A DNA stretch of 64,000 nt, taken from assembly GCA_045047305.1 (NCBI GenBank), contig JASFYO010000010.1, forward strand, positions 1 to 64,000, read 5' to 3'. Shown piece after piece: positions 1 to 64,000 of this stretch. The first letter of the stretch is position 1, and every line of letters begins with the position of its first letter. A program made the translations under genes and the position numbers. Source of the stretch: Planctomycetota bacterium. GTDB taxonomy: Bacteria > Planctomycetota > UBA1135. The notes under the pieces were generated by a model, which saw nothing but the letters and a program-made list of their open reading frames with translations, searched no databases and was not told the origin of the DNA.

Positions 1-66
1 CAAACTCAAAAAAGGAATAAAAAGAAGAAGTGCGAGAAGTCCAGTCCAAGATTCAAAGAACACCAT
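1..66 (-). CDS. 5' end of a probable BatA-type (aerotolerance N-terminal) membrane protein, truncated by the window edge
   Basis: Manual translation from ATG at 66 gives MVFFESWTGLLALLLFIPFLSL, open to the edge. Hydrophobic N-terminus overlapping the DUF58 stop, a typical DUF58-BatA order. Confidence 0.45.
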   Translation of the reverse strand, partial: MVFFESWTGLLALLLFIPFLSL

Positions 67-898
67 GACGTGTAGCCCTCCGCAACAATTCTCCCCCATC
101 CTGACTTGCTTCGCCGCACAAAAGTTCACTCGGGTGAAAACCTGCCGCTATCAGTCCTTCTCGTTGAGCAGCGCGGAATGCGGCCCACTCAGCTTGAAAC
201 TGGGCATATCCGGCGAGTAGGTTCACTTGGATAGATTCTCCGCCCTCGGCCGCAACCAAATTCAAATTCTTTTTGGGTGGGGCGTTCTCTTGCGGCAATA
301 CGAGACTGGTCCATTGACGCTTTTGGAATCCTGGAGCGAGTAGAGACCACTTGCGCAGAGCATCGGAGTGAAACCACGGGTCACTAAGTACATGCAAGGC
401 GCTACCAACCGCTGGCCGCTGCTGAACGGCATCGACCCCGTCTGCGCCTTCAGCTGGAGAAAGGTTTTGCAAGAAGCTCTGGGCCGCGGAACGTCGGGAC
501 CAGCCTGCAAAACGCGCCGGCGAGGCCTGGCCAGCAAACAGAAGCACCCGCGTGCCTTGCTCCAACGCCAACCAAATGAGTGCAAGTGCGAGGCGACGTT
601 GAGCGACATCTCGGTCTTGAGTAGTAGGCGCCATCGAGGCGCTGCGATCCAAAACTAAACACAAGTGCCCACCGCGCTCTTGCTCCAAACTCCTGACAAC
701 CGGGCGGTTCGCCCTTGCCGTAGCGCGCCAATCAACCATGCGTTTACTATCACCCAGCTTCCATGGCCTGCGCTCGAATCCTGGAACCTGATCCCCAAGA
801 CGTGCATGCGCGCGCTCCCCCATCAAATCCATCTTCTGGCGCGAGCGCTGCCGAGCCAGTTCGGTAAAAAATTCCGGTGGGAAAAAATCGGGGGTCAT
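53..898 (-). CDS. DUF58 domain (vWA-like) protein
   Basis: Motifs GD..RMVDWRATAR and LVLDRSASM are typical of DUF58; ATGA overlap with the upstream gene. Confidence 0.8.
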   Translation of the reverse strand: MTPDFFPPEFFTELARQRSRQKMDLMGERAHARLGDQVPGFERRPWKLGDSKRMVDWRATARANRPVVRSLEQERGGHLCLVLDRSASMAPTTQDRDVAQRRLALALIWLALEQGTRVLLFAGQASPARFAGWSRRSAAQSFLQNLSPAEGADGVDAVQQRPAVGSALHVLSDPWFHSDALRKWSLLAPGFQKRQWTSLVLPQENAPPKKNLNLVAAEGGESIQVNLLAGYAQFQAEWAAFRAAQREGLIAAGFHPSELLCGEASQDGGELLRRATRHGVL

Positions 899-2244
899 GC
901 CAATAGAGGTTGTCCCAAGGGTTCTCCAATCACAGCGCCATCCGCAAAGACTAAATGTCCACGTAGGAATACTAGCTGGGGAAACCCGCGCAGTTCACGT
1001 CCGGCATACGGACTCCAACCAGACCGAGACAGCAGGGTTGTTTCGTCCACGACTCGTTTTTGCTCTGCATCCACCACCACGAGGTCGGCATCGGCAGCGA
1101 CCTCAAGCCGGCCCTTTGTATGTAGAGAAAACTCTTCCGCAGGCCCTCTAGTCACAGCATGCAGGAAGGGTTCTGCAGAGCTTTGATGCAAATCGGCGGC
1201 GGCAAACATGAGTGGAAGCAGCAAATCAATCGATGGAAAACCAGAAGGAGCCTTGTTGTAAGGGCGGTCCTTCTCGTCTAACGGGTGAGGTGCATGGTCG
1301 GTTCCAACAATTGGCAACATTCCTCGACGGACCAATTTGCCTAATCCACTGCGATCATCTTGATACTTGATAGAAGGATTCACTTTGAATCGATTTTGAG
1401 CAGCCGCTTCGGTGTCGTCGGCTGTGGCTAGCAGATAGTGCGGGGCGGTGGATCCGGTCACAGCCATTCCGCGACCAGCAGCAGTTGAGACTTTGGCTGC
1501 ACCTTCAAAGGTACTGATATGAAAAACATGCAGGATGGCACCCACTTCTGCGGCAATCGCAATCGCGCTATCAATACTCACCACCTCTGCTTTTCGCGAT
1601 CGACGCAAATCATGCCGGTTAAATTTTTCCGGATCATCCTTCAAGGATTCGGTAGCAGCATCCATGACGTCGTTATCTTCGCAATGCGCAACTACCTTAA
1701 TTCCAGCCTTGGCAGCAGCTCCAAACCAGCGACGCAGAGTGGCTTCGTCTGCCACACCGCCAGCACCGGTGCTGCAACCTAAAAAACACTTTACTGCCGG
1801 ACAATGACTTTTCATGGCCGCCAAATCATCCAAGCTCTCCTCAACCAAGGAGCCGTAAGGCGCGTAATCAACACGGGATATGCCACGCAAGTTTTCCAGT
1901 TTCTCGCACAAGGTTGCGAGGGAATCCATCAAAGGAGGATTGTTCTGGATTTCACAGACGGTGGTCACTCCACCATGTAGCGCACCGCTTGAGCCAAACC
2001 CGTATCCCTCTTTGCGCACCAATCCGGGTTCGCGAAAATGAACATGGCAGTCCACTAAACCGGGAATTAACCAACGCCCATCAAGCTCAGTAACTTCTTC
2101 TCCGGTTTGTGCACTCAATCCGGTGCCAATCTCAGTGATTTTCCCATGATGATCACAACGCAAATCCGTTGCATTCAAAAACTGGGTACCGTCGAAAAGA
2201 CGGCCACCACGAAAAAGGCGGGACGGAGGCGTTGGCACAGGCAT
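895..2244 (-). CDS. pyrC: Dihydroorotase/allantoinase-family amidohydrolase
   Basis: PGLVDCHVHFREPG, AHCED, HVFHIST, FKVNPSI, GTDHAPH, SGWSPY. Substrate assignment (pyrC versus allantoinase) is not certain. Confidence 0.8.
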   Translation of the reverse strand: MPVPTPPSRLFRGGRLFDGTQFLNATDLRCDHHGKITEIGTGLSAQTGEEVTELDGRWLIPGLVDCHVHFREPGLVRKEGYGFGSSGALHGGVTTVCEIQNNPPLMDSLATLCEKLENLRGISRVDYAPYGSLVEESLDDLAAMKSHCPAVKCFLGCSTGAGGVADEATLRRWFGAAAKAGIKVVAHCEDNDVMDAATESLKDDPEKFNRHDLRRSRKAEVVSIDSAIAIAAEVGAILHVFHISTFEGAAKVSTAAGRGMAVTGSTAPHYLLATADDTEAAAQNRFKVNPSIKYQDDRSGLGKLVRRGMLPIVGTDHAPHPLDEKDRPYNKAPSGFPSIDLLLPLMFAAADLHQSSAEPFLHAVTRGPAEEFSLHTKGRLEVAADADLVVVDAEQKRVVDETTLLSRSGWSPYAGRELRGFPQLVFLRGHLVFADGAVIGEPLGQPLLA

Positions 2245-2282
2245 GGCAAGGGCGGCTATGCCGCGATTCCCTATAGCCTAAC

Positions 2283-3365
2283 CTAATTCGTTGGGAATCC
2301 GAGTTCGCGGCGGACCAATTGCGCCCGCGCAACATCGCGTTCTTCAGGCAACATCAATACACCAAGATGAGCTTGCATATGCCCGGGCTGAAGCTTGAAA
2401 CACAAACTCAACAAGCGCTCTGCAGAGCATACGAAACCAAGTGCATCCGTCGCATCAATGAGGGCACCAAGACGAAGCGTACTCAATGCTTCCAAGGCTT
2501 GGGCAGTAGTCAATGCCTTGCAATCACGCACTACCTCTAATGCTTTGACTAAATCCTCACGCAAGGCTTGTCCACCGCTTTCTTGCTTGCGAAATACTTC
2601 GCGGGTATTGCGCTCATGCCTACAAATCCCTTCTCCAAAATCAGACACCGCCTTGAGTTGATCCGCATTGGATTCACCCAAAGTGCGTTGATTGCTGATT
2701 TGAAAGAAATGCCCAAGTGCACGGCTCCCCTCTCCATGCACGCCACGAACGGCCAAAGATGCGCTGCGAGCTGCATGCAAGGCACGTTGCATAGGAGCCT
2801 TCGCGCGAGCCAAGGCTGGAAGATGCAGCATCAAGCTAGCACGCATTCCAGAACCAGTATTGGTTGGGCAAGAGGTTAGGAAGCCAAACTGATTGCTAGT
2901 GGCGAATTGGAAGCTTGCGCTTAAATGCTTTTCTAAGGCTTGTGCGCGCTCAAAGGCAGCTGCTACATCCATGCCGCCGGCAAATCCTTGGATGCGGAAA
3001 TGGTCTTCCTCATTCACCATGACGCCGGACAAGCCATCCGCTTTACAAAACAAAACGGTAGGCCGTTCTGCCGTAATCAAATCTCTGGTTGCAAGATTAC
3101 GCTCAACCACAAAGTCGGCATCCGCTCCATCGAAACTTCGCGGATCCAAAATAGGGCCTGCATCACCTAGCGAGCGAAAAGATTCCGATGCCGCGGCAGC
3201 AAGTTCATCTGCCGTCGCAGCACTCATCTGCAAAGGGAAAGCCATGTGCTCCACGTTCCGCGCCAAACGCACACGAGATGAAACCACGACATCGGCCATG
3301 GGGCCACCAGGGCGCAACCATGCAGGTTCTTGGCCCAATAAAGCTTTCAACCGCTCGTCCATCAC
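2283..3365 (-). CDS. mcsB: Protein-arginine kinase McsB-like ATP:guanido phosphotransferase
   Basis: SSRVRLARN, NEEDHFRIQ, LTSCPTNTGSGMRAS, VRGVHGEGS, QISNQRTLG, and McsB-type C-terminal QPGHMQ...ERDVARAQLVR. Confidence 0.88.
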   Translation of the reverse strand: MMDERLKALLGQEPAWLRPGGPMADVVVSSRVRLARNVEHMAFPLQMSAATADELAAAASESFRSLGDAGPILDPRSFDGADADFVVERNLATRDLITAERPTVLFCKADGLSGVMVNEEDHFRIQGFAGGMDVAAAFERAQALEKHLSASFQFATSNQFGFLTSCPTNTGSGMRASLMLHLPALARAKAPMQRALHAARSASLAVRGVHGEGSRALGHFFQISNQRTLGESNADQLKAVSDFGEGICRHERNTREVFRKQESGGQALREDLVKALEVVRDCKALTTAQALEALSTLRLGALIDATDALGFVCSAERLLSLCFKLQPGHMQAHLGVLMLPEERDVARAQLVRRELGFPTN

Positions 3366-3372
3366 CTACGCC

Positions 3373-4305
3373 TTACAGAATGGTCTGCCCAAAGGCGCTG
3401 CAGATGAGGTGGCGCATATTCTCAGCACCTTGGTTGCACAAATCAAGCAATGGATTCAACTCCACCACTTCCATCGAAGTCATGCGACCGGTATCCGCCA
3501 TGGTTTCGAGCATCAAGTGGGCCTCACGGAAATTCACCCCTCCCGGAACTGGAGTTCCGACACCGGCAACGACTTCGGGGTCGAGGCCATCAACATCGAA
3601 ACTTAGATGGAAGCCAGCGGTATCTTGATTCACCACTTGCAAAACTTCCTGTACGACCTGCGGCATTCCCTTTTCATCTATATCACGCATGGTCCAGGTG
3701 TGTACGCCAGATTCGCGCACCAGAGCAGCCTCCTTGCGATCGATGTCACGGATGCCTACCAAAGCTACCTTGTCGGGGCGAATCACACCATGAGAGCCGC
3801 CGATGGAGGCAAGGGAAGCGTCGGCGCCTTCGAGGCCGATTAAATGCGCCAGTGGCATACCGTGAATGTTACCGCTGGGCGAGCTCGCAGGTGTATTCAT
3901 ATCCCCATGAGCGTCAAACCAAACTAAACCAATCTCTTGTTGTTTACATGCAAAGTGCTGAACGACGCCAGCAACCGTGCCCATCGCGATGGAATGATCC
4001 CCTCCAAAGACTAAGGGGGTCGTGCCCTCGTCCAAAGCAAGCTTCACATGGGATGCGAGTTCTTCACAAACCTGCAAAATTTCGGCAAGAAAACGCGCAT
4101 GTTCTTCACCAAAACCGGCGCGGGTTTCCATAGCAGGAACGGGAATATCATGCTCCCGTTGCACTTCATACCCCAAACTGCGCAAAGCATTACCAACCTG
4201 TGCAACACGCAATGCGCTTGGCCCAAGGTCAGTGCCGCGGCGACTAGCACCAAGGTCCATAGGGACCCCCATAATGCGGACGGCTCGTTCTCGTAAGTTG
4301 GACAT
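3373..4305 (-). CDS. rocF: Arginase
   Basis: GGDHS, DAHGDMNT, SGNIHGMP, SFDVDGLDP, GTPVPGG, VELNP. Start moved to ATG 4305, preceded by GGAGG. Confidence 0.93.
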   Translation of the reverse strand: MSNLRERAVRIMGVPMDLGASRRGTDLGPSALRVAQVGNALRSLGYEVQREHDIPVPAMETRAGFGEEHARFLAEILQVCEELASHVKLALDEGTTPLVFGGDHSIAMGTVAGVVQHFACKQQEIGLVWFDAHGDMNTPASSPSGNIHGMPLAHLIGLEGADASLASIGGSHGVIRPDKVALVGIRDIDRKEAALVRESGVHTWTMRDIDEKGMPQVVQEVLQVVNQDTAGFHLSFDVDGLDPEVVAGVGTPVPGGVNFREAHLMLETMADTGRMTSMEVVELNPLLDLCNQGAENMRHLICSAFGQTIL

Positions 4306-4306
4306 C

Positions 4307-5668
4307 CTAAACCTCCGGCTCCACACCAATGATGGCAATCACTTGCTTCGTCATCGCTTCCATCTTGGCTTGGTCATCCGACTCCAAGTTCATGCGCAAT
4401 AGCGGTTCTGTATTACTCGCGCGCACGTTGACCCACCACCAACCTGGCTGGGTGACGTCGCCATAGGAAACGGTCACGCCATCGAGTTCGTCAATGCTGT
4501 CGGCGTCGGCGAAGGCCTTTTTAATCCGAGCCATCGCTCCAGCCTTGTCTTCGATATGAAAGTTCACCTCTCCTGTGGAGTGATAGACCATCAATTCATC
4601 CAACATAGCACTGAAGGGCTTGTCGCTACGGGAAACAAGATTCAGCACCTGCAGCAGGATGATTTCCGAGTTATCGGCGTACCAGTTGTCGCGGAAGTAA
4701 TAGTGACCCGAAAGTTCCCCACCAAACGGTGCATCGTTTTCACGCATTTTGCCCTTCAAGAAACTATGACCAACCCGTTCCTTCTCTGGACGCCCGCCGC
4801 CCGCAAGGATGGTTTGCGGAAGCACCCAAGAGCTACGTAAATCGTAGACGATGGCTGCGCCTGGCTCTCCTTTCAGAACTTCTCGTGCGACTAGTGCAGT
4901 CACGATGTCATTGCCAATCGCCCGGCCTGTGTCATCAACAAAGCAACAGCGGTCAGAATCTCCATCAAAGGCAGCGCCTAACTCAGCACCAGTCTCGACC
5001 ACCAGTTTTTGCAGATCAACTAAAGTACTCAACTTTAGCGGGTTGGCCTCGTGGTTGGGAAAGGTTCCATCCAGTTCGTAATAGAGGCCTTGGTGCTTGA
5101 TAGAGGGCAGTTTGCCAAGTACAGCAGGAAAAGTATGAGCTGCCATACCATTTGCTGCATCCGACACAATATTCACTTCGCGGGCTAAATCCGCCCACCG
5201 TGTCACGTGATTGGCGTAATCATTTAAGGTGTCGACTTCCGTGCGCACGCCGCGTTGCGCAACCGGGGCTGGGGCATCGCCGGTGGTCGCCATGACCTCG
5301 ATTTCTTTGATGCCGTTATCCGCACTAATCGGCTTAGCGTCTTCCATGCACAACTTGAATCCGATGTACTCCTTGGAGTTATGGCTCGCCGTGACATTCA
5401 TGCCACCTGCGGCACCAAGGTGTCCGATGGCGAAATAAGCTTGCGGTGTACTGCTAAGACCAATGTCAATCACATCGAGGCCTCCGTCCATGATGCCTTC
5501 CATGACTTCATGATGGATTTCCGGTGCCATGGTGCGCATATCGCGTCCAATCACCAATGGACCTTCGCCTAAAAAATCGGCAAAGGCGCGGCCAATGCGA
5601 CGTGCGAGGCTGGCGTCGATTTGATCGGGGTAAGTTCCCCGGATGTCGTAGGCTTTAAAGACAGACAT
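4307..5668 (-). CDS. Phosphomannomutase/phosphoglucomutase
   Basis: FKAYDIRG, TASHN, FDGDSDR, GGELSGHYYF, VRASNTEP. Confidence 0.93.
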   Translation of the reverse strand: MSVFKAYDIRGTYPDQIDASLARRIGRAFADFLGEGPLVIGRDMRTMAPEIHHEVMEGIMDGGLDVIDIGLSSTPQAYFAIGHLGAAGGMNVTASHNSKEYIGFKLCMEDAKPISADNGIKEIEVMATTGDAPAPVAQRGVRTEVDTLNDYANHVTRWADLAREVNIVSDAANGMAAHTFPAVLGKLPSIKHQGLYYELDGTFPNHEANPLKLSTLVDLQKLVVETGAELGAAFDGDSDRCCFVDDTGRAIGNDIVTALVAREVLKGEPGAAIVYDLRSSWVLPQTILAGGGRPEKERVGHSFLKGKMRENDAPFGGELSGHYYFRDNWYADNSEIILLQVLNLVSRSDKPFSAMLDELMVYHSTGEVNFHIEDKAGAMARIKKAFADADSIDELDGVTVSYGDVTQPGWWWVNVRASNTEPLLRMNLESDDQAKMEAMTKQVIAIIGVEPEV

Positions 5669-5670
5669 GA

Positions 5671-6711
5671 TTATTTACTAAGCACCTTCTGCAGTGCGGA
5701 TGCTGCGCGATCAACGCAGGCATCGGTGATGTGACGATGAGTGACGAAGCGCAACAGGCGATCGCCTAAGGCGAGGGCCAACACACCTTCATCGGCGAGC
5801 GCAGGCTCCAACATCGGGGCATCGAGGTCCAAATGGGTGACCTCGAGGAAAAGAATGTTGGTGTCGATAGTGGACTGAGCTAGGCGCACCCCTTCAATGG
5901 CCAGAGTAAGGCCACCTAGGCGTCGGCATCGCGAGTTATCTTCCGACAGAAGAGGTGCAGTCTCCTCTAAGGCAACGAGACCGCAAGCAGCTAAATAACC
6001 AGCCTGGCGCATGCCGCCTCCCATCCATTTGCGCACATGACGAGCGCGTTCGATGAAGCTGCCACTTCCCATCAATAAAGACCCGACTGGACAACTGAGT
6101 CCTTTGGAAAGAGCAATGAACACCGAATCGCAAGTACGACCATAGGCTTCGAAGTCTACTCCGGTTTCCGCCTGTGCATTAAACAAACGGGCCCCATCCA
6201 TGTGCACTGGAATGCCATGATGCTGCGCCAAACTGTAAACCTCTTCGAGGTAATCAATCGGCACAATCGTTCCGCCAGAGAACAAGTGGGTTTCCTCCAC
6301 GCAGACCAAACCGGTACGCGGCATGTGTTCGTTCACTGGGCGGATCGCCCGCGCAAGTTGGCCAAAGTTGTACTGACCATTTTCGGTTGGCAAAGTACGA
6401 ACATGAGCTCCGGCAATGCGACTTAATCCCCCACCTTCAAACTGAAAGATGTGCGAATCTTGGTCTACGATGACTTCTTCACCCGGCACGATGTGGGCTG
6501 CCGCTGCGCATTGATTCGCCATAGTTCCAGAAGGCATGAACAGTGCTGCCTCCTTGCCGAACAAACTGGCCATGCGAGTTTCAAGCTTGCGCACAGTTGG
6601 ATCATCGCCGAGGACATCGTCCCCCACGCGAGCCGACGCCATGGCATCCAGCATCTTCGCGGTTGGTTTCGTGACTGTATCGGAGCGGAAGTCAGCCGGA
6701 GCTCGTTCCAT
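5671..6711 (-). CDS. ltaE: Low-specificity L-threonine aldolase
   Basis: DFRSDTVTKPT, GDDVLGDDPTV, PSGTMAN, HMDGARLFNA, SKGLSCPVGS, GGGMRQAG. Confidence 0.92.
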   Translation of the reverse strand: MERAPADFRSDTVTKPTAKMLDAMASARVGDDVLGDDPTVRKLETRMASLFGKEAALFMPSGTMANQCAAAAHIVPGEEVIVDQDSHIFQFEGGGLSRIAGAHVRTLPTENGQYNFGQLARAIRPVNEHMPRTGLVCVEETHLFSGGTIVPIDYLEEVYSLAQHHGIPVHMDGARLFNAQAETGVDFEAYGRTCDSVFIALSKGLSCPVGSLLMGSGSFIERARHVRKWMGGGMRQAGYLAACGLVALEETAPLLSEDNSRCRRLGGLTLAIEGVRLAQSTIDTNILFLEVTHLDLDAPMLEPALADEGVLALALGDRLLRFVTHRHITDACVDRAASALQKVLSK

Positions 6712-7901
6712 TACAGGCTCTCCACCACTTTGCGCACGCGGCGCATACCTTCCTCGATATTCTCAATCGAGTTGGCATAGCTAAAGCGGATGTAACCCTC
6801 TCCTTCAGCACCAAAGGAGGTGCCGGCCAAACAGGAAACGCCACCCTCGTAGAGAATCTTGTCTTGCAGTTCTGCGGAAGTTACGCCCAGTTCCTTGATG
6901 TTAGGGAACACGTAAAAAGCACCAACCGGCAAGTGGCAGGACATGCCTGGAATCTCGTTTACCAATTCAGTAATGCGTTTGCGACGGCCATCGAACTTCA
7001 CCAACATCTCGTCGACGGCAGATTGATCACCGGTCAAAGCTTCCATGCCTGCGCGCTGCGAAAAGCTTGCAGTACACGAGTTCGAGTTCACCATGAGTTT
7101 AGTAAACATGGCGGCAAGGTCAGGACGCATGACACCGAAGCCCATGCGCCATCCAGTCATGGCATAAGTTTTCGACCAACCATCTAAGAGGATGATGCGA
7201 TCGCGGATGTCTGGATCGACCATCGGGCTGAAGTGCTCATGTCCATCGTAGAGCATACGGCTGTAAATCTCGTCGGAGAGAATCCAGATGTCGGGACGAT
7301 CCTTGAGCGCTGCAATCACCTTTTCCAAAGACTCTTTAGGAGTCACCCCACCAGTCGGGTTGGCGGGTGAATTCAGAATCACCATTTTGGTTTTAGGGGT
7401 GAGACGCGAAATCACATCTTCTGGATCCAAAGCAAAGGCGTTGACCTCGCGGATGGGACATGCGACCGCTTTGCCACCGGTAAAGTTGATCATCGATTCG
7501 TAAATCGGGAACCCAGGGTTTGGGTAGATCACTTCATCGCCGCGTTCAATCAAAGCCAACATGGCATAGAACATGGTCGGCTTACCGCCGGGAACAATGG
7601 TGACTTCATCGGCGTTGACCGAAATCCCCCGAGTGCGGGAAACATAATCGGCGACCACTTCGCGTGCCTCTGGCTGCCCATTTGCTGGCCCATAATGAGT
7701 CCATCCATTGCGCATGGCATCGACCCCAGCCTCGATGATGTTTTTCGGGGTATCGAAATCCGGCTCCCCGATCTCGAGGTGGATGATGTCCTGGCCCTTG
7801 GCTTCAAGCGCTTTGGCTTTAGCAAGGACCTCGAAAGCCGTCTCAGTGCCGAGACGGGCCATTCTGGACGCGAGTTTTAGTTCTGGAAGGGTGCTTGGCA
7901 T
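6711..7901 (-). CDS. PLP-dependent class I/II (aspartate-type) aminotransferase
   Basis: GEPDFDTP, NSPANPTG, SDEIY, SKTYAMTGWRMG, GAFYVF, YIRFSY. Start could be 7901 or 7913. Confidence 0.92.
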   Translation of the reverse strand: MPSTLPELKLASRMARLGTETAFEVLAKAKALEAKGQDIIHLEIGEPDFDTPKNIIEAGVDAMRNGWTHYGPANGQPEAREVVADYVSRTRGISVNADEVTIVPGGKPTMFYAMLALIERGDEVIYPNPGFPIYESMINFTGGKAVACPIREVNAFALDPEDVISRLTPKTKMVILNSPANPTGGVTPKESLEKVIAALKDRPDIWILSDEIYSRMLYDGHEHFSPMVDPDIRDRIILLDGWSKTYAMTGWRMGFGVMRPDLAAMFTKLMVNSNSCTASFSQRAGMEALTGDQSAVDEMLVKFDGRRKRITELVNEIPGMSCHLPVGAFYVFPNIKELGVTSAELQDKILYEGGVSCLAGTSFGAEGEGYIRFSYANSIENIEEGMRRVRKVVESL

Positions 7902-8040
7902 CGGGATGAGCAAGGGTTTGGTGTGCCCATTCTAGGGAAGCATGGCAGGGTATCCAGCGCTGAAATCAGCGTTCCCACATGGGAACAAGCTTGGCGGCTC
8001 GACAACCTCCAGGCACGGCACGGGGCTTGCTACATTCCGC

Positions 8041-9051
8041 ATGATGCTGCGCCTGAGCCCCGCCCTCCTTCTACCCCTTTTCTTCGCCGCCTGCAGTGGC
8101 GAAACGCCGGACCTTGTGGTCTATTGCGCTCTGGATCAGGACCTGTCTGAACCCCTGATTCAAGATTTCGAACAACGTACGGGTTTGCACGTGCAGACTC
8201 AATTCGATGTAGAACGCAACAAGACCGTGGGCTTGGTAAGCCGCATTCTGCACGAAGCGGAAGGCAATCCTCATGCCGACGTCTTTTGGAACAATGAAAT
8301 CGCGCATACGCTGCGGCTGCAGCAAGCTGGATTGACCTTGCCTTATCGAAGCCCTTCGGCGGAAGGCATTCCTGACCAATTCCGTGATGCCGATGGCCAC
8401 TGGACCGGCTTTGCAGCTCGGGCACGGGTGATTCTGTATCGCACCGATGCTGATCTGCCGGTCCCATCGAAGCTGGATGACTTTCTGGATCCAAAGTATG
8501 CCATGCATGGCGCGATGGCTGTTCCATTAACCGGCACGACACTCACCAATGCTACGGTGATGGCCGAATTACGTGGACGCCAAGCCATGTTGGACTGGTT
8601 CACCGCAGTCGAAGCTGCGGGTCTACATTTTGGTTCCGGCAACGCCGACGTCATGCGTCGTACTCAATCCGGCGATTTCCACTGGTGCTTTACCGATACC
8701 GATGATGCCGCCAAAGCCATCGACTCCGGCTATCCAGTCGCAGTGCGCTATCTGGAACAAGGGGATGGCGATACCGGCGTTTTGCTCATTCCAAATACCT
8801 TGTGCATCCTGGATAGCGGAAAAAACCTCGATGCCGCAAAGAAGTTCGCGGATTTCATTCTTAGCTTTGAAACCGAGGCACGTTTAGCCCACAGCATCTC
8901 GCGGCAAATTCCATTACATGAGGGCGCACTGATCCCCGATGGCGTCGGCCACCCAGGGAAAGATTTTAAAACTATGCAAGTGGATTGGGAAAAGGTTGCA
9001 GCAGCAATCGGAGATTTAGCTAAAGACCTACAGGAGGCCTTCGTCCGTTGA
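8041..9051 (+). CDS. Fe3+-type ABC transporter substrate-binding lipoprotein (AfuA/FutA-like)
   Basis: Lipobox FFAAC; ADVFWNNE, WTGFAARARV, TDTDDA, IPNT motifs; first gene of an ABC operon. Confidence 0.8.
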   Translation: MMLRLSPALLLPLFFAACSGETPDLVVYCALDQDLSEPLIQDFEQRTGLHVQTQFDVERNKTVGLVSRILHEAEGNPHADVFWNNEIAHTLRLQQAGLTLPYRSPSAEGIPDQFRDADGHWTGFAARARVILYRTDADLPVPSKLDDFLDPKYAMHGAMAVPLTGTTLTNATVMAELRGRQAMLDWFTAVEAAGLHFGSGNADVMRRTQSGDFHWCFTDTDDAAKAIDSGYPVAVRYLEQGDGDTGVLLIPNTLCILDSGKNLDAAKKFADFILSFETEARLAHSISRQIPLHEGALIPDGVGHPGKDFKTMQVDWEKVAAAIGDLAKDLQEAFVR

Positions 9052-10613
9052 GCGCTGGGTTGCAAATTCGAAGCCCGCGTCCCTTTTGGGGATTGGCTCT
9101 GCTCGCAAGCTTGCTAGCAGCATGGATTCCTTTAGCTCCGATCTTGGCACCGTTAGTGCGCCTGGACCGCTTAGCCACCATGCTCGACGGTCGCACCGCC
9201 ATTTTGCTATGGCGTTCGATTTGGATGTCCTCGGCTGCAGGCCTATGCGCCTTTCTCCTCGGCTGGCCGTATGCCCTTATGGCCTTCCGCCTGCGCTTTC
9301 CCGGCAGCCGGGTCTTCCAACTCCTGATGCCCTTGCCACTCTTGCTACCACCACTCATGGTAGCCCAAGCATGGTTTGGCTTGAGCGGAATGACCGGCGC
9401 CTGGGCTTCGGTATTTACCTTTGGTGTTTGCTACGCACCACTACCAGCGTTACTTGCTTCTCGCAGCCTGGCCAATCAATCCTACACTTCTCACGAGGCA
9501 GCTCTGCTCATTGGGCCACGCTTCGCCATTGGAGAGATGTTGCGCATTTCATTCCTTCCGGCTTTGATTGGCGCTTGTTTTGCATTCCTCTTTGCCGCTT
9601 CCGATTTCGCCGTCCCCGACTACTTCGCCACGGTTGGCGATTTATTCCACGTTTACGCTGCCGAGATTTTCGGCAACTCGCGCAATGACGATTACACCGC
9701 TGGCGCAACCGCAAGCCTGCCCCTGGTTCTGCTTGGTTTCCTTGTGCTATTGGGCACAGCACATTTGCAGCGTAGGCAAATGAATTATGAAACCTCGCAC
9801 GGTAGAACGCCTCGGCGTCTGCAACTCGCAAATGGCCGCTTCTTGAGTTTCGGTCTATGCCTTGGTTTGCTGAGCATCTTGCTCCTTGCCCCCCTCGCAC
9901 GCATTGTTTATGAAACGGGCATGCAAGGCCCACTGAGCGAGCGAACCTGGTCAGAAGTCAGTAGCCAGGCATTCAGCGATGCCGTCACCCGCGGCCGTGG
10001 CGATGTCCTGCGCACACTTAGCTACTCCGGCCTTGCAGGCCTCATCTGCTTAGGCCTCGCGCCACTATGGGCACACCTCTTGCTGAAAGCCCGTTCGGGA
10101 TGGCGTTTTCTGTGGACGGTATTTTTGACCTTGCCGCTGCTAGTGCCTTCGGTGGCATTAGGCTTTGGCAGTATCTTAATGTTCAACCAACCTTGGCTCG
10201 AAAATTTTTACAATAGCATTTGGCTACCTGCACTCCTCGTCGCTGGACGCTTCCTTCCAATTGCAGTCTGGATCCTAGTGGAACGCATGGGACGCATCCC
10301 CGAAGCCCAAGAAGATGCCGCCGCGCTGGCCGGATGCAGTTACCTCACGCGCCTCTTCCGTTATCGCCTCGGCCCTATTCGTAGCGCATGGTGGTTGGCT
10401 GCTGGATTGGTGGTCGCATTTGGTGTACGCGAACTTGACTTCGCAATTCTGCTTCCTGCAGCCAACCAATCCGCTGCGGTGCGGTATTACAACGCTCTCC
10501 ACTTCTCACGTGACAACTTTGTCGCCGCCTATGGATTGGTGCTCGCCATCATCCTGTTTCTGCCGGTCATGCTGTTTGCATGGTGGCGCAACCTTCGATC
10601 CCCGCAGGTATGA
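9048..10613 (+). CDS. Fe3+-type ABC transporter permease (two repeated TM domains)
   Basis: Many TM segments; two EAA-like loops (HEAALLIG, EDAAALAG); overlaps the SBP stop. Confidence 0.82.
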   Translation: MSAGLQIRSPRPFWGLALLASLLAAWIPLAPILAPLVRLDRLATMLDGRTAILLWRSIWMSSAAGLCAFLLGWPYALMAFRLRFPGSRVFQLLMPLPLLLPPLMVAQAWFGLSGMTGAWASVFTFGVCYAPLPALLASRSLANQSYTSHEAALLIGPRFAIGEMLRISFLPALIGACFAFLFAASDFAVPDYFATVGDLFHVYAAEIFGNSRNDDYTAGATASLPLVLLGFLVLLGTAHLQRRQMNYETSHGRTPRRLQLANGRFLSFGLCLGLLSILLLAPLARIVYETGMQGPLSERTWSEVSSQAFSDAVTRGRGDVLRTLSYSGLAGLICLGLAPLWAHLLLKARSGWRFLWTVFLTLPLLVPSVALGFGSILMFNQPWLENFYNSIWLPALLVAGRFLPIAVWILVERMGRIPEAQEDAAALAGCSYLTRLFRYRLGPIRSAWWLAAGLVVAFGVRELDFAILLPAANQSAAVRYYNALHFSRDNFVAAYGLVLAIILFLPVMLFAWWRNLRSPQV

Positions 10614-11272
10614 GTACTCCTTTGCTCGACGTTCAATCTGTGCATAAATCCTTTGCTAGCCAAAGCATTCTGGCTGAGCTCTCATTGCAATTAGATGCGG
10701 GCCAACGCATGTCCATTCAAGGCCCTTCCGGCTGCGGAAAATCCACCTTATTGCGCATCTTAGCTGGCTTAGAAAACGCTGACCATGGCCGCATTTTCCT
10801 GCATGACCAAGAAGCCAACCGCGATAAAAAAATCTTGCTGCAGCCGTGGCAACGTGGGATTCAAATGGTGTTTCAAGACCTTGGCCTATGGCCAACCCGT
10901 AGCGTACTACAACACCTCGTGGATGTGCGTAAAGCAAGTGGACTTCCGCTACCCAAAGCCGTAGGTGAAAAGATCCTCGCACAACTCGGACTCATCGAAT
11001 TCAAAAACCGTCGGCCAGGAAAATTGTCTGGCGGAGAAGCCCGACGCCTTGCATTCGCACGGGTTATGGCTCTTGAGCCCAAACTTATCTTGCTAGACGA
11101 GGCCTTCTCCAGTCTCGACCCAGACAACCGTGAACAAGGATTCGAAGTCTTGGAACAAGTTCTGAGTGCAACTGGCGCCGCCGTCATCCTGGTGACTCAT
11201 GACCCCGCCGAAGCCAAACGACTAGGCGGAAAGGCCTACCGCATGATGGAGGGCAAACTCCAATGCGTGTAA
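10610..11272 (+). CDS. ABC transporter ATP-binding protein
   Basis: GPSGCGKST, LSGGE, LLDEAF, VTHD; ATGA overlap places the start at 10610. Confidence 0.92.
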   Translation: MSTPLLDVQSVHKSFASQSILAELSLQLDAGQRMSIQGPSGCGKSTLLRILAGLENADHGRIFLHDQEANRDKKILLQPWQRGIQMVFQDLGLWPTRSVLQHLVDVRKASGLPLPKAVGEKILAQLGLIEFKNRRPGKLSGGEARRLAFARVMALEPKLILLDEAFSSLDPDNREQGFEVLEQVLSATGAAVILVTHDPAEAKRLGGKAYRMMEGKLQCV

Positions 11273-12237
11273 GCACCGTCCTCAGTTTCCTTTTTGTTGC
11301 AGCAGGCTTGGTCGTGCTGGTCAAGCTTCTTACCCCACCGGCAAGCGATGAACCATTACGCTTACTTTCCTCTGGACAATGCTTGGAATGCCACGCCGAC
11401 GTCGGCAAAGAATGGCAGGCTTCGCACCACAAATTTGCCTACGAAAATCCTGAGGTGCGCAAGCTATCCAATAATTTTGCCAACCAAGAATGCATTGCAT
11501 GCCACGCACCACGCCCGGTTTTAAACTTCGAACCTGGTGAACGCGTACTCGCACGCCAAAGCGACCGCGGCCTGGGAGTTGATTGCCTGGCCTGTCATGC
11601 GCATCCTGACGGAGGGGTGGGAACGAGCAATTTGGCGGCAAAACTAGACGCCCCTTGTCGCCCCAAGATTGTGCCACGCATGGCGTCGGTGGAGCACTGT
11701 GCTGCTTGTCACAATCAACATAAGACGGTGGAACAATGGCGCGGCGCACCGGAAAATCTCAAGGGCGACAACTGCCTTGATTGTCACATGCCTGAAACTT
11801 GGCGTGAAGGTGGGCGTAAGGGGCGTAATCACAGTTTTCCTGCGAGTCATGACTTGCCAAGCTTGCAATCAGCAGTATCGATGCAAGCTGGCTGGGATAC
11901 AGATGGTCCATGGGTGAGGGTCACCAATAATGGTGCCGGCCATAACTTCCCCACCGATGAGCGGTCGCGTGCAGCGGACCTTCAAGTGCGCTGGAAAAAC
12001 GCACAAGGAGAATGGGGCGTGTGGAAACACGTCTATCGCTTCCGGGACCCCTATCGCGACGAAACCGATCTCACCAATACCCAAATTCCGTCGGGAGGAA
12101 CCCAGCGCTTTGCCTTGTCGCAAGAAGCGGATGCAAGAGAGGGCCAAGTGCGTTTGCTTTATCGCACCAACCCCTATTTGCCGGATACCGAATCGGTACA
12201 ACTTCATTCCCTCACAATAATCAGGGACACGCAATGA
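11263..12237 (+). CDS. Membrane-anchored multiheme cytochrome c (c554-like, five CxxCH)
   Basis: CLECH, CIACH, CLACH, CAACH, CLDCH; N-terminal TM helix; GHNFPT motif. Confidence 0.88.
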   Translation: MRVSTVLSFLFVAAGLVVLVKLLTPPASDEPLRLLSSGQCLECHADVGKEWQASHHKFAYENPEVRKLSNNFANQECIACHAPRPVLNFEPGERVLARQSDRGLGVDCLACHAHPDGGVGTSNLAAKLDAPCRPKIVPRMASVEHCAACHNQHKTVEQWRGAPENLKGDNCLDCHMPETWREGGRKGRNHSFPASHDLPSLQSAVSMQAGWDTDGPWVRVTNNGAGHNFPTDERSRAADLQVRWKNAQGEWGVWKHVYRFRDPYRDETDLTNTQIPSGGTQRFALSQEADAREGQVRLLYRTNPYLPDTESVQLHSLTIIRDTQ

Positions 12238-13502
12238 TCCGAATGGGTATTGCAAGCTTTATCCTGCTTGGCATGGGCACGGCATGCACGAAATCAGAAG
12301 TGGCCTTAAATTCCGAAACCGCGGCACCGGGATGGACACCTGTGGTGCAAAATCATTTGGACTCCTTCGCCGAGGACGCCCTGCCGCAATCAACTGCGGA
12401 GGAACAGGCAGAGGTTTTAGATCTTCTTGACTTATCACTTAGCAGCGACAAAGGACACCACCAAGCCAATCACGTACTCAACGCCGAGAAACCGGATAGG
12501 GTGACGTCAATTATGCTTGCTCTCGTAGAAGGGCGTGAGGCCAATACCGAGATCAAGGCTGAGGCTTACAAATGGTTAAGCAAGCATGGGGTCGAAGCCA
12601 TGGTTCCACGCTTAACTTTACGATTTAAATATGAAAAGGATTGGGCGGCAAATGTGGATATGACTACCGGCCTTTTGCGCTTCGGCTGCGGTGCTGGCCT
12701 AGCCGCACTGATCACCATCCTTCAAACTGAAGAGGGTGTCAATGACTTGGACCATGCACGTTGGTCTGCGATTGCGGCACTGCGCAACTTGCCTCCAGCA
12801 CCAGGCTGGGTTCCAGGCGAAAATTTCGATAGTGATTGGCAACGTTTACTGACTGTAGAACGAGAATGGCGGTCGAGCCATGTACTTTCTGGTTTCGAAG
12901 ACTCTCCAGCCCCCTCCCGTGGTTATCGGGCTGAAATTTGGAAAACTTTGGCGAAGTTTCGCTCGCAACCATTACGGCCAGTGGATGACGCCCGCTTCGT
13001 TTTGATGCGCCAAGCCACTTGGGCCTTCCCCGCTATCGTTGAAACCACTTACGACGAAAATGGGTATGTTCGCGAGCACGCCCTGCAAACCCTTGCCTGG
13101 ACGGGCTCACCTATCGGTGTTTGGGCAACCCGCACCGACTTTGATTTAGCCGGCCAACTTGCACCACTTCTAGGCGACGGACGCTTACGCGGACGGGTCC
13201 TGGAGGCCATGGGGGCTAGTGGCCTGAGTGTCATGCAAAATGCCATCCTTCCGTGGTTACGCGAAGGAAATAGAGAAGAGAGTACTGCAGCAGCCGATGC
13301 CCTTTTACGTTGCGCCAACCGCGACATCCTGCGCCCGATTGAATCCTTGTTGGCCAGCAGTCCGACGCTCAGCCCAGAGGGACATTATGCGTTGGAATGC
13401 CTGCGCCATGCCTTAGATCAAGAATATGTCAAGCAAACACCAGTTGGCGTCGATCCGAGTGAAATTTCAAGACGAAATCGCTGGGCTTCCGAGCGCCAAT
13501 AG
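12234..13502 (+). CDS. HEAT-repeat-like lipoprotein
   Basis: Start at ATG 12234 (ATGA overlap) gives lipobox MGTAC; helical repeats such as YVREHALQTLA and LRGRVLEAMG. Confidence 0.6.
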   Translation: MIRMGIASFILLGMGTACTKSEVALNSETAAPGWTPVVQNHLDSFAEDALPQSTAEEQAEVLDLLDLSLSSDKGHHQANHVLNAEKPDRVTSIMLALVEGREANTEIKAEAYKWLSKHGVEAMVPRLTLRFKYEKDWAANVDMTTGLLRFGCGAGLAALITILQTEEGVNDLDHARWSAIAALRNLPPAPGWVPGENFDSDWQRLLTVEREWRSSHVLSGFEDSPAPSRGYRAEIWKTLAKFRSQPLRPVDDARFVLMRQATWAFPAIVETTYDENGYVREHALQTLAWTGSPIGVWATRTDFDLAGQLAPLLGDGRLRGRVLEAMGASGLSVMQNAILPWLREGNREESTAAADALLRCANRDILRPIESLLASSPTLSPEGHYALECLRHALDQEYVKQTPVGVDPSEISRRNRWASERQ

Positions 13503-13504
13503 AT

Positions 13505-14326
13505 CTATCCAGTGGCGCCGGGCAAGGTAGAAAACCAAGCCAGAATCAACAGACAGACAGCCACTGCAATTGCCACGTGAACATTACGCATAGTTGCATG
13601 CTGCAAGGTTGAGTGCATCTTGCGATCCCATGCCGTGGACCCATGATCTACATATTCCTTAAAGGCCAACCCCTGAAATAGCAGGTTCATCGGGAATAGA
13701 CCAAGGCACATACCCTGCACCATAACCATCACAGCTCGACGAAAGGCTTCACCATAGGTTAGTAATCGGTTTTCCTCATGCACCACCCGAATGCGGAAAA
13801 TCCACTTGCCGGGGGTCATCCCCCATTTTGAGAGTGCATAAGACTCAAAAATAGCGAGTACACCGAAAGTGACCAGAGCACTGAAAAGAAGATTCGCTAT
13901 GGTTACCTCAGAGGCGCTTTCTACTGGAACCAGCAAGCTCAACAAAATCATCACTAGGTGGTAATCAATGAGCCGTGCGAGGAAACGGTTCCAGGCCAAA
14001 CGCATACGCGCTGACTGGGCCGGAGTCCGGCTCCCCGAACCGCCACTTATGGTCTCGGCGGCGCTAGCGAAAGGATTAGAGCGCACACTTGCACTCGCGG
14101 TCGAAGGTGCAGCCTTTGGCTGTACAACTGGAACTGGTTCTGGGGACGGGGGCGCGGGGCGGTAAAGCGCTGGCACCTTCTCTGCAGAAGCCCAATCCGA
14201 CATGCCCTTAGACCAGACCTTTATGTCTACCGGGAGGTTCCCACCCAGCAACATGCTGCGCAACTCATCCTCGGCGATAGGCCCCTTCTGTTGGTCCCCG
14301 AGCGCGTAATACCATTCCGCGCTCAT
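13505..14326 (-). CDS. GYF_2 (DUF4339) + RDD family membrane protein
   Basis: N-terminal WYY...QKGP...VWSKGMSDW; RFLARLID, TPGKWIFRIRVV and WDR motifs of RDD. Confidence 0.85.
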   Translation of the reverse strand: MSAEWYYALGDQQKGPIAEDELRSMLLGGNLPVDIKVWSKGMSDWASAEKVPALYRPAPPSPEPVPVVQPKAAPSTASASVRSNPFASAAETISGGSGSRTPAQSARMRLAWNRFLARLIDYHLVMILLSLLVPVESASEVTIANLLFSALVTFGVLAIFESYALSKWGMTPGKWIFRIRVVHEENRLLTYGEAFRRAVMVMVQGMCLGLFPMNLLFQGLAFKEYVDHGSTAWDRKMHSTLQHATMRNVHVAIAVAVCLLILAWFSTLPGATG

Positions 14327-14673
14327 GACTTGGTCGCCTCGTCATACATAGGTTCACAATAGCCAACCACTAGGGTGCGGCCGAGACGCAACGTTGGGGC
14401 GCGTAAATTTCCAGTGGGTCCTAACATGGTCTTCCTTGCTTGCTCCGATACCTTTAGGTCCGAGCTAAGGTATTTTACATACTTTTTACCGCGCCCGATG
14501 AACACTTGATCCACCTTGTCTAGAAGAGCACGGGCGGCGCTTGCCCCTTGAGGCTCTTTGCGCGCGTCGACCATCTGAGAGGCCTCGAAACCGTGTTTCT
14601 GCAGATAACTATCCGCATGGGTGCACGACGTTCAGCTCTTCCGATGCAGGTACCAATCAAGAGTCAAAGCCAT
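14323..14673 (-). CDS. ArsC/Spx-like thioredoxin-fold selenoprotein (Sec at in-frame UGA 14634-14632, UxxC motif), 116 aa
   Basis: Reading upstream of the 83-aa ORF in frame gives MALTLDWYLHRKS-UGA-TSCTHADSYLQKHGFEASQMVDARK...; C-terminal LGPTGNLRAPTLRLGRTLVVGY; SECIS-like hairpin follows the UGA; TACAAT lies 6 nt before the ATG. Confidence 0.85.
14591..14631 (-). promoter_or_regulatory. Putative bacterial SECIS element
   Basis: Directly 3' of the UGA: stem UGCGGAU/AUCUGCA with loop AGUU (G at position 2) starting 22 nt after the UGA, plus lower CGUG/CACG pairing. Confidence 0.7.
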
Positions 14674-14701
14674 GAGGCCATTGTACCCGCAAGTCCACCC
14701 T

Positions 14702-15577
14702 CTAAGGGTTGGCCTTGCGAACTCTTGCCCAGAATGCGGCAACCAAAGCCCAGGCAGCGGCAGCACAAACTGCGGAAGGGCCATATGGCCAATCTAGCTC
14801 TAAAGACAAGGGCCAAGCTACCAGAACACAACCGATGCCGACACCCAAAACATGCAGTAGGAATTGGTTCATGTTGTGCGCAAGTGACCTTGCCGCCAAC
14901 GGAGGTAAAAACAACAAACCAAAAACCAAAATTGGCCCCACGGTCATGACACCAGCTCCAATGGTGAAACCAATGAGTAGCAACTGCAAAATTTCAACCA
15001 ACTTCACCGGCAAGCCTAAGGAGACCGCTTGGTCGTGATCAAAAGCGGAAACGATAAGGGCTTTACGGAATCCAATGAGGAAAATGAAACACAGCACACT
15101 GGCACTCGACAGCACCATCAGCCCGTGAATGTCTAAGAGTAAGACTTCTCCGCGCATCATCGTTTCAGCAAGGTTATTACCTGCCGGCGCCGAGGTCAGA
15201 AACAAAATGGACAAGGCAGATGCGGTTGCAAAAGCACCGGCCAAAACTGCGCCGGAATCCCGCGGACCTTTTGCCATGGCACCAAATACGGCAAGGGCTA
15301 AACATGCCGAACCAGCCGCGAATGGCAATAGGTAAGACATGGGCGGATGTCCATGATCGAGGAAATAGGCGCTCATGGTGGGAAACCATGGCAACAACAG
15401 AAGACCCAGTGCAATCCCAGCTGCGGCGAACTGCGGTACCGCAATCCCTAAGAAAGCTTCGCGGCGCAAGAACATTAAGGCTCCAATGAGAGGCATGACA
15501 ATGCCAACCACTAGGGAAGCCAGAAAACTCAAGCCAAACAGCTCACGGTAAAGGTCGAAATCTTGAATTAAGTCCAT
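14702..15577 (-). CDS. Zn/Mn ABC transporter permease (ZnuB-like)
   Basis: Multi-TM; RREAFLGIAVPQFAAAG, AFDHDQAVSLGL, VGPILVFGLLFLP. Confidence 0.85.
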   Translation of the reverse strand: MDLIQDFDLYRELFGLSFLASLVVGIVMPLIGALMFLRREAFLGIAVPQFAAAGIALGLLLLPWFPTMSAYFLDHGHPPMSYLLPFAAGSACLALAVFGAMAKGPRDSGAVLAGAFATASALSILFLTSAPAGNNLAETMMRGEVLLLDIHGLMVLSSASVLCFIFLIGFRKALIVSAFDHDQAVSLGLPVKLVEILQLLLIGFTIGAGVMTVGPILVFGLLFLPPLAARSLAHNMNQFLLHVLGVGIGCVLVAWPLSLELDWPYGPSAVCAAAAWALVAAFWARVRKANP

Positions 15578-16248
15578 AATTTCTCCAAGCCCTCGGCGCT
15601 ACACATGATTTGCGGAGGAAGCTCTTCAAGCAAGCCGTTCTTCACCAGGATAGAACGATTCACGTGATTGCGTAAAGCCAAAGGTTGATGGCTCACTAGG
15701 ACAATGGAAGTCCCCACCAGCATTTGTTGCTTCAACAATTCTAAAATGATCGAGGTTGCCCGTGCGTCGACTCCGGAAACCGGTTCATCCAAAAGCAGGA
15801 AATTGGGCTTTAGCACGAGTGAACGAGCGAGCAGGACGCGCTGTTTCTGCCCCCCAGACAAGCGCCCAAAAGCTTGCTTCAGTCTGGCCTCCATAGAAAC
15901 TAAGGCAAGAGCGTGATGTACGCGTTGTTTCCTTTCCTGCGAGTTCAAACGCACCCCTTTACCCCATAGGCCCATTTGGACCACATCTGAAACGGATGCG
16001 GGGAAGCCTGCATCGAGTTGTAGTTGCTGCGGAACGTATCCGAGAATCAGGTCCGAGGAAGCCTCACGCCTTCCTTTGAGTGTTGGCAACACACCCAACA
16101 AACTGCGCACCAGGGTGCTTTTCCCAGCACCATTGGCTCCAGCCAACAACAGGAAATCCCCTTCCTCAATGCTCAGGTTTACATTTTCCAGTACCGCACT
16201 TCCTGTTTGATAGCCAAGGTTCGCATCGACTAACCGTAAACGGCTCAT
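15568..16248 (-). CDS. Zn/Mn ABC transporter ATPase (ZnuC-like)
   Basis: GANGAGKST, GYVPQ, LSGGQKQRVLLAR, LLDEPVSGVD. Confidence 0.9.
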   Translation of the reverse strand: MSRLRLVDANLGYQTGSAVLENVNLSIEEGDFLLLAGANGAGKSTLVRSLLGVLPTLKGRREASSDLILGYVPQQLQLDAGFPASVSDVVQMGLWGKGVRLNSQERKQRVHHALALVSMEARLKQAFGRLSGGQKQRVLLARSLVLKPNFLLLDEPVSGVDARATSIILELLKQQMLVGTSIVLVSHQPLALRNHVNRSILVKNGLLEELPPQIMCSAEGLEKLWT

Positions 16249-17192
16249 GAGGGTTTCTCCCCATTCTCCTGCGCTTCTGGCTTGGGCAAGCCATAAGCCT
16301 GGCGCATTTGCAAAATGAGAAATTCAATGTAATCCAAATACTCGACCTGGTCTTTGCGCAACCCACTTGTAGTAGCCACCTTGACCACGTGCAGGTCATC
16401 CTGCATCAAGCTCCGTAAACGTTGCTCGTTGTACCACGGTTCCATGAGCAGCATGTTCACATGCTGTGCTTGAATCACCTTCTTCACATTCACTAAATGT
16501 TTGGCACTGGGCGATAAGCCGGGTTTCGGCTCAATCTCCGCCGCAACCTCTAAACCATAACGCTTGGTGAAATAGGACCAACTCCGATGGTAAGTCACCA
16601 CAGCCTTCCCCTTTAGGGGGGCCATCCAACCTTGCCATTTCTTAATCCGAGCCTGCGCTTCGGTGTCCCAATCCAAGAATCGTTGTTGGAATTCAGATTT
16701 CCACTGGGGCGCCAGAGCCACCAGTAAATCATATGCGGCGCGGGCCATAATGCGGCCATTCTCGGGATCCAAATTGTAGTGAGGATTTCCACGCGGATGC
16801 AAATCTGCGCCTTGGCCTCGACTCAAAGTCTCCGGGACTTCGAGCGGAGTAATGCGCGTCCCCACATTCATATAACCCACTCCACCTGGGCGTATAGAAT
16901 TCTTGCGCGTCTTCTCCAAAAGAGCAGGCAGAAAAGCGTGCTCGTAGTCTAAACCCATCAAAATGAGTCCATCGGCACGGCTTAACTTAAGCAGTAACGA
17001 TGCTTTGGGAAGAATCGAGTGCGGATCGTTTCCTGGCGGGACCAACACTTGCACATGAACATGGTCGCCCCCGATGGTGGAAACCAGATTCCCTAAATCG
17101 GGAATCGTGGCGACGATTTCAAGACGATCCTGCGCGATGGCCGGAGCGCCACAGAAAAGCAAAAGGAATGTGGTGAGTAGAGCATTTTTCAT
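16245..17192 (-). CDS. Zn/Mn ABC substrate-binding protein (ZnuA/TroA cluster)
   Basis: Signal peptide; DPH, HPRGNPHYNLDP, TYHRSWSY, EPKPG metal-site motifs. Confidence 0.9.
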   Translation of the reverse strand: MKNALLTTFLLLFCGAPAIAQDRLEIVATIPDLGNLVSTIGGDHVHVQVLVPPGNDPHSILPKASLLLKLSRADGLILMGLDYEHAFLPALLEKTRKNSIRPGGVGYMNVGTRITPLEVPETLSRGQGADLHPRGNPHYNLDPENGRIMARAAYDLLVALAPQWKSEFQQRFLDWDTEAQARIKKWQGWMAPLKGKAVVTYHRSWSYFTKRYGLEVAAEIEPKPGLSPSAKHLVNVKKVIQAQHVNMLLMEPWYNEQRLRSLMQDDLHVVKVATTSGLRKDQVEYLDYIEFLILQMRQAYGLPKPEAQENGEKPS

Positions 17193-17194
17193 GA

Positions 17195-18478
17195 CTACCA
17201 GTCCAAAGGATGACTATGACTACCCAGAATGATGTCCCACTGCACTGCAAGAGACCATACTGCTGAGGATCCCACCGCCAGATCTTGTGTTACTTGCGTA
17301 CGCAGGCGATTAAATTCACTGAAGTTATGGGTAACAAAGACACCGCGTTGCCCACCCGCTTGTGCCGAAGAAAACCAGTCGCTACCCACCGTATTGAGTG
17401 GATCCTGCCACCAGGCAGCTTCTACGCCTGCCCCCCAGTAAGGGTTAAACTCGTATTCGTAAAAGCCCCACAGGCCATTTGCATCACGGCTTACTTGATT
17501 CGAAGCTCCGTCGATGGTGTCGCGCTGGTTGCGCCATAACTCCACCGACCAGGTCGATGCTGAGTGGTCAGAGGCATCGACGTCGCGCAAAGTAAGGTCG
17601 ATAGCGAAGGTGGTTTGACCTAGGCCAAATTCTTGATCCACGATGCCATCGGAATTGGTGTCATTCTGATCCACAATCCCGCTACCAGTATGGAAAAAGC
17701 TCAAGCCATACTGGAAGAAACCATTGACGCCATAGTCTTGTTGCGCCGCCACGCGTCCGGTAAAGCCAAACTCCGAAAAGTCATGGTTGTCAATCACGCC
17801 TGAGCCAAAGCTGCTCCCTTGCGTATGCGGTCCTGGTCCAGTTTGAATCGGGTTACTCGCGCCAAAGGAAGATAATACGCCCAAAGACCAACGCACCGGG
17901 ATATCACCCATCCCCGTCCATTGGTTCAATTCAATTCCAGTGCCATTGAGATTGCCACCAAAAAAAGCCGTACGCACACCATCTTCAAACACAAAACTTT
18001 TATCGTGCAGATGGATGGTGTTCCATTTGCCAAAGTCAGCGAGCATTTTTCCAACACGGAGACTCATGTTGGCGGGGAGCTGATCCATGATTAAGGCAGC
18101 TTCTTCTACAGAAAAAATGTCATCTTCGTACGCGATGACGGCGTAAGCCCAACCAAGCGGATCAATCCGACTGGCGAGATCAATTTCCACGCTGCGCATG
18201 TCAAAGCCGTCGACCCCGGCTCCACGTTCCTCGCTAAAGGTAGCTAGGCCATCGAAAATCAACCCCATTGCGGGATTAAAACTAGGGTCGAAGCGCGAGG
18301 TGAATCCGGAACCACCGCCGCCCATGGTCCCAGGGAAAGTGGTGTCGAGCATGCGACTGTTTAAGGTATCTTCGAGGTCATCGCCCTCGGTTTGCGCAAA
18401 AGCGGATTGCACGCAGAAAATCGACAAAAGGAGGGTGGCGCAAATGCCACCAAAGGAATTAGGTAAGGTCAAATCCAT
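17195..18478 (-). CDS. Outer-membrane beta-barrel protein of the type found with Zn ABC operons
   Basis: Signal peptide; FNPAMGLI, FGKWNTIHLHD, SEFNRLRTQ, C-terminal ILGSHSHPLDW; sits just upstream of znuA-like. Confidence 0.72.
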   Translation of the reverse strand: MDLTLPNSFGGICATLLLSIFCVQSAFAQTEGDDLEDTLNSRMLDTTFPGTMGGGGSGFTSRFDPSFNPAMGLIFDGLATFSEERGAGVDGFDMRSVEIDLASRIDPLGWAYAVIAYEDDIFSVEEAALIMDQLPANMSLRVGKMLADFGKWNTIHLHDKSFVFEDGVRTAFFGGNLNGTGIELNQWTGMGDIPVRWSLGVLSSFGASNPIQTGPGPHTQGSSFGSGVIDNHDFSEFGFTGRVAAQQDYGVNGFFQYGLSFFHTGSGIVDQNDTNSDGIVDQEFGLGQTTFAIDLTLRDVDASDHSASTWSVELWRNQRDTIDGASNQVSRDANGLWGFYEYEFNPYWGAGVEAAWWQDPLNTVGSDWFSSAQAGGQRGVFVTHNFSEFNRLRTQVTQDLAVGSSAVWSLAVQWDIILGSHSHPLDW

Positions 18479-18502
18479 GAGTAGGGAGTGGGTAAACGGA
18501 AG

Positions 18503-18527
18503 CTCAATCGACCCGAAGTCGATTGAG
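18503..18527 (-). promoter_or_regulatory. Stable intercistronic hairpin between leader ORF and receptor gene
   Basis: Perfect 10-bp inverted repeat CTCAATCGAC/GTCGATTGAG with a UUCG-containing loop on the - strand; no clean U-tract. Confidence 0.65.
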
Positions 18528-18538
18528 GAATTAAATCG

Positions 18539-18805
18539 TTACCTTGACCGCGGTGGTGCTCGTCCGCAGTAGTTCTTCACCACCGTAGACTCGGGCATCT
18601 GGGTCTGCATGATGCCCCTTACCTGGATGCGCCAGAAAAACATGAGTAAAATGACCCATCCACTGACACTCATTAAAACCACCCCATTTCCGCAAAGCGC
18701 AAAGGGGCCACAGTCCTGGCCCGCTTGATGCAACGGAGCATGCATCAAGCCGGCAAGCAAAAGCAAGCCGAGCAGCAGCCAACCGAGGCGTTGCACCATG
18801 GACAT
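18539..18805 (-). CDS. DUF2946/CruR-like leader protein with C-terminal RAPP arrest motif
   Basis: N-terminal hydrophobic segment, HAPLH...C-x5-C, C-terminal GRAPPRSR; TACACT 6 nt before the ATG; heads a metal-uptake operon. Confidence 0.65.
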   Translation of the reverse strand: MSMVQRLGWLLLGLLLLAGLMHAPLHQAGQDCGPFALCGNGVVLMSVSGWVILLMFFWRIQVRGIMQTQMPESTVVKNYCGRAPPRSR

Positions 18806-18845
18806 GTGTGTAGTGTAGTCGCCGATTCGTTAGATTGTCCAGTAC

Positions 18846-19655
18846 ATGTTGCGCATCCATACCCTCGCCAGCGGTTCCTCTGGGAATTGCGCCCTGATTG
18901 AGGCTGGGACTGGAGTCAACCGCGTGGTGCTGTGCTTGGATTCAGGAATCGCCCAACGTACGGCACGTGGATTCGCCGAGGCAGTCGGTCTGTCCATGAC
19001 CTCGGTTGATGCCGTTTTGCTCACCCACCGGCATAGCGACCACTCGGCGAATATTGTGCCGACGGCCTCGCGCGCCCAAGCTCCACTCTATGCCCACTCG
19101 GAAAGCCTCGGCACCAATCAACGCACCAGCATGGCCGAGATTACTCGCCGCAATGTCGAGGTGCGGAACTTCGTGGATCGTGGTTTCTTTAAAATCGGGC
19201 CTTTAGTGGTGACCCCAATCCAACTCCCCCACGACGCCGACCCTACCTTTGGATTCGTGTTTGAAACCGCCACTTCCAAAGCTGGTTTCTTCACCGATCT
19301 TGGACGCCCGGAAATCCTCATGCAACCAGGCCTGCTCGACGGCATGGAAACCTTGATACTGGAATCGAATCACGACGTAGAGATGTTAGCCAAAGGCCCT
19401 TATCCCCGCGCATTGCGTCAACGGGTTGGTGGAGATCTAGGGCACCTTTCCAATGCGCAAACTTTTGAAATCTTGGCTTCATCCGCACCAAAGACTTTGC
19501 AGCGCCTGGTGTTGGCACATCTATCGTTAAAGAATAACACCCAGAAGATGGCCCTAGAGAATGCACACGCAGCCCTACTGCAGCGTGGACTCAAGGATGT
19601 TCAATTGCACGTTGCACCTGCGCGAGGCCCCTTAGCGCGTAAGCTGCCCATGTAA
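18846..19655 (+). CDS. MBL-fold metallo-hydrolase (YycJ/WalJ-like)
   Basis: LASGSSGNC, THRHSDH, PHD, TDLG, LESNHD, GHLSN, LAHLS..NN. Confidence 0.88.
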   Translation: MLRIHTLASGSSGNCALIEAGTGVNRVVLCLDSGIAQRTARGFAEAVGLSMTSVDAVLLTHRHSDHSANIVPTASRAQAPLYAHSESLGTNQRTSMAEITRRNVEVRNFVDRGFFKIGPLVVTPIQLPHDADPTFGFVFETATSKAGFFTDLGRPEILMQPGLLDGMETLILESNHDVEMLAKGPYPRALRQRVGGDLGHLSNAQTFEILASSAPKTLQRLVLAHLSLKNNTQKMALENAHAALLQRGLKDVQLHVAPARGPLARKLPM

Positions 19656-19701
19656 TTCCAACAGCGGAGCGGCATTTACCCGGCATTCTTAAGTCTCATG
19701 A

Positions 19702-20300
19702 ATGCGCAGTATTTATTTTCGCCTAGCTCCCCATTACGCCATTTTTCCAAACTTGGGGTGGCGGCATTCAGTACGCTACTTTGCTATTGAAGAAGATGGG
19801 GTCCCGCTGGCAGGAGTTGCAAATCGTAATCACATTCAAAACCAGCGTGGCCCCATTAGCCCGATTACAGAACTTGGTAGCGGTGCATACTCTTTTGTAC
19901 TAACCCCAGCAGGAACTGGGGAACACCCCTTGACGGTTCGTTTTGCAGAAGCAAGCTTCCACAGGACTCCGCTTGTCTTAGGTGCTGTACACCCGCATTG
20001 GGGCCAGCCTATGGCTGTTGAAGGGCTTGTGAATACAGCTGGCTATGAAGACGGGATCTCCGTTTCGGCGGACGGAGAATTTTATTCGTTTGGTACGGCG
20101 CGTTTACTTTAGTGACATCGTTTTATTTGGACTGCCCAGGGCAGCCGGCGGATGTCGCGGCAACCGGCTCCTCCCTACCCGATGCTCCCATCCTTCGCTG
20201 GACCACGTCATTGGCCCCGTTGGGGAGCCAAGCCTCGCCAGGCGCAGTCATGGCCGTTATTTATACCTTGTGTATGCGAAAGTAAAAGACAACCATGATC
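19702..20300 (+). pseudogene. Frameshifted remnant of an exported Ig-like + PD40/TolB-like repeat protein
   Basis: Protein-like text (WGQPMAVEGLVNTAGYEDGISVSADGEF) breaks near 20080-20105 and resumes in another frame (YFSDIVLFGLPRAAGGC...). No credible start or end; bounds approximate. Confidence 0.5.
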
Positions 20301-20619
20301 CCAGTGGTATTCCGGACTTGGACTTCCAAGCGGGTTACGTCCTTGAGAGATTAACCCATAGCGGAGGAACTACCGAAGTATCTCTTGTAAAGGCGTCCTC
20401 ATGCATTTCCTCACGCCGCTACTTTTATTCATTCTTGCTGCGCCCAAGGCGACAGCACCGTGGTGGCATTCCACCTGCCTATCCAATTCGAACAAGCCTT
20501 AGAAACCGCGCACTCGGAGCATCGGTCCTACTCATCAAGGGTGCGGTCTTCGGCATCAATCAAGCCAGAGCCCAATGCGCTACCAAGGGACATTGGAGCC
20601 CCATTTGCAAAATGGCAAA

Positions 20620-21075
20620 CTAAGTCTGGACGCAAAACCCAGCCTGCTCCAGTTTTTCTTTTAAAGAAATCATGAATGCCGTATGCCGCTGTGAATCGAA
20701 CTGTTCTGCAGCATCCCAATCATGCAACCAAATGGGTTCCGTGCGCACCTCTTCGGCCTCAGTCGTATACCGCGGAAACAAGTGCGCATGAAGTGCGGGT
20801 TCGATGTTACCAAGCATTTCATAATTGATGCGCAACGCCATAGTAAGCTCCAAAATGGCATCACCCACAGCTGTCATTTCGTAGAGGAAGCACTCACGCG
20901 CGTCTCGATCAAGTGCATTGAGGTGCGGCACCACTGGGTCTGGCAACAACAGGCAATAGCCCGGAACAATTTGAGGATCGCCAAGGATGACCCACCCAGA
21001 CGATAACTTGCAAATCGCGCGCTCGAAAGCACCCACTTGGCACTCACGAACCTGCTGATGTATAGCAGTTGGCAT
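20620..21075 (-). CDS. HIT family hydrolase
   Basis: PGYCLL, RINYEMLGN..PALHAHLFPRY. Confidence 0.85.
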   Translation of the reverse strand: MPTAIHQQVRECQVGAFERAICKLSSGWVILGDPQIVPGYCLLLPDPVVPHLNALDRDARECFLYEMTAVGDAILELTMALRINYEMLGNIEPALHAHLFPRYTTEAEEVRTEPIWLHDWDAAEQFDSQRHTAFMISLKEKLEQAGFCVQT

Positions 21076-21080
21076 AAAGC

Positions 21081-21782
21081 CTAGCTAAAAACGTTGTAAC
21101 GCACGATGTGCCACAAAGCAGCCACACCATCTTTCCATCCGATCTTTTTACCCTCGGCATAATCACGCCCGTAGTAACTAATCGGTACCTCGTATATACG
21201 CACGCGTTTCCCATTCAAACGCTTACGGGCAATCTTTGCAGTAATTTCAGGCTCAAATCCAAAACGATTAGACTTGGTTTCAATGCCCTCCAAAACCTCT
21301 GCCTTGAACACTTTGTAACAAGTCTCCATGTCGGTGAGGTTCAAGTTAGTGAACATGTTCGACGCTAAAGTGAGAAAGTTGTTCGCCATTTGGTGCCAGA
21401 ACAAGTGCACCCGCGACATGCGCGATCCTTTGAAACGGGAACCATAAACCACATCTGCCAAGCCTTTCTTAATCGGCTCCAGGAGAATTGAGTATTCACC
21501 GGGATCGTATTCCAGGTCGGCATCTTGCACCAGCACCACATCGCCGGTGACGTGCTTGAAGCCGGTACGCAGGGCTGCACCTTTACCTTGGTTTACCGAG
21601 TGGTAATGAATGGAAAGATCTTCATCGCCCTCGAGGTCCTTCAAAATGGCGCGAGTGCCATCTTGGGAACAATCGTCGACCAAAATGATTTCCTTTTCAA
21701 ACGGGGTAGCACGCACCCGCTCGATGATATCGAGCAGCGTTTCTTCCTCGTTAAAGATGGGGATTACGACGGAGAGTTTCAC
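21081..21782 (-). CDS. Glycosyltransferase family 2 (DPM1-like)
   Basis: [58 protein letters not shown]. Confidence 0.93.
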
Positions 21783-21785
21783 GGT

Positions 21786-23711
21786 TTACTTCTGAGAGAC
21801 ACTGGCGCGGTACATCATGATGGCAACTCCTGTCATGGCAAAAGCTGTCAAAAATGGCGTAAATGCGCCTTCTAGGTCAGGTAAATCGACCTGGGCTGCC
21901 TTAGGGATGGCAATGAGAACGCCGGCAATTGCTTCACCAGCAATCAACCCGGAGGCTAAGAGTACCCCCTTCTCGTGCCCACGTCCGCGACTTTCCGGAT
22001 TGGCATGCGCGCGACCGGAGAACCAGGCCAACAAGCCGCCGACAAGAATGGCCATACTGAGACCGAGCGGCAAGTACATGCCGACCGCAACTGGCATCAC
22101 GAAGAGGCGGAACTTCGACCGTTTGGGCATCAGGAACAACTGATCGATAACAATGATGATGAGGCCGGCTGTAGCGCCTGCAGCGATGATGCCCCATGGC
22201 AAATCGGCCTCACCAAAGAAGCCTTGCATAAGGGAGGCGAAAAGCTGCGCTTGCGGCGCTTCGAGTGCATGGCCTTGCAATGCTGGCGGGAGGTGCACAT
22301 CGGTGCCAATGCCGTAAGCGTTATGTAAGAGTCCAAGAACTGGTGCCATGACGAAGCTGGCAGTAATTACGCCAATAACTTCCGCCCATTGTTGGCGATA
22401 AGGCGTGGCTCCAATGAGCTGACCAGTTTTCAGATCTTGGCAAACATCGCCAGAAGTGCAAGTTGCACAACACACCACACCGGCCACAGCCATGGTGGCA
22501 AGAATCGCAGTCTCCCCGCTATAGCCGAAGAGGAAAATGACACCCGAAGTCAGGAGCACCGAACAAATGGTCATGCCGCTGACCGGGCTATTCGAACTGC
22601 CAACCAGCCCAACAATGTAACTAGCGACAGCGACAAAGAAGAAGCTACACACCACCATCAGTGGAGTCGCTAGCGCAGCCAGGCCCATGTGCCCGGTGAC
22701 GCGGTAATAAAGGAATAGCACCACCATGCAGGTGGCGGCAATCAGGAACAGCAACCATTTGCGGCTCATATCCTGATCGGTGCGCGGCGGTGGCGCGGCA
22801 TCTTCCATGGCCGCACGGTAACCACCAAAGGTTTCACGCACTCCCTGCGCAATGCCTTTACGGATTTGGATAATCGACCAAAGTCCGCCCACAATCATGG
22901 CGCCAACCCCAAGGAAGCGGACGTCGGCCTTGACCAAACCAAACAATTCGGGCGCATCGAGAGCCACTCCGTAATCGGAAGTCGCAGTTAAATAGGGTGC
23001 TGCAATCAACCAAGAAATCGCGCCACCGACAAAGACCAGCAACGAAATATTGAGGCCGACGATGTATCCCACCGCAATTAAGGCTGGCGACGCGGTGAAG
23101 CCTCCGAACACACGTGCGCCGAAAATAGTCCAAGCACCAGAAAGGTCAGCAGTCAATAAACGCAGACCGTTAGTCAGGATTTGAATGAAGGTTCCGACAC
23201 CCAGAGCGGCGAACACTATCTTCATGCCACTGCCACCCTCTTCACCCGCGCGCAACACTTTCGAACACGCGACACCTTCTGGGTAAATGAGATCTTTGTC
23301 CTCCACAATCATGGGACGGCGCAATGGGATCATAAACAGCACACCCAACATGCCGCCGGTCATCGAAATCAGGGTTGTGGTCCAGAAATCGAAGTCGCTC
23401 CACACCCCAGCAATCACCAAAGCCGGCATGGTAAAGATGATTCCCGCCGCTAAGGACTCCCCTGCCGAAGCGATGGTTTGCACGATGTTGTTCTCGTGAA
23501 TCGTGCCACGCTTGAAGACTCCCTTGAGCAATCCCATGGAGATGACAGCGGCCGGAATCGAAGCGCTGACGGTCATGCCCGCGAACAGTCCAAGATACAC
23601 ATTCGCCAGCGACATACCGAGGCCGACCACAATGCCGAGGCCAATGGCTAGACCAGTGAATTCGGCCGTAGGGATCTTGTCGCGTTGATTTACGGGGTCC
23701 TCAGACTGCAT
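21786..23711 (-). CDS. OPT family oligopeptide transporter
   Basis: YLGLFAGMTVSASIPAAVIS, ENNIVQTIASAGE, YPEGVA, SSNSPVSG, QDLKTG, APQA. Confidence 0.93.
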   Translation of the reverse strand: MQSEDPVNQRDKIPTAEFTGLAIGLGIVVGLGMSLANVYLGLFAGMTVSASIPAAVISMGLLKGVFKRGTIHENNIVQTIASAGESLAAGIIFTMPALVIAGVWSDFDFWTTTLISMTGGMLGVLFMIPLRRPMIVEDKDLIYPEGVACSKVLRAGEEGGSGMKIVFAALGVGTFIQILTNGLRLLTADLSGAWTIFGARVFGGFTASPALIAVGYIVGLNISLLVFVGGAISWLIAAPYLTATSDYGVALDAPELFGLVKADVRFLGVGAMIVGGLWSIIQIRKGIAQGVRETFGGYRAAMEDAAPPPRTDQDMSRKWLLFLIAATCMVVLFLYYRVTGHMGLAALATPLMVVCSFFFVAVASYIVGLVGSSNSPVSGMTICSVLLTSGVIFLFGYSGETAILATMAVAGVVCCATCTSGDVCQDLKTGQLIGATPYRQQWAEVIGVITASFVMAPVLGLLHNAYGIGTDVHLPPALQGHALEAPQAQLFASLMQGFFGEADLPWGIIAAGATAGLIIIVIDQLFLMPKRSKFRLFVMPVAVGMYLPLGLSMAILVGGLLAWFSGRAHANPESRGRGHEKGVLLASGLIAGEAIAGVLIAIPKAAQVDLPDLEGAFTPFLTAFAMTGVAIMMYRASVSQK

Positions 23712-23769
23712 CTAGGGATTGTAGAGAATCGAGAGTTATGATGGAGGCCCAGAACCCTGGACCTTAGTC

Positions 23770-24759
23770 ATGCGCCTTTCCTCTCAAATCCTTCACGCCG
23801 CCGCGTTGCTTAGCTGTAGCCTTCTCCTAACCGCCTGCAGGGAAAGCCATGTAAGCCCTCGGAGCCAAATTGAGATCGATTTAGCCCAGGGACATGCCCC
23901 AGCCTTTGATGAGGAACGTGCTTTCACAGACCTTCGCTTTCTTTGTGAAGCAATTGGTCCGCGCAGGATTGGAACCAAGGGATTGGAACGAACGACAACC
24001 TGGCTACAAGAAAATTTAGCGAAACTCAACGGTTGGGATGTGAGCCTAGACTATTTCAAAGCTCAACCACCTGTAGGCGCGCGGCGCAAAAGTGAGATAT
24101 CCGGGGTGAATGTTTTAGCCCGACGCGAAGGGACAACTGCAGGCGAGGTTTGGATTTGCAGTCATTACGATACTTACGACTACCCTGGCTTTATGGGCGC
24201 CAATGATGGAGGCAGCTCTACGGTGGTGCTATTAGAACTCGCACGCCAGCTAGCCGGCGAAGGGAAACACAATGGTCAGACAATAGTGCTTGCTTGGTTT
24301 GACGGCGAAGAGCGCTTCCCCCCTATTCCGTGGGATGACTTCACCAACTCGACCTTTGGGAGTCAAAATCTCGCGCAACGAATGTTTGAAGATGAAAGCA
24401 TCCGTGCCATTTCAGCACTCATTCTGATTGACATGATTGGCGATTCCAAACTTGGGGTGATCAAGGAGAAATCTTCCGACCCTAAGCTAAAGCGGATTAT
24501 GGAATTGACTGCTGGCGCTTTGGACGATCCCAATCTGTTTGTTGGCCAACGGGACATTCAAGATGACCATATTCACTTTCGCAGGCGCAATGTCCCTTCC
24601 GTTAATCTAATTGACTTCAACTTTGGGCCTGGCAATTCTTATTGGCATACGCGGGAAGACAACATGAAACACGTAAGTGCCAAATCGCTTGGCCGGATTG
24701 GACGTTTGCTACTTGCTGCCCTGCCACTTGTGGAGCGGGAGTTTCATCCGCGGGATTAG
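23770..24759 (+). CDS. M28-family lipoprotein, glutaminyl-peptide cyclotransferase-like
   Basis: Lipobox LTAC; SHYDT, GANDG, FDGEE, DMIGD, QDDH, YWHT..D motifs. Confidence 0.78.
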   Translation: MRLSSQILHAAALLSCSLLLTACRESHVSPRSQIEIDLAQGHAPAFDEERAFTDLRFLCEAIGPRRIGTKGLERTTTWLQENLAKLNGWDVSLDYFKAQPPVGARRKSEISGVNVLARREGTTAGEVWICSHYDTYDYPGFMGANDGGSSTVVLLELARQLAGEGKHNGQTIVLAWFDGEERFPPIPWDDFTNSTFGSQNLAQRMFEDESIRAISALILIDMIGDSKLGVIKEKSSDPKLKRIMELTAGALDDPNLFVGQRDIQDDHIHFRRRNVPSVNLIDFNFGPGNSYWHTREDNMKHVSAKSLGRIGRLLLAALPLVEREFHPRD

Positions 24760-24860
24760 CCGCCGTCGACGGAGCTGATGAATCCTTAGCTCAGCTCAAC
24801 TCTTAATGCGCAGTGAGATGCCCTGGGGATGATGCCGGCACTAGGATCCGGCAACAATCT

Positions 24861-24898
24861 TGGCGTTGCCCAAATCTCCTGGCGTTACCCAAATCTCC
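24861..24898. repeat. Tandem 19-bp direct repeat (2 copies, 1 mismatch)
   Basis: tggcgttgcccaaatctcc / tggcgttacccaaatctcc. Confidence 0.85.
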
Positions 24899-24988
24899 GT
24901 ATTCCTAACAAGGAGACAAATGGCTTGTTTCATGCCCCTTGAGGGCCGGTGGAGCAAAGCGGAATCGACCCCACAAGGGAGTACAGAA

Positions 24989-25339
24989 ATGCGTTTCAGG
25001 CGCTCCGCTATTAAAATAATGCTAGAGGGCCTGGTGATAGGTGTCATCACTGGATTTATTGGAGTCGGTGATGGATTCCTAATTATCTCAGCTTTAGTTT
25101 TGCTTGGCAGACTTGCTATGCGCCGCGCAGTTGGAACTAGCTTGTTCAGCATTACGCTAAAGACCTCCTCTGGATTTAGCAAATACTTGAATCTCCTCCA
25201 TGACCAAGGTCTCGAACTCGACTGGGAAATCCTAGGAATTTTCTCTGTACGAGGAATCTTGGGACGCTTCGCAGGAACTGTCATCAGCTCCAAGCTACTT
25301 CAAGACCGTCTGAACAGGCCTTTGCATTCTTCCTATTAA
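24989..25339 (+). pseudogene. C-terminal remnant of a TauE/SafE sulfite exporter
   Basis: GVITGFIGVGDGFLIISALVLLGRLAMRRAVGTSL matches the second TauE repeat with degenerate substitutions; N-terminal half is absent. Confidence 0.68.
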
Positions 25340-25539
25340 GTTGGCTTTCTAATCGTCGCGTAAACCTGATCCGAGTTGACCAACTAACGCGCTGAAACGA
25401 ACACTCTTTATCCTCACATAAACTTCACAAAAAGATAGGATTTGGCACAAGCGCAGAAGTCAAAAAAAATATAAATTCTCTGAACCAAACTTGAGTGAGA
25501 TCCGTTTCATAGTGCTAATCAGGTCCCCAAACCTTAGAC

Positions 25540-27720
25540 ATGCTCCTCCTAACCGCACTGCTTTCGCCTCTCTTCTTCCCACAAGAGCCAGCTCCTCAGG
25601 AAGCGGAATCCACCGAGGTGCAAACTTCGGAAACGCAACAAAAGCCTTCACTCTATTCCGCCAAGGAAATTGTTGTCATTGCAACTAGGCTTGCAGAGGA
25701 TCTTTTTGAGGTCCCTCGTTCGGTCAACATCATTGACGCACAGGACATAAAGGAGCGCACACCACGGACTGCAGCAGAAGCCTTACGCCAGCAGCCTGGA
25801 ATCTGGATCCAACGTACTGGGCATTCTGGTGGAGCCCCCATTATTCGCGGTTTTATGGGCAAACGCGTTATCTATATGTTCGATGGCATCCGTCGCAACA
25901 CGGCCAGTCTTTTCAACGGCCCAAACGGTTTCTTGGGCACGGTCGACGCCCTCGACATTGACCGGATTGAGGTTCTACGCGGCCCCGGCTCGGTCCTTTA
26001 CGGTTCCGATGCGATTGGTGGTGTCATCAACGTGGTCACCAATGAAAAACCTCTCTACACCGATGGTGGCATTTCAACCGGTGGACGCTTCCATACTCGG
26101 TTTGCAAGCGCCGACCATGAAGCCTCCGCCCGCACCGAGGCTTATATTGCTGGCCAGGACGCTTACGCTTTTTTAGGCGCAACACGTCGCAGTATTGCAG
26201 ACGTAACTTCCGGGCGCGGAGGTGGCCTTCAAGACCCCAGCTCTTGGCATGAGACCAACTTTGACATCGAAGGTGGATATCGCTTGAGTGACAAACAAGA
26301 CTTACAGATTTTCGCGCAAAGCTATGACCGCCCAGATGGCACTCGCTACGACAAGCCGACACGAGTCACAAGTAACAAACGGAACCTCTATGGCCTACGT
26401 TATCGTGCCACTGATTTGGCCTTCACCGATCAGGCCACGATGACTGCGTATTACCATCGACAGGAAAAACTAAACGATGATCCAACCCGTGATTCACTCT
26501 CTCTAGACACATCCATGGGGCTCGATCTCCAACTCGAAAACGCCTTAGGCAATGGTGGTTCTCGTCTGGTTTACGGCCTTTCCGCGATTGCTGACGACGT
26601 TCAGAAGAGTAATCCACAAGGCGGTACACGCGACCCCGAAGCCTCTTGGTCGGACGTGGCAGCCTTCGCCCTCACCGAGATGTACGTCACTGATACAGTT
26701 CGTATCGACGTTGGTGTCCGAGTCGACCGCACGCGCTTGAAGTTTGACAACCTCCCACTCAATGAACTTGACACCCTAGTGCAAGATGCCATCAGCAATG
26801 GTGAACTTTCTCTTTCTGATCTCGCGCTTGAGAATACGAATACTGCACTAACCGGAGGTATTGGTCTTAGCTGGTTCCTCAACGATGACTTAGCAGTTTT
26901 CACCAACTTAAGCCGAGCATTTCGCGCGCCCAATAAGAGCGACCTATTCAGCTTTGGCCCCTTCACCAATGGCTTTAACGTTCCATCCCCCAAGGTCGAT
27001 CCTGAGTCAGCCTGGAGTTACGAACTTGGCATGCGTGGACAGTCTCATGACTCTGCATGGAGCGCGACTGGCTTTTACACCGAACTCGACAATGCCATCG
27101 TTTCGGAGCCAGGCACTTTTAATGGCGACTCCTTCATTGACCTCGATGGAAACGGAACACTGGATCCGGGCGAAGAAGTTTATGTGAAAAGGAACTCCAC
27201 CGACAAGGTTACGGTCCAGGGTGTTGAACTCCAAGGCACCCAATACCTCCCGACTCGCTGGACCCGCTCCTTGTTGAGCCATGGTGTGGTTTCGGTCTAC
27301 GGAAATGCCTCTTGGATTGACGGCAAGAATCAAGCTACCGATGGCCCGCCTGACCGTCTCTTCCCGACCAATGCACTACTCGGTGTGCGTTGGGAAAACT
27401 CCCGCAATCCACGGGAACGAACCACTTGGGTTAGTTTTGAATCCTGGATGGTCGATAGCTTTGACGACATTGCGGCTTCCCGTGCTGGCGATCCGGCCTT
27501 CAAAAATGACCCGCAGGACAGAGGTTCCGGCCTTCTGGCTCCGGGCCCCCGGGTTCCAGGCTTCTCCGTCTTCACCTTGAGGGGTGGAGTCCAACTCAAC
27601 CAGCGAGTTTCCTTGACACTCGTTGTCGAAAACCTCGGCGACCGCCTTTACCGCGTAAAAGACTCCCGGATCGACGCACCGGGGATTAACTTCGTGGCGG
27701 CCGTGGATATCCTTCTCTAA
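25540..27720 (+). CDS. TonB-dependent receptor (plug + barrel)
   Basis: EIVVIATR TonB-box region, IDRIEVLRGPGSVLYGSDAIGGVINVVT plug signature, AFRAP, ENLGDRLY...PGINF. Confidence 0.93.
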   Translation: MLLLTALLSPLFFPQEPAPQEAESTEVQTSETQQKPSLYSAKEIVVIATRLAEDLFEVPRSVNIIDAQDIKERTPRTAAEALRQQPGIWIQRTGHSGGAPIIRGFMGKRVIYMFDGIRRNTASLFNGPNGFLGTVDALDIDRIEVLRGPGSVLYGSDAIGGVINVVTNEKPLYTDGGISTGGRFHTRFASADHEASARTEAYIAGQDAYAFLGATRRSIADVTSGRGGGLQDPSSWHETNFDIEGGYRLSDKQDLQIFAQSYDRPDGTRYDKPTRVTSNKRNLYGLRYRATDLAFTDQATMTAYYHRQEKLNDDPTRDSLSLDTSMGLDLQLENALGNGGSRLVYGLSAIADDVQKSNPQGGTRDPEASWSDVAAFALTEMYVTDTVRIDVGVRVDRTRLKFDNLPLNELDTLVQDAISNGELSLSDLALENTNTALTGGIGLSWFLNDDLAVFTNLSRAFRAPNKSDLFSFGPFTNGFNVPSPKVDPESAWSYELGMRGQSHDSAWSATGFYTELDNAIVSEPGTFNGDSFIDLDGNGTLDPGEEVYVKRNSTDKVTVQGVELQGTQYLPTRWTRSLLSHGVVSVYGNASWIDGKNQATDGPPDRLFPTNALLGVRWENSRNPRERTTWVSFESWMVDSFDDIAASRAGDPAFKNDPQDRGSGLLAPGPRVPGFSVFTLRGGVQLNQRVSLTLVVENLGDRLYRVKDSRIDAPGINFVAAVDILL

Positions 27721-30700
27721 TGAGAAAGATGGATTTTGCGGGTAGGGTACTTGGGTTGTTCCTACCCGCATTTTTTTTCGGATTGCTCGCCTCTACCTTG
27801 GCGGCACAGGAACCAGATTCTCCATTAACCACCTCTGACGAAAGCCAGCACCATGCTGTTTTTCTCGGAGTCTGGGACCGTGCCCAACCTTTATTGGATC
27901 GAGTGGGCCCGAAGGCAGGTTTCAAGGTCGAATTCCATAACGACCACGACTTAGGACAGCTCAATGTCGAATCTCTCGCCAAGGCAGATCTCATCTTGGT
28001 GCTCAATTTGCGCCCCGAAGAAGCCTCTGCACTGACTCAAGCCTTAAGGGAGCTACGCCGCGCAAGGCCGCAAATACCGATTCTTGCCTTAGACCAACGC
28101 GATTCGCAAAAAGGTTTAGAGAGCAAGTCCTTATTGTCGCGCGACGCCACCTTGCAATCTTATTGGAGGAATGGTGGCAGTGAAAACTATCGGCGCATGT
28201 TTAGCTACCTGGGCTTCGCCTATCTAAACGACGGCCAAAAACCACTCCCACCAGCAGTCATCCCAGAGAGCGGAATTTGGCATCCTGCTGCGAGCGATTT
28301 ATTCACGACTGCGGAATCCTTCCTCGCGTGGCAAAAGAGCCGCCCGAATGCCCCGCAAGGCCCTCACATCACCCTTGCCACGCAACGAAGCTTTGTATTA
28401 CTAGAAGATATTAAAGTGCACAAGGCTATGGTGGAAGAACTTGAATCGCGTGGCCTTCAAGTTGCGGTCATGTTCTCTGCCGACCAGAAAACTTTTATGG
28501 ACATGCTGCGGCAATGGAAACCGCAAGTGTTATTAGACGATGGCCACGCATCCCCCATGTTGCTCGCCGGAGCTAAGGAACTTGACATTCCGCAAATGAA
28601 AGTCATTTCCATGCTTCGATCCACCCTTGAAGAATGGCGTGCATCGCCCCTTGGCCTGGAACCGGGCGATGTCGGTTTGCATCTCATTAGCCAAGAGGTC
28701 TATGGCATTGCAGATCCCCAAATCGTAGGTGGAATCGAAGCACACCTTAGTGGATACCGAATCCATCAACCGGAAAAGGAACGCATTGCTCACATGGTCG
28801 ACCGCGTTCTTGCATGGCTCGCTTTACGCAGTAAGTCCAATCAAAAAAAACGCATTGCGGTTATTTATTATCACAAATCTCTAGGCGGCGGCGACTTAAC
28901 CCGTGGCAGTCCCAGTGGCGCATTCCTCGATGGACCAGAAAGCCTTTACCGTTTCCTTCTCGCCATGCGCGATGCTGGATACAAGGTGGACCCGATGCCT
29001 AAGAACGCCGAGGAACTCCTCCAGTGGATGCGCCAAAGGGGACGCAACGTGGGCGTTTGGGCAGATGGCGACAAAAAGAAGCTGGTCGAAGAAGGTGATC
29101 CAATCCTTTGGCCGATGGCTTCCTACCGCAAATGGTTCCAAAAGCTACCCGCCAAAACCCAAGAAGAAGTCCTTACCGCTCATGGCTCCCCGCCTGGCGT
29201 GCAAATGGCGTGGCGTGAAAACCAAAAGGACTATTTTATTATCCCACGCATAGATCTGGGTGGAGTCGTTTTACTTCCGCAGCCGGCAAGAGGGCCTGAG
29301 AATGACCCTAAACTCCTGCATGCACGCGATATTCCTCCACCCCATCAGTACCTGGCCACCTATGCGTGGCTGCAAAACGACGCCAAAGTCGACGCTCTCA
29401 TTCACTTTGGCACCCACGGTTCCGAATTGCTTCTTCCCCTGCGTGGCTCCGGCTTGGGCCCCACCGATTTTGGTGACCGCATTTTGGGTCGTCTTCCCAA
29501 TATCACTCCCTGGATTTTGGACAATGTTGCGGAAGCTACATTAGCCAAACGTCGCGCCTATGCGGTCCTTGTCGATCACCAGGTTCCTGCTTATGAAGCC
29601 TCTGGCCTGTCGCCCGAGCTCCTCCTTTTGCAGGGAGATCTGCAAAAATTTGGCGACATGGAAGATGGCATGGTGCGCAATCGCTACCGCGACAGCATCC
29701 TAGAAACTGCAGCTAAGAATGGTCTTCCCGTCCCTGACCATGCGGAAGATTTCACGGCTGAATCCGCGCGCGAACTCCTAGAGGAAGTTGAAAATATTCG
29801 TGAGCGCGTGGCCCCCATGCACCTTCACATTCTTGGCCAGCCAGCGCAAAGAGATCGCCTCATCGCCATGGCCACAACCATGCTGGGGACCGGTTTCCGG
29901 CAGGATTATGCGAGTCGCGAAGAAGCCGAAGATGCCGTACGCCATGCCATAGACTCGAATGAGGAATTTCCTGCGGAGAGTTGGCAAGGAAAGGCGCAAA
30001 TCTACCAGCAACGTCTCTCCGACACCGATGATGAAATTCTTAATGTCCTGCACGCACTCGATGGTTCCTTTGTGCCACCCGGTCCGGGCAATGACCCACT
30101 GCGTAATCCCTCTGCGGTCCCCACGGGGCGCAATCTTTACGCCCTAAACCCAGAGGAAATCCCCACCCCTACGGCTTGGGCAATCGGGGTCGAACTGGGT
30201 GACAAATTGCTCGAACGCGGCCCTCTCAAAAAGGTTGCCTTCGATCTCAACGCCTTTGAAACCATGCGCGACTATGGCGTTATGGAGGCTGAAATCCTCT
30301 ACCTCATGGGAGTGCGGCCTATTTGGGATGAAAACGGTCTAGCCGCAGAAGTTGAGGTGATTCCGCACGAAGAATTGGGCCGCCCACGGGTCGACGTATT
30401 CATTGCCATTAGTGGCGCGATGCGCGACAACTTCCCTTCCCGTGTGCGCTTGTTTGATCAGGCCGCACGTATGGTTGCCGCTCTAGACGAGCCAGAAAAC
30501 GAGGTGCGCATAGCAACCCTAAAACGGGAGCAAGTGCTCCTTGGTGAAGGTTTCGCGCCGATACAAGCCAAGCGTTTATCCGCTGCCCGCGTATTTGGGC
30601 AAAAGCCTGGCGAATATGGAACGCGCATTCTATACATGGTTCCGAAATCTGGTTCCTGGGATTCCAATGAAGAAATTGCCAGTGTTTACATGGACACGAT

Positions 30701-31604
30701 GTCGCATGTCTATACCGAAGGAATTTGGGGTGAAAAAGTGGAGGGCCTTTACCGCCATGCCATAGCCGGTTCTGATTTAGTGCTACGGAATTGGGCGTCG
30801 AATATGATGAGTCCACTATCGAATCATCATGTTTACGAATATGCCGGTGGACTTAGCCTTGCGCTAACCTCGGTGAATGGCACACAACCCGAATTGCTCA
30901 TTAACGACGTACGCGAAAACGCCAAGTTACGTGAATTTGATTCGGTCATGCGCGAAGAATTCCATGCCACCCTCCTGAATGCCAAATGGGTCAAAGGGAT
31001 GAAGGAAAACGGCTATGCTGGAGCCGGGCAAATGGCCGAATTGGTCAAGAACAGTTTTGGCTGGGAAACGGTACGTGATGGCTCGGTTGGGCAAGCCATG
31101 TGGGATGGCATCGACGAGGTCTACCTCCAAGATCGTTATCAACTTGACCTTGAAACCTGGTTTCAAGATCAAAATCCGCATGCCTTCCAAGAAATCGCTG
31201 CGACCATGCTTGAGGCCAACCGTAAAGAATATTGGGAGGCCAGCGAAGAACGTCTGCAGCAGATCGCAAAAGACTATGCACAATCCGTTGCTGATTATCG
31301 ATTGTCAGGAGGCATTGTCGATGGCGGGAATAAACACCTCCAAGAAGCCGTCCAAAGGTTTCTCAATGCTGCTGGCGAGTTAGAACTCCTTGATGCCTAT
31401 CAAGCTTCCATTCAAGAGAGTGAAGCCTCGAATGGCGAAAACCGTGTCAAGGGCATGCAGCTTGCAAAAGCGCCCACGGAAGAGCCCAAGGCCCAACCCG
31501 CCCAAACTTCTGGCGCAAGGGATTGGCTCTTCCCGCTCATCGCTGGAGCTGGAGCTATTGTGGTGTTCCTTGTAGGCTTCACCCGTAGATACCGTAAGAG
31601 TTAA
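27720..31604 (+). CDS. CobN/ChlH-family chelatase-like protein, exported and C-terminally anchored (HmuS/BtuS-like)
   Basis: HFGTHG, AKRR, LHILG, PGPGNDPLRNP..PTGRNLY, RPRVDV, WVKGMKENGYAGA; N-terminal signal peptide; C-terminal TM with basic tail. Confidence 0.9.
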   Translation: MRKMDFAGRVLGLFLPAFFFGLLASTLAAQEPDSPLTTSDESQHHAVFLGVWDRAQPLLDRVGPKAGFKVEFHNDHDLGQLNVESLAKADLILVLNLRPEEASALTQALRELRRARPQIPILALDQRDSQKGLESKSLLSRDATLQSYWRNGGSENYRRMFSYLGFAYLNDGQKPLPPAVIPESGIWHPAASDLFTTAESFLAWQKSRPNAPQGPHITLATQRSFVLLEDIKVHKAMVEELESRGLQVAVMFSADQKTFMDMLRQWKPQVLLDDGHASPMLLAGAKELDIPQMKVISMLRSTLEEWRASPLGLEPGDVGLHLISQEVYGIADPQIVGGIEAHLSGYRIHQPEKERIAHMVDRVLAWLALRSKSNQKKRIAVIYYHKSLGGGDLTRGSPSGAFLDGPESLYRFLLAMRDAGYKVDPMPKNAEELLQWMRQRGRNVGVWADGDKKKLVEEGDPILWPMASYRKWFQKLPAKTQEEVLTAHGSPPGVQMAWRENQKDYFIIPRIDLGGVVLLPQPARGPENDPKLLHARDIPPPHQYLATYAWLQNDAKVDALIHFGTHGSELLLPLRGSGLGPTDFGDRILGRLPNITPWILDNVAEATLAKRRAYAVLVDHQVPAYEASGLSPELLLLQGDLQKFGDMEDGMVRNRYRDSILETAAKNGLPVPDHAEDFTAESARELLEEVENIRERVAPMHLHILGQPAQRDRLIAMATTMLGTGFRQDYASREEAEDAVRHAIDSNEEFPAESWQGKAQIYQQRLSDTDDEILNVLHALDGSFVPPGPGNDPLRNPSAVPTGRNLYALNPEEIPTPTAWAIGVELGDKLLERGPLKKVAFDLNAFETMRDYGVMEAEILYLMGVRPIWDENGLAAEVEVIPHEELGRPRVDVFIAISGAMRDNFPSRVRLFDQAARMVAALDEPENEVRIATLKREQVLLGEGFAPIQAKRLSAARVFGQKPGEYGTRILYMVPKSGSWDSNEEIASVYMDTMSHVYTEGIWGEKVEGLYRHAIAGSDLVLRNWASNMMSPLSNHHVYEYAGGLSLALTSVNGTQPELLINDVRENAKLREFDSVMREEFHATLLNAKWVKGMKENGYAGAGQMAELVKNSFGWETVRDGSVGQAMWDGIDEVYLQDRYQLDLETWFQDQNPHAFQEIAATMLEANRKEYWEASEERLQQIAKDYAQSVADYRLSGGIVDGGNKHLQEAVQRFLNAAGELELLDAYQASIQESEASNGENRVKGMQLAKAPTEEPKAQPAQTSGARDWLFPLIAGAGAIVVFLVGFTRRYRKS

Positions 31605-32170
31605 TGCTGGAACTCCTCCCTCTGCTATCGCAAGCCCTCTTGTGGCCCGTCATCATCTTGCTTTTCCTCGGGATTGCAGCGACCTTAACCATGCTTGGTG
31701 GCTTATGCGGAGAATTTTTGCAACGCAGGAAATGGCGCCAAGCAAACGCCACATTAGTGCAGAATTTAATGGAGGACACACAGCGCCAAGTCCCCTTGGC
31801 GGAATTGGAACAGGCCCTCCGTTGGCGCAGAGTGCAAGCAACCTTTTCCTCTCCCAACCCAGACCTCGATAAAATCCTAGACGATTATCAACTACGGGTG
31901 CAAAAGGATTTATCGCGGCCTAATATGTTGGTACGCCTGGGCCCCATGCTTGGACTGGCTGGCACACTCATTCCACTGGGACCGGGTTTAACCGCACTAT
32001 CTAGCGGAGATGTAAACACTTTATCTAGCCAATTGGTCATCGCTTTCACCTCCACCGTTCTCGGGCTTTTTGTGGGCGGATTAAGCTATGTCATCCATTC
32101 GGTGCAACGCAACTGGTATGCACAAGACCTAGGCGATCTAGAATTCCTCTTCCAAAGGCGCGGAGCATGA
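31604..32170 (+). CDS. MotA/TolQ/ExbB proton-channel family protein
   Basis: RLGPMLGLAGTLIPLGPGL...AFTSTVLGL...WYAQDL. Confidence 0.9.
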   Translation: MLELLPLLSQALLWPVIILLFLGIAATLTMLGGLCGEFLQRRKWRQANATLVQNLMEDTQRQVPLAELEQALRWRRVQATFSSPNPDLDKILDDYQLRVQKDLSRPNMLVRLGPMLGLAGTLIPLGPGLTALSSGDVNTLSSQLVIAFTSTVLGLFVGGLSYVIHSVQRNWYAQDLGDLEFLFQRRGA

Positions 32171-32508
32171 GAAGCAAGCGCGAGTTAATCACCCAGGAGG
32201 AAGATCCGCTTACCGGATTTGCCAATCTATTCGATATTGGCATCGTGTTCTCCTTAGGTTTTATGGTGTCCCTCATTACCTATCTTGGATTGCCTGAATT
32301 ACTTGGCAACCAAGATATGGTTTTGGTCAAGAATCCAGGAACCGACAGCATGGAAATGATTATCAAGAAAGGCGAACACCTTGAGAAACTCCAACCTACC
32401 GGCAGCAGTCTGGCGGGAGACGGTGGACAGAAACTCGGCACGGCTTACCGCCTCCCCTCAGGAGAGGTGGTTTATGTTCCAGAAACGGCCGCGGACAGCG
32501 AAGGGTAA
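32167..32508 (+). CDS. DUF2149 family protein
   Basis: EEDPLTGFANLFD, VKNPG..MEMIIK.G, LGTAYRL..GEVVYVPE. Confidence 0.88.
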   Translation: MRSKRELITQEEDPLTGFANLFDIGIVFSLGFMVSLITYLGLPELLGNQDMVLVKNPGTDSMEMIIKKGEHLEKLQPTGSSLAGDGGQKLGTAYRLPSGEVVYVPETAADSEG

Positions 32509-32522
32509 AAAGTCTTGGAGAC

Positions 32523-35500
32523 CTAAGAGTTGGTCTCCATTTCCTTCTCGACCACGACCTCGCGATCAGCCGCAGCGCCTTGATCCAAACGAGCACGCGC
32601 TGGGTCCACGGCCTCGGCGTTGGAAAGATCAAGCTCTCCTTCACCTGCCACTTGATCGAGTTGCACGCTCACTACCATGGAGACGCCACGTTTACGCATG
32701 GTGACACCAAAGAGGCGTTCACAACGCGACATGGTGATGCGGTTGTGGGTCACGACCAAGAACTGCGTAGTCCCCGTGAAGTCGCCCAGCACGTCTACGA
32801 AGCGCTCTACGTTGGCATCGTCCAGGGCGGCATCGACTTCGTCTAAGAGACAGAATGGCGACGGGCGCGATTGGAAAACCGCAAGTAGCAGTGCAAGAGC
32901 GGTCAAGGTGCGTTCACCACCCGACAGAAGGTTGATCGAACGCAATTCCTTGCCAGGAGGGCGCACCGTGATTTCAATACCTGCATCGAGCGGATCGACA
33001 TCGGCCTCGAGTTGAATCGAAGCTTTACCGCCACGGAATAAGCGGCGGAAGATGTGCTCGAACTCCCCTTGCACCTTATTGAACGTCTCCACAAAGCGCT
33101 CCCGACACTTGATATCGAGTTCCTCGAGGGTGTCCTCTAAGTTGGTTTTAGCTCCAACGAGGTCATCACGCTCACGGATGAGAAAGGATTCACGCTCTTG
33201 ACGATCTTCTAATTCCTGAACGGCATCGAGATTCACCGATCCAATGCTCTCGATTTTCTTCTTCAGCTGATGCAATTCCTGGCGCCAAGCATAGGCATCG
33301 GCATCTTCTGGAAGTGGAATGGAAGAATCAATCTCTAGGCTGCGTGCCAGGTCTTCGAGCGGCTGCCCAAACTCCTCCACCACACCACGAATCAGCTCAT
33401 CCAACTGCATTTGCACCTTTTGCACATCCAAGGCCAGTGCTTGACGCTGCTCAAGCAAGCGCTCCATGTGTCCACTTCCATCTGCGTTGCGCGCTCTTGC
33501 ACCATGCAAAACTTCCGTAGCACGTTGCAATTGCGTTGCAGCATCATCCACACGCTCTGCGATTTCTGCGCGACGCTCTAACAAAGTGGAACGTTCGACA
33601 CGCGCCTTCTCCGCTTCTTCGCGCAAGGCCACACAACCCTTTTCCAAGTCGGTGATTTCTGATTTAAGGCTACCGTGCTCGCGGGTTTGCTTCTCGGTGC
33701 GAGTCAAAAGTTCTGCATGACGCTGGCGCCAATGCTTAAACTCGGTTTCCAAACCAGAATGCCCAACTCGAGCTTCTTGTTGGGATTGCGATGCGCTTTC
33801 AAAGGCTGCGTCCTTTTCATCTGCAACACTCTGTAGCTCTTCCAATTCTTCATTGCAACGCACCCGATTTGCCTCCACGGCATCGCGGCGTTCTGCGGCC
33901 TCCTCCTCTGCCTTGGTGGTAGTTTCGACGACCTCCGCCAACTGTTTGGCTTCCTGGTCCATTGCTGCCAGCTCTTCGGCCAAGCCTTTCGCACGACGTT
34001 CTACTCCTTGGAAGCGTGCGCGGCAATCCTCACGCACTGCGACTGCTTTGCGCAAAACCACATCCGCTTCCCGTGCTGCAATCTCTGCGCTCACAAGTGA
34101 CTTTGCTACTGCTTCTTCAAGGGCAAAAGCACCATCAAACTCGATTTGAGCTTCTTTCAAAGTGCTTGCGGCCAAGTCGCGCTCATTCCGACGTGCAAGA
34201 CGACCAGTGGAGTCCTCGGCGAGCACTCCGCAACGTAGGTAGCCTCGGCCCTGAATGGCGCCGTTCGCACTGAGGAATAGTGCTTGTGGATGCTTCGCTG
34301 CAAGAGCTTCGGCATCGGCGCTTTCGTCGACACAGTAAACCGCACCCAAGCGGGCGCACAAGGCATCGCATGCGGCTTCATTGCCGGTCAATAAAGAACG
34401 TAAGGAACGGGTTCCACCGATCTCTATTGGGGTTTCCGCTTGCCCTTGCAACGGGAAGAAAAAGTCATACATGCCATCGGCCAAATTCTTGGCAGCACTG
34501 CGGTCGTCTAACCAAATCGCATGCTGTAAACGGCCAAGCAAGTTTTCCAATAAACGGTCCCATGGTTGCTCAATCTGAACATCCTCCAGAATCCAACTTC
34601 CGACGCCTTCGTGTTTCGCCTCTAAGAATTTGCGCAGATAGTCGGGGACTCCTGGCATTTCTTCGTCGATGGCTTGGAAGGCTTCCAGACGTGCGGAAGC
34701 TGAGGCGCGGCGTTGGCGTGCTTCATGTGCAACTTTGGCATAGCCGCTGCGCTCATCCTTGAGCCGCGAGACTTCCTCTGCGGTAGTACTGCCTGCTTCT
34801 TGCGCCTTCTTGGCTGCGGTTTCAAGACCATTCAAAGTCAGGCCGAGTTCGCCAAACTCCTTTTCGGAAGAAGCGCTCTCTGCAGAAATCTCCACCCGAC
34901 GACGCTTTAACGCCGACTGACCGCCTTCGGCCTCACTACGCCGTTTCGCGGCATTTGCAACTTGGTTATTCCATCGCGTGCGCTCTTGCAAGGCATCTAG
35001 TACCGTGCGACGCAACCCCTCCATTCGATCCCGCTGAGTGCGACGTGCCTCACGAGCTTCTGCGAAAGCGGCTTCGGCTTCTTTCAAAACCGCTGCGGTC
35101 TTCTCCAGACCTTCAGTGAGACGGGTCTGCTCTTGCAATAGGCCTGAGGCTGCATCGGCATCCTCTTGTTTCTCACTGGTAAGCGAAGTCAAACGCAGGC
35201 GGTCACGCTGGATCCGTGTTTCGCCTTCACTGGCACGTGTTTCTAAACCGTGCACCCGCTCTTCTAAACCGGCGGCCTTCTCTTTAATCTCACCTGCCTC
35301 GGAGCGCAATGCGTCATGACGCTCACGCAAGGTTGACTCTTCCTTTTCCAACTCCGCTAACTTCGCCTGGACTTGGTCGCGCTCAACACGCAATCCTTCA
35401 ACCTGGTTTTCCAGCTCCGCTTCTTTCGCACGCAGCTCTTGGTCTTGTTGCGACCAAGCCGCGTTATCGCTCAAGGCGAAACGCACGCGCAGTTCACGAT

Positions 35501-36164
35501 GGCGGTCGCGCATCTCGACAAAGCGTTTGGCTTTACCAGCCTGCAAACGCAAAGAACGCACAGCCCGAGAAACTTCCTCGAGTACGTCTTCGACGCGCGA
35601 CAAATCTTGATCGACCCGCTTAAGCTTCAATTTCGCTTCATGCTTGCGTGCCTTGTAGCGCGAAATACCAGCTGCTTCTTCAAACACGCTGCGGCGTTCA
35701 TCTGGGTTCGCAGCAAGTACGGCGTCGATTTTGCCTTGCGCCAACACCATGTAGCCTTGCACGCCAAGGCCGGTATCTAAAAGCACTTCGCGCACATCCT
35801 TGCGCCGCACTTTGCGGCCGTGAAGCAGATACTCTGCATCGCCTCCTGCAAACAAGCGGCGCCCAACCGCAAGTTCTCCACCAGGTTCCACAATTTTGCC
35901 TTCTGGATCTCCCAGAATGACCTCCACCATTGCGTATGGTGCCGCTGCTCGACCTTCAGCACCTTTGAAGATGACGTCGTCCATAGCATCGGCGCGCAAT
36001 GCTTTGGCAGAGCGCTCTCCCATGACCCAAAGCAGGGCATCTACCACATTGGACTTGCCGCAACCATTGGGGCCGACAATACCAGTTAAACCACGCTCAA
36101 CAGGGATGACGGTGCGGTCGGCGAAGGACTTAAAGCCTTCCAGTTCGATTCGTTTCAGGTACAT
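32523..36164 (-). CDS. smc: Chromosome segregation protein SMC
   Basis: GFKSFAD, GPNGCGKSN, long coiled coils with central hinge, LSGGE, LDEVDAALD. Confidence 0.96.
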   Translation of the reverse strand: MYLKRIELEGFKSFADRTVIPVERGLTGIVGPNGCGKSNVVDALLWVMGERSAKALRADAMDDVIFKGAEGRAAAPYAMVEVILGDPEGKIVEPGGELAVGRRLFAGGDAEYLLHGRKVRRKDVREVLLDTGLGVQGYMVLAQGKIDAVLAANPDERRSVFEEAAGISRYKARKHEAKLKLKRVDQDLSRVEDVLEEVSRAVRSLRLQAGKAKRFVEMRDRHRELRVRFALSDNAAWSQQDQELRAKEAELENQVEGLRVERDQVQAKLAELEKEESTLRERHDALRSEAGEIKEKAAGLEERVHGLETRASEGETRIQRDRLRLTSLTSEKQEDADAASGLLQEQTRLTEGLEKTAAVLKEAEAAFAEAREARRTQRDRMEGLRRTVLDALQERTRWNNQVANAAKRRSEAEGGQSALKRRRVEISAESASSEKEFGELGLTLNGLETAAKKAQEAGSTTAEEVSRLKDERSGYAKVAHEARQRRASASARLEAFQAIDEEMPGVPDYLRKFLEAKHEGVGSWILEDVQIEQPWDRLLENLLGRLQHAIWLDDRSAAKNLADGMYDFFFPLQGQAETPIEIGGTRSLRSLLTGNEAACDALCARLGAVYCVDESADAEALAAKHPQALFLSANGAIQGRGYLRCGVLAEDSTGRLARRNERDLAASTLKEAQIEFDGAFALEEAVAKSLVSAEIAAREADVVLRKAVAVREDCRARFQGVERRAKGLAEELAAMDQEAKQLAEVVETTTKAEEEAAERRDAVEANRVRCNEELEELQSVADEKDAAFESASQSQQEARVGHSGLETEFKHWRQRHAELLTRTEKQTREHGSLKSEITDLEKGCVALREEAEKARVERSTLLERRAEIAERVDDAATQLQRATEVLHGARARNADGSGHMERLLEQRQALALDVQKVQMQLDELIRGVVEEFGQPLEDLARSLEIDSSIPLPEDADAYAWRQELHQLKKKIESIGSVNLDAVQELEDRQERESFLIRERDDLVGAKTNLEDTLEELDIKCRERFVETFNKVQGEFEHIFRRLFRGGKASIQLEADVDPLDAGIEITVRPPGKELRSINLLSGGERTLTALALLLAVFQSRPSPFCLLDEVDAALDDANVERFVDVLGDFTGTTQFLVVTHNRITMSRCERLFGVTMRKRGVSMVVSVQLDQVAGEGELDLSNAEAVDPARARLDQGAAADREVVVEKEMETNS

Positions 36165-36170
36165 GAAAAA

Positions 36171-37868
36171 TTAGGATTCACGCGCAGCAGATGGGCGCCG
36201 GTCTGGAGGGTTCGAGAGACGGACGATGAGATGACTCTCGAGTAAAGCAGCGGCCGGAAGTTCCAGCCATGGGGCGGTGTCTAGAGCCATGGACAACATG
36301 TCATCCGACGATGCCCCGGGCATCCAGCCACAAGTATGTTCTTTAGGTCCAAAAATCCCACTGCGCTCTGCCAGACGGAATCCGGCTGCACGAGCATGCG
36401 GAGGACAGGTATATTCCAAACGCAAGCCAGCCTTTTTGGTGGCGCGTTCAAAGCGGTCACGCAATGCCAAAATAAGACGTCTGGAACGGACACTGCGTAA
36501 GGCAGAATCTGGAAAAAGGATGTCGAGTGCTTTGGGCAAGCCAGAGGGAGTCAGATGAACTCGTGGATGTTCGCCTGCTTTGGCACGATCACAAATTGCA
36601 GCGAGGGTGCCACAAGTCAAATCCAAAGATTCTTGAGTCTGCGCCAAAAAGTCATCCACCTGCAAAGGCCCAGCCTCCACGGCGGCTTGGATGAGGTCTA
36701 TCGCAGCACCCTGATTCAAGCGACGCTCACTCAACTCTGCAGCCAAAGGATAACGGGTTGGTGGTTGCCACTGCACCGAAGTTTTCCCTAGCGCCACCAG
36801 TGCGAGAGCCGTTTTGCGCTCAGCATGCAATAACGGATGCGCCGGAATACGATGCCAAACCCCAGCCTCTGCCCATTTCTGCGCCAGCTCTAGGGAGGAT
36901 GTGGCGAAACGTAAATGCATCCCGGGGCCAGTAAGCCATTGCGGCGCATTCACCGACAAACTTCCATGCGCACGGGAAGCTGGCCAAAACACCTGTACCT
37001 CATGCGCGCGCAAACGGGCTTCTGCCACTCGTTTCCAGAAGGCGGTTTCGGATTCTTCCGGCTCTGGATGCAACCATAACCGCAATGGACGCATCCAATC
37101 TCCTAGAGCAAGCAGGTCGAAACGTCCTGCGCGCCAAGCTTCAAGCTGCGCTGCGGAAAGGACTTCCTCCAAGGCAAACCGAGCCAACAATTCACTGCCT
37201 AGCAGTGGACGCGCATCTTGGCCCTGCGGACCTAAACTCGGCAAACCGGGAGCGCCAACTTCAGAAGGCATACATTCACCCCCGAGCCACGCACGCAACT
37301 GGCGACGTTCAATCCCCAGGCTTTCTGCATGCATCGGGCCACCGCGCAGCCCCATGGTGCGGCATTCATTTTCGGTTAACGCACTGACCAACCGCCCAGT
37401 TAAATGTTTGCTACCAATCGCTACGAGGCGACGTTCAACGCGCCTGGCAACGCTGCGTGCAACACTGCTCTCCAAATACAGATCACGCATAAGGGAGCGT
37501 GCGACACGCGCGCGATCCCAGAGGTTCGAGACGGCATCCTTGCCTGAAGGCGTAAACACCCGCAAACCAGCCTTAATCTCTGATTCTTCCATGCGGTACC
37601 AGGCATAGGCATCGGCCGCCTGAGTACATTCGTAAAGCCGCAGGACAGCAACCACCTCTTCAGCCAGACGTTCGCTTTCAATGCGACCCATTGGGTTCGA
37701 TGCGCGTACCCAAACAGTTTCTACAAACTGCTCGGCAAGCAAGGAGTGATCTCCTCCAGCAGCAAGCGCGTTTGCAATCGATTCGCTTAAGCGGTGACGG
37801 TCGAAACTTTGTTCGCTGCCATCACGTTTCACGACACGGCGGATATCAGCGTTTTTGGCCACTTCCAC
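36171..37868 (-). CDS. Tandem ATP-cone protein with degenerate NrdD-like body
   Basis: [18 protein letters not shown] (cone 1), [10 protein letters not shown] (cone 2), [10 protein letters not shown]...[13 protein letters not shown] resembling the NrdD N-terminal region; no glycyl-radical motif. Confidence 0.62.
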
Positions 37869-38316
37869 CTTCGAGGAATGGTTTTAGTTCCGTGACAAAC
37901 TGTTCAACGTCTTTAAATTCCCGATAGACCGAGGCAAAACGAACATAGGCCACTTGGTCGAGCTTTTTCAACTCTTCCATGACTAGTTGCCCGATGTATT
38001 TGCTGCCGACTTCGCGGTCGAACATCTCGGTCAGGCGGCGTTCAATTCCAGCAGTAATCTTCTCCAACTCCTCCATCGATACTGGACGCTTCTCACACGC
38101 CTTCAGGATCCCTTTCAGAATCTGGCCACGATCAAATGGAACGCGCGAGCCATCCTTCTTCACCACGCGCAACGGAGTTTCCTCCATCCGCTCGTAGGTT
38201 GTGAAGCGGCGACTGCAATCCATGCATTCCCGGCGACGGCGAATGGAGAACCCATCAGCGGCGGAACGCGAGTCAATGACTCGGTCATGATCTGCTTGGC
38301 AATAAGGACAGCGCAT
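37846..38316 (-). CDS. nrdR: Transcriptional repressor NrdR
   Basis: MRCPYC, RRRREC..C..RFTTYE, ATP-cone, [13 protein letters not shown]. Confidence 0.97.
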
Positions 38317-38358
38317 CGGACAACCCGTGGTAGAGCTCGGGTTACAGAACCCTTTTTA

Positions 38359-38374
38359 CCACAACACCTAGTGG
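38359..38374. promoter_or_regulatory. Putative NrdR box
   Basis: CCACAACACCTAGTGG resembles the consensus acaCwAtATaTwGtg; 42 nt upstream of nrdR. Confidence 0.6.
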
Positions 38375-38420
38375 TGTTCTAGGCATAGAGGGGCTTGAGA
38401 CCCTTTTATTTTACAACTTC

Positions 38421-39803
38421 CTATTTTCCTATGCAAAAATCAGCGAACAAGCGGTCCAGGACGTCCTCAGGGGTAGCCTCGCCCACCAATTCTGCGAGAC
38501 TGGCCAGAGCGCTGCGGATGTCCTCGGCCACTAGGTCCTGATGACCGCCACCCGCATCCCATTCTTGCCCCTGCTGGATGCTTAAAATGGCCTCACGAAG
38601 CGCCTGTTGATGCCTGGCGGAATGTCGCGCGGCCTGTAAATGAGCATCTTCCGATTGCTGAAATGCCTCAAAGGTGACGGACTCGAGCCGCTCCACGCCA
38701 TCGCCAGTTTTGGAGCTTATTTCCACTTCGGGCACTTCACCAAGCAAGCCTTGAAGCTTTTGCTTTAACTCCATCGAAGCCGATCCAAGCGCGCGGTCCG
38801 CTTGAGACCACAGGATTACGACTGGAGCTTCAGGAAGTGCCACAGGTAAAGTCGAAGGCTCCTCATTGTTTGGAAGACAAAACCACACAAGATCCAGAGC
38901 AGCATCTTCTTGCTGCGCCAACTTACGTGCGGAGGCGTCATGCACATCCACCGCCTCGCCGCCAAAACCAGGAAAGTCGACCAGGGTGATAGGAATTTCG
39001 AGTTGTGGAATTCGCCAGTTGGCTTCCCGTCGGTCTCGGGTGGTACCGGCCTGCTGACTAATCAAACTTGGCTTACCACTGAGTGTTTGGAACAAACTGC
39101 TCTTGCCCGCATTGGGTGGCCCAAACAAACCAACGCGAAATTGTCCACCATGGCGCAATTGCCGATTCTCCTCTGCAGCAAGCCCTTGGCGTAAAACATC
39201 CAGCGCTTGGACTAGGAAATGCCCGACTTCCCCTGGCTCCAAATCTTGGCTGTCGCCTTCTTCAAAATCCAGGCCGGCTTCCAACTCGACTAAGGCGGAA
39301 AGCAAAACATCGCGGCATTCCGTGAGCGGTGCGGCAAGGCTCCCACCAAGTAAACGTGCTGCAGATAGTGCGCCACCCTGGGAACGAGATTGGACTAACT
39401 CGAGCACCGCTTCGGCTTGGGTCAAATCAAGGCGCCCACGCAGGAAAGCACGTCGGGTGAACTCACCAGGTTCCGCTAAGCGGGCACCGCGGGCTTGGAG
39501 CTGCTCCATCAAAGCATCGAGGATAGGCATGGAGCCAGGCAGATGAATTTCTATGACATCCTCCCCCGTGGCCGATGCCGGCCCCTCGAAACAAAGAATC
39601 TGCAAGTCGACGGAAACACCGGGTAGCACTTCACACGGAGAAAAAAACACTCCACGCTTTCCAGAGAGCACATTTACATCCGCCGGCAAATAGTGGTTTG
39701 CCTGCTCAAGAAGGCCAATGCCGCTTAAGCGAAGGACTGCCCTCGGCGCCGGACCACGTGGAGTAGCCGGCGCAACAATGACATCTAGCTCAGGATTTAG
39801 CAC
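38421..39803 (-). CDS. mnmE: tRNA modification GTPase MnmE
   Basis: SATGEDVIE, AEPGEFTRRAF, DLTQAEAV, GPPNAGKSS, GTTRD, C-terminal FCIGK. Confidence 0.93.
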   Translation of the reverse strand: MLNPELDVIVAPATPRGPAPRAVLRLSGIGLLEQANHYLPADVNVLSGKRGVFFSPCEVLPGVSVDLQILCFEGPASATGEDVIEIHLPGSMPILDALMEQLQARGARLAEPGEFTRRAFLRGRLDLTQAEAVLELVQSRSQGGALSAARLLGGSLAAPLTECRDVLLSALVELEAGLDFEEGDSQDLEPGEVGHFLVQALDVLRQGLAAEENRQLRHGGQFRVGLFGPPNAGKSSLFQTLSGKPSLISQQAGTTRDRREANWRIPQLEIPITLVDFPGFGGEAVDVHDASARKLAQQEDAALDLVWFCLPNNEEPSTLPVALPEAPVVILWSQADRALGSASMELKQKLQGLLGEVPEVEISSKTGDGVERLESVTFEAFQQSEDAHLQAARHSARHQQALREAILSIQQGQEWDAGGGHQDLVAEDIRSALASLAELVGEATPEDVLDRLFADFCIGK

Positions 39804-41670
39804 CGGCCCTTTCAGCCAGGGCTACAGCCTGTGGGGAGCCAGGAACCGGCCAGCGCTTACGGATGACCTGCTGCTCAAAGATGCCGATGGCTGAACTGGT
39901 AATCATGTACAACGACAGGCCAGCTGCGTAGTTGTACAAAATGAGGCCGAACATAACCGGCATGAAGGCCATCATTTTCTGCATTTGTGCTTGCTGCTTA
40001 TCCGCTGGCTTAGGCATGGAGCGTTGGTGCGTGACCCACAACACCACCATGATCAAAGGCAAGATGTTGAAGGTAGTGATGTTACTGAAAGGCCAGAAAC
40101 CAAGCACCGGGCCGGAAAACTGGATGAGAGCATCGGGCTTAGCTAAGTCATCAATCCAAAAGAAGAATGGTTCCTGCCGAATCAGAATGGAACTGCGCAA
40201 GGCTTGAAACAGACCGACAAAGATGGGCATCTGCAGGAACATCGGCAAGCAGCCTCCAATCGGCGGAGAAAGCTTGTGCTTCTGGTACATCTTCATGGTC
40301 TCCGCATTCTTCTTTTGCGAATCATTAGCGTACTTCTTATTAATGACTTCCAGTTGCGGCTTCACCTTGGCCATCTTGGCTTGATAAGCCGCCATTTTGA
40401 CCTGGCTATGACGCATAATCGGGAACACTGCAGCCTTCACGACAATAGTCAACAGAATAATAGCCAACCCCCAATTCCCGACTAGGGTATGGAAGAAGGA
40501 CATAATCCACAAAATGATCGGCGCGATATAAGCGGTGCCAAACATACGGTAGAAAAAGGAGCGTCCGTAATCTGCGTAATGGATGACTTCTGACATTTCA
40601 CCGTAAAGGCTTTCTGTCATGATGCGCGTATCCTTTGGACCGAAATACCAGCGGAACTGTTGACGCTCTGCCGTATCCGCCGCCGAAAGGTGCATGGTGA
40701 ATCCGCCTGCAACCGAAGCGCGGCCCCAATACTCCGACGCAGGGTTGGTGACGACAGGTTCGCCATTGGCGTTCTCCATGTCGTTACTGAATTGGAGGTC
40801 ATCAAACAGGACCTCCGCCACAGCACCATCGAAACCGCGATCTCCAAGCGCCTCGATGCCAGAAAGGAAGTACTTCGATCCTTCTACCACGAAAGGAATC
40901 CCAGTTGCTGTCCAGCGCTGAGCTACCGCGCGGTTTTCCCGAGGCTTCCCATTCGGAAGCATGAAGTCGACTTCATCCAGTTGGCCATACTCGCGCAAAC
41001 CAACGCCAACGTATGGGTTGGGGTAAAATTTATCCGCAGTCATGCGAATACCCCCTCCAGTAGACAACTCAAACGTGACGTCGCGACCAATCGAAACTTG
41101 GTCATGCGGAATGACCGTGACTTCCGCATCAAAGTGATAAACCCCTGGATCGAGGCGCATTTTTTTGATGACGGTAACCGCCGCGGGACTCTCCCAAGTG
41201 AAAGTCATGGCATTATGCTCAGCATCGAAGTCCACATCCCAAGTAACCGAATCCAAGTTCTTCTTCACCCCAGTTTCCTGGTTCGAAGGAATCAAGAAAT
41301 CTGAGGACTCAAGCAGGCGGAATGCATCGCGACGGCGATAATCATTCAATCCGACACCAGGTTTTTCTTCGACCCAGTGGGCATCGTAAACCACCAACCA
41401 GTCTTGGTCAGTGACCTCGCCTTCATGTAGATCTTTGGTGAATTGCTTCAGCAAGACCCGGCCGCAAGAAGCGCCGGTAGCACTCCATTCGGAGCGGATG
41501 AACTCGTTCTCCAACACCAACGGGTATTCCGCTGGCGCAGGCACTTCGAAGCTCTCAAGCCATTTGGCTTGCTGTTTGGTTTGTTCCGGAGTCTTGTCCG
41601 GAACACACTGCTGCATGATGAAGACCGCGACGAGTCCCCAAAGTGCAATGGTTAAGATGCGTTTTCCCAT
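39790..41670 (-). CDS. yidC: Membrane protein insertase YidC
   Basis: Large periplasmic domain, FGPK, NWGLAII, GGCLPMFLQMPIF, WIDDL..PD, AGLSLY. Confidence 0.95.
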   Translation of the reverse strand: MGKRILTIALWGLVAVFIMQQCVPDKTPEQTKQQAKWLESFEVPAPAEYPLVLENEFIRSEWSATGASCGRVLLKQFTKDLHEGEVTDQDWLVVYDAHWVEEKPGVGLNDYRRRDAFRLLESSDFLIPSNQETGVKKNLDSVTWDVDFDAEHNAMTFTWESPAAVTVIKKMRLDPGVYHFDAEVTVIPHDQVSIGRDVTFELSTGGGIRMTADKFYPNPYVGVGLREYGQLDEVDFMLPNGKPRENRAVAQRWTATGIPFVVEGSKYFLSGIEALGDRGFDGAVAEVLFDDLQFSNDMENANGEPVVTNPASEYWGRASVAGGFTMHLSAADTAERQQFRWYFGPKDTRIMTESLYGEMSEVIHYADYGRSFFYRMFGTAYIAPIILWIMSFFHTLVGNWGLAIILLTIVVKAAVFPIMRHSQVKMAAYQAKMAKVKPQLEVINKKYANDSQKKNAETMKMYQKHKLSPPIGGCLPMFLQMPIFVGLFQALRSSILIRQEPFFFWIDDLAKPDALIQFSGPVLGFWPFSNITTFNILPLIMVVLWVTHQRSMPKPADKQQAQMQKMMAFMPVMFGLILYNYAAGLSLYMITSSAIGIFEQQVIRKRWPVPGSPQAVALAERAGAKS

Positions 41671-41701
41671 GGTGGAAAGCTATGTTGATTTCGTGATTGA
41701 C

Positions 41702-42466
41702 CTAACGGCCAACAATCAGACGTGCCGCCAAGGTGTCAGGAAGCCCAGCTTCTTGAATCCGCGTGGCAGCTTTTTGGTGATCGTATTCAAGGCGACGCCA
41801 ACGCAGGCTTTCCCCATCAAAAAGGGTGTAGCACAAACGTGGGTCTCCATCGCGGGGCTGCCCCACCGAGCCAACATTGACTAAGTAGCGCTTATCCGCT
41901 TTAAGTTTTAGGGTGGCGTCGTGGCCTACCGCCTTTTCAAATTCTTGGCCTTCCTCAAACCAACCAGGATGGTGGGTATGTCCGTAAAAAGTCAAACGAT
42001 GATGCGCCGCCTTGAAGTTGGCCACCACGCGCTCACTGTTCCCGGCCAAGGTTGGCATGAGGTATTCCGCAAGTGGTTCGCGCGGAGAAGCGTGCACGAT
42101 TTGCATCGACTCGTAGCCATTGGGCGACAATTCCATCGACGGCACTAGAGAACCCAACCAATCCCAGATCGGCCAATGCTCTTCTTTTTCCGGATCGAGT
42201 TTTTGCCGGGTCCAATCAATCGCACGCAGGGCGCGTTCGTTGAAACCGATGGCATCTTGGTCATCAAGCAAGGCGGCATCGTGATTACCCTGGAGACAAA
42301 CACTGCAGTGCTCTTGCACCAAGCGACAAACCTCATACGGCGCAGCGCCGTAGCCAATGACATCGCCTAGGCAGACGATAGTATCGACACCCAATGACTC
42401 AATGTCATGGAGTGCCGTCTCCAACGCTTCTTGGTTGGAGTGCAGATCGGAGATGAAAGCAATCAA
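41702..42466 (-). CDS. Calcineurin-like metallophosphoesterase
   Basis: SDLHSN, GDVIGYG, GNHD, GHTH, NVGSVGQPRDGDPR. Confidence 0.9.
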   Translation of the reverse strand: MIAFISDLHSNQEALETALHDIESLGVDTIVCLGDVIGYGAAPYEVCRLVQEHCSVCLQGNHDAALLDDQDAIGFNERALRAIDWTRQKLDPEKEEHWPIWDWLGSLVPSMELSPNGYESMQIVHASPREPLAEYLMPTLAGNSERVVANFKAAHHRLTFYGHTHHPGWFEEGQEFEKAVGHDATLKLKADKRYLVNVGSVGQPRDGDPRLCYTLFDGESLRWRRLEYDHQKAATRIQEAGLPDTLAARLIVGR

Positions 42467-42530
42467 GGGGTTTCACTAACCAGGGCTTCCGCCGAAGTCA
42501 GATGGGCAGTATTCTCGTTCCCCTGTCTAC

Positions 42531-43511
42531 TTGTCGCAACCCGTCATGAAACTAACTCGCCCATCTTTACTTTTTTGCCTTATTTCGGCCCTCACAAGCC
42601 CAATTTTCGCCCAAGACGAGAAGCCCAAGCCCCCGTTGCCGGCCGATGTCGCCGCCATCGTCGACGGCGAGCCCATTTTGCAGGCGGAATATGAGCATTT
42701 CCTATATCAGAGTTTTGGCAAACGCCCGCTACATCAGTTGATTGATCAGCGCCTGGTCCTCGCTGCCGGCAAGCTCTACGGCATTCAGATCTCCGCCGAG
42801 GCGCAGCAGACCATTTTCGAGGAACGTTTGCTCCAAGCCCACCAAGGGCGCAGCGAAGAGCAGTTTCTGATTTCTCTAAGCGATGGTGGACTCAGCATCG
42901 AACTATTTGAATCGAATACGCGGCTTGAAATTGTGCAAGAACTCACTTTGGATGCATTGGTGCGCCAAACCCGGGTCCCCACCGATGTGCGCCTGAACAA
43001 AGCCTTCGAGGCTCAATACGGAGCTGGCGGAGTCAAGGTTGAAGTGAGCCATATCCTGGTCATGCCTCACTTCCTCCGCGCCAACCTCATCAAAGCAGGA
43101 GCCGATGCGCGCAGCATTGACAATGCCAAGATGAAAATTGATGCTGAACGCCTTGCAGGTGAATGCCACGACAAGCTGGTTGCAGGTGCGGATTTCAAAA
43201 CCATGGTTGCCGAATATTCACACGACCAAGTTTCCCTGCGGTCGGATGGTCTGTTGCCGAGTTATCGCCCGGGCCTTTATGGACCAGAATTCACCCAAGC
43301 AGTGGCTAGCCTAGAGCCGGGAGAGTTTTCCAAAGTGATTGAATCCGGTGCTGGATTTCACGTAGTCAAACTGATTTCTCGTCAGGTGACCAAGTTTGAG
43401 CAGGTGCGTTCTGCCCTCATCGAAAAAGTCATGACCGCCGCTCCAACTTGGCAGGAGCGGGAAGAAGTACTGACCTCGCTACGTGCCGCTGCGGATATCC
43501 AACTTTGGTAG
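42531..43511 (+). CDS. Exported parvulin (PpiC-type) peptidyl-prolyl isomerase, PrsA/SurA-like
   Basis: Signal peptide; VSHILV, GADF..MVAEYSHD, LEPGEFSKVIES..GFHVVK. Start may be ATG 42546. Confidence 0.85.
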   Translation: MSQPVMKLTRPSLLFCLISALTSPIFAQDEKPKPPLPADVAAIVDGEPILQAEYEHFLYQSFGKRPLHQLIDQRLVLAAGKLYGIQISAEAQQTIFEERLLQAHQGRSEEQFLISLSDGGLSIELFESNTRLEIVQELTLDALVRQTRVPTDVRLNKAFEAQYGAGGVKVEVSHILVMPHFLRANLIKAGADARSIDNAKMKIDAERLAGECHDKLVAGADFKTMVAEYSHDQVSLRSDGLLPSYRPGLYGPEFTQAVASLEPGEFSKVIESGAGFHVVKLISRQVTKFEQVRSALIEKVMTAAPTWQEREEVLTSLRAAADIQLW

Positions 43512-43557
43512 TCCAAGCAGCAAACCGACGGGTGCCTGCAGGCTCCTTCCGGAATGG

Positions 43558-44163
43558 CTAAACCGGGCCCAGTAGCCCGAATTCACGCATCAAGGCGACC
43601 ACCGGCTGAGGCAGACAAGGCGGCACTAAGCCTTGATTCAAGGCAGCGCGTACTTCGGTAGAGCTAGCCGGCACTTCTTTCATGGGGAGAAACTGGGCAC
43701 GAAAAAACTCGGCCAAGGGCGTAGGCAAAGCATGCGTAAAAGGAGCTAGTTTTTCCACCCCCCAACCAATTCGCGGTACAAATAAGAATTGCACGCGCTG
43801 GAAAAGTTCTGCCAAATCGCGCCAAGTGGACAGATGAGACAAAGAGTCGCCACCGAGCAGGAAGTAAAGGTCGACGCCTGGATACTGCGCCTCCAACTCG
43901 CGCAAAGTATCTACGGTGTAGGACAACCCTTCGCGCTCCAGCTCCATGGTGCAGACTTCCTCACCAGGGCGTTCATCCACCACTGCATGTAAAAAGGCAA
44001 CGCGTTGGGAGGCATCGGCCGGAGGGTAATCGGGCTTATGTGGAGCCTGACGAGAAGGAATCCACAAGATCTTCTGCGGCTGCAACACCTTCTGCGCAGC
44101 ATCGGCCATCGCAATGTGACCGTCGTGCACAGGGTCAAAAGAGCCGCCGAAGACAATCAACAT
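43558..44163 (-). CDS. nadD: Nicotinate-nucleotide adenylyltransferase
   Basis: FGGSFDPVHDGH, PHK, SYTVDTL, GGDSL..W, SSTEVR. Confidence 0.93.
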   Translation of the reverse strand: MLIVFGGSFDPVHDGHIAMADAAQKVLQPQKILWIPSRQAPHKPDYPPADASQRVAFLHAVVDERPGEEVCTMELEREGLSYTVDTLRELEAQYPGVDLYFLLGGDSLSHLSTWRDLAELFQRVQFLFVPRIGWGVEKLAPFTHALPTPLAEFFRAQFLPMKEVPASSTEVRAALNQGLVPPCLPQPVVALMREFGLLGPV

Positions 44164-44165
44164 GC

Positions 44166-45500
44166 TTACACTCCGAGGGCTTCTTGCAGTACGGCGAGCA
44201 CCGCATCCTGCTCCACTTTGCGCTCGTGCTTTGCCACCAAATCCTTCATCACGATTTGATGTGCCTCGCGTTCATCCGCACCAAGCACCAGGGCAAATCC
44301 TGCGCCACTCTTCGAGGCTTCCTTAAACTGCGCCTTAGGTGATTTACCACGGTGATCCATTTCTACCCGAATCCCAGCCTGGCGCAAATCCGTCACGATT
44401 CGGAATAATTCCAAACGGTCTTCCTCAGCGATGCCGATGGCATAAACCTGTGGTAACAAATCGGTTTCCAAATCGAGTAAATCTTTGGCGTGCGGCAATC
44501 CGAGCTCTTTCAACGCCAGTTCGGTTGGCGTAAAGCCAACCGAGAATCCAACACCTGGAGTCGGCTTACCGCCCATTTCCTCGACTAAACCGTCGTAGCG
44601 TCCACCACCGCATAAGGCCGAACGTGCTCCAAGCGGAGGATAATGCACCTCAAATACGGTACGCGAATAGTAATCCAAGCCACGCACAATGCTGCGGTCT
44701 TCCACTGGCTCAAAGCCAATCGCACGCAAAGAATTGCCAAAGTCCTCATGGTGCTGCTTAGCTTCGGCGCCCATCACCGAAAATAAATCTGGAGCACCGG
44801 CGTTCCGTTCGACACAACGTGGCACCTTGCAATCCAATAGGCGGAAGACATTGCGCGCATAACGGGTTACGCAATCATTGCAGCGGTCGCTAGTTTCGCC
44901 CATAAATTGGTCGGCGAAAAATGCGCGCAATTGGTCACTCCAAACAGCGCGATCTTGCGCATCGCCCATCGAATTCACCCGCACCTCAAGCTGCTCATCG
45001 AACCCTAGCGCGCGGAAAAATTGCAGCGCGATGCCGACCACCTCGGCATCCAATGTTGGGCTTTGCGGGCCAAAGGCCTCGACTCCAAACTGGGTGAACT
45101 GACGCTCACGCCCTTTCTGCGGGCGTTCATAGCGGAACATGGGACCAATATAGAACCACTTTTGCAGCGGCGCGCTCTTGGCGAATCCACCTTGAATATA
45201 GGCCCGAGCAATGCTGGCGGTATTCTCGGGGCGAAATGTGTAGCCGTCGGCCAAATTCAGCTCAGCTCCAGGAGCGCCTCGTTTGGGCACGCTGAACATC
45301 TCCTTAGCCACCACATCTGAGGTTTCGCCCAAAGAACGCTGAAAAAGGCGGGTTTCCTCAAATAAGGGGGTGCGAATTTCGCGATATGAGGCAGCCGACG
45401 CCACCTTTTGCGCTACACGCTCCAAATGCCGCACAAGAACTAGGTCCTGAGGCAGCAAATCGCGGGTACCACGGGCGTTACGGAAGGGCTCGGCGCTCAT
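44166..45500 (-). CDS. hisS: Histidine--tRNA ligase
   Basis: RGTRD, RPENTA, FRYERPQKGR.RQF.QFGVE, VRGLDYY, GGGRYDGL. Confidence 0.96.
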   Translation of the reverse strand: MSAEPFRNARGTRDLLPQDLVLVRHLERVAQKVASAASYREIRTPLFEETRLFQRSLGETSDVVAKEMFSVPKRGAPGAELNLADGYTFRPENTASIARAYIQGGFAKSAPLQKWFYIGPMFRYERPQKGRERQFTQFGVEAFGPQSPTLDAEVVGIALQFFRALGFDEQLEVRVNSMGDAQDRAVWSDQLRAFFADQFMGETSDRCNDCVTRYARNVFRLLDCKVPRCVERNAGAPDLFSVMGAEAKQHHEDFGNSLRAIGFEPVEDRSIVRGLDYYSRTVFEVHYPPLGARSALCGGGRYDGLVEEMGGKPTPGVGFSVGFTPTELALKELGLPHAKDLLDLETDLLPQVYAIGIAEEDRLELFRIVTDLRQAGIRVEMDHRGKSPKAQFKEASKSGAGFALVLGADEREAHQIVMKDLVAKHERKVEQDAVLAVLQEALGV

Positions 45501-45531
45501 AATCAGATGCAAGGATAACGCCTCCCGGCGA

Positions 45532-45560
45532 TTGACGAGACTTCCCGCCCCTCCTAACCT
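45532..45560 (+). promoter_or_regulatory. Sigma70-type promoter
   Basis: TTGACG-17 bp-TAACCT upstream of the lipoprotein gene at 45594. Confidence 0.6.
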
Positions 45561-45593
45561 TATGCCGTCCCGTTTCCTACCCGGAACCCGAAC

Positions 45594-45971
45594 ATGTCCC
45601 GCACTCTGACCGCACTTCTCGTACTCCTCGGCCTAGGCCTAGGTTCTTGCTCCAGTAGCCCTTCTTCTACGGAGCTTGGTATCAATCCAGATGTCGATAC
45701 CAGTCATTTCAATCCACGCCCACGCGGTATGCATGGAAGTGGCGTTGCCTTCGATAAGTACTTCCTTGCAAGTGAAGAAATTGGGCCTGCCCACCGTGAC
45801 ACCTGGTACCACGTCTTTACTCCATGGAATTGGGGCAAGCAGTCATCCTTCGGCAATGTTACCAAGCGTACCAACCGCTCACGCACAAGCTCAATTGAGC
45901 GTGATAATGGTTTCTATGAGTTCTATAGCTGGGCGATGAACGAAAACGCCAACGACCCCTACAACGACTAA
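45594..45971 (+). CDS. Small hypothetical lipoprotein
   Basis: Lipobox LGSC; flanked by its own promoter and terminator. Confidence 0.72.
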   Translation: MSRTLTALLVLLGLGLGSCSSSPSSTELGINPDVDTSHFNPRPRGMHGSGVAFDKYFLASEEIGPAHRDTWYHVFTPWNWGKQSSFGNVTKRTNRSRTSSIERDNGFYEFYSWAMNENANDPYND

Positions 45972-45990
45972 GCTCCCAGCCTTCTTGGAT

Positions 45991-46019
45991 AAACCCCGCA
46001 GCTTCTGCTGTGGGGTTTT
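45991..46019 (+). terminator. Rho-independent terminator
   Basis: AAACCCCGCAGC-TTCT-GCTGTGGGGTTTT hairpin 20 nt after the stop codon. Confidence 0.75.
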
Positions 46020-46050
46020 CTCATGGGCAAGCTGCGGATAGTGTCGGGGT

Positions 46051-46719
46051 ATGCGTTTTACTCTCCTTACCATCCTCGTGCTAGGCCTTAGCTTTGCCTG
46101 CCTTCCGGATTTCTCAGCCAATGTTTCCGCGCAAGAACCAGAATCATCCGATTCTTCTGCAGGCCAAGATCTTTCTGTTGAGATTGCCACCCTCAAGCGC
46201 GATTTGTCGGTTGCGCGGTTACGCATGGAAAACTTACTTAGCGAGCAAGAACTTACACGGCTTCAAACCGAAATCGCACATAGCGATGCAGTTTCTGACT
46301 TGCAAGAGTACAACGTCTATGCGAGGGAAGCATCGGTACAGCAAGCGGAACTGGATTTGCAATATTCCAAGGATGAGTTAGCGGATGCCGAGGAGGAATT
46401 ACGCCAACTTGGCATGATGTACGACAGAAATAACCTTGCTGATTCCACAGCACAGATTGTCATGGAACGCGGGAATCGTGGAATCGAACGTCAGCGCAAA
46501 GCTTTAGAACTTGCTACCAAGGAGCACGCAAACTGGATTCAATATGGTCTCCCTCGAGAACTCGCTGAGAAAAAAAATGCCGAGATCGTAGCAACGGCAG
46601 AATTGAACCTCATGTTTCTCGCGCAAACTTTGGCGCTGAAGGAGATGGAAAATACCATTTCTGACTTAGAGAAAAGCATCAAGAAACTGGAATCCGAATC
46701 GGTGGAGTCGGGAGATTGA
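46051..46719 (+). CDS. Exported coiled-coil protein
   Basis: Signal peptide; heptad-rich helical sequence. Confidence 0.7.
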   Translation: MRFTLLTILVLGLSFACLPDFSANVSAQEPESSDSSAGQDLSVEIATLKRDLSVARLRMENLLSEQELTRLQTEIAHSDAVSDLQEYNVYAREASVQQAELDLQYSKDELADAEEELRQLGMMYDRNNLADSTAQIVMERGNRGIERQRKALELATKEHANWIQYGLPRELAEKKNAEIVATAELNLMFLAQTLALKEMENTISDLEKSIKKLESESVESGD

Positions 46720-47855
46720 TTGCCATCATCTTGACTCTGGCGCAAGCGGTAACCCTGGCACCAGCGACCAATGAAGCCATCGTCACAGCCAGAAAAGTAA
46801 TTGTAGACGGCGCCGGTTTTCTCATCGAAACACAAAACGCCAATGGCTCTTGGGGCGGACCACAGACGCCAATGATTTACGATCGATACTGGAGTAATCC
46901 GGAAACCCATCGTTCTTGGCAGATTGCCACCACCGGTCTAGCAGTGATGGCTCTCATCGACCTACCCGAAGATGCCAATGCACGCGCTGCCGTGGATCAT
47001 GGTATCGACTACATCACCAGTGGGAGCAAACTAAAGCGTCCAAACGGATGGGATAGCGACAACACTTGGGGTTATGTGTATGGATTGGCGGCCATGGTCA
47101 AGGCCGCTCAGGACCAGCGTTTAGGTCAAGGAACACGACACATTGCGATTGCGGTAAAAGGCAAAGAATTCCTTCAGCAGATTTGGGACTACCAAGCTCC
47201 GAATGGCGGTTGGGCCTACTACGCTATGGATACCGGGGCAGCGCGTCCGAGCTGGGGCACCTCGTTTATGACGGGAGTTGCAGTCCTTGCGATCCTCGAT
47301 GCCAAGGCGCTCGGTTGGGAAATTGAGGAGAAGCGACTTACGGCTGGCATTCGCGCCATCGTCCATTGCCGGCTTCCAGATGGCTCCTACACCTACGACG
47401 TCAACCCAATTTCAGCCTGGGATGCGGGCACTGGCATTGACCGAGTGCGTGGTTCTCTATCCCGTATCCAGGTGTGTAATCTTGCTTTAGCACGCGCCAA
47501 GGATGCAGGTTATGAAACACCAATCACCGAAGCGGATCTCCAAGAAGGGCTAAGTTTATTGTTCCGCGAACATCACTACCTAGACATCGCCCGCGGACGT
47601 CCTTATCCGCATGAAGCTTTCCACTATAACTCAGGATACTTCTACCACTTTGGCCATTATTACGCGGGTTATGTACTACAAAGGTTGGGGCCGAAGGCTT
47701 GGGATCAACTTCTCCCTCCCTTGGTGCATGCAATTGCCAAAACCCAAAGCCAAGACGGAGCCATGATCGACTTCTTCATGAACGATTATGGGCGTCCATA
47801 CAGCACCGCATTTGGAATAGGCGGACTTATCCGCGCCACAACATTGGCGCCTTAA
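46716..47855 (+). CDS. Prenyltransferase/squalene-oxidase repeat (alpha/alpha-toroid) protein
   Basis: QW-like repeats QNANGSW, QAPNGGWAY, RLPDGSY, QSQDGA. Confidence 0.75.
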   Translation: MIAIILTLAQAVTLAPATNEAIVTARKVIVDGAGFLIETQNANGSWGGPQTPMIYDRYWSNPETHRSWQIATTGLAVMALIDLPEDANARAAVDHGIDYITSGSKLKRPNGWDSDNTWGYVYGLAAMVKAAQDQRLGQGTRHIAIAVKGKEFLQQIWDYQAPNGGWAYYAMDTGAARPSWGTSFMTGVAVLAILDAKALGWEIEEKRLTAGIRAIVHCRLPDGSYTYDVNPISAWDAGTGIDRVRGSLSRIQVCNLALARAKDAGYETPITEADLQEGLSLLFREHHYLDIARGRPYPHEAFHYNSGYFYHFGHYYAGYVLQRLGPKAWDQLLPPLVHAIAKTQSQDGAMIDFFMNDYGRPYSTAFGIGGLIRATTLAP

Positions 47856-48759
47856 GGTCTCCACGCCAAACCACCTGTTGCTGCGGTAATTTCTTGAGCT
47901 GAAAATGCGGGATTAAGTCTTCGGCTTGACAAGGAGTCGCATCCATTTGCAGGCCGCAACTCCAAGCGAGCCAACCAAGAATGGCCGCGGACGCAACACC
48001 TTGGGCGCGAAAGGCGCGCAAACTGGTATCACCGTGTCGTTTGGCTAGGCGCCGCCCATCCTCCCCCACGACCAGGGGTAGATGGGTAAAGGTAGGCATG
48101 GAATACCCCAATGCCGCTCCTAGCTGAATCTGACGCGCGGCAGAGCTCAGCAAATCATCTCCGCGCAAGACCTCTGTGACCCCCATGGCGACGTCATCCA
48201 CCACCACCGCTAGTTGATAAGCCGCTTGCCCATCACGTTTAAAAATAACGAAGTCGCCAAGTTCTTGTTGCACATGCATCTTGCATGTGCCGCGAAACCC
48301 ATCCTGGAAGCTCATGTTTCCGTCGGTCACCAAAAAACGGAAAGCGGCATTCTCGGTCTCAGCGGAAAGGTTTTTATCGCGGCAAGTCCCAGGGTAAATC
48401 GGGCCTTCTTCTCCGCTATGCGGCGCCGATGCAGCTAACTCCACTTCCTTGCGTGAGCAGGTGCAGGCATAAGCTAGTCCTCGCTGCAAAAGCTTGCGCA
48501 GAGCCTCAGCATAGGATTCCTGACGCTCACTCTGCCGCACAATCGGTCCATCCCAATCCAAGCCTAGCCACTCTAAATCAGCTAAGCATTCCAGCTCTGC
48601 ACCTGCTCGAATCCGCGGCCCATCTAGATCTTCGATGCGCATCAAGAGTCGTCCATCCTGCGAACGCACCGATAACCACGCCAACAAGAAACTGCGTGCA
48701 TTGCCTAAATGCAGTACACCGGTTGGACTTGGCGCCAAACGCCCCACGACCTCACTCAT
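47827..48759 (-). CDS. gluQ: Glutamyl-Q tRNA(Asp) synthetase
   Basis: GRLAPSPTG.LHLGN, RIEDLD, CTCSR, YPGTCR, YQLAVVVDD, RLAKRHG; no anticodon-binding domain. Confidence 0.92.
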   Translation of the reverse strand: MSEVVGRLAPSPTGVLHLGNARSFLLAWLSVRSQDGRLLMRIEDLDGPRIRAGAELECLADLEWLGLDWDGPIVRQSERQESYAEALRKLLQRGLAYACTCSRKEVELAASAPHSGEEGPIYPGTCRDKNLSAETENAAFRFLVTDGNMSFQDGFRGTCKMHVQQELGDFVIFKRDGQAAYQLAVVVDDVAMGVTEVLRGDDLLSSAARQIQLGAALGYSMPTFTHLPLVVGEDGRRLAKRHGDTSLRAFRAQGVASAAILGWLAWSCGLQMDATPCQAEDLIPHFQLKKLPQQQVVWRGDLKAPMLWRG

Positions 48760-49901
48760 GAATCCGAGGTCCACTCCAACAGGAATTCTCGGGGAGTTTT
48801 CCCCTCGGAGGCAGCACGTTGCACCAAGCTTTCGAACTCTGGTTTAAGATTTTGCATCGCCTCTCCCTCCACGGCTGCGGCGCACTTCCATGGCAAGCCT
48901 TCCTTCTCCTCTACCCCACGTAGCTGACGCGAACGCTGCAAAACAGTCGCACGAATACCTAAGGTTCCAAGCAGGCGAAACATGCGTTGTTCCATTTTGC
49001 TTTGTTGCACAGCATCAACTTGCACGATGACTTCAAATGCTGGGCGCCCCTTCTTGGTTGCAGCCGGTAGAACATAAGCCTCCTTGGCTCCTAACGAACG
49101 AAGGTCCTCCAAGGCATGCCCCACGATTTCCCCTGATTGGTCATCCACCAAACTGCGCAATTCCACCACACATTCTTGCTCCAAAGCGGCAGTCTCTAAC
49201 TCCACGCGCAGAACATTGGGGTAATCCTCTGGGTCACGAGTACCTAATCCATAACCGACGCCTGCGCAAACCGCTGCACCGCGGGTGGAGCAATCTACCT
49301 CCCAGGCGCGGAGTAAAGCGACTCCGGTTGGGGTTGCACATTCTCCTTCTAAATCAAAACCACAGCTGGGATATCCTTCTAAAAGATAGCGCGTTGCGGG
49401 TGCGGGGATTGGCATCGCGCCGTGGGCACAGTGCACGGTTCCATGACCGACCGGAATGGGCGAGCAGAAGATCTCGGAGGGATCTAGCGCATCCATTAAT
49501 GCACAGGCTCCGGAAATATCCAAGATAGCGTCCATGGCCCCGACTTCGTGGAAGTGCACTTCTTGCGCAGAGCAGTTGTGCGCCTTGCCCTCGGCCTCAG
49601 CAAGCGCTTGGAAGGCTGCAACTGCCCACCGATGCGCACGTTGCGTGAGCGGTAACTGCTGCAGGATTGGAAGGACATCGGCGAGGTGTCGATGTCTATG
49701 TCCTTCCGTAATTTGCACGGAAAAGTAGTGCCCAGAAATACCACGCCGAACCTGCTTCTCCCAGGAAGCTTGCACTTCCTCAGCGGGTAAGGCTCCGAGT
49801 ATAGCCTGCAATGATTCAGGGGGTGCACCGGCATCCAACAAGCCGGCAATCAACATATCGCCGGCAACACCACCAAAGAGGTTGAGGTATATGCGCATCA
49901 T
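48756..49901 (-). CDS. larC: LarC-family nickel insertion protein
   Basis: GVAGDM, HRHRHL, AEAE..AH...VHFHEVGAMDAI, CAHG.MPIPAPAT, TPTG, KKGRP, KPEFE. Confidence 0.9.
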   Translation of the reverse strand: MMRIYLNLFGGVAGDMLIAGLLDAGAPPESLQAILGALPAEEVQASWEKQVRRGISGHYFSVQITEGHRHRHLADVLPILQQLPLTQRAHRWAVAAFQALAEAEGKAHNCSAQEVHFHEVGAMDAILDISGACALMDALDPSEIFCSPIPVGHGTVHCAHGAMPIPAPATRYLLEGYPSCGFDLEGECATPTGVALLRAWEVDCSTRGAAVCAGVGYGLGTRDPEDYPNVLRVELETAALEQECVVELRSLVDDQSGEIVGHALEDLRSLGAKEAYVLPAATKKGRPAFEVIVQVDAVQQSKMEQRMFRLLGTLGIRATVLQRSRQLRGVEEKEGLPWKCAAAVEGEAMQNLKPEFESLVQRAASEGKTPREFLLEWTSDS

Positions 49902-49913
49902 CTACGATTCTAC

Positions 49914-50570
49914 TCACTCCACAACTGCCAAGCACAAAGCACGGACCTCACGTACTCCTGCGCTGCGTAAGGCTCGAGCGGCCTCCTGCAAGGTAGCCCC
50001 TGTAGTGGATACATCATCCAATAACATGACCGAAACGGGCACCTTGCCGCCACGCCAATCAAACACTCCCTGCAGATTCGCACGGCGTTCTGTGCCACTC
50101 AATTCGGCTTGATTGCCACGAGTTTGTCGCCGCACCAAAAGCCTTTGAGAGTTGGCGCCAAGTGAGGAAGCTAAAGGTTTGCAGAGAAACTGGGGCAAGT
50201 ACCAATCGGCACGGCGCCGCTGCTTGGAAGGCGGCGGCACACACCACCGCGCTTCTCCTGCTGCAGCGAGATGCGGCGCATCCCCCAGGCGCACAAGCTG
50301 ATGTATCGCGGCACGCCGTAAAGCCCAGGCATGGGCACCATGCGGCTGATCTTTCGCCTGCACGATTAAGCGCCGCACCGTTCCGGCATAGGGCCAAAGG
50401 GCAAGACGCTGCAAGTTGGGTAAATCCAGAACCCCGAATGCTGGTGGCCAATCCTGTTTACAACAAGAGCAAAGCATGACCCCCAGGGCACTCAAGCCCA
50501 CACTCGTATCTACATTTCCACAACCAGCGCACCCAGGGAGCAGGAAGGCGTCGGCTAGAATCGTCCACAC
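49914..50570 (-). CDS. ComF-family phosphoribosyltransferase-like protein
   Basis: N-terminal CxxC pairs; Q..LSGTERRANL; LLDDVSTTGATL. Confidence 0.85.
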   Translation of the reverse strand: MWTILADAFLLPGCAGCGNVDTSVGLSALGVMLCSCCKQDWPPAFGVLDLPNLQRLALWPYAGTVRRLIVQAKDQPHGAHAWALRRAAIHQLVRLGDAPHLAAAGEARWCVPPPSKQRRRADWYLPQFLCKPLASSLGANSQRLLVRRQTRGNQAELSGTERRANLQGVFDWRGGKVPVSVMLLDDVSTTGATLQEAARALRSAGVREVRALCLAVVE

Positions 50571-50597
50571 CTTGGTAGACGACTTGATGAAAAAAGG

Positions 50598-51179
50598 TTA
50601 CGCCGGAAAATGCGGCGCGCGACGCCCAAACAACTTCGATGGAGCTTCCTTTAATCCCAAGCGATCGCGCAAACGGCGCACATAACTCTCCACCGTGTCT
50701 TCCGTTGCACCTGGAATACCAAACAACTCCCCTATTTCACGAGTGAGAGCAAGATTGTCTTCAAAAGAAAAATGAAACTCACGCAAGTGAGCCTGCAAAT
50801 AACGCCGCATAGCATTCTCCGTATATTTCCCCTGCAAAAACAACAGAACCGCAGACAAAACGACTAAGCCAATGGCACCACCCGGGAGCATGAGTTTGGG
50901 TAGCTCGACATCTAATGTCACCGCCGCGCCAATCAGGATGCCCGCCATCGCGAGAAAACAGGCACCAACTTGACCGCGGACCTTGGATTGCAGCACTCCA
51001 CGCAGGGGCTCCAACGAAGTAATCATGGTGCCAAGAATCAGCGAGCTGCGGAACCGCGCGCGATCGCGGCCAAAGGCTGAAAAGAAAAATCCTCCAGCGA
51101 AAATCAAGCAGCAGGCGCCCAAACCTAGCATGGTTGGGTCGGCGTTGGTGAGAACCTGGCGGAGAGGCGTACGCAGCAC
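50598..51179 (-). CDS. Hypothetical membrane protein
   Basis: Three hydrophobic segments; start set to GTG 51179 because TACTAT lies 6 nt upstream. Confidence 0.6.
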   Translation of the reverse strand: MLRTPLRQVLTNADPTMLGLGACCLIFAGGFFFSAFGRDRARFRSSLILGTMITSLEPLRGVLQSKVRGQVGACFLAMAGILIGAAVTLDVELPKLMLPGGAIGLVVLSAVLLFLQGKYTENAMRRYLQAHLREFHFSFEDNLALTREIGELFGIPGATEDTVESYVRRLRDRLGLKEAPSKLFGRRAPHFPA

Positions 51180-51314
51180 AAAGGCATAGTACCGGCGGCG
51201 AGTCTCGGCTCCAATTCCAGAAAAACTTTGCAAGCGCAACATTCCTGAAACATCCCTAGCCGATGATGCAAGAGTCAATGGCGGCTCCCGCACTCGACCA
51301 ACCACGTGATTACC

Positions 51315-52283
51315 ATGAAAAATCCACTCTACCCTCTGTTAAGCCTAGTTTTAGGCCTCTTTTTACTCTCTGCAACCCATGCCATGGCGCAGGAGGCCAG
51401 CGCAACACCCCAGGCTGCACTCACCAGCAACTCCACCACTGACCACAAACCTCAATTACACGCAGAAGAAGATGAGGAACTCATGTGGATGATGGATGGC
51501 CTGTCCCTCGCATCCGATGCCATTGGAATCACTGAAGAGGAATTGTTCGATGCTCTTGCCCACGGACTTTCCATGGCTGACGTCGCCCGTGCTCACGGAC
51601 TAGACCCCATCGATTTATTGGATATCGCGGTGAGCTTTGAGGAAAGCGAAATTCTTGAGGAACTCCTTGATGAGGAAATCAATCGCCAAGACGCGGAAGA
51701 GTGGCGCGAGGAAGCTGCCACCGACAACGCTTGGCTGTACTACACCGAAGACCCATTTGGTTTAGAGGATATTGTTTGGATTCTGGACGGCGCCAGTGAG
51801 GTCATGGATCTCGACATTCTGGAGCTCACGGAATGGATGTACGATGGTGTAAGTTTGGAAACGATTGCCAAAGAAATGGAAGTGGATCTCGGTGAGATCT
51901 CGGACTCCGCTTTAGATTATCTCGACGACACCATCGAAGTTATGTTGATGTTAGAAGATATCGAAGAGGACGAAGCCAAGGAATGGTCCGACTGGAGCGA
52001 AGAATCCTTAGACGAGATGCTGGCGCAATCCGACCTCCTCGATGTTGTGGCTGAGGATTTGTGGGCGGACGAAATGGCCGAAACCGTGGCTGACCTATTG
52101 GATCTTGACACTGAGGAATTATGGGAAAAGATTGACGCTGGCGGTGACATCATGCTTATGTTGCGCGTCGAAGGAATCAAAATCGAAGATCCGGAGCTTG
52201 AAGAAAGAATTGTAGAATTCAATGACTGGCTCAAGGAAGACAACCTCGAGGATGATGCTGAAAGCGAGCGCGAACATTTCTAA
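51315..52283 (+). CDS. Highly acidic secreted protein with about three helical repeats
   Basis: Signal peptide AMA|Q; about 30% Asp+Glu by manual count; repeats A..(I/M/L)G/D...EL...L..G.S(M/L)..(V/I)A. Confidence 0.78.
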   Translation: MKNPLYPLLSLVLGLFLLSATHAMAQEASATPQAALTSNSTTDHKPQLHAEEDEELMWMMDGLSLASDAIGITEEELFDALAHGLSMADVARAHGLDPIDLLDIAVSFEESEILEELLDEEINRQDAEEWREEAATDNAWLYYTEDPFGLEDIVWILDGASEVMDLDILELTEWMYDGVSLETIAKEMEVDLGEISDSALDYLDDTIEVMLMLEDIEEDEAKEWSDWSEESLDEMLAQSDLLDVVAEDLWADEMAETVADLLDLDTEELWEKIDAGGDIMLMLRVEGIKIEDPELEERIVEFNDWLKEDNLEDDAESEREHF

Positions 52284-52291
52284 ATGACTCT

Positions 52292-52990
52292 ATGATGACT
52301 CGGGTGAAGAAGAACCGCATCTTGGTGGTTGAGGATGAACCGCGCATTGCGCATTGGGTCACCTCCTTCTTTACCCGTGCCGGTTTCGAGGCCGACAGTG
52401 TCCACAACGGCGCTCTTGGCCTTGAACGCATCCTTCATGAGGCACCGGACCTAGTGATTCTAGATCGTATGTTGCCAGATATCGACGGGTTGGAGGTTCT
52501 GCGCCGTGTACGCATGGTTTCTGCAGTACCGATTATTTTGCTCACTGCCCTTGGAGATGATCATCAACGTATCGAAGGCCTGCGCCATGGCGCCGATGAT
52601 TATCAGTGCAAGCCATTTCATCCAGAAGAGTTGGTCGCACGTGCCGAGGCTATTCTGCGCCGTGTGCGTGACGAAAGTTGCGAGCAACTGATAAGCGAAA
52701 ATGTGGTTCTAAATCTGGATGCCCGTTCCTGCTGTGTACGGAATACATCGGTGGAGTTGACCCGACTACAATTCGACATCCTTGCCACCCTCATGAAAAG
52801 GCCAGGTCAAGTCTTCCCCCGCCGCGATCTAGTGCAAGCGGCGTTCGACCGCGACTTCCAGGGATCCGATCGCGCTGTCGATGTTCAAATCAGACGCCTT
52901 CGCGAACGAGTCGAATCGAATTCCTCACAGCCACAATTGATTGAAACTGTGCATGGAGTTGGCTATCGCTTCTCCGATTTGGTTGAATAA
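52292..52990 (+). CDS. OmpR-family response regulator
   Basis: ILVVEDE, LVILDRMLP, GADDY..KPF, DVQIRRLR, IETVHGVGYRF. Confidence 0.94.
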   Translation: MMTRVKKNRILVVEDEPRIAHWVTSFFTRAGFEADSVHNGALGLERILHEAPDLVILDRMLPDIDGLEVLRRVRMVSAVPIILLTALGDDHQRIEGLRHGADDYQCKPFHPEELVARAEAILRRVRDESCEQLISENVVLNLDARSCCVRNTSVELTRLQFDILATLMKRPGQVFPRRDLVQAAFDRDFQGSDRAVDVQIRRLRERVESNSSQPQLIETVHGVGYRFSDLVE

Positions 52991-52994
52991 GTTC

Positions 52995-54722
52995 ATGCGT
53001 TCAGGGCTACGCACTCGAGTGTTCATGGCAAGTGTTGCCGTCGTCTTGCTCACCTTAATCCTAGGTGGTGCTTTAGTTGGGGACGCAGTCCGCGGCAACT
53101 TCTCTCGCTTTGCGCGCGCCGAAGCTCGAGACCAAGCCTATGACTTAGGTGTGTATTTGGAGTCTTGGCTCAATCGTTCTGAGAACCAAGACCGCCCTGG
53201 CCCAGCATTACAGGATTTCTTTGCTGGCGATGTGCCCGACTTCCGACCCTATTCCACCGAGGACTTAGATGGCCCCAAATGGGGTGATTGGACAGCTCTT
53301 GCGGCCAATTCGCTGCGCATGAAGGAAAGCGATTTAGTCGCAAGACTTGCGCTGCAATCGATGGAAGAAATCTGTGATGAAACTGATTTCTCCACCGAGT
53401 CTTTGCTCGCCATCATCATGCGCTATGAGATGAACGCCCTGGAACAAGAGGGTTATGCGGAAGCCGACGCAGTCGATGAATTAGGAGGCATTCTTTTTGA
53501 GGTACATACCTTCCTCTACGATGGCCCGGCCGAACAAGCACTTCAAATCGACGCCTATGAAAATGCCCTCCCTGAACGCCTCAATTGGTTCTTGGACACT
53601 CTGGTGGATGATGCGCAAATCCTTGCCGTCGACCCCAATGGCAAGGTCCTTTTTGACTCTAGCGGCGGTTCTTTAGGGGTTCAGGTTCCAGAACCACTGT
53701 TCGACGCGGCCACGGCCATTTACGATTGGCGCGATGGGTCTGAGCTGTGCGAAATCATTGTCGCCGCTGGCCCTGGCCACTACCGCGCAGAAGCTAACTT
53801 CTTCTTACAGAGAGTGAAGCGCTCCCTGACAACTAGCGCCTTGCTCCTCCTAGGCGCCGCGCTCCTCCTTTCCTGGTGGCTTGGCCGACGCCTCTTAGCT
53901 CCCATCCAAGCCCTCACCGATGCGTCTGCGCGCCTTGCCAAGGGCGACTCCGACGGACGCCTCCCGGTTGGCAGCGAAGATGAGGTTGGCAGAATGAGTG
54001 CTTCCTTTAACCACATGCTGGAATCTCTGGAGGAGCAACGGGAACTCCGCAAACGCCTCGTTGCTGATTTAGCGCATGAATTAAATACTCCCCTCAGCGT
54101 GATTCAGCTGGAACTTGCAGGGCTCGATGCCGGGATGCAATCCGCAAAAGAATGCGCAGAACGGATTGGGGTGGAATTGGAAGTCCTGAAACGCTTAGCC
54201 AACGATGTCCGCATTCTCGCCGACTCCGACCGCGGCGCCCTAGAATTACGCCTTGAACCATGTGACGTCCAGGCCTGCTGCCACGAAACGGTGCAACGTT
54301 GGCAACCTCGTGCCGCAGAGAAGAATATCCAATTGGAATTTCTTGACGGACCTTCCTTCCCACCCGTGCAAGCCGACCGCGTGCGCGTGATGCAAGTTCT
54401 CGGAAACTTACTAAGTAATGCGGTGCGCCACAGTGACATCCATGGAAACGTTCAAGTCGATGCGCAAGTCACTAGCGACGCAAACGGAGAGTCCTTCCTG
54501 CAAGTTTCTGTTCAGGACAATGGCGAAGGCATTCCAGCGCAACAAATCCCCACGATTTTCGAACGTTTCACCCGCGCAGACTCCTCGCGCAATCGCGAGT
54601 CTGCAGGGCGTGGGCTGGGACTTGCCATTGTCGCCGACTTAGTCCAACGCCACGGCGGGCGCGTGTGGGTAGAGAGCGAAATCGGTACCGGCAGCACCTT
54701 CTATTTCACTCTACCCCTCTAG
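52995..54722 (+). CDS. HAMP-domain sensor histidine kinase (BaeS-like)
   Basis: Two TMs, HAMP (DEVGRMSASFNHM), AHELNTPL, NLLSNAVRH, DNGEGI, GLGLAI. Confidence 0.93.
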   Translation: MRSGLRTRVFMASVAVVLLTLILGGALVGDAVRGNFSRFARAEARDQAYDLGVYLESWLNRSENQDRPGPALQDFFAGDVPDFRPYSTEDLDGPKWGDWTALAANSLRMKESDLVARLALQSMEEICDETDFSTESLLAIIMRYEMNALEQEGYAEADAVDELGGILFEVHTFLYDGPAEQALQIDAYENALPERLNWFLDTLVDDAQILAVDPNGKVLFDSSGGSLGVQVPEPLFDAATAIYDWRDGSELCEIIVAAGPGHYRAEANFFLQRVKRSLTTSALLLLGAALLLSWWLGRRLLAPIQALTDASARLAKGDSDGRLPVGSEDEVGRMSASFNHMLESLEEQRELRKRLVADLAHELNTPLSVIQLELAGLDAGMQSAKECAERIGVELEVLKRLANDVRILADSDRGALELRLEPCDVQACCHETVQRWQPRAAEKNIQLEFLDGPSFPPVQADRVRVMQVLGNLLSNAVRHSDIHGNVQVDAQVTSDANGESFLQVSVQDNGEGIPAQQIPTIFERFTRADSSRNRESAGRGLGLAIVADLVQRHGGRVWVESEIGTGSTFYFTLPL

Positions 54723-54726
54723 CGAC

Positions 54727-56268
54727 CTACTCCCACTCAATGGTCCCGGGAGGCTTAGAAGTAATATCCAAAACCACACGGTTGATACCTGGTGAGTTGT
54801 TGATGATGCGATTAGAAATCGCCTGCAAGCATTCGCGTGAAGGGTAAACCCAATCCGCAGTCATACCGTCATTCGATTGCACGGCACGGATAGCACAAGC
54901 CTCTTCATAGGTGCGCTTATCACCCATCACTCCGACAGAGCGCGCGCCAGTAAGCACAGCAAAGTATTGCCAAACGCCCAAGTGCTCCTCGCGAGCTTCA
55001 AACTCTTCGCGTACCACGCGGTCGGCTTCACGTAGGAGGTGAATGCGTTCTGGAGTACAGTCGCCGACACAACGCACCGCAAGCCCTGGCCCCGGAAACG
55101 GCTGACGCGCAACCATCTCTTCTGGCAGTCCCAGAATACGCCCAAGTTCTCGGACTTCATCTTTGAACAACAGGCGGAGCGGTTCCACCAAGTCCATGTC
55201 GAGGTCGTCGGGAAGTCCACCTACGTTGTGATGCGACTTGATGACCTCGGTTGCGCCACCATGCGCAGCAACGGATTCAATGACATCGGGATAAAGGGTG
55301 CCTTGGCCCAAGAATTTGGCATTCTTGAAGCGCTTGGCTTGCTCGCGGAAGATCTCCACGAACTCATAACCAATGACCTTACGCTTAGTCTCTGGGTCAG
55401 TAACCCCAGCAAGCTTGCTAAGGAAACGTTCTTCAGCATCAATCACCGTCAGGTCTAACTCAAAGTGATCTTCGAATGCCTTCTCCACCATTTGGCGTTC
55501 GCCCGCACGCAGCAAGCCGTTATCGACGAAAATTGCATGGCAACGGTTACCGATAGCCTTTTGGCACAAAGCACCGACCACCGAACTATCGACGCCTCCA
55601 GAAAGCCCAAGCACAATCTCACCATCATCGCCGACTTGTTGGCGCACGCGATCAATCAACTCAGTTGCTAAATCGCCAGGCGTCCAGTCACCGACACATC
55701 CACAAATATCCTTCAAGAAGTTACGCAACATGCGCTCTCCTTCTTGAGTGTGCCCGACTTCGGGGTGGAACTGCACCGCATAGTAATCGCGGGAGGTATC
55801 TCCGATTGCCCCTTCAGGACAATCAGCGCTGTGCGCCAGATTTTCGAAACCGTCCGGCAATTTCTCTACGCGATCTCCATGACTCATCCACACCACAGTG
55901 TCGGAAGCGACTCCAGCAAAGAGTTTCCCTGGTGTATCCACTTTCATCGGAGTGAATCCATACTCACGCGAAGTACCGGGAATAACGGCGCCGCCGAGCA
56001 CCTCACACATCCATTGCATGCCGTAACAAATTCCTAAGACTGGAACACCATGTTCCAGAATCTCGGCGGGCAAAGTGGGTGCGCCTTCTGCATAGGCACT
56101 ACCAGGACCACCCGAAAGAATGATGCCTTTGAGTCCTTCAGCCTTCGATGCTGCGAGAGCTTTGTGTGGCGGAACGACTTCAGAGAACACCTGATGTTCA
56201 CGCACACGTCGTGCAATGAGCTGGGTGTATTGAGATCCGAAATCGACAATGAGGATGCGTTCGTGCAC
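54727..56268 (-). CDS. guaA: GMP synthase
   Basis: DFGSQYTQLIARR, GICYGMQ, QFHPEV, SGGVDS, KSHHNVGG, KPPGTIEWE. Confidence 0.97.
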   Translation of the reverse strand: MHERILIVDFGSQYTQLIARRVREHQVFSEVVPPHKALAASKAEGLKGIILSGGPGSAYAEGAPTLPAEILEHGVPVLGICYGMQWMCEVLGGAVIPGTSREYGFTPMKVDTPGKLFAGVASDTVVWMSHGDRVEKLPDGFENLAHSADCPEGAIGDTSRDYYAVQFHPEVGHTQEGERMLRNFLKDICGCVGDWTPGDLATELIDRVRQQVGDDGEIVLGLSGGVDSSVVGALCQKAIGNRCHAIFVDNGLLRAGERQMVEKAFEDHFELDLTVIDAEERFLSKLAGVTDPETKRKVIGYEFVEIFREQAKRFKNAKFLGQGTLYPDVIESVAAHGGATEVIKSHHNVGGLPDDLDMDLVEPLRLLFKDEVRELGRILGLPEEMVARQPFPGPGLAVRCVGDCTPERIHLLREADRVVREEFEAREEHLGVWQYFAVLTGARSVGVMGDKRTYEEACAIRAVQSNDGMTADWVYPSRECLQAISNRIINNSPGINRVVLDITSKPPGTIEWE

Positions 56269-56282
56269 GGTTCAGGAATTAC

Positions 56283-57728
56283 TTAGTTCGCTTGCCAGTA
56301 GTTTGGCGCTTCTTTGGTGACGCGGACGTCGTGAGGATGATTCTCTTGCCGCCCCGCTCCGGTAATGCGTACAAAGCGTGCGCGGGAGCGAAAAATACCG
56401 AGGTCTTCGGAACCGAGGTAGCCTAGGCCCGCCCGGATACCGCCGACAAACTGATAAACGAAGGGAGCCAAAGCCCCGCGGTGCGGGACCATGCCTTCGA
56501 TGCCTTCGGGGACTAATTTCTGTTGTTCATCGACACTCGCTTGTCCGTAACGAGCTTTACCACCTTCAACCATCGCTGCGAGAGAACCCATACCGCGAAC
56601 AGCTTTGAAGCTGCGCCCTTGATAAAGAAAGGTCTCACCAGGAGATTCGTTCACGCCGGCAAACAAGGAGCCGAGCATCAGGCATTCAGCGCCAGCTCCT
56701 AGAGCTTTAACGCCATCTCCGGAGTGACGTATGCCGCCATCTGCGATGACAGGTACATCTTCCGCGGAACAGACTTGGCTGACTTGATACACCGCTGTGA
56801 ATTGTGGGATGCCTACCCCTGCAACCACCCGCGTAGTGCAGATACTTCCAGGTCCGATACCAACCTTAATCCCATCTGCACCAGCATCAATGAGGGCTTC
56901 TGCAGCTTCGGCGGTAGCAATATTGCCAGCGACGACGTCGACCCAATCGCGCTTCTTCAATTCACGCACCGTCTCCATCACGTTCATGCTGTGCCCATGT
57001 GCGGTGTCAACGGTCAGAACATCTACACCCGCAGCAACCAATGCTTCTGCGCGTTCGTAATCACGCACTCCTACGGCAGCACCGGTGATGAGGCAACCGT
57101 TTTTGTCTTTGGCGGCATCCGGGAACTCGCTCGACAAGCGGATATCACGCATGGTGATGAGGCCCGCCAACCTGCCTTCCTTGTCGGCAAGAATCAACTT
57201 CTCTACCTTAGCTTTGTAAAGAATGGATTTGGCTGTGGCGAGATTGGTATCGGGCGGCGCGGTAACCAAATCACGCGACATCACTTCGCTAGCTTTTTGG
57301 TCATCGCCACCTTGATATTTGAGGTCACGCCGCGTGAGAATTCCAACGACCCGACCATTATCAACCACCGGCAGACCTGAAATATTGTTCTCCGACATCA
57401 AGCGCCGGGCGTCCCCCACAGTGTCATCGGGCTCCAAAGTCAGCGGGTCATGAATCACACCATGGGCACTCCGCTTAACGATATCCACTTCGCGCACTTG
57501 ATCTTCAATCGACAAGTTGCGGTGAATGATGCCGATTCCGCCCTGTTGCGCCAAGGCAATCGCCAAACGCGACTCAGTTACAGTGTCCATCGCAGCCGAG
57601 GCAATCGGAATCTCCAAGCGCACGTTGCGCGAGAACCGGGTGACTGTATTGACCTCCGTTGGAAGGACATCCGACTCCTGAGGAATCAGAAGGACGTCAT
57701 CAAAGGTGAGTGCAAGTGGCAGGTCCAT
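56283..57728 (-). CDS. guaB: IMP dehydrogenase
   Basis: [11 protein letters not shown] pair, [26 protein letters not shown]. Confidence 0.97.
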
Positions 57729-57826
57729 AAGCCATTGTAGCGCGGCGGCTGGGTGCGATGCTAGCCCCATGCCACGAGGAAATGTGCGTTATACTGGCGC
57801 TTTCAGCTCGCCCTGAAAGACCTACC

Positions 57827-60595
57827 ATGACCCTGACCGCAAACGCCGTGAAACTGCCATTCGGCCTCAGCCTCTCGCAGATCGATGCCCTCAACCTGAT
57901 TGCCGACCGCGCCCTTGCGCAAATGGCACATATGATTTGGGAGGCGAATCATCGCCCAGATCATCTGGCAACGGACCCGAAGGTTGGAGGACATCCCGCA
58001 GCCTGCGCTAGCAGTCTGCACCTGGCCACGGCAATGCATATGGTGGCGCGTGCACCGCAAGACTTCTGGTGCGCCAAGCCTCACCTGGCGCCACTAGATC
58101 ATGCGCTGCACTATCAAATGGGCTTCTTTCGCAATGCCGACGGTAGCTGGATGGACGAAGAAACCATGGAAGGTGCCATGCATCGCCTGCGTAAGTTTTC
58201 GCAGCATGGCGAACCGGTATTTCAGTCTTACCATGCTGCCAGCGACCCTGATGCCTGGCGCATCCTGCCCAGTGGCACCGTCGGCATTCCACCGGTCAAC
58301 TCTGGATATCTAGCCTTGGCATGGGATTACTTAGTCGATCACGGCGTCGAAGAAAAACGGGATATCCATTTTTGGTCTTTACTTGGCGACTCCGAATTCC
58401 GCGAAGGCTCGTTGATGGAAGCGATTACTGATTTTGCCGAACGCGAGCTCAACAACGTGACTTGGATTCTGGATTACAACCGCCAAAGCTTGGACGGCAC
58501 CCGGATCACCAACAATCAAGTCTTCGATGGCACCGATGCAGACCGTATTCGTCGCACCATGCAAGCCAACGGCTGGGAAGTCCTGGAACTCGCCCACGGA
58601 CGCCTGCGTCAGTCCGCATTTACAGGCCCGGGTGGCAAAGCTCTGCGCGCCGTGTTTGAGAAGGGATTAACCGATTACGAACTGCAAGGCCTTTTGTGGA
58701 AGCGCGATGCCGACTTGATTCGCGAGTCCATCAAACGCATCGATGCTAAAGCGGTCAAAGCGATTGCAGACCTAAGCGATGAGGATTTACTCGCTTTGTT
58801 CGCCGACCTCGGCGGGCACGACATGGTTTTAATCCTGGAAGCTTATGCTGCGGCACGTCAGTCGAAAAAACCGACCATGGTGTTGGCACATACTATCAAA
58901 GGATTAGGCTTGGATAGTTATGCTCAACCTGGCAACCACTCCTCGGTTCCCAACGAGGCGGAAGTTGGGCGCATGATGCAAGCTCAAGGCACCGACATGG
59001 AGCACCCATACGCGCGCCTCGGCCAATGGGATACGGATTCCGAAGTGGTCAAGATGCTGCAAGCGCGTGGAGATTTAATGCGCGCTGCTGTCGCCACGGA
59101 AGAGGCGCGCATGCAGGCCAATCGTGAGCAAGTGGAGGCTCGACTGCAAGCTGCAGGCCCCCTCCCCACCGACTTTGGAGTCAACCTGTCGATGATGCCG
59201 ATTGTGCATACCCAATGGATGTGGGGACAAGTTGCAGGCAAATTGGTGCGCATTGGCACCCGCGATGAGCTCGAAGCGGCAGGGCAGGATGTAGGCAAAG
59301 AGCTAAATGACAACGAGAAAGCTTGGCAAGCGGCAGCCGATTTAATGCTGACCATGTCCCCGGACGTCGGCACCAGCACCAACATCAATCCCGCTATGGA
59401 TGGAAAGATTTATGGTGTCGTCGAAGATCGCGATTGGGAAGCCGAGTTGGAATGGAATGAGCGTGGACGTCCGCATTTACACTCCAGCCACAATCCTTGG
59501 ACCCGGCACATCCGTTTTGAAATCGCCGAAGCCGCCAGCATGAGTGCGGCTGGGTCCTTTGGCAAAGCTGGAGCCTATTTCGGCGTGCCACTGATGCCGA
59601 TGATGACGGTCTATGACTTCTTCATCAAACGCGCACTCGACCAACTGTATTACAACGTTTACTGGCGCAGTTCCTTCTTGCTCATCGGCACTCCTTCTGG
59701 GGTTGCACTTTCTCCAGAAGGCGCACAGCATTCTTGGAAAAGCGATATCCAGATGCCAAGCATGGTCACTTGGGAGCCATTCTTTGCCAAAGAAATGGAG
59801 TGGATTCTGGCCGACGCCATGGCCCGACATTGCTCCAGTAATAACCTCGACCGCGAGGGCGTGGTGGTGCGTGCGGTCACCATGGGTGTGAAGCAGAAGG
59901 AAATGATGAAGCACCTGCAAGCGCAAGAGCAACATCAAGGGCGTAACAAGGATGCCATCCTGGAAGCTGTGCGCCAAGATGTACTCGCCGGCGGTTACTG
60001 GCTTATCCAGCGCTCCGGAGAGGAGGACTACCAGCCAGGTGATAACGTAGTCACCATCCTTGCTATCGGTGCCATGGGAGTGGAGGCCATGGCTGCTAGT
60101 GAGCTACTTCGCGAGCGTGGCATTTGCGCCGACGTGCTCATCTGCACCTCCCCCGAACTCTTGCTCGGACGTTTCGCAGAACGCGACTCCTTCGCGCAAC
60201 TCAACAAGCTTGGCGTCAATGGCGCAGTACACCTAGTAGGTACTGCCGGGGAAGTCCTCGACGCGGCCGACGTCTTGTTACTCGCAGCACGAAGCATCCC
60301 CATCGTATCGGTGGTCGACGGCGAGCCTGGCATATTGGATAACGCGGGCTCCATTGTGGGCGTAAAGCAGGTATCCCTTGGAGTGAAAAGATTCTCCAAG
60401 TCCGGGCGTCCGCAAGAAGTTTTTGCCTACCACAACATGCACGCCGATGCGATTGTCGAAGCTGCAGGCCAAGCCTTGTCCGAGGCCACTTTGCGCGAAG
60501 TCAAGCTCTCCAAGCAAGCCGCACAACAGCTTGCTGCTCAGGGTAAGGTTACGCAACCGACTTCCGATTGGCGCACGCTCTGGCCGAAGACTTAA
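57827..60595 (+). CDS. aceE: Pyruvate dehydrogenase E1, homodimeric AceE type
   Basis: KVGGH, TPP motif GDSE..EG...NRQSLDG, AHTIKG, SPEGAQH. The 2-oxoacid substrate is not proven. Confidence 0.8.
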   Translation: MTLTANAVKLPFGLSLSQIDALNLIADRALAQMAHMIWEANHRPDHLATDPKVGGHPAACASSLHLATAMHMVARAPQDFWCAKPHLAPLDHALHYQMGFFRNADGSWMDEETMEGAMHRLRKFSQHGEPVFQSYHAASDPDAWRILPSGTVGIPPVNSGYLALAWDYLVDHGVEEKRDIHFWSLLGDSEFREGSLMEAITDFAERELNNVTWILDYNRQSLDGTRITNNQVFDGTDADRIRRTMQANGWEVLELAHGRLRQSAFTGPGGKALRAVFEKGLTDYELQGLLWKRDADLIRESIKRIDAKAVKAIADLSDEDLLALFADLGGHDMVLILEAYAAARQSKKPTMVLAHTIKGLGLDSYAQPGNHSSVPNEAEVGRMMQAQGTDMEHPYARLGQWDTDSEVVKMLQARGDLMRAAVATEEARMQANREQVEARLQAAGPLPTDFGVNLSMMPIVHTQWMWGQVAGKLVRIGTRDELEAAGQDVGKELNDNEKAWQAAADLMLTMSPDVGTSTNINPAMDGKIYGVVEDRDWEAELEWNERGRPHLHSSHNPWTRHIRFEIAEAASMSAAGSFGKAGAYFGVPLMPMMTVYDFFIKRALDQLYYNVYWRSSFLLIGTPSGVALSPEGAQHSWKSDIQMPSMVTWEPFFAKEMEWILADAMARHCSSNNLDREGVVVRAVTMGVKQKEMMKHLQAQEQHQGRNKDAILEAVRQDVLAGGYWLIQRSGEEDYQPGDNVVTILAIGAMGVEAMAASELLRERGICADVLICTSPELLLGRFAERDSFAQLNKLGVNGAVHLVGTAGEVLDAADVLLLAARSIPIVSVVDGEPGILDNAGSIVGVKQVSLGVKRFSKSGRPQEVFAYHNMHADAIVEAAGQALSEATLREVKLSKQAAQQLAAQGKVTQPTSDWRTLWPKT

Positions 60596-60617
60596 ACCCG
60601 CACTGCTGTGGAAGCCG

Positions 60618-61220
60618 TTAGTTCTTGCGAAAGAACACGGAGGCAACCACGCTGAGCGTAAAAACGGTCACCACAATCCACGCCCATGAGGCCATGTCGC
60701 CCTGAACGTTTTCCAGAATTGGATTAGCGACTGAAGCCAGTTCACCGTTGGGAATCATCTGATCTCCTTCGCCAGACGCATTAGAAACCAAGTTCACTAA
60801 AGTGAGGGAACTGATGGTTATGCGCACCCCGATGAGGGCCCAAACCACGGAACGGATGCCGTTGCCAGCGAATCCCGCACGCACCCAACCAAAACATGTG
60901 ATGAGACTGCCAAAGACTACGGCAATACCGAGAAGAACCATGCTCATCAGTTCCCGCGCCCACTCAGCAAGCAGGGTCTTGCTTGGCTCCACGGCACCAT
61001 GCAGAAGCTGTAAATCACCCCACAAAGTCCAACCCAACCACAGCATGAATACGGTGACCAAGGTCAAGGCGACACTCTGCGCACGCATCAGTTTTTCTTT
61101 GCCAGAAGGTGCAGCAAACAAACTCAACCCGACCAAGGCTCCGGTAAGGAAAAAGAAAATGACCGCAACTAAACCGGCGAGGAAGAACAGGCTAAAAAAC
61201 GTCGAATCCATGATGTTCAA
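60618..61220 (-). CDS. Hypothetical multi-pass membrane protein
   Basis: About five hydrophobic segments; overlaps the stop of the DUF4340 gene. Confidence 0.7.
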   Translation of the reverse strand: MNIMDSTFFSLFFLAGLVAVIFFFLTGALVGLSLFAAPSGKEKLMRAQSVALTLVTVFMLWLGWTLWGDLQLLHGAVEPSKTLLAEWARELMSMVLLGIAVVFGSLITCFGWVRAGFAGNGIRSVVWALIGVRITISSLTLVNLVSNASGEGDQMIPNGELASVANPILENVQGDMASWAWIVVTVFTLSVVASVFFRKN

Positions 61221-62242
61221 TCATCTTGGAGCATGCGCTCCACAGGCTGCCGAAGTTGGCTCACCTCAAAATCAGAAAGGGTGAAGATATAGGGCAAATC
61301 CTTCACCCGCAAGAAACGTTGACCATTTTTGGTCGGGTTACCCAGCTCGAAGCGAAACACGTCGCCTTCAATGCCTACTGCAAACTGATCTTTGGGAAAA
61401 CCAAAGCGAGCTTCATCGGTGCCATCTTGACTTGCAACACCAATGATGTCGGCAAACTTTAACCCCACGATGGAGGTGGCCATGGAATCCCCAGCATAGC
61501 CTAAAGCGGGCTGCTCCGACGGTTCGGTCATGAACCATGCGCTGCTTGCACCGACCTCGCCGCCAGCCTCTGCTGCTCGGCGCTCCACACGCCAGCTCTC
61601 GCCAGTCTGAAAGTCCTTGCGTTCGATCCAGCTCACGCGATCCATGCCGATGCCTTTCAGTGGCTGCACTTCACACCAGCCCACGGGGTCAACAGCAGGG
61701 AGTATGGCGTCGCCACTGAGATATACGCGGTCACTACGAGCATCGCGCATATAAAACTCAAGCACTGCACGATCACCTCCCTGAATGTCTTGCTGACGCA
61801 TGGAACCTGCGATCCAATCGACCAAGAGGCGGTTATCATCTGAGTAAATCTGAACCCGGCGGCCCTGGCCCTCCGCCACTCCATACACACCATGTTTCTC
61901 GGGGTTCACCGACACTACATCGGATGTTTGGATGCTCGCCAAGTTATCCAGCATTTGCGTAAAACGGGCATAGTCCAGCGGGAAGTTCTTTTCCTCAACC
62001 ATCCATCCACGACCAATAGTGCGGTTCTCGCGGCTCACTAAACTAAGTGTGGCACGCTGCTCGCCATCCGTGATAATAATGCGTGCGATGCTATCGATTT
62101 GCTCCGGAAGCTGCGGATAAAGTGCGCCGATTTGTGCTGCGGTACGCGCATGCGCATCCCCCTGCCATGGACGAGTCAGGCCGAGGTAAAGCGACCAAGC
62201 TAGCGCCGCCGCGATGAAGAGTTTCCAATTACGCCCGCTCAT
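61217..62242 (-). CDS. DUF4340 domain protein
   Basis: N-terminal TM, two repeated W.(V/M).E...YG/FG units; position after gldG-like is typical. Confidence 0.72.
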   Translation of the reverse strand: MSGRNWKLFIAAALAWSLYLGLTRPWQGDAHARTAAQIGALYPQLPEQIDSIARIIITDGEQRATLSLVSRENRTIGRGWMVEEKNFPLDYARFTQMLDNLASIQTSDVVSVNPEKHGVYGVAEGQGRRVQIYSDDNRLLVDWIAGSMRQQDIQGGDRAVLEFYMRDARSDRVYLSGDAILPAVDPVGWCEVQPLKGIGMDRVSWIERKDFQTGESWRVERRAAEAGGEVGASSAWFMTEPSEQPALGYAGDSMATSIVGLKFADIIGVASQDGTDEARFGFPKDQFAVGIEGDVFRFELGNPTKNGQRFLRVKDLPYIFTLSDFEVSQLRQPVERMLQDD

Positions 62243-63945
62243 GAGGAGGCTCTCTCTTTTTGGAATGACATTTGAGCCTGCCTCCGGTGGTAGAAGAAAT
62301 GCAAGGCAGCGAAAATCAGAACTAAAAGTACTGGGGCTAAAACATTGATCCAGGCAATCCAGCGATGCATCGAGCGCTGATGCCGCGTGGAATCTCGGTG
62401 CAGAATCTCTAAAGCTTCAATTTCCTGGTCCCAGCCACCATGAGCAGCGACATATTCTTCCCCAAAGTCCGTCAAGGGACGTGCACGTTTGCCGCGCGAG
62501 CGTAAAGCAATTAGGGCAGAATCTTGCGCTACCCAATCCATAAGGTTGGCAGCGAAATCCGCATTACCCTGGGCCCCAGAGGCGAAGGTCGTGTTGTGAA
62601 ATAGATCGGCGTCGCCAAGGACAACCAAAACGCCTGGCGCCGGCACCAAATCAGCATGCGCAAATTCAGGAGAGAAAACCCCTTCCACGGCAATCGCAAG
62701 TGGATACGAAGTAGCGTTACCACTTGCACGTGCGCTTTTATCCATGGCCCTGATGTTGCTCAGATTCATCGCCAGATCAGTCTCTGCCGGAAGCAGCCAA
62801 GATCGCGGACTACTCCGCAAAAGCACATCGGCCTCCAAGCCAGGGGAAAGATCCGCAAATCCGATTGGGTGCGCCCACAGGGCTAGAACTACCGAAAGGT
62901 CCGCGGTCGCCACATGATCCTGCGCCAAGCTAGCGCCCTCGAGTTTCAGGCCTAGGCCATACATCTCATGCAGTGGCACTACCTTATTGCCAGTGGAAGT
63001 CTTTAGCGTTTGCACACCGGCAGGCACCATGATTCCGTTTAAGTCATAGATAAGGCGGGCATCCGTAGTGATACCGAATCCCGCCAACCAAGACTCTAAA
63101 CCGGTCTGTAATGGGTCCGAATCTAAGGTCGAGGGATCCACTACTTCAGAGTCTTGCAACACCACGACCTTGCCACCTTCAGCAAGATAGCGGTCGATGA
63201 ACTCCAGCTTGTTTTGCGCCAAATTGCGCGGCCGTGCAACCACTAATGCGACCAGGTCCTGGGGGATTTCTCCCTCGTAATCCAAGTCTAAATCACGCAC
63301 GGCATAGCGCGCGCCAATGCGACGACGGAATTGCTCAAAGATCCGCGCTGCCGGGATTTGTCGTGCCACACCTGGCATCGGGCGAGGCAGCGGCGGCTCA
63401 TCCGAAACAAATCCAATCACTGGCCGCGTAGGACGTAACAACGAAGCTAGGCGCACGGTAAACGCGAACTCAAACTCCGATGCTGTGACAAATGGGATTA
63501 CCTCACTGCGGTCTTGATAGCGCAGTTCCAAGCCCTGGTATTGCAATTGCACCCGAACCCCTGCGAGGCCCTGACCGGTCAGCTGCAATGGCTCCACCCC
63601 CACATGTTCGGCGTCGCGCATGGCTGCAAGGTCAGAGGTCGGATCTACAGTTTCCACCTCGACGTATGCGCCACCAACACTTGCGATTTCATCCAACAAA
63701 TCGGTCATTAAGAGACGTTGCGGTAGCAAGGCCTCCGCTCCCTCAATGTCGCGGTTGAAATATAGCTTGACCTGCAAGCGGTCCTCAAGCTCATGCAACA
63801 GATGGATGGTCACTGGAGCCAAGGAATACTCCCCATCTTGAGTCAGATCGATGCGTACCGGCCGAATTTGCAACAAGCCCACCACAGGCACCAGCAACAA
63901 AAGTACCAACCACAGGGAAAGCGAAGACTGGCGTGATTCTCTCAC
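62239..63945 (-). CDS. GldG-like ABC transporter auxiliary component
   Basis: RIDLTQDGEYSLAP.T..LL..L, IDRYLAEGG, LGDADL, N..FAANLMDW...LIALRSR; GTG start overlapping the upstream TGA. Confidence 0.85.
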   Translation of the reverse strand: MRESRQSSLSLWLVLLLLVPVVGLLQIRPVRIDLTQDGEYSLAPVTIHLLHELEDRLQVKLYFNRDIEGAEALLPQRLLMTDLLDEIASVGGAYVEVETVDPTSDLAAMRDAEHVGVEPLQLTGQGLAGVRVQLQYQGLELRYQDRSEVIPFVTASEFEFAFTVRLASLLRPTRPVIGFVSDEPPLPRPMPGVARQIPAARIFEQFRRRIGARYAVRDLDLDYEGEIPQDLVALVVARPRNLAQNKLEFIDRYLAEGGKVVVLQDSEVVDPSTLDSDPLQTGLESWLAGFGITTDARLIYDLNGIMVPAGVQTLKTSTGNKVVPLHEMYGLGLKLEGASLAQDHVATADLSVVLALWAHPIGFADLSPGLEADVLLRSSPRSWLLPAETDLAMNLSNIRAMDKSARASGNATSYPLAIAVEGVFSPEFAHADLVPAPGVLVVLGDADLFHNTTFASGAQGNADFAANLMDWVAQDSALIALRSRGKRARPLTDFGEEYVAAHGGWDQEIEALEILHRDSTRHQRSMHRWIAWINVLAPVLLVLIFAALHFFYHRRQAQMSFQKERASS

Positions 63946-64000
63946 CGCACACGCCTCCGCTCGAGCACCACACCATTGGCGCATAAGAAAAACACAATGA
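63942..64000 (-). CDS. 3' end of a GldF-like ABC-2 permease (truncated by the window)
   Basis: ...IVFFLCANGVVLERRRVR-stop, GTGA overlap with gldG-like. Confidence 0.55.
   Translation of the reverse strand, partial: IVFFLCANGVVLERRRVR

Follow-up and report, generated by a model that had tools for sequence, protein, structure and literature searches.

Arrest peptides such as SecM, ApdA and ApdP monitor protein export and, to our knowledge, lack a conserved cluster of His and Cys residues. In the RAPP peptides ApdA and ApdP, the first Pro occupies the P site at arrest (PMC10951233). Two metal-sensing leaders have been tested, CruR (Bp2923, DUF2946/PF11162) from Bordetella pertussis and CutF from Rhodobacter capsulatus, and both sense copper and respond in opposite directions (PMC9426467, PMC9973294). 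According to the accessible parts of the respective reports, CruR is a leader of 145 aa with a CxxC motif, whose spacing between the Cys pair and RAPP tolerates a change of ±2 but not of +5 (PMC9426467), and its arrest was placed in vitro with the first Pro in the P site (PMC12992588). CutF-like proteins are recognised by a length below 150 aa, a PP in the last 15 residues and a same-strand neighbour within 1000 nt (PMC9973294). As far as these sources go, metal-sensing arrest peptides have been tested for copper only (PMC9426467, PMC12992588). A zinc-responsive arrest leader with a test was not found in the literature searched, which covered few subscription papers.

The window analysed here, i.e. 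the whole stretch of 64,000 nucleotides, belongs to a genome of 2.83 Mb that is 87.7% complete (G000) and whose placement in the Planctomycetota agrees with the source names on the homologues. The first-pass annotation had described an 88-aa ORF as the first gene ahead of an outer-membrane barrel and znuA/C/B-like genes. Gene order and profile matches agree with this, and together with the promoter they identify the leader gene as the first gene of a metal-homeostasis operon:

18539..18805, minus strand: leader gene, 88 aa, CruR/CutF-like, C-x5-C two-helix variant (ORF translation and homologues)
17195..18478, minus strand: predicted OprP-like porin of 427 aa with 16 strands and invariant His residues (AF2 model and structural match)
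16245..17192, minus strand: ZnuA-family binding protein with His58, His132, His138 and His202 (PF01297, E 9e-45)
15568..16248, minus strand: ABC ATPase, ZnuC/AztA-like (Pfam/NCBIfam profile search)
14702..15577, minus strand: ABC-3 permease, ZnuB/AztB-like (Pfam/NCBIfam profile search)
18846..19655, plus strand: divergent gene with a metallo-beta-lactamase fold, the neighbour across the 40-bp gap (PF12706, E 5e-16)

The leader stop is separated from the porin gene by 60 nt, and the junctions between porin, ZnuA-like protein, ATPase and permease are 2 nt apart or overlapping. With porin, binding protein, ATPase and permease all present in a planctomycete, a complete import operon in another phylum, as claimed earlier, is indeed found. 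The divergent gap of 40 bp was likewise confirmed; judging from the sequence, the metallo-beta-lactamase-fold gene beyond it is a neighbour and only a candidate member of the system.

Translation of the minus strand gives the 88-aa ORF as first read, with a hydrophobic N-terminus, HAPLH (residues 22-26), C32-x5-C38, a second hydrophobic stretch and the terminal GRAPPRSR. Its parts are located as follows:

18743..18787, minus strand: first hydrophobic segment, approximately residues 7-21 (hydropathy; AF2 helix 3-26)
18692..18742, minus strand: putative metal site His22-x3-His26 ... Cys32-x5-Cys38, invariant in 60/60 homologues
18632..18685, minus strand: second hydrophobic segment, approximately residues 41-58, typical of the C-x5-C lineage (hydropathy; AF2 helix 40-68)
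18551..18562, minus strand: RAPP codons, residues 82-85, the predicted arrest site, with R[AG]PP in 59/60 homologues

The leader gene is real and conserved. A profile of its C-x5-C form retrieved 60 proteins, the window's leader included, in whose alignment His22, Pro24, His26, Cys32, Cys38, Arg82 and Pro84 are invariant and the C-terminal ends comprise 45 RAPP and 14 RGPP. Conservation of His, Cys and RAPP upstream of orthologous barrels, a check named by the first-pass annotation, was borne out, with no loss at orthologous positions among the homologues aligned. The distance from Cys38 to RAPP/RGPP is 43 in the window's leader and 42-44 in 59/59 C-x5-C leaders; the last Cys and the Arg lie 42-46 apart in 23/23 full-length leaders at order level and 41-47 apart in 46 CxxC leaders. 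Despite this fixed distance, the linker between Cys and RAPP is poorly conserved in the alignment of 60 homologues, and synonymous variation is seen in the His, Cys, Arg and Pro codons of 12 close orthologues. Strong matches to the C-x5-C profile occur in 12/251 genomes of the order, belonging to three genera of one family. The barrel is present in 35/41 related genomes, and an ORF ending in R[AG]PP lies upstream of it in 26/30 loci (3 of the 26 cut by contig ends) and is absent at L010, L026, L028 and L029; the genomes compared are kin, so that none of these counts are independent. As a chance control, 12 RAPP-like and control motifs were found 448 times within 10 residues of a stop in the six frames of the 2.83-Mb genome, and only the window's leader has a Cys pair 41-47 residues upstream, by a criterion that was chosen after its ORF was known.

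The AF2 model of the leader consists of two helices, 3-26 and 40-68, at modest confidence (pLDDT 72.6, pTM 0.37). The first hydrophobic segment is probably an uncleaved signal anchor; the invariant Pro24 after M-H-A would speak against cleavage of the signal.

Compared with CruR, the leader is likewise encoded by the first gene of a metal import operon and has an export signal, a Cys pair and a C-terminal RAPP at a similar distance (43 here, 45 in CruR), and metal would be expected to relieve the stall and close import as described there (PMC9426467). However, it is 88 instead of 145 aa long, contains a second hydrophobic helix and carries C-x5-C and two invariant His where CruR has CxxC; the operon encodes a plug-less porin and ZnuACB in place of a TonB receptor and PepSY, and a start-codon stem on a leaderless mRNA is predicted in place of Rho termination (PMC9426467). 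The non-canonical ligand spacing noticed earlier is therefore genuine, as C-x5-C is found in the leader and in 59/59 close homologues as opposed to CxxC elsewhere. The proposed HMM comparison to DUF2946 gave a negative result: unlike CruR, the leader scores nothing against PF11162, and the genome contains no PF11162 match either. Only the C-terminal RAPP, the spacing of approximately 45, the N-terminal hydrophobic helix and the operon position agree with DUF2946, whereas the profile score and the CxxC do not. PF11162 is matched weakly by 10/23 aligned leaders (best E 4.3e-4), and DUF2946 members have been noted in Planctomycetes (PMC9426467). Profile searches against Pfam and NCBIfam gave no match for the leader. 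In the ESM Atlas, its top clusters are without names (0.92-0.93), and clusters of DUF2946, DUF6769 and DUF2607 follow at 0.87 as leads only; DUF2607 is the first gene of the Zur-regulated zrg operon of Vibrio (PMC9817125).

With CutF, the leader shares its nature as an exported, Cys-containing leader, the approximately 45 residues from metal motif to stall site and, as predicted, a stall that opens a stem over the next initiation site (PMC9973294; bioRxiv 10.1101/2025.02.05.636593). CutF differs in its CxxxC motif and PPP end, and copper induces its stall, which turns on a detoxifying oxidase, whereas an importer implies the opposite direction (PMC9973294; bioRxiv 10.1101/2025.02.05.636593). 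By the rules for CutF-like proteins, the leader has 88 aa, PP at 84-85 and a 60-nt gap to its neighbour. The RAP/P arrest register and the exported N-terminus are also shared with SecM, ApdA and ApdP (PMC10951233). By analogy with these systems, the 88-aa gene is very probably an arrest leader. The source-data rows of a 2025 paper, as far as accessible, contain His/Cys-rich RAPP uORFs before outer-membrane genes of 400-500 aa, one of them annotated as DUF2946, which by way of the Vibrio homologue described below are probably the same operon type. However, these are table rows only, the word 'zinc' is absent from the main text in its accessible part, and no C-x5-C two-helix form was seen among those rows.

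The porin family was found in 166/301 Planctomycetota genomes, and 62 further porin loci were examined, 22 of them tool-supplied and 40 chosen among the higher-scoring matches. A leader ending in RAPP, RGPP or RSPP with Cys 40-48 residues upstream was present at 47/62 loci; at a further ten the leader ends differently (RPPP, RDPP, KQSPP, longer tails) or its Cys is displaced, and at 5/62 no leader was seen. Leaders of the phylum-level set carry CxxC in 46/47 cases, and the 23 full-length leaders at order level divide into 10 with C-x5-C and 13 with CxxC at the same position. On these sequences, C-x5-C is a local variant within the planctomycete leaders. The second hydrophobic segment (mean hydropathy > 1.6 over 17 aa) occurs in 54/59 C-x5-C leaders as opposed to 2/46 CxxC leaders; L040 and L044 keep H/H/C/C and lack the hydrophobic second helix. 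In the porin tree, the C-x5-C rows sit among CxxC rows. A single origin of C-x5-C is unsupported, as its 12 rows fall into two supported groups at a fork that this tree leaves unresolved. The variant ends IRPPP (L122, L124, L126, L128), RDPP (L123, L148) and KQSPP (L140) occupy the same position, and a leader of Sulfurovum (L195) ends in HAPP; such endings are natural material for tests of the arrest motif.

Porin loci without a recognised leader are L026, L052, L058, L113, L142, L155, L158 and L164, most of which adjoin ZnuA. A paralogous porin without ZnuA neighbour or leader (L170-L177) exists in most relatives and was not found in G000. No credible leader was found at the 8 paralogous barrels without a ZnuA neighbour, the single script match being a GC-rich frame without a signal segment. 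Since 47/62 porin loci have a leader and none of these 8 paralogues has a credible one, the leader accompanies the importer. In one related genome (G004, locus L010, read in L038, which was treated as identical DNA), codons 1-9 of the leader, still behind their promoter, are fused in frame to the porin, reading MSMPQCLGL where L002 has MSMPQRLGL. The ABC genes are absent from this locus, ZnuA and leader were not found in the genome (87% complete), and its porin lies on a long branch inside the C-x5-C group of the porin tree. This is consistent with a secondary loss of the leader and the ABC genes together in one event.

The region between the leader and the divergent gene contains two putative promoter elements:

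18812..18841, minus strand: sigma-70-type promoter TGGACA-18-TACACT, with the end of its -10 box 6 nt upstream of the leader ATG
18831..18836, plus strand: likely back-to-back -10 box TAGATT of the divergent metallo-beta-lactamase-fold gene, 9 nt before its ATG (sequence)

Boxes similar to TAGATT were seen in several orthologues. From the short distance of 6 nt between the leader's -10 box and ATG, a leaderless mRNA is predicted. TANNNT stands 5-9 nt before the leader start at 19/26 family-level loci and 11/12 C-x5-C loci; many of these starts were first chosen with the -10 box in view, and those of the C-x5-C group also align at the same residue. Across the phylum the signal is weaker, at 17/47 leaders in a permissive test. 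In G000 as a whole, TANNNT lies 5-9 nt upstream of 272/1487 first ATGs of long ORFs (approximately 18%) as opposed to 277/12369 internal ATGs (2%), its distance peaks at 6 nt (8.1% vs 0.3%), and the use of Shine-Dalgarno sequences is low (13% vs 7%). Leaderless translation is thus predicted to be widespread in this planctomycete lineage.

The lack of an obvious Zur palindrome was corroborated at the promoter by two negative tests, a box scan and a palindrome test. No Zur-type box was found between 18,400 and 19,500 with a proteobacterial pattern that may not be the host's, and with up to 3 mismatches this pattern matched 9 times in the whole window vs 12 expected. The best palindrome at the leader promoter has 5/9 pairs, below the random mode of 6. 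In the 87.7% complete G000, one Fur-family gene was found, which is closer to Fur than to Zur models and below all cut-offs, and neither DtxR/MntR nor Nramp was found; 7/9 genomes of the genus contain one Fur-family match each. In an assembly of this completeness, a Zur gene may have been missed.

For the porin, the AF2 model shows 16 strands and no plug (pLDDT 84.4), and its best structural match is OprP (2o4v; Z 27.0, rmsd 3.4, 312 aligned), with Foldseek returning general porins. No match was obtained in Pfam/NCBIfam or in a PDB sequence search with the porin profile. A TonB-dependent receptor, which is 22-stranded and has a plug, was rejected for this gene in view of the 16 strands and the lack of a Pfam plug or TonB match. 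Thus, a barrel gene does head the importer as stated in the first-pass annotation, but its identity as a receptor gives way to that of a plug-less porin. In the binding protein, His58 is conserved in 36/36 rows, and the 35 rows that extend over the other three positions all have His132, His138 and His202. Its best relatives with a solved structure are ZnuA proteins, and it scores below every NCBIfam cut-off, the best being AztC with 92.6 of 350 bits. Mn-type cluster A-I binding proteins (PsaA/MntC) use a His-His-Glu-Asp ligand set. A Mn-type protein was rejected here, as the third ligand is His in 35/35 rows and no conserved Asp lies near the fourth position. Of the Zn/Mn-type import proposed earlier, the zinc part is in keeping with these His ligands, whereas manganese lacks the conserved acidic ligand in the binding protein.

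The best evidence for zinc is a homologous operon in Vibrio campbellii (L194). Its porin is homologous to the one described here (profile E 2e-46; 21% identity and E 4e-9 in direct comparison), its binding protein shares the His motifs (29%), and it also contains a permease. The operon differs in its two perfect TGTTATnnnATAACA boxes of the Zur type, and no RAPP ORF precedes it. Species and gene order lead us to infer that L194 is the omr-znuA2-znuB2 cluster. This cluster is listed in the Zur regulon and described in three Vibrio species including V. campbellii, and zinc limitation induces it 283- to 1034-fold in V. parahaemolyticus (PMC9817125). The source name 'zinc-regulated TonB-dependent receptor' is absent from the homologues, and the link to zinc regulation rests on the Vibrio locus. 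The invariant His/Cys site makes it quite likely that the leader senses a metal, and the sensed metal is probably zinc.

Folding of the region from RAPP to the porin start revealed a recurrent long-range stem between the last leader codons with the stop and the region before and around the porin AUG, which in the window consists of:

18537..18549, minus strand: 5' arm, last leader codons and stop, under the stalled ribosome; pairs with 18498-18491 and 18472-18467 (pair probabilities 0.33-0.94, computed folding)
18503..18527, minus strand: inner 11-bp hairpin of the intergenic region, terminator-like with a weak U tail (folding)
18467..18498, minus strand: 3' arms enclosing the porin start codon (18478), which has no Shine-Dalgarno sequence (folding)

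At 24 loci, a 22-nt segment from the first Pro codon was paired with the porin start regions; L044 and L053 were excluded for an unclear porin start, L059 for a cut leader and L038, L052 and L058 for lack of a leader. Cognate duplexes have a mean of -15.4 kcal/mol vs -8.9 kcal/mol for non-cognate ones, and the cognate pairing is the best of its row in 11/24 loci. In a sliding window, pairing peaks sharply at offsets 0 and +6 from the Pro-Pro codons. This peak recurs on 42 independent loci (the 47 minus 5 with distant or missing porin starts), with values of -3.5 and -3.3 at offsets 0 and +6 as opposed to -2.0 to +0.4 at other offsets, the porin start being taken as the first in-frame ATG, which is doubtful for some. 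With the stalled footprint masked, opening the start region costs a mean of 6.7 instead of 12.0 kcal/mol, as opposed to 11.6 kcal/mol for a pause 10 codons earlier, and the gain is at most 1 kcal/mol in three of the 24 loci. The window's own stem is weak when taken alone (row rank 7/24, shuffle p 0.15), with an opening cost of 8.7 when free, 5.7 with the early pause and 3.5 when stalled. A stem over the initiation region of the next gene that is opened by the stalled ribosome, as in CutF, is thus found computationally, and the window by itself shows it weakly. The stem is opened equally well by a ribosome that has reached the stop codon (mean 6.7), so that the switch must rest on dwell time. 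An Rfam scan of 18300-19000 gave no match. On the computed pairing, the leader rather likely acts through a translational stem.

The overall reading is that the gene probably encodes a zinc-responsive arrest leader. In its full form, to which we assign a probability of about 0.5, the RAPP leader would stall when zinc is scarce and open the stem at the porin start, and zinc binding would release the stall and let the stem close. Transcription from the -10 box 6 nt upstream would yield a leaderless mRNA, and the first helix would anchor the nascent chain with His22, His26, Cys32 and Cys38 on the periplasmic side. To judge from CruR, ApdA and ApdP, arrest would occur with the first Pro in the P site. 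According to the folding and the cognate pairing across genomes, the stalled ribosome would cover the 5' arm, the 3' arm being the porin initiation region, and translation of the porin and of the three abutting or overlapping ABC genes would follow. More speculatively, zinc might close the His2Cys2 loop, tip helix 2 into the membrane and pull the chain free. When Pro84 occupies the P site at arrest, 43-44 residues separate the start of helix 2 from the peptidyl-transferase centre, and transmembrane helices start to pull at approximately 45 residues (PMC7886326). Since an importer should close once metal is abundant, and since stalling is what opens the start site, metal should lift the stall, and there is good reason to expect that it switches import off. 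By analogy, the direction of CruR would be combined with the output of CutF. The whole chain, in which a zinc arrest switch replaces Zur and comprises a leaderless mRNA, a two-helix hairpin, release of the RAPP stall by zinc-driven insertion of helix 2 and re-closing of the stem, is doubtful in all its parts together. If true, it would be the first zinc-sensing ribosome-arrest switch, with metal binding turned into force by membrane-helix insertion.

Several other explanations have to be weighed against this reading. The same switch could answer to another soft metal (copper, nickel, cobalt) or to several, as CruR and CutF respond to copper via Cys pairs (PMC9426467, PMC9973294, bioRxiv 10.1101/2025.02.05.636593), some CutF-like proteins precede Ni/Co transporters (PMC9973294) and the binding protein remains below every NCBIfam cut-off; with a Zur-boxed, zinc-induced homologous operon in Vibrio, ligands that are all His and ZnuA proteins as the best relatives of known structure, this is unlikely. 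It is somewhat less likely still that stalling governs transcription termination, through Rho or the intergenic hairpin, and not the initiation of porin translation. Conserved pairing joins the codons after the Pro codons to the porin start region, the U tail of the hairpin is weak and the spacer of 60 nt is short compared with 162 nt in cruR, although the intergenic region is C-rich (20 C vs 9 G), its 11-bp hairpin scores as terminator-like, matches to the RNA-binding domain of Rho are present in the genome and CruR itself acts by Rho-dependent termination (PMC9426467). Both mechanisms can coexist, because blocked initiation invites Rho.

A SecM/MifM-like monitor of membrane insertion or of the periplasmic disulfide, pulled by helix 2 or by a Cys32-Cys38 disulfide without any metal signal, would account for the lineage-specific second helix (54/59 vs 2/46) and its start near the pulling distance of approximately 45 residues (PMC7886326), and a disulfide role has been proposed for CutF (bioRxiv 10.1101/2025.02.05.636593). 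We consider it improbable, as invariance extends to the two His no less than to the two Cys, the downstream genes encode a metal importer and not secretion machinery, and L040 and L044 retain H/H/C/C without the hydrophobic helix. Constitutive stalling with no other effect than an open porin start, or a small membrane protein that works in trans, both without a signal, would leave the fixed Cys-to-RAPP distance over a poorly conserved linker without purpose, and the G004 fusion suggests that the porin can be expressed without a leader; RAPP/RGPP does arrest in many sequence contexts (PMC12992588), and conditional release is a prediction from analogy, yet this explanation is very improbable. 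That the ORF arose by chance, for which its lack of Pfam/NCBIfam matches could be cited, is refuted by the invariant residues of 59 homologues, by codons that vary synonymously and by a promoter of its own, which leaves it a negligible probability.

The general arrangement is already widespread and listed in published source data, as far as these are accessible. In the reading of a zinc-responsive arrest leader, the operon would add a zinc-type case with built-in controls, the same importer being Zur-controlled in Vibrio and leader-controlled here. One lineage appears to have exchanged CxxC for C-x5-C and gained a second helix at a force-generating distance, and one genome that apparently dropped leader and transporter together is a natural control. 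With 88 aa and 60 nt, peptide and spacer are of a size that suits direct toeprint and force-profile work.

Other genes in the window and the genome were also noted. A second CutF-like leader, Cys-rich and ending in RGPPRPLYLSFQRFLI, lies outside the window (G000:C82:26241-26657, minus strand) and precedes a TolC/CusB/CusA-like efflux operon with a gap of 63 nt, the gene identities being read from the sequence. Within the window, 25540-31604 on the plus strand contains a TonB-dependent receptor (profile match) followed by a 1294-aa ORF that resembles CobN/chelatase proteins. After the permease, 14323-14673 on the minus strand encodes a selenoprotein of the known ArsC family (NF041106, 113.6 bits, cut-off 85) with an in-frame TGA at codon 14 (U-x-x-C); SelA is encoded in the genome, and a TACAAT box of its own lies 6 nt upstream of the selenoprotein gene's ATG.
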